A DNA stretch of 63,212 bases, counting the filler, from Reclinomonas americana ATCC 50394 (Eukaryota), in the NCBI GenBank assembly GCA_048213135.1. It is 3 parts of 3 records of this genome, joined end to end, with 100 filler letters (N's around TTAATTAATTAA, not from the genome) between each part and the next. Parts side by side here need not be neighbours in the genome. Positions count along the whole stretch, not along the records: positions 1 to 27,026 come from PS015145.1; 2 more parts are not named here. One strand, written 5' to 3'. How positions within the stretch are numbered: position 1 is the first letter of the stretch; the number at the start of each line of letters is the position of its first letter. Both the position numbers and the translations under genes were made by a program. Shown here one piece after another: positions 1 through 63,212 of the stretch. Below the pieces are notes generated by a model. That model saw only the letters and a list, made by a program, of their open reading frames with translations, made no database searches and was not told the origin of the DNA.

Positions 1-147
1 TCTTCTTCTTCTTCTTCTTCTTCTTCTTCTTCTGCCTTTCCGCTGACACTCGATGACGGTGCAGAACGACGGCGGCCCGCAAAAGTACACTGACCATGCA
101 TGTGCCCTTTCGCTCACGACACACTTACTGACTGCGTTGCCACAGAG

Positions 148-656
148 CTGCGATTCGTGATCTGCCTCCGGCGATGCGACAGAAGGATGCACCGGAGCAG
201 TTGCGCGTGGTACTGCGAGGGACCATGGAACTGGGTGCGGCGCGTGGTGCACCGCTGCCGGCTGTGCGACCGCATGCATCGTCGCCAACATCGACCACGA
301 CCACGACTGTTGCTGCTGCTGTGCCTGGCGATGTGCGAGCGACAGCCACCTCGCCGTCGCCCAAGAACGTAATCACCTCGCCCTCCCATTTCCACCGATA
401 TCTGGAGCGGCAGCGAAGCGATGCGTTGTTGAGTGTGGCGGCGACGGTGGTGACCTCCGCAGCGCTGGTGGAGGACAGTCAGGATCACGTGCTGGCGGCC
501 GTCGACGACGATCAGGACGCCCCCGCACGAAGAGCCTCGCACGACCACCAGCACCACGACGGCGATGCCGTCGACGATGAGGAGAGTGAGGTCATTACGT
601 TGCAGCATCCGCCGCGGAGGAGAGCATCGTCAACGGTGTCGGGTGGCTCCTGTTAA
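148..656 (+). CDS. 3' end of an unidentified gene (low-complexity Thr/Ser/Asp-rich C-terminus); 5' part outside the window
   Basis: CACAG acceptor at about 147, then an open frame (...PPAMRQKDAPEQLRVVLRG...SGGSC*) to TAA at 654-656; no recognisable domain. Confidence 0.45.
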
Positions 657-763
657 ACAACCCCCCTCTCCTCCCCCTTAATGAATGCCAATCAATCTGT
701 TTCGCAAGAACCCTGTGTGTTTTTCACTGGATCTCTCGCTTGCTCTCTTCGGATCCCTTCCTT

Positions 764-1772
764 CTATGCAATGGCCTTTTGTTGTGGATGCACGGTGGTG
801 GCGTAGTCCAGCTTGCCCGCGTACCGCCATGTGGCGTCCTTGCGCGTCATGCTGCGCTCAAACACCACATACTCACGCACATCCCTAAACTGATCCGGAT
901 CGCCCGCGACGACCTTGCCACGCGCATCACGCATCGCCACTGCCTGCTTGCTGTTGACCTCCACCGTCAACTGCGCAAAGTCCTCCTTGATTTCGGAAAT
1001 CTGAATGAAAAACATGGCCAGCACGGTGCACTCGGGCTCGCCGCTCAGCTTCCACTCGACCGTGGTGCCGGGCTTCAGATCCTTAATCGAGTGCTTCAAT
1101 GTCGAATACGCCGTCTCCGTCACCACCGCCCGCAACGCCGTTCGATCGCCCTTGGCCACCGCCGCATTCAGCTGCTTCCACAGCTGCGGCGCCTCGGTGC
1201 GCGAGAACTTTTGTGGGCTCCATCCTCTGCAGCCGCCCAGCAGCAGCGATCAGCCAATGACGATGACAACTGTCGGAGAACAACGCGACGTACTTGATGA
1301 TCTTGCGGATGCGCGCAAAGGCCGCTGCGCTCTGCAACCAGCGCTTGAACTGGAACCAGCGCGCACGCACTCCGGCGGTGGAGGCCACCGAGGGGAGGTC
1401 GCTCCATCGTCGCGGAATGTACGGGTCGACAATCTGCCCCGGTGTCGCAATGAACGGCTTGAGCTTGGTCGACCGCTCCACCACAGTGCGGTTGGAGAAG
1501 CAGTGGTGTTGTTGTTGCGTGATGAAGGCGGGCAAGACGGCGAGGTGCTGCAAAGGAGAGACGATGGGCATGCCGTACACACACACACACGCGCTCTTCG
1601 CTCTCTCTCTTTCTGTGTGCTCTCTCTCTCTCTCTCACAGCCACACACTCTCACTCTCTTGTGTGGATGACGCGCACGCAACTGGTGGCATGCATCGTGG
1701 AGATGCGCTGGTCGGCGCTAATGCGTATCGACTCAGGCGTGTGGCTGATCGCAAGGCTGATGATAGGAACAT
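764..1772 (-). CDS. Mitochondrial Tim44-like domain protein (mL45/MRPL45/Mba1 family), 3 exons
   Basis: Spliced MFLSSALRSATRLSRYALAP... (Arg/Ser-rich presequence-like) | HLAVLPAF...IVDPYIP...RIRKIIK | GWSPQKF...AKGDRTALRAVVTE...FAQLTVEVNSKQAVAMRDARGKVVAGDPDQFRDVREYVVFER...WRYAGK, matching the Tim44-like fold motifs; donors GTTGCGT (1682) and GTACGT. Confidence 0.8.
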
Positions 1773-2162
1773 TCTCTCTCTCTCTCTCTCTCTGTCTCTC
1801 CCTCAACACACACACGCAAACACGCACTCGACTGCACGGACGTGTGATACAAAGAGATCGAGAGACAAAGATGACTCATGGTTGTGATTGCAAACACTGC
1901 AATGGAGGAGGAGAAAAAGGCGGAGGATGAACAGCAGCAGCAGGGGCAGGCGAGCAGAGGGCCTTTGCGTTGCGTGCTGAGAACGATTGCAAAAGGATGT
2001 GTTGTTGTTCTTTGGGCTCATTGCGTGTCTTTGTGACAACAGTGCCTGTGGCGGCGGCTGTACGGAACCCGTTCTTGACAGGTACAACATGCACAGAGAG
2101 AGAGAGAGAAAAGAAGACGGAGTGAGTTTCGAGTGGCAGGCTTCTTCTCCTTTGCTCTCTCT

Positions 2163-2198
2163 CTGCTGTACGGCCAAGGGCGATGTACGGTACAGCAG
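2163..2198. other. Mate-pair library internal adaptor (SOLiD/Ion-type linker) left in the assembly
   Basis: CTGCTGTACGGCCAAGGGCGATGTACGGTACAGCAG differs from the adaptor as I recall it (CTGCTGTACGGCCAAGGCGGATGTACGGTACAGCAG) only by a CG/GC swap; followed by an exact copy of 293-357. Confidence 0.85.
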
Positions 2199-3255
2199 AC
2201 CACGACCACGACTGTTGCTGCTGCTGTGCCTGGCGATGTGCGAGCGACAGCCACCTCGCCGTNNNNNNNNNNNNNNNNNNNNNNNNNNNNNNNNNNNNNN
2301 NNNNNNNNNNNNNNNNNNNNNNNNNNNNNNNNNNNNNNNNNNNNNNNNNNNNNNNNNNNNNNNNNNNNNNNNNNNNNNNNNNNNNNNNNNNNNNNNNNNN
2401 NNNNNNNNNNNNNNNNNNNNNNNNNNNNNNNNNNNNNNNNNNNNNNNNNNNNNNNNNNNNNNNNNNNNNNNNNNNNNNNNNNNNNNNNNNNNNNNNNNNN
2501 NNNNNNNNNNNNNNNNNNNNNNNNNNNNNNNNNNNNNNNNNNNNNNNNNNNNNNNNNNNNNNNNNNNNNNNNNNNNNNNNNNNNNNNNNNNNNNNNNNNN
2601 NNNNNNNNNNNNNNNNNNNNNNNNNNNNNNNNNNNNNNNNNNNNNNNNNNNNNNNNNNNNNNNNNNNNNNNNNNNNNNNNNNNNNNNNNNNNNNNNNNNN
2701 NNNNNNNNNNNNNNNNNNNNNNNNNNNNNNNNNNNNNNNNNNNNNNNNNNNNNNNNNNNNNNNNNNNNNNNNNNNNNNNNNNNNNNNNNNNNNNNNNNNN
2801 NNNNNNNNNNNNNNNNNNNNNNNNNNNNNNNNNNNNNNNNNNNNNNNNNNNNNNNNNNNNNNNNNNNNNNNNNNNNNNNNNNNNNNNNNNNNNNNNNNNN
2901 NNNNNNNNNNNNNNNNNNNNNNNNNNNNNNNNNNNNNNNNNNNNNNNNNNNNNNNNNNNNNNNNNNNNNNNNNNNNNNNNNNNNNNNNNNNNNNNNNNNN
3001 NNNNNNNNNNNNNNNNNNNNNNNNNNNNNNNNNNNNNNNNNNNNNNNNNNNNNNNNNNNNNNNNNNNNNNNNNNNNNNNNNNNNNNNNNNNNNNNNNNNN
3101 NNNNNNNNNNNNNNNNNNNNNNNNNNNNNNNNNNNNNNNNNNNNNNNNNNNNNNNNNNNNNNNNNNNNNNNNTACCGTTACGTACGTACGTAACGAACGA
3201 CAGACGAACAGAGAGAGAGAGAGAAGAAGAGAGTAGTAGTGTCGTCGTGCGTCGT

Positions 3256-3323
<68 letters not shown>

Positions 3324-3375
3324 CCTCTCCTCTCCTCTCCCATGTACCAGTCGCCTTGCTTCTCTTCCGCACTGC

Positions 3376-4830
3376 ATGTTCGAATATGTGCCTTGTTGTC
3401 CCTGCGGCTCACTATGCGTGTGTGTGTGTGTTTGCTGTAGCCGCCCCGGCTGCTGCTCCGGCTGCTGCCGCAGGTTCTCCGTTTGGGCAGCGACCTGGAA
3501 CAGGTCAGTTGTTGCTGCCCTACTACATGCGTGAAGCAGTGTGGACTCACTCATTGCAGTCGCCCCTGCGAGCTTGTCGCCATTCGGAACGCGCAGCACC
3601 ACTGCTCCGGCACCAGGTTGGCTCACCTCCTGTTATCTCCGGTGTGGCGTATGCTGCTGATTGTGTGTCACAGCTGTCCCTGCTGCCGGTTCTCCCTTTG
3701 GTCAGCGACCCGCAGCAGGTTGATCGTCTGCTGTTTCGTTCCGCGTGATGTGTTCGCTCACAAACTGTTCCGTCACGCAGCCGCTCCTGCGAGTCTCTCG
3801 CCCTTTGGACAGCGCAGCGTCACTGCTCCGACAGTGGCGAGTGCAGAAGGTTGGCATCCTTGTTGCATTGCACTGGCGGCAGTCACCAATTGTCTCACGC
3901 ATCTCTCTCCCTTCCTCACAGCAGCACCTGCGAGTCTCTCGCCCTTTGGACAGCGCAGCGTCACTGCCCCGACAGTGGCGAGTGCGGAAGGTTGGCAATC
4001 CTTGTTGCATTGCACTGGTGGCAGTCCCCGATTGTCTCACGCATCTCTCTCCCTTCCTCACAGCCGCACCTGCTAGCCTCTCGCCCTCTGGACATCACGA
4101 TACCGCCGCAGGTGCTCTACCACTTGCCGTTTCTGCCACTCGGTTGCCTTCAGTTCACTCATTCCACTGCGCAGCTGCCTCCGCTACGAGCGGCAAGTCA
4201 CTCGCCAGCAGTCCGTTTTCTCGCACTGCCGCCGGTTCGTGTCGCATGTTGTTGTCATTGTTGTGTTTGGTGCTCATCACCTCAATCTGCCAGCTGGTCC
4301 TGCCACTGTCGCACCCGCCGCTGATGCCGCGGCGTCAGGTGTGTTTTCGTCATTTTTTGTCTCTGTCGCGTCTCCCAAATCTGACTCGCATGTGCAGGAA
4401 CTACGCTGTCACCCTTCGGAAGCCGTCAGATCGCCACAAGTTGCGGATTCGTGTGTATATCTGTTGGTCAGTTGTTCTTTGGCACTCATCCCGTGTGCAG
4501 CGCTGAGAACAGATCTCAGTCCACCTGCGGGCAATCAAGGTACTGTTCCTCGCTCTCTCTCTCTCTCTCTCCACCCTCCCCTCCATCCTCCCCCTCACCC
4601 CGCAGCACTTGCTCTCGCATGACAGAGATTCACGACAGCGGCAGCATCTCCGCAGCGGCCTTTAAGAATCCATTTTCGACACTGAAAGGTGTGAACAGCC
4701 GAGTGTGTGTGTCCTCCTCGCATTCACCCTGCTCAACAACAACTCGTTGTAGAGAATCCATTCACCTGCACGACCGGCAGGGGGCCGGCAGTAAGAAGAG
4801 TGCGCTCACCCAGACGAGTGCGTGCGCCAG
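3376..4830 (+). CDS. Array of short phase-1 exons encoding Ala/Pro/Ser-rich SPFG repeats; probably the N-terminus of the downstream F-box/LRR gene
   Basis: AG-bounded mini-exons translate APAAAPAAAAGSPFGQRPGT, APASLSPFGTRSTTAPAP, VPAAGSPFGQRPAA, APASLSPFGQRSVTAPTVASAE (x2), TTLSPFGSRQIAT; start codon and junction to the next gene part uncertain. Confidence 0.5.
3786..4090 (+). repeat. Tandem duplication, about 141-bp unit (exon plus intron), 2 copies plus a partial third
   Basis: cctgcgagtctctcgccctttggacagcgcagcgtcactg... recurs at about 3786 and 3927, with a degenerate copy at about 4069. Confidence 0.9.
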
Positions 4831-4904
4831 CGCCCCCCGCGCCTTGTTACGTTACCCGTGCGCCTGCCCGGGTCACCACCTGTTCTGTTCGTTGTTTACC
4901 AGAG

Positions 4905-7900
4905 GCATGCTCGTCACAGACGTGTTTGACCATTTGCACCGACTGTCACCGCACCCGGCGCATCCGTTGCCAGAGGGCATATCACAGGCGCCACCCGAGG
5001 TGGATCTCTTGGGTTCTTCAGACACCCACCCTGTTTCGTAGCGACTCATGTTCGTGACCGCGCACAGGCACTGGAGGCAATTTGGAATTGCATCACGCAG
5101 TTTTTCGTGTGGACCGACTACACATCGCTGTGGAGCGTGTCGGAGTGGTTGTGCCGAATAATGGAGAGGTGTGTGTGTGTGTGTGTTGATGGCGGAAGCA
5201 GCCGGTTCATTCGCGCACGTTGCTTACCTATTTGTTTTGCCTCGTGGTAGCAATCTGCTGGAGGTTTCGCTCAATTTCTCATTTGGCTTTCTCGCGTTTG
5301 GCACGATTCTGCCCACGCAGTTTCCTAAACTGCATGCGGTTTGCGTGCACCGTGCCAGTTTTGTGTCATTCGCTTGTGCCCTCTCCTTTCCAGCAGCAGC
5401 AGCTCACGATGACGATGATTTTATGTTGGCGCTCAGTGTTTGCCGTGCCGTGGCCTAGGGCGATCACGGCGCTGGAGCCAGTGGCGGACCGCATCACTCG
5501 AATCTCCATTGTGCACGAGATTCAGGCCGAGTCGCGCGCGGGTATGAGTACGGATTGACGTGACGTCTCATGACGTGCTACTTCCTCACCTTTTCTCCTT
5601 ATCATTGCAGATGGCCGCATGTTGCTCCACAATTTCCTTCCGCATTATCAGCACACGCTGACGGAACTCAATCTGAGTGGCAGCAGGATACCAGCGGTGC
5701 GTGGCATGTGTTTTCCCCCACCCCCTCTTCTTCTTCTTGTTCGAATCGTCGTCCACTAACATCACTGACGGCAGGTCGTTGTTGAGGAGTTCATGTCGCA
5801 AGCGTCGTTGATGCCTGCTCTCAAGTGTCTTCGCCTCAACGCTCCCGAGATCGCCGACGGTCCTTGTCAGTTCGACTTGGCGGCTGCCATTACCCGACTT
5901 GAGGAGCTGCAGTTCTCGGCGACACTGAAAATGGCTCGCATCGTGCCGCTGGTGGCTCCAACGCTCCTCGCGGACACACTCACACAATGCACACGACTGC
6001 GTCGGTTGACTTTGGACCGCTTCTGCAGTTGCGTTTGCCGAACATTTTTTTCTGGCTTCTCGTCGTAGCTCAGTTTTGTCGACCCAATAGGTCCGAGTGT
6101 GGCCAGGAAAATGGACGTGGTCGACGAGCCGTTGCCGTTGACGCTCTCGTACCTGTCCATGGTCGATTGTGGCGACCGAGAGGTTGGTGCTTTTCCGAAG
6201 TGCCTTGGTGGTTCGTGAATTTCACCTCTCTCTCTCTCTCTTGCAGGTGCGGTTGGCCATGCGTGCTCGCGAGTCGCTCACCTATCTGGACGTAAGCAAC
6301 AATGACTTGTCGGAGGGCGATGTGATCACCAAGCTCGCCGACGTACTGCGCGACAACACTGTACTCCAGTTCCTTGGTCTGCAAGGTTTGTGAAATACCG
6401 TGTGACGACCATCGGCAGCTGAGAGTCGTGTGTTCACCAGTTTCCGAATGCAGGCACGGGCGTGTTGAGGCGCGGGTGGTGTCCGGAGACAAGGACCTTT
6501 GTCTCCAGTCTCCAGTCGTGCTCCGCGTTGAAGCGTCTGTCGTTGATCGGTAAGCAAACAAAATGGCAGAATGAGAGTGAGACTGATGGGTGGTGCATGA
6601 TAATCTGTGTTGTCGGTGCGAGTGTACGAAGCCGCACTCGAGAGAGAGGATGGCAATGGCCGCTGAACTGTTGACTCTTTGTNNNNNNNNNNNNNNNNNN
6701 NNNNNNNNNNNNNNNNNNNNNNNNNNNNNNNNNNNNNNNNNNNNNNNNNNNNNNNNNNNNNNNNNNNNNNNNNNNNNNNNNNNNNNNNNNNNNNNNNNNN
6801 NNNNNNNNNNNNNNNNNNNNNNNNNNNNNNNNNNNNNNNNNNNNNNNNNNNNNNNNNNNNNNNNNNNNNNNNNNNNNNNNNNNNNNNNNNNNNNNNNNNN
6901 NNNNNNNNNNNNNNNNNNNNNNNNNNNNNNNNNNNNNNNNNNNNNNNNNNNNNNNNNNNNNNNNNNNNNNNNNNNNNNNNNNNNNNNNNNNNNNNNNNNN
7001 NNNNNNNNNNNNNNNNNNNNNNNNNNNNNNNNNNNNNAGGCGTTGGAGCGGGGTACGACACGTGGTCCAGCGGTCTTCTAGACGCCATCCTACAGATGCC
7101 GTCGTTGCGGCGGCTTGCTTTGAGTTGTTCGTCCGGCTCTGTTTTCTCGCACGCCCTGCGAGATAGCGTTGCTGACTCTGTGTGTCTTGTTTTGTGTAGT
7201 GGCAGAGGTTATCAAGATCAAGAAACATCCGGAGCAGAGGCGAGCCATGGAGCAGGCGGTGTTTATCGGATCCGACGAGGTCGGCGGGCCATGGGAAGAG
7301 TACTGCATCCACCGACGAAACACTCCAGTGCAGCTCACTGGTGAAGGGGTCATATCGGTGCTGCCGGCGCCTGTACTCGACGGGCTCTTGTACTCGACCA
7401 CTCGACCGTTGTACCTCCGTCTGCATGCCGACATGGTGCTTCCCGAAGTCACATGTCTGCTCGAAAAATTTGGCATCGACGGCGCCACTGTGCCATTGTC
7501 TCTGTATTGTTGCGTCTCGTTTTTTGAAAACAAAGAAGTCAATATTTGCGGTCGCTTGTCTCCTCACTCCGTTGTTTTGCCTCAGCGCGTCACGACCAAC
7601 CACCGCCGCCGGAGGAGNNNNNNNNNNNNNNNNNNNNNNNNNNNNNNNNNNNNNNNNNNNNNNNNNNNNNNNNNNNNNNNNNNNNNNNNNNNNNNNNNNN
7701 NNNNNNNNNNNNNNNNNNNNNNNNNNNNNNNNNNNNNNNNNNNNNNNNNNNNNNNNNNNNNNNNNNNNNNNNNNNNNNNNNNNNNNNNNNNNNNNNNNNN
7801 NNNNNNNNNNNNNNNNNNNNNNNNNNNNNNNNNNNNNNNNNNNNNNNNNNNNNNNNNNNNNNNNNNNNNNNNNNNNNNNNNNNNNNNNNNNNNNNNNNNN

Positions 7901-10900
7901 NNNNNNNNNNNNNNNNNNNNNNNNNAGGCGTCACCGGTTTGCCACCGGCGAGGACAGCACGGCACAGCTGGTGCTGCGACACGCAGCCAAGTACATGACG
8001 GTGGATGAGTTGGCGGGCTTTTGGCTCATTAGTCGCGGAGTCTGCCGCTTGGTGGAAACGTTGCGGCGCGCACTCGTTCTTGCGCTTGTTGTTGTTCCGT
8101 TTGTTCAAGACCCACGTCGCACACAACAGCATTTTTTCGGAGCAGCCGCGCCTGTACCACGCGCTCTCGTTCGCCATGAGCGATTCCAGTGTCCCCAATG
8201 GTGAGTTTGCGCACGTGAAGGCATCGCTGGAGTGCGGACCCGCTCACCGCCGCTGTCTCGTGACTGCCCGTACAGACTACTGCGCAGTGGTGGTCGTGAA
8301 CGAGCAGCAACGGATGCAAGTCGTCGGTCCATCACTTGCCGTCATCAACTTTGTGAAGAAGTTTGCGGTGGCTGGCGCTGTGTGGCCGGATGGCCGAGCA
8401 CGGAGTGAGCCGTCCGTGGAGGACGTGCAACTCGTCGGTGGGTGGAGTGTCGGAAAATGGTGGGAGGGAGAGAAGTGCATGTCTCACCATGATGTTATTC
8501 GTTAGTGGAGAACTGGTCGTCCGCTGACGCTCCGGTGCTTGACTTGATGCGAGTCGCGGAGACCTTTGGACCAGTGTCGTCCGTGCGCCTCTCCGTAGGT
8601 GAGTCGCAATCGGTGTGCCAGTCGTGCTTCACCCGGTGCTCACGCCACTGTCACCCAGCTCGACGTGGTGAGAGCAGTCCGTGTTCCATGGGTCGACCGT
8701 CTGCTGCCCAACTGGCCTCCCTGAAAGTTCTCCGGACCTATGGTCTGCTTTTGCACGTTTATGTAATCGTCCATTTGCACTTTCCATCTCGAAGCTGACA
8801 TGGCCTTTGCCACCGAAGGCATCCTGTTGACACCGACCGATCTGGAGCATCTCGGCACGTCTCAGTGCCTCGAGCAACTTTCGCTTGACGTCCGTTCTTC
8901 CATCGTGGCAGGTGAATGGTGTCGCGTCTCTTGTTCCCCTGCTTCGCTTTTCTCATGCGTTGACCTTGTCCTGGAAGCCGTCGCGCAACTGTGTGCCGAG
9001 TCGGAGTTGCCGAACTTGCACGAGTACCGACTCACTGGACCGGTGAGTGGTGTTTCTCAGCACTGGTGCGAGCTGCAGCGGTTTCCTCTTCTCACATTCT
9101 TTCAGTCACATGCGCTGCCGAACAAGCCGGATGCGTTAGCCCGTCGTGCACGAGAACCATTGCAGATGGTTCGCTGTACCCCCTCGCGGAAGCTCTGTTC
9201 CTCGTCTCGCTCACTCTCTTTCTTTCGGTGCGAAGACCGAGCTGGCGGTTCCGCGATTCGCTCGCCAGCTGCGTTCTCTTGTCCTTCATTCCATCACACT
9301 GGATGGTTCGACGACATTATTGGCCATCGCCGACCATCTGCGCACTGGTGCACTCACCAACCTCGACCTCTCCGGTGCGCCGCAAATCTCTTTCGCTTGT
9401 CGATTCAGTCGCTGTGCGAATGAGCTCACCACTCACTATTTTGGCGCATCGCAGGCACGCAAGCATTCAAAGATCCGTGGACCAAAGCCGACGGCATTCG
9501 CCAGTTTGCTGAAGCACTGCGGAGAAACCGGTCGCTTCAGTCGCTGAATGTCTCGGGTGCGTCGTCATGTGTATGTGTGTGGTTTCTGTTACTCGCACGC
9601 TGACACTTGTACGTGCACAAATCAAGGCACTACTCTTGGCTACGACACAGTCACTTCGCTAGGAATGGGAACAGCGTTGCTGCAGTGTTCTGCCTCTCGG
9701 GTCGACGTATCAGGTGCGTTGCACCTGAATCAGGATCTGGATGTGACCCACGTTTTGTTGACAGCTTTCTTTCTTGTGCGTGTGTGCTTGTAGGGAACCG
9801 CCTGACGCAGTGCAGATGGTGGACTCAGGTTGTTGCCCCGCAGCTGGCCAGCATGTCCCGCTGTGCGCGCACGATCACCGTGGATCGTCGAGAAGCAAAC
9901 AGCGACATTGAGCGGCTGGTGTGCACCGCCCTGTTTGACGGCGAGGACGAGGTGGACGACGATTTTGAATTGGAGCTGGCCGGCTTCGAGTCGTTCTCGG
10001 AGCAGTCAGAGGCTCGTCGCACGATCTGCAAGCATCTGTTGCCATGGTTGTCACTGGGTGATTTCATGAGGACCACTTGGCGTGCATCACGTTACATGTG
10101 CCAGATGCATGAGGAGTTGCGTTGGTGAAGAATGGAAAGAAAAGAGGGAGAGGGGGAGGGAGGGGGAGGAAGGGGAGGGAGGGCTGAGGGAGGAAGGGGG
10201 GGAGCGGGACAGGGCGAGGAAGAGGGAGTGAGAGAAAAAAGGCCAAAGAAGACGTAGAGTAGGCTACGCACAATTCCTTGCGACACGTATTCTGCAGCTA
10301 GAGTAGAGCAATTGACAACTACAAGATATCGCTCTCCATTCTTCATGCCATTGTCACAACTGTGCTACTTTCCACCTTGATATCGAGAATGTGTAATAGT
10401 TCCACTCACAGATGAATAGTGAGGAATATGAGCACGTACACAAACCCACAGGGCGGTGTTGGTGGGCCAAGAAACACACAGATTACGAGAGCAGTTGACT
10501 ATAGGAATGAGGGAAAACGGAATGACTCGTGTATGTCCATCTGTTTGTCTCTCTAATGAGAGGCTCGTAGCTGGAGACTTCTTAAATACTGCCGACTCTC
10601 ATTCTGCCTATTGGCATTTCTGCGCGCAGGGCGTTGAGTGCGGCGCAATGCATGTTGTTTGATGTCGTCAGCGGCCCCCGTGCGACGGCACCGATGTTGG
10701 AGTTGTCGTTCAACGGCGTCACTCGCATATCCGTCAGATGTATGTTGCCACGAAGTGCGTATCCTGGAGACTTCTGTTGGTGGCTCATCTTGCCTTGTGC
10801 CTTTGCAGGTTCTCTGAGTGAGGTCTTTGCCACGTTGCAACAGTGCGCTGACGAGAGCTACTGGCGTGCAATTCGACCGCCGTACTTGCCCTTGCGGGAG

Positions 10901-13094
10901 ACGGAGCCGTGCGACGGTCTTGTCGTCGCCTGTTGCGTACTCTTCATCATTTCCATAAGTACCAGTCGTGGCACATCGTCTCAACGAATGTGCAGACACC
11001 ATGTCTTCGTCGAGTGACGAGCTGCTCGGGGTCGCGCTGACGAATCCGCTNNNNNNNNNNNNNNNNNNNNNNNNNNNNNNNNNNNNNNNNNNNNNNNNNN
11101 NNNNNNNNNNNNNNNNNNNNNNNNNNNNNNNNNNNNNNNNNNNNNNNNNNNNNNNNNNNNNNNNNNNNNNNNNNNNNNNNNNNNNNNNNNNNNNNNNNNN
11201 NNNNNNNNNNNNNNNNNNNNNNNNNNNNNNNNNNNNNNNNNNNNNNNNNNNNNNNNNNNNNNNNNNNNNNNNNNNNNNNNNNNNNNNNNNNNNNNNNNNN
11301 NNNNNNNNNNNNNNNNNNNNNNNNNNNNNNNNNNNNNNNNNNNNNNNNNNNNNNNNNNNNNNNNNNNNNNNNNNNNNNNNNNNNNNNNNNNNNNNNNNNN
11401 NNNNNNNNNNNNNNNNNNNNNNNNNNNNNNNNNNNNNNNNNNNNNNNNNNNNNNNNNNNNNNNNNNNNNNNNNNNNNNNNNNNNNNNNNNNNNNNNNNNN
11501 NNNNNNNNNNNNNNNNNNNNNNNNNNNNNNNNNNNNNNNNNNNNNNNNNNNNNNNNNNNNNNNNNNNNNNNNNNNNNNNNNNNNNNNNNNNNNNNNNNNN
11601 NNNNNNNNNNNNNNNNNNNNNNNNNNNNNNNNNNNNNNNNNNNNNNNNNNNNNNNNNNNNNNNNNNNNNNNNNNNNNNNNNNNNNNNNNNNNNNNNNNNN
11701 NNNNNNNNNNNNNNNNNNNNNNNNNNNNNNNNNNNNNNNNNNNNNNNNNNNNNNNNNNNNNNNNNNNNNNNNNNNNNNNNNNNNNNNNNNNGTTTTCGTC
11801 GGTGCGTTCCCTGACTCTGCAGCCCGCGCAAGCCGATCCGCAGCAGCTGCTGGTACCAGCCGGTTCGCTACCGCACTGCGAAAGCGTGCTGATTCGAGGT
11901 ACGTTGCTCATTCGCCTGCATTGCGTGGCTCCTCCCTGCGTAGTGCTCATTCGTGGTCGTGCGCGCATGCGCAGGTTGGCAACCGAATCATAAGACACTT
12001 GGCGACGTGCCGGCCAGTCACCTGTCGTTGTCGTGGCTGCGCGATCTGCCGCTGCATAAGTTGGATGTGCGAGGTTGGTATGGCTGTGCACGCACAACGT
12101 GGTTGTCTGTGTCACTCACATCCACACTCGTTTGTATGCGCAGAATGCTCGTTGACGTGGGGCATGTCGGTGGCCCTCGCCAGTGTGCTGGCCACGCATC
12201 CGACACTGCAAGTCGTGCCGTTCCTGGTAAGTCGGTCCTGCTTCGGCACTGTTCTCGCTGGCTCGAGTCGCCGCTGACGTCCGTGTTTTCTTGCCTCTCA
12301 CAGCAGCCACCTGTGCACGAGTTTTGGACACCGACGGTCCAGCGACTTCTCCTGCCTGCCGCTCAGTGCAATCCGCACATTCAACTTGATTCGCGCAGAG
12401 ACGCACAGCGACTGGAACGAGCCATGGTGACGGTCACCATGTACCAGGATGTGTTGGAAAATGTGGAGGTGGACCTGGACCTGACCATGCCGCTGCCTAC
12501 GGAACTGGTCGCGTACGAGATATTGCCGTTCCTCGGCTCGCACGCCACGCCTCTGTGGCGAGTGTGTCGTGCATTCGGCGCCGCTCTCACGTTGCGTGTT
12601 TTGTTAGTTGTTGCTTCTGAAGCCGCAGGGGATGCTCACTCCCTCTTGCACACTGCAGCATTGTTCGCGACTCGAAGAAGCTAGGCACTCAGCTTGCTCG
12701 TCAGATCCAAGCCGCCGAGAAGGTTCACAAACCACTCGGTCGAGGCAAGAAGCGCTCGGCTAGCGGCACTAATCCAGGGGAGGAGCGCGCATTGCCAGAC
12801 AACACACCGACAGAGACGACGCCGGGTGCTCGTGTCGCCAGATTTGTATCGCGTCGCCGTCCCGTATCACCACACTCTGCTGCTGCGGCACTGTCTCGGC
12901 GTGCCGCACAACTACAACACCTTCAGCAACCGACGCAACCACCGCCGCAGCAGCAGCAGGAGGCGGCGGATATGCTACCCATCTTGTTCCCTGAGTATGA
13001 CCTGGAGCCCCCAATGGACCGTCGGACGGTTGCAACAGCAGCAGCCCCCAGCGGACACGATGCAGAATTGGCATGCCCGCCAGATCACGAGTAA
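4905..13094 (+). CDS. Very large multi-exon protein with four F-box-like motifs alternating with RNI-like leucine-rich repeats (three assembly gaps inside)
   Basis: LRRs: ESLTYLDVSNNDLSEGDVITKLADVLRDNTVLQFLGLQG; IADHLRTGALTNLDLSG; QFAEALRRNRSLQSLNVSG. F-box-like: PPEALEAIWNCITQFFVWTDYTSLWSVSEWLC (about 4990-5168), LVLRHAAKYMTVDELAGFWLISRGVC (about 7970-8059), ICKHLLPWLSLGDFMRTTWRASRYMC (about 10020-10115), LPTELVAYEILPFLGSHATPLWRVCRAF (about 12490-12590); low-complexity tail to TAA at 13094. Confidence 0.6.
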
Positions 13095-13173
13095 ACCAGC
13101 TGTCCATATACTTCACACAAACACACGCACACAATCGGTACACAGGAAACAAGCAGTCTCTGCCGCCGCAGTG

Positions 13174-14775
13174 TCATTCGCGTGCACTCCGCGCGGCTGC
13201 GACCGTGGCTGCCATGGCGGCGTGTGCCGAGTGCACGATTTGGACCTTGACCTTGTCCTCGGCGGACACTGGTTCATCGTCCAGAGTAGTAACTTGAAGC
13301 ACGACGGCGAGGATCTGGCGGGGGTAGGGCGAAGAACATCAGTCGTCATCGAAACGGATGGGAAGAGAGGGGAGGGAGGGAGGGGGAGGGAGGGAGGAAG
13401 GGGAGAATAGCAGACTACCAAGGTCACTAGCGAAGAGTGCAATGCCGGAGGAGATCAATCATCAAAAGCAGTTTGGGAATGAAGTAAACTCGTGGAATGA
13501 CGAGCTCGAGAGTGAGAGTGTAAGAGGGTGATAGAAAGAGGAGGGGAGGGAGGGGAAGGGAGGGAGGAAGGGAGAATAATGCAGACTCCCAAGGTCGCAG
13601 AAATGCGAGCAGCTTCACCAGTGAAGAATACAATGCCGGAGGAGACATCAGTCATCAAAAGCAGTTTGGGAACGAACTAAACTCGTGGAATGATGAGTTC
13701 GAGAGCGAGAGTGTAAGAGGGTGATAGAAAGAGGGAGAGAGGGAGAGAGGGAGGGAGGGGAGAGGCAAAGATGGCGAGAATAATGCAGACTCCCAAGGCG
13801 CAGAAATGTGAACAGCTCGACAAGCGAAGAATACAATGCGGGAGGAGACATCAGTCATCATCGAAAGGGAAGGAGGGAGAGAGGGAGAGAGGGGAAAGGA
13901 AGAAGGAAGGGGAGAATAGCAGACTCCCATGCCACGTCCAAGCCACGTGAGTGAAGAATGCACTGCTGTCTTCATAGCAACGCACTCCCACACCCTGCTA
14001 CAAACAAACCCTCACCTTGTGTCTGGCCTGCTCAATCTCTTGAATTGGATTCTCCATCAATCTGAGCGACGACAGGTCGCGCAGGTAGCTGAGCGGCTGC
14101 AGAACGGCCGGATCGGCAAACCTAAGTAGCGGTGGTGAGTCTCGCGTCACCAGGCACTCTCTATTTTACAAGAGCGCGACACAACTTGTTGTGTGAAAAG
14201 TCAGCCGACGACAGGCACACCACGCGCTCGAGACTCTCCGCACTCGCAATCTCATTGTGCGACGCATCCAGCACCTCCAGTTGCAACAGCGACCCGATAT
14301 CTCTCGTGTGTGTGAGTGCATTGTGGCTCTGCGGGGCGCGCGGTGAGATGCGAGCTATTCAGCGGTCACTGCAACGCCACACGGCGGAGACGCAACAACG
14401 TCGAGTCTGCGCACGGAGAGGTGTCGAATGCCGGGCAACTCGGTCAACTGATTGTGCGAGACATTGAGGTCGGCCAGCGCCGTGAGAGCGTGCAGGCTCG
14501 GCAGCGTGGAGAGCGAGTTGAAGGAGAGGTCCAGTGTCTGCAAAAAGTGCAGTGTCGGCGGCACCTGCGTGATCTCGCGGATCTGGTTGTGCGCGAGAAG
14601 CGCCTGTTGGAGAGTGTCGGGCACGGCCCAGTCGCCGGGAAAGGTCTCTGCACACCAAGGCCGGAATAAGCAACGACATAAGCAGTAGAGCAGGGAGGGA
14701 GAGCCTCACCGAGTCGATTGTGAGACGCGTCAAGCACGCACAACTGGCGCAACGGCGACAAGGGCGCCAAACTGT
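13174..14775 (-). CDS. LRGUK/LRRC23-like SDS22-class LRR protein, central and C-terminal exons
   Basis: LAPLSPLRQLCVLDASHNRL; LQQALLAHNQIREI; LQTLDLSFNSLSTL; LEVLDASHNEIAS; LRR cap LRLMENPIQEIEQARHK|ILAVVLQVTTLDDEPVSAEDKVK resembling LRGUK; TGA at 13174-13176. Confidence 0.7.
13360..13930. repeat. Degenerate intronic tandem repeat, about 140-210 bp, 3-4 copies
   Basis: gggagaata(at)gcagactcccaagg...aatgccggaggaga(c)atcagtcatcaaaagcagtttgggaa recurs at about 13402, 13570, 13776 and partly at 13911. Confidence 0.85.
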
Positions 14776-15021
14776 GCGCAATCAACGTCACCACAAGAGT
14801 GCACCAAGAGACAATGTAGTCGAAACAACAATAACAACAGNNNNNNNNNNNNNNNNNNNNGTGACACAGAGAGCATGCGATGTGCAGGCCGACTCACCAT
14901 TGCTGAGCACACACACACACAAGGAATAGAAAATGCAGGGAATTTGGCGCGAAAAAAGCCGAATCGCATGACGTCATCAAGCGTTTTGTCTTTCTTTGCG
15001 CGGGAAAAATCCACACTGACG

Positions 15022-15356
15022 ATGAGTGCGTTGAGTGCGGAAGAGATGGCGGCGGTGGCGGCCGCGGCTGCTGCCATGACACACTCGAGAGTGGAAGGAG
15101 CAGGCGGCGAGGAAGAAGAGGAGGAGGAGGACGAGGACATTGATATGGTGGGCTTGTCGGAGCTGAAGTTTGACGGTGTGCGCTTTGCGTATCGACGCTA
15201 TGAGTGTGTGGTAAGTGAGAAAGAGAGAGAGAGATCATCCCATCGCACGATCACTCATTGAAATTGCGCACAGGAGAGCGGTCTGTTGCAGCTGTCGCAC
15301 CTGTCGCAGTTTGTGCACCTGCAGAGAGTGCTGGTGGCGCATAACCAGATCAGCGA
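15022..15356 (+). CDS. First two exons of the same LRGUK/LRRC23-like gene, on a mis-oriented contig
   Basis: MSALSAEEMAA...DMVGLSELKFDGVRFAYRRYECV|GTAAGT...CAG|ESGLLQLSHLSQFVHLQRVLVAHNQIS(GA)|GTTGCG; phase 2 joins the minus-strand exon to give ISDLAPLSPL; contig flanked by 20-N gaps. Confidence 0.7.
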
Positions 15357-15575
15357 GTTGCGNNNNNNNNNNNNNNNNNNNNACGCACGCTCTCTCTCCC
15401 TTGCGCGTGTGTGTCGTGCTGCGCGAGAGTGTTTGTTGTTGTGCGCGCTCCATTTCGTTCTGCTCCGCACATGTGCCCCGCGCCCACACACACGCGCGCC
15501 CCTCTCTGTCTCTCCTGCTATTCTCCGCTTGTTGTGCAGTGTTGTTGTTTGTGTGTGTTTGTGTGCATGCACGTC

Positions 15576-16408
15576 ATGGGAAGGGTTGCGAGAGTGGAGC
15601 GGGGGCACTTGTCCTTTTTCCGCATGTCACGCACTCCTTCGCTCACTCACTCACTCACGCGTGCACAGCGGCAAGCGGTGATTGCACTGGTGGTGTTGTT
15701 GGTGGTGGCGGTGGTGAGCGTGTCGGCTGAGGAGCCGCAGCTGGCGGTCTTCAAGAACCTGCAGCAGTCGTTGCGTCCTCCTAAAGAGCAGAGAGTGTGT
15801 GCGAGTGTGAGTGGAGACTGACAATGTGTCTCGCGCGCAGGTACGCTGTGCAGGGTGGTGAGGTGGTGATCAACTTCCAGATCTACAACCTGGGTGATGG
15901 GTTGCGTCTTCAATTTTTCCCTCGCTTTCTCGTCCTTGACCGCATGTTGTTGTCATGCTCACACTTGTTTCTGTGCACATTAGTGCTGCTCATGACTTCA
16001 AGCTGGAGGACACTGCGTACGAGAGCGACAACTTTGATGTCGTCTACGGCAAGCGCACGGCCTCGTTTGAGAAGATCCCGGCGTTGCGTTGCTTACAAGA
16101 GTGCTCATGAATGAGTGTTTGTGCGTGTGTGCTCACAATGCGGCCTGTGCAGTGGTTCCTCCGTGTCGCACACGCTGGTGCTGAAGCCCAAGACCACTGG
16201 CCGTTTCAACGCCGGCGCTGCCACGTACACGTACCGCGCGGGCAAGAAGACTGTCGTTGCGTGTTCGAAGGAAGATGGGATGCTTTGCCATGTGCGTATG
16301 ATTCATTGACGGTGGTGATCCTGCTCGCAGTCTGGCCAGTCAACTCAGGCTCCCCTCCTCGAGATTGTGAACCAGCGCGACCATGAGCGTCGCTCCGCCT
16401 CGTTCTAC
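15576..16408 (+). CDS. SSR2: Translocon-associated protein subunit beta (TRAP-beta), exons 1-6
   Basis: MGR|RQAVIALVVLLVVAVVSVSA-EEPQLAVFKNLQQS|YAVQGGEVVINFQIYNLGDG|AAHDFKLEDTAYESDNFDVVYGKRTASFEKIPA|GSSVSHTLVLKPKTTGRFNAGAATYTYRAGKKTV|SGQSTQAPLLEIVNQRDHERRSASFY, colinear with TRAP-beta; six GTTGCG donors. Confidence 0.93.
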
Positions 16409-17064
16409 GTTGCGTTTTTTTTTTGGTGGCTCTTCANNNNNNNNNNNNNNNNNNNNNNNNNNNNNNNNNNNNNNNNNNNNNNNNNNNNNNNNNNNNNNNN
16501 NNNNNNNNNNNNNNNNNNNNNNNNNNNNNNNNNNNNNNNNNNNNNNNNNNNNNNNNNNNNNNNNNNNNNNNNNNNNNNNNNNNNNNNNNNNNNNNNNNNN
16601 NNNNNNNNNNNNNNNNNNNNNNNNNNNNNNNNNNNNNNNNNNNNNNNNNNNNNNNNNNNNNNNNNNNNNNNNNNNNNNNNNNNNNNNNNNNNNNNNNNNN
16701 NNNNNNNNNNNNNNNNNNNNNNNNNNNNNNNNNNNNNNNNNNNNNNNNNNNNNNNNNNNNNNNNNNNNNNNNNNNNNNNNNNNNNNNNNNNNNNNNNNNN
16801 NNNNNNNNNNNNNNNNNNNNNNNNNNNNNNNNNNNNNNNNNNNNNNNNNNNNNNNNNNNNNNNNNNNNNNNNNNNNNNNNNNNNNNNNNNNNNNNNNNNN
16901 NNNNNNNNNNNNNNNNNNNNNNNNNNNNNNNNNNNNNNNNNNNNNCCCAATTCTTATGTAACGCGTCCATCTACACTCCCGTTGAGTGACTTCGTCCCAT
17001 CCAGCACACCAGCATGTGAACCAGCAGTGCAGAAAGGGCGACCAACCAACCAAAAAAAGCCACA

Positions 17065-17190
17065 TCAGTTGCTCTTCGGCTTGGACGACTTGGTGACGCG
17101 GCTGGCGATCTCCTTGGATGCCGTGAACGCCACGTAGCTCGGCAGGCCGACCACGCCAATGGTCAGGAGCAGGAAGACAGCCCACTCGAG
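17065..17190 (-). CDS. SSR2: Last exon (transmembrane helix and basic tail) of TRAP-beta, on a mis-oriented contig
   Basis: GTGCAG|LEWAVFLLLTIGVVGLPSYVAFTASKEIASRVTKSSKPKSN* matches the TRAP-beta LDWAAF...SK C-terminus; phase 0 agrees with the donor at 16409. Confidence 0.88.
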   Translation of the reverse strand, partial: LEWAVFLLLTIGVVGLPSYVAFTASKEIASRVTKSSKPKSN

Positions 17191-17479
17191 CTGCACGTCG
17201 TGCGGTAGAATCCATCAGCAAACGCCAACACNNNNNNNNNNNNNNNNNNNNNNNNNNNNNNNNNNNNNNNNNNNNNNNNNNNNNNNNNNNNNNNNNNNNN
17301 NNNNNNNNNNNNNNNNNNNNNNNNNNNNNNNNNNNNNNNNNNNNNNNNNNNNNNNNNNNNNNNNNNNNNNNNNNNNNNNNNNNNNNNNNNNNNNNNNNNN
17401 NNNNNNNNAAAGGGGGCAAAGGGGGAAGGGGGCAATGAGGGAAGGGCGAAGGCGAGAGGACCCCTCTTCAACACGGCAG

Positions 17480-17800
17480 TGTCTGACTCAGCTGACGGAG
17501 AAGATCCACTGTACAACGCGGCAACAGACGGGTTAGCTGACGGAGAAGAGCCACACTGCAACGCAACAACAACTGAGTCAGCGTATGGAGAAGAACCCCT
17601 CTGATTCAGATCCGAACTGCAAAGAGCCCCTCTGCAACGCGACATCAACTGAGTCAGCGTATGGAGAAGAACCACTCTGCGACGCGACATCTGCACTCAT
17701 AGTCTTGCTGAGAAGAACCCCTCTGCAACGCGGCAGCAACTGAGTCAGCTGATGGAGAAGAACCACTCTGCAGCGCGGCAGCTGACAGAGGAGCTCAACC
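17480..17800. repeat. Degenerate 45-bp minisatellite, about 7 units
   Basis: Unit approximately actgagtcagctgatggagaagaaccactctgcaacgcggcagca. Confidence 0.85.
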
Positions 17801-17934
17801 TGCTTCGCGACGGAAACCCTGGCTGATACAAAGACTCTGCTCCGATAGGTGAGAACTCGCGAAATGCATCCAGCTGTGCGACGTGATTGCCAAGACGGCA
17901 CACTTGAATCACTCGGCATTACACTGAGGGTTGC

Positions 17935-19484
17935 TCATGTCGGTGCGGCGGCCGTGGCGGAGAGCGACTGCACGTCGCGTGCCGTGAACACCGTCTGACA
18001 CGTGCTACACCGATCCATCTCGAAGCAAAAGACTGCACGTGGTGTCAGAGGGGGCGCGGAATCGGTAGACATGCCCACACTGCGACGCAACTCGACAAGC
18101 ACACGGAGCACACAAAGCCGACATTGATTTTCCGCTTGTGACAGAAGCAGGCAGCGCGGAAATCAACATCGCGCTCCTTGGGTAGCGCCTGGTGCGTCCG
18201 CGACTTGTTGTCGGACAGAAACACCGTCTGCAGGAGAGAGGAAGCGTGAGCGTCATGATCCAAGCAATGTGAGTGAGTGAGTGTAAAAGCGCACCAGCAG
18301 AAACTCGAGCAGATTGCCTTCGCGTGGCCTCAGGTAAATGCCGCTAGTGATGCTGGCGGCCTGTTGCAAGAAGCTCGAGTCCTCCGGACCCAGCACACAC
18401 GCGTCGACAATCACGTGCTGGTGTAGCGAGTGAGGAGGGGGGAAAGAGAGAGGAAGATAGTTCGACAGCGACGCAACATTCTTGTCGGCGCTGAAAATGG
18501 CATTCATGACTGAAATGTACTGCGACGGCACGTCGGGCGACGCCGTCAACACCAGCACGCGACACTGCGGCTTCTTGTGTGCCGTACTCAGCGCTCGGTT
18601 GACATCTGCGGCCCCTGTGTGAGCGAGCGAGGATTGAAGACAGCACACGACCGTGGAACGCAACAGCAGAGGGCACGAGAGAGCGCACACGACAGTTGAA
18701 TGCCGAGCTGCGCCGAGGCGGAGCCATCGTCGGGCAGGCGAACCCGCCCGACAAACTCGCGCACTTGCAGATGCAGGGCGGCGGGGTCGATCACCACGCC
18801 GTCGAGGTCATTGGCAAAGTGAGCGAACTCGCTGTGTCGGAGAATGAGAACAGGAGACTCAGAAGAGAAGGCACAGAAGCCAACCACGAGTGACAGCAGG
18901 CGACAGAAGAGAAACGAGATGCCCAGGTCAAAGAGATGGAGATAACAGTGGCGACTTGCACGTGATGGAGCAATCAACAAGACGGCGAGTTGAAGTGTGA
19001 ATGAGGAAGCAGATCAAAGCTGAATGTGAGAGCTCACATAGTCAGCAGTGACAGGCAGAGTAGCAATGTTCTCTCTGTGATTCACACACACAGTCTTTCC
19101 TCGTCTCTCTCCCTCTCCCTCCCTCTCTCTCTCCCCCACCCACCATCCATCAAAGTCCGTCAGCAACAGCTGCAGGTGATTGCGCGGATTCAGCAGCGCA
19201 TACGAGCGCAGAAACACCGTCACTTGTTGCAAGTACGAGTCCATGGGCAGCACAGGCCACCCAACACCACCACCACCACCACTTCTTCCACCCACTCCAC
19301 TCGCTTCATCAGTGGTCAGTGGAGGCACATGCACACCGGCCTCGCCGGCGTCGGTCTCCCAACTGGGCGCATTGACATCGAGAATGACGACAAGCAGCGA
19401 GGCATCTGTGTGTCTACAGCGATCAGCGCAGACAGAGGAGAGGGGTGGGAAAGGCGCAGACAGTGTACCGTCGTACGTGGCCAT
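17935..19484 (-). CDS. TFB4: TFIIH subunit p34/Tfb4 (vWA-like domain plus C4 zinc finger), 7 exons
   Basis: [113 protein letters not shown]...CSTC. Confidence 0.95.
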
Positions 19485-19693
19485 GGCGTTCGTGCAAGCA
19501 CAATGAAAGGGACGATCGAAGGACACAGCAACTGTGGACGTCACGTCACGTTCACTGAATTCTTCGCTTGACCTGCGGGTTGTCGCAGCGTGGCATGGCG
19601 ATCGCTTTCTTGATCGCGCAGTCGATCACTGGATCAATTGCATGCATGGCTTGGCTAGGCTTGTTCCTGGCTGTGCACGACGGTCCGTATCGC

Positions 19694-21519
19694 TCACATG
19701 TCGTCGTCGTCTGCTGCTGCAGCAGCGGCTAGCTCCTGGAGCCGGGCAACGACTCGCCGCTCTTCCGCGCACCACATCTCGTACAGGCGACGCATGACGT
19801 CGTCTGTCAGCGGTGCCTTGCAGTTGTACACCCACGGTTTCTGTGTCTGTGTGCATGCTTGGCGGTGAGCAGCAGCAACGACAACAATGATGACAACAGC
19901 AGCGGCGTGGTGCAATCGCAGTCGAGTACGCAACCACATAGTAGTGCACCACGGCGAGGTTCTCCCACGACCACACCCCGCGCTTCAGCATGTCGTCGGC
20001 GCGCGTGGGCGTGACTCCGTAAAAGTGCGGCAGGCCGAGCCACCGGCGGCCCTTGATTTTCTCCAGCACCGCCACCAACACGCCTTGTTCGCCCCATCGC
20101 ATGTACATGGGGTCGGTGGGTGATCGGAACCACTGCACAAACTCCTGGTACAGCGGCATCGACGGCTGTGCCGTGAAGATGCCCGAGTTCAAGCCGCGGT
20201 AGCTCGCACCAAATGTGTCCGACAGATCGTGCGCGAAGCTGTTGGCGGGGAAGAAGAAGAGCAGGTCCACGTGCCTCACCGGCAGCGTGTCGAGGTCGAG
20301 GTACACGATCTTGTCGTACTGCGTCAGTCGGTACAGCTCCAGCTTGTGGATGCACACGATGCAGCCTTGGAGCCTCGAGTGGTTGGTGTGGTTGCCCTCA
20401 AAGGGCCCCGTGTAGTGGAAGATCACGCCGAGCTCCCGCAGAAAGGCCCTCTCCGTCGCAGTGAACACCGGCAGCACCTTGTCTTCGATGCTCTGCGGCG
20501 AGGCCACCAGCAGTGGAATGTCGGGATAGTCGCTTGCCGCTCGCAGTGCCGAGGCAAACACAAAGAGACCGCGCTTGATGTTGTCGATGGCGGCCGCGTT
20601 GCTCGTCTCTGGAACCAGCAGATAGGTGACCCACGCAACACGACCACGCAGGTAGCTTGGGCGCTCTGTCGTCGTCGTCGTTGTCGTCGTCGTCGTTGCT
20701 GGCTGCGTCGGCAAGGGCGGTGGAGGTGGTGGCACCGGCAAGGGTGCTGGCTCAAGGACGGGAGGAACGTGCGAGTTGACAGGCTGGTGGGGAGTTGTGA
20801 GTCGCTCACTCACTCACATGGAGAAGGCGCTGCGGTGTACCTTTTCAGTCTTCGCTGGCTCCTTGAATCCCTCCGCGGCAGGTTGCTGCGCAACGTAACA
20901 ACGTGAGGGAAACGAGGCGACAAAGGGCACAGGAGTTGCAGACTCACCGGCGGATCCTCCTGCTTTGGAGCCGATCCATCGTCACTCGCCTGTCACTTGA
21001 CGGTCAGTCATACATCGCATTCTTTGCCGCACACAACCGCACCTTGCGCTGCAACAACACATGATCGTGAGCACAAGACCACCGGTAATACCACAACGAC
21101 CAATGAGTGTACCTTTTCATGATCACTATCCTGCTGCGGGCTGGACACCTCGGCCACAGTGGCAGGTGGATCCGTTGCCCCGCTCGGACGATCAGTTGTG
21201 TGCTTGTCGACGACCTATCAATCAATCATGCATCGTGAGCGATGACGGGTGCGCCGAGCGATCGGTCGCTCTCACCTCCTCTTCTTCACAGATTGTCGGT
21301 GGCGGCACTGGTGGGCACTCGCATTCCTGGGCCTCACACACGCGTCAGAGACAATCACGGCCACACACACAACATCGAACCCGTGATTACCGGACAAGAT
21401 GCACTGGCAGTGATTCTGTCGCTTGCCTGTGGCCGGTTGCTGAGCTGCACGAGCATGGCTGAGCCAAGCACCGCGGCGACGATGCACGCGATCAGAACCG
21501 TGCGGCTGTTGAGCTCCAT
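19694..21519 (-). CDS. Type II membrane glycosyltransferase, family GT8 (glycogenin-like)
   Basis: N-terminal anchor MELNSRTVLIACIVAAVLGSAMLV; Pro/Thr stem; AWVTYL, KLELYRLTQYDKIVYLDLDTL (DxD), NSGIF, GEQGVL, VVHYYV|TQKPW; internal stem exons uncertain. Confidence 0.88.
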
Positions 21520-21596
21520 GGCGACGGAGGCAGCAAGGCAGAGGACGCAGTGGCGGTGGCGGACACGACGCCCAACAACAACTTCGTTCAACAACT

Positions 21597-48699: not shown

Positions 48700-50259
48700 T
48701 CACCACCCCACCCCACTCCTATACACCACCACCTCCGAATCCTCCCCCACAAAACACCGCATCACAATCTCCACCAAGCAACGCACCTCCCCCTCCCCAC
48801 CCCCACCATCATCCCCCGNNNNNNNNNNNNNNNNNNNNNNNNNNNNNNNNNNNNNNNNNNNNNNNNNNNNNNNNNNNNNNNNNNNNNNNNNNNNNNNNNN
48901 NNNNNNNNGCCGAATGGAGGGCCACGCTGGATGCGTGACGTCGGTGGCGATCACGCCCGACGGCCATCACGTGGTGAGCGGGAGTCGAGACGGCACCGTG
49001 CGGGTGTGGTCGGTGGAGAGTGGCGAGGAGGTGCGGCGGTGGGAGGGGCACGCTCGGCCGGTATGGTGCGTCGCCGTCGCCGCTGACGGCCTGCACGTGG
49101 TGAGCGGTGGCGTGGACTTGATGGTGCACGTGTGGTCGCTGGCCAGTGGGGACGAGGTGCGACGGCTGGAGGGACACACGGCGTGGGTGTGGTCCGTTGC
49201 CGTCACTCCCGATAGTCGGTTCGTGGTGAGCGGGAGTGCGGATAAGACGGTGCGCGTGTGGTGTGCGGAGAGTGGGGAGGAGGTGCGGCGGCTGGAGGGA
49301 CACACCGACTGCGTATACTCGGTCGCCGTCGCCGCCGACGGTGAGCAGGTGGTGAGTGGGAGTCGTGACAAGACGGTGCGAGTGTGGTCGACGGTGCGTG
49401 GCCTGGCGGCGAGGGAGCTCGGTGTGGCGCGGTGGGTGTGGGAGGTTGTGNNNNNNNNNNNNNNNNNNNNGCACCTCTTCCCCACTGGCCAGCGACCACA
49501 AACGCACTGTCTTGTCCGCACCGCCGCTCACCACCAGCTGCGCATCGGGGGTGACGGCCACCGAGTGCACTCCGCTCGTGTGTCCCTTCAAACGCCGCAC
49601 CTCTTCGCCGCTCGCCAGCGACCACACACGCACCGTCATGTCCATGCCTCCACTCACCACGTGCCGACCGTCATGGGTGACGGCGACGGAGCGCACCGCA
49701 TCGACGTGTCCCTCCAGCCTTCGCACTCCCTTGCCACTCGCCACGGACCACACTCGAATCGTCTCGGCGTCGCTCCCACTGACAGCGTGCTGGCTGTCGG
49801 GGGTGACGGCGACGCACCACACTGCCGATGTGTGTCCCTTGAGTGCCTGCGAGGGGGGAGAAGGGGGGAGTAGGGGGAAAGGGGGGAGAAGGGGGAGAAC
49901 GGGGGAGGGTAAGGGGGCTAAGGGGGGAAGGGGGGATGGGGTAAGGAAGGAAGGGGGAATGGGGGAGGAGAAGGGGGAGAAGGGAGAAGGGAGAGAAGGG
50001 GGAGAAGGGGAGAAGAGGAGAGAGTGGAGGAGATGGTGGAGGAGAGGGTGGAGGAGAAGATGTAGGAGAGGGTGGGGGAGAGGATGTAGGAGAGGAGAGG
50101 GAGGAGGGAGAGGAGGGAGGGAGAGGGTGGAGGGAGAGGGTGGAGGAGAGGGAGGCATGCGCAGAGGAATGGAAGGGAGGGAGAAAGGCAGACGGGGGGA
50201 GGGAGAGAGGAAGAGAGTGAGAGTGTGTGACAGCGCGTGAGCGACACCTCGTGGTTCAT
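48700..50259 (-). CDS. WD40 7-repeat protein, paralog A (middle contig 48909-49450 inverted in the assembly)
   Basis: MNHE|ALKGHTSAVWCVAVTPD... (3 repeats, minus) + RMEGH... (4 repeats, plus contig) + tail EVRCLVEIVMRCFVGEDSEVV (minus). Confidence 0.8.
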
Positions 50260-50411
50260 GTTCGTGCCCCTCTTGCCACGCAGCATTCTTCACTCACTGC
50301 GTTTCACAGCACTCAGAACTCTCTCTCATGCAGACAAGAGCAACAGGCACCAGCTGCACACTCGCTCTCCCTGTCTCCCACCTTCCCTCACACACATTCG
50401 TTCTCCCTCTG

Positions 50412-50466
<55 letters not shown>

Positions 50467-50869
50467 GCAGCATCAGCAGAAAAAGCCAGCTGTACACACT
50501 CGCTCGTCATATTCTCTCTCACATATGTGCAGACATCAACAACAAGCACCCGCTGCACACACAGTCGTTCTCCCTCCCTCACGCACACTCTCTCACCCAC
50601 ACACCTTCGCCGTCATTCAGCCTCTCTATGCGCGAGCGCTTGCGACGATTTATCCTATCCGACAAATCATGCACGTCCTGAGCAACAGGCATGTTTCTGC
50701 GCTCTCGAAGTTCCGCAAGTCGCCGCGCTGCATGGCTGATGGACTTGACGCACTAGAGCGAAACGGTAGCTTTCATTTCAACAAGCACGGAGACCATGCG
50801 AAGCAAAAACCAGCTGCAGGGAAAACAACAAAGAGTCTCCTCCGCGGCAGGAACCAGGGCCTGAAGAAA

Positions 50870-51466
50870 CAACACAAACACGAGAGGAAGCCTAGCCACA
50901 CACCACCCTCCACTCACAAGAGGGATAGCAGGGACCAGGCCTCCAGAAACAACACAAACACGAGAGAAAGCCTAGCCACACACCACCCTCCACTACCAAG
51001 AGGGATAGAAGGGACCAGGCCTCCAGAAACAACGCAAACACGAAAGAGACTTTGCCACACGCCTCCCTCCACTCAAAGGAGGGATAGCAAGGGCCGGCCT
51101 CAAAAACCAACGCAAACATGAAAGACTTTGCCGCACACCACCCTCCACTCAGATGGAGGACAGCAGCGAAAAAGACTCAAGAAACCACGCAAACACGAAA
51201 GACTTTGCCGCACACCACCCTCCACTCTGATGAGGGAAAGCGCGGACCAGGCCTCAAAAGCATCACAAACACGAAAGAATGCCTTGCCACACACCACCCT
51301 CCACTCAGATGGAGGACAGCAGCGAATAAGACTCAAGAAACAACGCAAACACGAAAAAGACTTTGCCGCACACCACCCTCCACTCTGACGAAGGACAGCG
51401 CGGACCAGCCCTCAGAAGCATTACAAACACGAAAGAATGCCTTATCACACACCACCCTCCACTCAG
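50870..51466. repeat. About 79-bp minisatellite, 8 units, with a dimeric higher-order pattern
   Basis: Core cacaccaccctccactc at about 50899, 50979, 51058, 51134, 51211, 51290, 51369, 51448. Confidence 0.9.
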
Positions 51467-51541
51467 TCTCTCTCTCTCCTCCTCCCCCCTCCCCCTCTCT
51501 CCTCCCCCCCTCCCCCCCCACTCTCCCCTTCTTCCCCCCTT

Positions 51542-52720
51542 TCACCAAAACAGCCGACGATCAACGCAGCACCGATGCACGACCACCTCGGCCTCCTCCA
51601 CAATGAAACACCGCAGCACCATCTCCGGCAGACAGCGCGAATCCACTTCTTCCTCCTCCTCCTCTTCCTCTTCCCCTTGTTGCATCTCCCACACCGCGCG
51701 CAAGGCCGATCGCGCTCCGTCGAGCTCCAGCCAGGAAAGACCACGCGGCGTGTACCACACCCGCACCGTCTGGTCGTAGCCGCCGGCACTCGCCACGTAC
51801 CGACTGTCGGGAGCGACGGCCACCGCGTACACCCAATGAACGTGTCCTTCCAGACGGTGCACCTCCTCGCCCTCATTGCCGGCGCCCCCCAGCGACCACA
51901 CGCGCACCATCTTGTCCCAACACGCGCTCACTACATGCTGACCGTCGGGAGCAACAGCAAGCGAAAACACGGCACCAGTGTGCCCCTTTAGCCGCCGCAC
52001 TTCTTCGCCACTCGCCAGGGACCACACGCGCACCGTCCTGTCGTCACTGCCGCTCAGAGCAAACTGTCCATCCGGGGTGACTGCCACCGACAACACCCAA
52101 TCGGTGTGCCCTTCCAGTCGCCGCAATTCACCACCACCTCCTCCCTCCGCCAGTGACCACACGCGCACCGACTTGTCCCAACTCCCACTCACTAGGTGCT
52201 GGCCGTCGGGAGTCATGGCCACCGACGACACGAAATGCGTGTGCCCCTCCAGTCGCTGCATCTCCGTGCCACTCTCTAGCGACCACACACACAGCGTCTT
52301 GTCCCCACTGCCACTCACCAAGTGGTGTCCGTCGGGAGAGACGACGACACACCGCACCTCTCCCTCATGCCCCTCCAGCTGTCGCACTTCTTCGCCGCTT
52401 GCCAGTGACCACACACGTATCGTCCTATCTGCACTGCCACTCACCACGTGCTGCCCGCTGGGGGTGACGGCAACGGAGAATACGGACCCAGTGTGGCCCT
52501 CCAACCGTCGCTCCTCTTCGCCACTCGCCAGTGACCACACACGAATGGTCTTGTCTTCGCTTCCGCTCACGAGGCGACCGCCGTCGGGGGTGATGGCAAC
52601 GCACCAAACCCTATCCGTGTGCCCCTCCAACACCTGTGCCGATGGTGAGGCAAACAAAAAAGGGAACACGCACAACCAAAGAATCAACTCCAAAGCACAT
52701 ACAGATGCACAAAGAAACAA
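51542..52720 (-). CDS. WD40 7-repeat protein, paralog B
   Basis: Seven 42-aa LEGH...VAVTPDG...VSGS.D.TVRVW repeats plus tail YTPRGLSWLELDGARSAL...CLPEMVLRCFIVEEAEVV; first exon uncertain. Confidence 0.9.
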   Translation of the reverse strand: MFLCASVCALELILWLCVFPFLFASPSAQVLEGHTDRVWCVAITPDGGRLVSGSEDKTIRVWSLASGEEERRLEGHTGSVFSVAVTPSGQHVVSGSADRTIRVWSLASGEEVRQLEGHEGEVRCVVVSPDGHHLVSGSGDKTLCVWSLESGTEMQRLEGHTHFVSSVAMTPDGQHLVSGSWDKSVRVWSLAEGGGGGELRRLEGHTDWVLSVAVTPDGQFALSGSDDRTVRVWSLASGEEVRRLKGHTGAVFSLAVAPDGQHVVSACWDKMVRVWSLGGAGNEGEEVHRLEGHVHWVYAVAVAPDSRYVASAGGYDQTVRVWYTPRGLSWLELDGARSALRAVWEMQQGEEEEEEEEEVDSRCLPEMVLRCFIVEEAEVVVHRCCVDRRLFW

Positions 52721-52864
52721 GACGAGCTTCTCTCCTCTCCCTACCTCTCTCTCTCACCGAGCAGTGACACGCACGCAATAAGTGATGCCACATGCAAACA
52801 CCACAGCCACCAAAGATACGCACAAGCACAGGCTCTCACTCCTACTCTCTTTTATATTCTCTCC

Positions 52865-53350
<486 letters not shown>

Positions 53351-53531
53351 GCACCTTGGTGGTCATTCCACGCTCCTTGCGTATGTGGTCGTATGTGCTT
53401 TTTCGCTTTGCCATCTTGTTTCATCCGATGAAATTTCGAAATCAAGTCTCCCTCCTCACGTCACATGCCTCTTTCCCCTGCACTCGTGTCATTGCGGTGG
53501 CGTGCATACTATTGAATCACAAAAGAGTGCT

Positions 53532-54590
53532 TCACTCCGACCAGCACCATCCAGGCGCACGGCGTTCAACCACCTCGGCCTCCTCCAGCACGAAGCACCG
53601 CAGCACAACATCGACGAGGATCCAGTCACAGTCTTCGTCCTCCCCAACAAACAGTTCGTTGACGGCCAGCACGGCCAATCGCGCAGCCGAGAGCTCCCAT
53701 CCGGCTAGCCCGCGTGGCGTGTGCCACACTCGCACCGTCTCGTCCACGCCACCCGCGCTCGCAATGTGCTGACCGTCAGGGGCGACGGCAACAGACAGCA
53801 CCACATCGTTGTGCCCCTCCAACCGCCGCACTTCCTCTCCGCTCACCACACACCACACGTGCACTGTCTTGCAATCGCCCCCACACACAATGTGCTGGCC
53901 GTCGGGGGCAAGGGCCACAGACCGCACCCACGCACTGCACCCGCCCCACCGTCTCACCTCCTCGCCACTCGCCACAGACCACACTCGCACGGTCTTGTCG
54001 CGACTCCCGCTCACGACGTGCTGCCCATCGGGAGCGATGGCGACGTAACGCACCCAGTTAGAATGCCCCGCCATACGGCACACCTCCTCCCCATGATTCG
54101 CCAGCGACCACACTCGCACGGTGCAGTCGTCACTCCCGCTGATAACATGGTGGCCGTCGGGTGTGACAGCGACAGACCACACCCACCCCGTGTGTCCTTC
54201 CAGTCGTCGCACCTCCTCTCCGCACGCCAGCGACCACACTCGAATGGTCTCGTCCTCACTTCCACTCACCACATGCAGTCCATCGGGGGTGACGGCGACG
54301 GAGAACACTGCATCGAGGTGTCCCTCGAAGCGAAGCAGCTCCTCGCCACTTGCCAGCGACCACACTCGCACCGTGTTGTCCACGCTCCCGCTCACCACAC
54401 GCAGGTCGTCGGGAGTGACGGCAACCGACAGCACCGCACCGGTGTGACCCTCCATCCGTTGCACTTCGCGGCCACTTTGGAGAGACCACAGGCGAACAGT
54501 CTTGTCAAAGCTCCCACTGACGACGTGCTGGCCATCGAGGGTAAAGGCGACAAATCGCACCACGCCAGTGTGGCCCTCCAGGATCTCCGC
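53532..54590 (-). CDS. WD40 7-repeat protein, paralog C
   Basis: Seven repeats plus tail HTPRGLAGWELSAARLAV...WILVDVVLRCFVLEEAEVV; first exon upstream uncertain. Confidence 0.9.
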   Translation of the reverse strand, partial: AEILEGHTGVVRFVAFTLDGQHVVSGSFDKTVRLWSLQSGREVQRMEGHTGAVLSVAVTPDDLRVVSGSVDNTVRVWSLASGEELLRFEGHLDAVFSVAVTPDGLHVVSGSEDETIRVWSLACGEEVRRLEGHTGWVWSVAVTPDGHHVISGSDDCTVRVWSLANHGEEVCRMAGHSNWVRYVAIAPDGQHVVSGSRDKTVRVWSVASGEEVRRWGGCSAWVRSVALAPDGQHIVCGGDCKTVHVWCVVSGEEVRRLEGHNDVVLSVAVAPDGQHIASAGGVDETVRVWHTPRGLAGWELSAARLAVLAVNELFVGEDEDCDWILVDVVLRCFVLEEAEVVERRAPGWCWSE

Positions 54591-54723
54591 AAGCGGTGAG
54601 CCACACGATTCGCATACTCACTATGCAGTACCACACCGAGGCGCACATGCACACACATGCACACTGCACACACACACACCACATATACACACACTGCACA
54701 CACACACGCACGCCACACACGCA

Positions 54724-54755
<32 letters not shown>

Positions 54756-55037
54756 ACAAACACAAAAGCACGCTCACACACAGATTCAGATGCACACATC
54801 CCCATCTCCACATGCAATCACGTTTCAACATATACACACACATGCACCCTGAACACGCACCAGCACAGACCTTTGTGGCCATTCCGCTCCGCTCTTTGCG
54901 ATCCAGTTGAGTTTGCAAGGAATGGTGCCTCACCATGTCCTTTCCACTGCGGTTTGTACGCTGCTCGACTGCTGGCGGCGGAAGCTGTGTTGCTTGTGAG
55001 ACGATATCGATGTCGATNNNNNNNNNNNNNNNNNNNN

Positions 55038-55938
55038 GTCTTCTGCTTGTTGGACATGTAGAGTCTCTGTTGTGCCAACTTTTTCTTCTTTTCCTCCTCC
55101 TTCTTGTTGTTTTTCTTCTTTTTGTGGAGGTCTCTGCGTGCAATCTCAATGGCAGTGGCAACACGGGCAACGACGCTGTGGATGTCGACTTCAAACACTG
55201 GGCGCGCGCCGTTACCAGTCGGCAGAGGGTTTCTGACGTTGATGGGGAGGGTCGCCTTCATGCGGATGTACTCGCTGTTGAGGTGGTGGTTGTACTGACC
55301 TACCGACAAATAACCTTGCGGGCACTGGTTGTACATCCTGCTGGCATTGCATTTCTGTGAGTGAGGGTGGTGCTCGAGGACAAAGGCATACAGCTCACTG
55401 ACGCGGTCGAGTGTGATTCTCTCCTGGGGCTGGCCAGGGCCTCCTCCATGCTTGTTGTTGTGCATTGCGAAGAACTCTGGGCGCTCCTCGATGTCTGCCT
55501 TGTTCCTCTCAGCCAGCTCCATCGAGACAGAGCCGTACAGGTAGTCCATGAAGTTGATCGCGAGCCTGTCAAACTTGACAAACTGCGCGTTCCACACTTC
55601 TTCGGGCGTCTCTGGGTCCTCCCTCAGCTCGGATACGACTTGTACCATCTCCTCCAGACTAGGTAGGTACCTGGTGGCCGTATCCGTAGATAGCTTTTTC
55701 AAGAACTCCTGGCCAACTTTCTTTTCCACGTAGCTCCATTTCATGGGTACGCGGTGGGTCATGGTCATCTGCACGGTCTCCTCCAAGTCCTCGAGGTACT
55801 CCTTCATGTTCTCGAGACCATGGTGGTGGTCGTGGCCTTCTGGCATCTCTTGCTCGTGATCTGCTTCGACTTCGTCGGGTTCGACGTCTTCGTCCTCGCC
55901 TTGAAAGTCGTGTTGGCTTCGTGCATCAAAGTGGTCTT
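55038..55938 (-). CDS. Intronless ORF fragment of unknown function, open across the whole contig
   Basis: About 300 uninterrupted codons with protein-like composition (acidic start, helical core, Lys-rich end), bounded by gaps. Confidence 0.6.
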
Positions 55939-56893
55939 NNNNNNNNNNNNNNNNNNNNNNNNNNNNNNNNNNNNNNNNNNNNNNNNNNNNNNNNNNNNNN
56001 NNNNNNNNNNNNNNNNNNNNNNNNNNNNNNNNNNNNNNNNNNNNNNNNNNNNNNNNNNNNNNNNNNNNNNNNNNNNNNNNNNNNNNNNNNNNNNNNNNNN
56101 NNNNNNNNNNNNNNNNNNNNNNNNNNNNNNNNNNNNNNNNNNNNNNNNNNNNNNNNNNNNNNNNNNNNNNNNNNNNNNNNNNNNNNNNNNNNNNNNNNNN
56201 NNNNNNNNNNNNNNNNNNNNNNNNNNNNNNNNNNNNNNNNNNNNNNNNNNNNNNNNNNNNNNNNNNNNNNNNNNNNNNNNNNNNNNNNNNNNNNNNNNNN
56301 NNNNNNNNNNNNNNNNNNNNNNNNNNNNNNNNNNNNNNNNNNNNNNNNNNNNNNNNNNNNNNNNNNNNNNNNNNNNNNNNNNNNNNNNNNNNNNNNNNNN
56401 NNNNNNNNNNNNNNNNNNNNNNNNNNNNNNNNNNNNNNNNNNNNNNNNNNNNNNNNNNNNNNNNNNNNNNNNNNNNNNNNNNNNNNNNNNNNNNNNNNNN
56501 NNNNNNNNNNNNNNNNNNNNNNNNNNNNNNNNNNNNNNNNNNNNNNNNNNNNNNNNNNNNNNNNNNNNNNNNNNNNNNNNNNNNNNNNNNNNNNNNNNNN
56601 NNNNNNNNNNNNNNNNNNNNNNNNNNNNNNNNNNNNNNNNNNNNNNNNNNNNNNNNNNNNNNNNNNNNNNNNNNNNNNNNNNNNNNNNNNNNNNNNNNNN
56701 NNNNNNNNNNNNNNNNNNNNNNNNNNNNNNNNNNNNNNNNNNNNNNNNNNNNNNNNNNNNNNNNNNNNNNNNNNNNNNNNNNNNNNNNNNNNNNNNNNNN
56801 NNNNNNNNNNNNNNNNNNNNNNNNNNNNNNNNNNNNNNNNNNNNNNNNNNNNNNNNNNNNNNNNNNNNNNNNNNNNNNNNNNNNNNNNNNNNN

Positions 56894-58277
56894 ATCGCGC
56901 AGCCACACGCTGTACTTGCACCTCTCGCGCACCACCACCATGGCATTGCGCCGGGGAGTGGAGACGATGACTCCGACAATGACGACCTGATCGCTGTTAA
57001 TGTTGACAGAGGCCACCACGCAGAAGAGTCAGATCACGACAGTGATGGTGAGAGAGCAAGCCTCGCTGATTCACCGCCGCCTGGCTTGCCACCAGTTGTA
57101 GTTCTCCCACCACTCGAGATGGAGCTTGATGAGTTTGAAGACCAGCTGTTCATGCACGCACCTCAGATGCAGCAAGAGCACCCACTAGGTGACATGGAAG
57201 AGCNNNNNNNNNNNNNNNNNNNNNNNNNNNNNNNNNNNNNNNNNNNNNNNNNNNNNNNNNNNNNNNNNNNNNNNNNNNNNNNNNNNNNNNNNNNNNNNNN
57301 NNNNNNNNNNNNNNNNNNNNNNNNNNNNNNNNNNNNNNNNNNNNNNNNNNNNNNNNNNNNNNNNNNNNNNNNNNNNNNNNNNNNNNNNNNNNNNNNNNNN
57401 NNNNNNNNNNNNNNNNNNNNNNNNNNNNNNNNNNNNNNNNNNNNNNNNNNNNNNNNNNNNNNNNNNNNNNNNNNNNNNNNNNNNNNNNNNNNNNNNNNNN
57501 NNNNNNNNNNNNNNNNNNNNNNNNNNNNNNNNNNNNNNNNNNNNNNNNNNNNNNNNNNNNNNNNNNNNNNNNNNNNNNNNNNNNNNNNNNNNNNNNNNNN
57601 NNNNNNNNNNNNNNNNNNNNNNNNNNNNNNNNNNNNNNNNNNNNNNNNNNNNNNNNNNNNNNNNNNNNNNNNNNNNNNNNNNNNNNNNNNNNNNNNNNNN
57701 NNNNNNNNNNNNNNNNNNNNNNNNNNNNNNNNNNNNNNNNNNNNNNNNNNNNNNNNNNNNNNNNNNNNNNNNNNNNNNNNNNNNNNNNNNNNNNNNNNNN
57801 NNNNNNNNNNNNNNNNNNNNNNNNNNNNNNNNNNNNNNNNNNNNNNNNNNNNNNNNNNNNNNNNNNNNNNNNNNNNNNNNNNNNNNNNNNNNNNNNNNNN
57901 NNNNNNNNNNNNNNNNNNNNNNNNNNNNNNNNNNNNNNNNNNNNNNNNNNNNNNNNNNNNNNNNNNNNNNNNNNNNNNNNNNNNNNNNNNNNNNNNNNNN
58001 NNNNNNNNNNNNNNNNNNNNNNNNNNNNNNNNNAAACGCCAACGCTGACCCGATGACGACAACAACTGCGGTGGTGCCCCGCAAAAGTGTGAGCCAAGGA
58101 GGAGGAGTCGGTGCTCCGGTGTCGCGAAATGACTCCACGACAACTGATGGCGAACGTGTCAATGTTCCTGGCAGTGCGGCGATGGGCGTACGGCTCTCCC
58201 CCCACTCAGAACTCGGTGCTGTCCCCAATCCAGAGATCCACGACGCGCAGCAACAAGTCCCCCTCCTTCAAGGTCCG
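56894..58277 (+). CDS. Two short open, low-complexity coding-like fragments separated by a gap
   Basis: 56894-57203 (acidic, D/E/P-rich) and 58034-58277 (T/G/P-rich) are stop-free on the plus strand; gene context unknown. Confidence 0.3.
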
Positions 58278-58377
58278 NNNNNNNNNNNNNNNNNNNNNNN
58301 NNNNNNNNNNNNNNNNNNNNNTTAATTAATTAANNNNNNNNNNNNNNNNNNNNNNNNNNNNNNNNNNNNNNNNNNNN
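58278..58377. other. Artificial scaffold-joining spacer N44-TTAATTAATTAA-N44
   Basis: Same 100-bp construct; 12-mer at 58322-58333. Confidence 0.95.
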
Positions 58378-58426
58378 TATGAGTGATAGCGGAAGGAGGG
58401 AGAGTGGACCTGACAAAGCACGCAAC

Positions 58427-58902
58427 GTGCTGTGTCAGTGTATCAATCTGCTTGGTCCACAGTCCCGAGCCACCTCCCCAGCCTGTCACCACCATGCATT
58501 GAGTCTATGTTGTCTGTCTCACTCCTCTCTGTCACACTCACACACCATGCAGCAACACAATGGTGCCTCCGGGCTCTCTCTTGCCCTCCACCTCTCGCAC
58601 TCGTGAGCAGCGCACAGTGTGCAAGAACAGAGACTCGCCCGCTGCTGCCACTCCGTCCACTGAGTCACGAGGAATCCGCACATTCTGCACCTGCACGAGG
58701 CTCTCCAGACCTGACAAAGGCGAGTGAGTGAGAGAGAGAGGGAAAGGGCAGAGACAGAGAGAGAGACAAGGGGTGACTTGCCCTCAAACAAGCGCATTTC
58801 GGCTTCTGCGGCTGTCTGCGAGACCATGGTGCCTGCGCGTGCTCTCGCAAAGCCATAGGCGGCCGCGGCAAGAGTGCCCAGTGCACCAAAGCCCAACCAC
58901 AT
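58427..58902 (-). CDS. Alpha/beta hydrolase (ABHD4/ABHD5-like), 5' exons, truncated by the scaffold end
   Basis: MWLGFGALGTLAAAAYGF...AEAEMRLFEG|LESLVQVQNVRIP...LFLHTV...GTIVLLHG|WGGGSGLWTKQIDTLTQH| (HG-x-GGG oxyanion region); donors GCAAGT, GTGTGT, GTTGCGT. Confidence 0.75.
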
Positions 58903-59074
58903 CTCAGACAATCAACGAGAGGACAGACAGACAACTTGCTTTCTCGTGGCAACGCTTTTACTGCCCGCCCAAGTCAGGCAGGCACAACAGAGACCTCAGC
59001 TGTTGCATCTCTGTGGTTGCTGGACAACCTGCTCGACAGCTCATTGCTCGTCGAGCTTCTCTCCTTCTCGGGCA

Positions 59075-63212: not shown

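Follow-up and report, generated by a model that had tools for sequence, protein, structure and literature searches.

A one-base-shifted class of 5' splice sites in Reclinomonas americana and a variant U1 snRNA predicted to read it

What decides which donor an intron carries in this genome? In the window, by which we mean the whole 63,212-nucleotide stretch analysed here, four F-box-like motifs are each followed by an intron; the first has a canonical donor and the other three a word shifted by one base. The original prediction read a rule from these junctions, canonical after G and shifted otherwise, and took them as a natural experiment that repeats it independently. We found that the rule stands genome-wide as a strong tendency, that as a strict switch it has exceptions in both directions, and that it left out what probably lies behind it, an additional U1 snRNA. 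From the sequence we predict, with considerable confidence, that there are two donor classes and that the second is read by a variant U1 of its own.

The four introns lie on the plus strand in what is probably one long, intron-rich gene (5068..13094) that carries the four F-box-like motifs as well as leucine-rich stretches. This putative gene was built from stop-free hand models and is predicted across gaps at 6683-7037 and 7618-7925 and at the 5' end; a further gap, 11051-11791, is filled in the allele. The donors proved to be where they had been placed: AG/GTGTGT at 5169, AC/GTTGCGG at 8060, GA/GTTGCGT at 10116 and AC/GTTGCGT at 12591 (the slash marks the exon end). With frame-preserving acceptors at 5250, 8129, 10629 and 12658, they delimit introns of 82 nt (5169..5250), 70 nt (8060..8129), 514 nt (10116..10629) and 68 nt (12591..12658), all in phase 2 in the motif frame, as claimed; the codon they split lies 12, 12, 12 and 11 codons after the tryptophan for motifs 1–4, in agreement with the predicted 11–12. 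The hand models span 5068-6549 (7 introns, stop-free), 7926-11050 (14 introns, 560 codons, stop-free) and 11823-13094 (4 introns, open up to the stop codon at 13094). Frame alone is insufficient here, with alternative stop-free GT-AG pairs at all four junctions (for example, from 10098 and 10125). Under scoring matrices derived from introns of dynein and chaperonin genes, each flagged donor ranks first among its neighbouring GTs (of 15, 6, 28 and 11, in order). The allele carries a 4-nt deletion directly downstream of donor 5169, and its insertions at the second intron fall within 8060..8129. Across the hand model of this gene, the rule is obeyed 20/20 after G and 4/5 after other bases: a fourth shifted-donor intron, A/GTTGCGT at 6028..6090 in the stop-free model, lies away from the motifs, and the canonical donor T/GTATGT of intron 10740..10808 is an exception.

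Donor 10116 had also been said to remove an apparent stop and to join the exon at 10630 in frame, and the model 7926-11050, stop-free with TGA 10126-10128 excised, agrees. That the gene instead stops at this TGA, or uses the nearby donor G/GTGAAG at 10125, seems unlikely to us. Acceptor 10629 requires some donor, and although the GTs at 10125 and 10098 are likewise in frame with 10630, donor 10116 scores 12.8 and the next best of the 28 GTs 4.6; its position exactly equals those after motifs 1 and 2. The stop reading draws on an intron length (514 nt) that is long for this genome, on an exon 10630-10739 with no family match and 7 substitutions in 110 bases, and on the TGA being kept in the allele, which fits either reading. 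Between alleles, the intron, which also holds dispersed repeats, shows 11 indel events over 410 aligned bases, and the flanking exons show 0. Its purine fraction just downstream of the donor is 0.93; the same measure is 0.63–0.97 in 10/10 long homology-anchored introns and averages 0.41 in short ones. The allele indels and a purine tract typical of long introns thus indirectly support the junction 10115/10630.

The motifs themselves end exons at 5068..5168 (motif 1), 7926..8059 (motif 2, beginning at an assembly gap), 9794..10115 (motif 3, in an exon where a leucine-rich stretch also ends) and 12304..12590 (motif 4, by eye the closest of the four to an F-box), all on the plus strand. The F-box label went unconfirmed: none of 7 segments matched a Pfam family, F-box and F-box-like included (the motifs end at the intron, perhaps weakening a match), and of 36 genome-wide F-box-like matches at E<=0.1 none fell on this contig or its allele. 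Motif 4, the only one submitted to the Atlas language-model comparison, reached likenesses of 0.89 and 0.86, both short of the 0.9 asked of a lead, with the cluster at 0.89 being 58% F-box. In an intron-anchored comparison, motifs 1–3 are mutually alike (scores 34, 17 and 14, matched by 0.07–0.23% of 13,041 control pairs) and the scores of motif 4 are matched by 3–14%, so that kinship is detectable among motifs 1–3 only, motif 4 barely resembling them. Outside the motif, no similarity among the four modules was better than E=0.025, in a comparison where the model of module 1 contained an incorrect second acceptor, and by eye no intron fixed 11–12 codons past the tryptophan was seen in 20 of the 36 F-box-like matches. 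Should the motifs be copies, the three shifted donors may go back to a single event; should they not be, their introns are non-homologous. Either way the four junctions do not count as four independent repeats; as a natural experiment the case is weak, and one switch accounts for all of them.

We also examined the rule in 177 introns whose positions come from spliced alignment to homologous proteins, a procedure that used no donor matrix. GTTGCG starts 0/139 of these introns after G and 25/38 after A, C or T (Fisher p=3e-21), in a set that covers two gene families, was kept from 704 candidate junctions by filters that removed at least one G/GTTGCGT, and counts one probable allele pair (L117, L118) twice. 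The shifted class thus makes up ~14% of introns, about 1 in 7. Its 25 donors are invariant from +1 to +6 by definition, have T at +7 in 24/25 and show no bias from +8; donor 8060 has G at +7. The cut remains before GT: GT...AG ends restore the protein frame in the 25 homology-anchored cases, and a cut at G/TTGCGT was rejected because 0/204 junction calls used G/TTGCG with TT donors allowed. Branch sites are of the major type, with YTSAY present in 20/25 shifted and 130/152 canonical introns. Genome-wide, GTTGCGT occurs 45,257 times versus 25,281 for the reversed word, and a branch site and CAG follow 130/227 GTTGCGT words preceded by A, C or T and 13/25 GGTTGCGT words, against a background of ~0.15. 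Alleles differ at 0/72 positions from +3 to +6 of shifted donors versus 31/360 in intron interiors (p=0.005), and the word is now under constraint between alleles. Dynein paralogues carry no information on class switches, since only 8 positions are shared with either of two references and 0 of these are mixed. At the sequence level, the existence of the class, its tie to the last exon base and the place of the cut are shown.

Exceptions run both ways. Canonical donors follow a base other than G in 13/38 homology-anchored introns, and G/GTTGCG donors occur at 15585 and 15901 in a TRAP-beta-like gene (15576..16415, plus strand), where 6/6 donors seen start with GTTGCG. Splicing out five of its introns leaves a stop-free frame, every move of a donor by +1 introduces stops, and Pfam TRAP_beta positions 50-81 and 83-114 fall on consecutive exons. 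One TCCTTGAC also lies within a shifted intron of this gene, upstream of a CTCAC site.

A candidate reader of the shifted word is encoded in the same genome, which has two types of U1: a canonical one with the 5' end AUACUUACCUG and a variant with the 5' end AUACGUAACUU. The variant carries the 5' changes U5G, C8A and G11U, and its 5' end matches GUUGCGU by base complementarity in a register moved by one base. Its Rfam match is full-length (model positions 1-166, E=2e-14, 64 bits; the canonical copy scores 63.7 bits), and both matches fall under the Rfam gathering score of 69.5. It retains the GAUCA and UGCAC loops, the Sm site and the last stem; its two alleles are identical over 154 nt in loci 97.9% alike overall. 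Upstream, at -66, lies CCCACAA, an element found at -62 to -72 in U2a, U4, U6, U11 and U6atac (6/9 genes examined) against a background of 0.4% per 25 nt. Both U1 contigs agree in 4-mer make-up with the contig of the window (r=0.95; bacterial contigs ~0). A pattern search for more copies gave 4 matches, of which 3 were those already found, and none of 8 matches to the variant pattern in metagenome contigs was a U1 by Rfam. The two U1 genes and the complementarity are thus plain in the assembly.

Predicted pairing divides the donors between the two RNAs. The mean duplex energy of the 25 shifted donors is -9.1 kcal/mol with the variant U1 and -0.4 with the canonical; for the 139 canonical donors after G, the values are -3.5 and -7.3. 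At the locus, donor 12591 gives -10.4 kcal/mol with the variant versus -1.4 with the canonical U1, and donor 8060 gives -7.9 and -1.7. In mean pairs with shifted donors, the variant makes 7.8 in the +1 register versus 2.2 in the 0 register, and the canonical U1 5.4 versus 3.9. The two U1s may not split the donors cleanly, since the variant pairs G/GTGCG donors nearly as well as the canonical U1 does (-5.4 versus -6.4).

We propose that all four are spliceosomal GT-AG introns of the ordinary kind, drawn from these two classes. The common class, G/GTNNGT, would be read by the canonical U1 and would rely on the last exon G pairing with C9 of U1. The near-fixed GTTGCGT would be read by the variant, whose C9 would pair with the first G of the intron, so that the helix sits one base downstream with seven pairs, all intronic; the exon end would thereby be left free, which would explain why the class mostly follows A, C or T. 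We infer that the variant is expressed and does this reading. The cut stays before GT, and branch site and acceptor are of the major type; according to a passage in PMC11732430, the cut site need not be set by U1. The only U6 found in the genome is one canonical type in 3 copies (a genome search for a second type found none), and its ACAGA box makes 0 Watson-Crick pairs with GUUGCGU at +4 to +7 in the normal register and two at +1. A second departure would then be needed, and the most likely hand-over is to this single U6, which would pair with G+6 and U+7 while one extra base is accommodated.

The minor spliceosome offers another partner for the 5' site. U11 is present with a conventional 5' end, U12 gives a weak match, and a single U6atac turned up (two alleles at 37.8 and 34.9 bits, above the cut-off). 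Its box is altered, CACCGA versus the Rfam consensus AAAGGA, and would pair C+5 and G+6 of the shifted class in the normal register, the same positions at which U6 pairs canonical donors. One could thus imagine a hybrid spliceosome in which the variant U1 and U2 mark the introns and the 5' site is passed to the altered U6atac. The altered box keeps 3/6 pairs with conventional U12-type donors and gains one with G+6; a second, conventional U6atac was not found among 11 of 30 two-mismatch candidates checked, and U12-type introns whose TATCGG donor would fit the altered box did not exceed background (35 versus 52 in the control). We consider this hybrid possible but unlikely. A consensus-type box would likewise yield two pairs with GUUGCGU, the altered one forfeits the pair at U+7 although that base is fixed in 24/25, and U+8 and G+9 are unbiased (8/25 and 7/25). 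The shifted introns carry GTTGCGT, not the U12-type RTATCCTT, and their major-type branch motif stands in place of TCCTTRAC near the acceptor. At least 159 conventional U12-type intron matches (12 in the control) need a U6atac, which would give the altered RNA another job, and the pairing scheme itself is drawn by analogy. Searches for U4atac (Rfam), U5 (by family and by loop pattern) and U1-C were blank, and one for eukaryotic 18S returned bacterial rRNA only; in a gapped assembly with few candidates scored, these blanks and those for a second U6 type and a second U6atac do not mean absence. The best complement-based U4atac candidate was dropped, having neither an Rfam match nor the upstream element.

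Two other accounts fare worse. Ordinary U1 reads shifted sites in humans (PMC4856993), and in the shifted register the canonical U1 here has about five pairs open to it, so it, or a protein, might read GTTGCGT with the variant being unrelated or a pseudogene. We judge this quite improbable: the mean predicted duplex is just -0.4 kcal/mol, the variant changes at positions 5 and 8 mend exactly the two mismatches, and the variant's structure, upstream element and allele identity oppose the pseudogene reading. Even less credible is that the class is an intron-generating transposon family that owes its fixed 5' end to shared descent. The near-invariant word would suit such a family, as would exon ends without an AG/G context (no junction repeat in 14/24 shifted versus 8/149 canonical introns) and intron positions rarely shared by dynein paralogues (8/161). 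However, beyond the word itself 22 shifted introns resemble one another no more than 60 canonical introns do (mean pair scores 14.1 and 13.7), inverted ends are lacking, junction repeats are fewer, lengths are equal (median 73 versus 72), acceptors are the same, and the word is constrained between alleles at present. An ancient transposon-like origin may nonetheless lie behind the class.

A variant U1 that owns the GTTGCGT class would resemble a natural, genome-scale suppressor-U1 experiment, in which a second U1 gene carries the two changes required for a donor shifted by one base. Two questions become testable through it: what fixes the cut site when U1, and apparently U6 too, sit out of register, and whether an snRNA paralogue can own an intron class within the major spliceosome. 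Such ownership has been difficult to show for vertebrate U1 variants. It also suggests a route for introns at exon ends without G, and gene predictors that use one donor model will mis-annotate such genomes. Were the hybrid true, there would be a third kind of spliceosome for thousands of GTTGCGT introns per haploid genome, joining major recognition to a minor catalytic RNA in a lineage without reported minor splicing. Independently of that, the presence of U11, U6atac, conventional U12-type introns and a weak match to U12 in what is probably a jakobid would add Discoba to the groups with minor splicing; a passage of PMC10639083 reports no evidence of it there.

A literature search, mostly outside subscription papers, returned nothing on a GTTGCG donor class, jakobid U1 variants or jakobid U6atac, and the nearest comparisons are with better-known systems. 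The shifted class resembles U12-type introns in being a second class whose donor is rigid and whose exon end is free and, as predicted, in having a dedicated 5'-site snRNA; it parts from them in its donor and branch motifs, and the variant is a U1, not a U11, with true U12-type introns and U11 existing separately in this genome. The two major donor classes AG//GU and NN//GURAG (PMC11732430) similarly set an exon-end-dependent class beside one that depends on intron bases. As described in that source, those classes overlap, use a single U1 in a single register and are explained by pairing with U5 as against U6, whereas the exon-independent class here is a discrete shifted word.

Altered U1 arms are also known. 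Entamoeba (AACAAAC) and Mastigamoeba (ACGUAC) have co-evolved U1 5' ends that fit an unusual donor, the Mastigamoeba change being the U5G seen here (bioRxiv 10.1101/2022.06.08.495308); as far as that text goes, the modified U1 fits the main donor of the species in the normal register, whereas here the canonical U1 is retained and the extra C8A shifts the register. Two U1 types per genome, standard and modified together, occur in Physarum polycephalum (bioRxiv 10.1101/2022.06.08.495308) and Sulcionema specki (PMC12621601), with no shifted donor class linked to them in the available portions of these sources; in Sulcionema, both types pair comparably with the canonical site (PMC12621601). Closest in mechanism is the +1 shifted register of human U1 (Roca and Krainer 2009, cited in PMC4856993, PMC11162779 and PMC9311317), where U1 likewise pairs one base downstream, the site resembles the consensus plus one inserted base and the cut stays before GU. 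There, ordinary U1 does the reading, and all non-canonical registers together account for 1.5% of sites (PMC11162779). Here, by contrast, we find ~14% of introns, one near-fixed word, a link to the last base of the exon and a U1 gene apart from the canonical one, carrying compensatory changes.

Spliced alignment with our own aligner, which used no donor matrix and charged a flat penalty for any intron running from GT or GC to AG, placed ten dynein heavy chain loci and 13 chaperonin loci against four reference proteins each. Requiring at least two references, gap-free flanks and at least 3/8 identical reduced 704 candidate junctions to 181, and removal of four second-allele junctions left 177, with one probable allele pair (L117, L118) kept in. 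Introns starting with GTTGCG, the shifted class, made up 0 of the 139 introns after G versus 25 of the 38 after A, C or T (n = 177; p = 3e-21). The original prediction, that donors are canonical (mostly G/GTNNGT, the slash marking the exon's end) after G and shifted otherwise, captures this tendency but is too strict: 13 of the 38 non-G introns have a canonical donor, a few of them perhaps misplaced, and shifted donors after G exist, as in a TRAP-beta-like gene (window 15576–16415) with GTTGCG at six of six donors, two of them after G. One further G/GTTGCGT junction was removed by the gap filter. Set against 14% per intron, the six of six in the TRAP-beta-like gene suggests that the shifted class clusters in certain genes.

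An alignment-free count over 484 kb, in which a donor word had to be followed by a branch site and CAG (background about 0.15), agrees with the rule from spliced alignment: 130/227 [ACT]GTTGCGT and 13/25 GGTTGCGT words were so followed, as were 102/236 GGTGCGT words versus only 94/564 [ACT]GTGCGT words. In the shifted class the cut is made ahead of GT rather than one base later (G/TT), and its introns match the canonical class in length, branch motif and acceptor. Genome-wide, GTTGCGT occurs 45,257 times and its reverse 25,281 times, an excess of about 20,000 across two haplotypes. Two other F-box-like genes (L180, L186) have, by eye, possible variant shifted donors, A/GTTACG and A/GTTGAG, a type with no enrichment in the alignment-free count over 484 kb.

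Besides canonical U1 (C343), the assembly carries a variant U1 with two alleles (C429 and C479), the proposed reader of shifted donors. Its arm, AUACGUAACUU, differs from the canonical one at positions 5, 8 and 11, and with C9 set on G+1 its positions 3–9 can pair along the whole of GUUGCGU, one of the pairs being G-U. Predicted duplexes with the 25 shifted donors average −9.1 kcal/mol for variant U1 versus −0.4 for canonical U1; for canonical donors after G, the means are −3.5 and −7.3. The variant retains the U1 fold and loops, its alleles are identical over 154 bases (p ~0.04 given the flanks) and both U1 contigs resemble host DNA. Allele differences at +3 to +6 come to 0/72 in shifted donors versus 20/320 in canonical donors. 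In the mechanism that we propose, U1 C9 would always lie opposite a G, namely the exon's last base in the canonical class and the intron's first base in the shifted class. Upstream of variant U1 lies CCCACAA, present in six of nine snRNA genes examined (variant U1, U2a, U4, U6, U11 and U6atac, at −62 to −72); U2b has it with one base changed, and among the nine it is missing upstream of a weak U12 match and a rejected U4atac candidate. Several snRNA genes also have a GTGAC-like word near −35, and the two words form a candidate snRNA promoter.

The searches turned up a single U6 type, whose box is the canonical ACAGAGA, and two divergent U2 types (C14:162841–163039, L093; C409 and C371, L094 and L095), both with the branch-pairing sequence GUAGUA. 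In the normal register U6 makes no Watson-Crick pair with GUUGCGU; in the +1 register its pairs are with G+6 and U+7. PMC11162779 states that its −1 case is the first description of an alternative U6 register, which would make a routine +1 register unusual in itself.

A different route would hand shifted introns to a minor-spliceosome component. U11, with a conventional 5' end, and a weak match to U12, which at 26.5 bits falls under the cut-off, lie at C5:310867–310991, C8:46150–46280 and C9488:1884–2037. One survey reports no evidence of minor introns in Discoba (PMC10639083); in this probable jakobid, our pattern search matched at least 159 candidate introns of the conventional U12 type, versus 12 in the control. 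The only U6atac found (C392:96657–96788, L194; allele C1225:15887–16016, L195) has CACCGA in place of AAAGGA in its 5' splice-site box, which makes three of six pairs with the genome's own U12-type donors. Under a pairing scheme built by analogy with U6, the altered box pairs C+5 and G+6 of shifted donors in the normal register, but the consensus box likewise gives two pairs, the altered box loses the pair with U+7, shifted donors have no bias at +8 and +9 and their introns have branch sites of the major type; such a hybrid seems quite unlikely. Shifted introns are not of the U12 type, and they carry no transposon signature.

The four junctions in question give a modest illustration of a splicing system that is real and surprising, with variant U1 as its proposed reader. 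Donors at 5169, 8060, 10116 and 12591 are present as predicted, all in phase 2, the split codon being the 12th after the Trp for motifs 1–3 and the 11th for motif 4 (11–12 codons had been claimed). Reading frame by itself allows other junctions at all four, but matrices trained on other genes rank each of these donors above every other GT around it. Hand-built models over 5068–6549, 7926–11050 and 11823–13094 are stop-free. Because the exons that end in motifs 3 and 4 carry on the preceding leucine-rich stretch, the motif-bearing exons are probably one long gene rather than four. The 741-base gap within it at 11051–11791 all but vanishes in the C175 allele, and gap lengths in the assembly therefore cannot be relied on; a donor seen by eye at 11031 keeps frame across the closed gap, and two further gaps are left in the gene.

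Between alleles, intron 5169 differs by a 4-base deletion directly 3' of the donor, insertions fall within intron 8060–8129, and intron 10116–10629 has 11 indel events, with none in either flanking exon. The purine tract after the 10116 donor is like that of all ten long homology-anchored introns. The predicted junction 10115/10630 is likely, though not firm, because the TGA near the donor is conserved in the allele and exon 10630–10739 has seven substitutions in 110 bases. Long introns (window 10126–10250; L096–L097, L128) start with a GA-rich tract in 10/10, and several have a CT-rich end; the two could pair, shortening the intron.

The F-box identity fared less well: Pfam found no family in seven segments of the gene, which is absent among 36 F-box-like matches in a genome-wide search, and Atlas gave an F-box lead for motif 4 only. 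Nor are the four cases the independent repeat of the rule that had been claimed. Motifs 1–3 are alike in an alignment anchored on the intron (motif 4 not clearly so), comparison of the four modules found no similarity outside the motif, and 20 other F-box-like loci have, by eye, no fixed intron at the matching place; on these grounds the introns after motifs 1–3 are probably homologous, and a single change of donor class explains the pattern at the four motifs, which exemplify the rule rather than test it. Overall, the observation is partly confirmed and its interpretation partly supported.

The assembly (108 Mb, 16,441 contigs, two haplotypes) includes at least two bacterial contigs, C1 (2.3 Mb) and C2 (2.1 Mb), with a bacterial rRNA match, an intronless chaperonin and a different 4-mer make-up; we read their source as a co-cultured or symbiotic bacterium. 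Of the window, which spans at least two contigs with a join at 27027–27126, only positions 1–27026 belong to C137. For a chaperonin alpha exon, the best named match by identity is Seculamonas ecuadoriensis (79%). In a quick tree with 33 rows, a 176-residue piece branches with Seculamonas (support 91), and the two fall in a clade that also includes an unnamed protein (100) and adjoins Stygiella (91). Judged from this one partial gene, the organism is probably a jakobid. Short degenerate direct repeats lie between genes at 13350–13930 and 17480–17790 (by eye, three long copies and about seven of a roughly 42-base unit), and a long minus-strand exon at 19960–20640 resembles, by eye, a glycosyltransferase family 8 protein.

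Human +1 shifted-register 5' splice sites were reportedly described by Roca and Krainer in 2009. As the accessible texts present it (PMC4856993, PMC11162779, PMC9311317), the human +1 U1 register resembles the R. americana class in working, but the latter is far more frequent and has a matching U1 gene. For Entamoeba and Mastigamoeba, co-evolved U1 arms are described; for Physarum (bioRxiv 10.1101/2022.06.08.495308) and Sulcionema (PMC12621601), mixed U1 types. In the accessible portions of these sources none is tied to a shifted donor class. Searches of open papers gave no earlier account of a GTTGCGT class with a matching U1.
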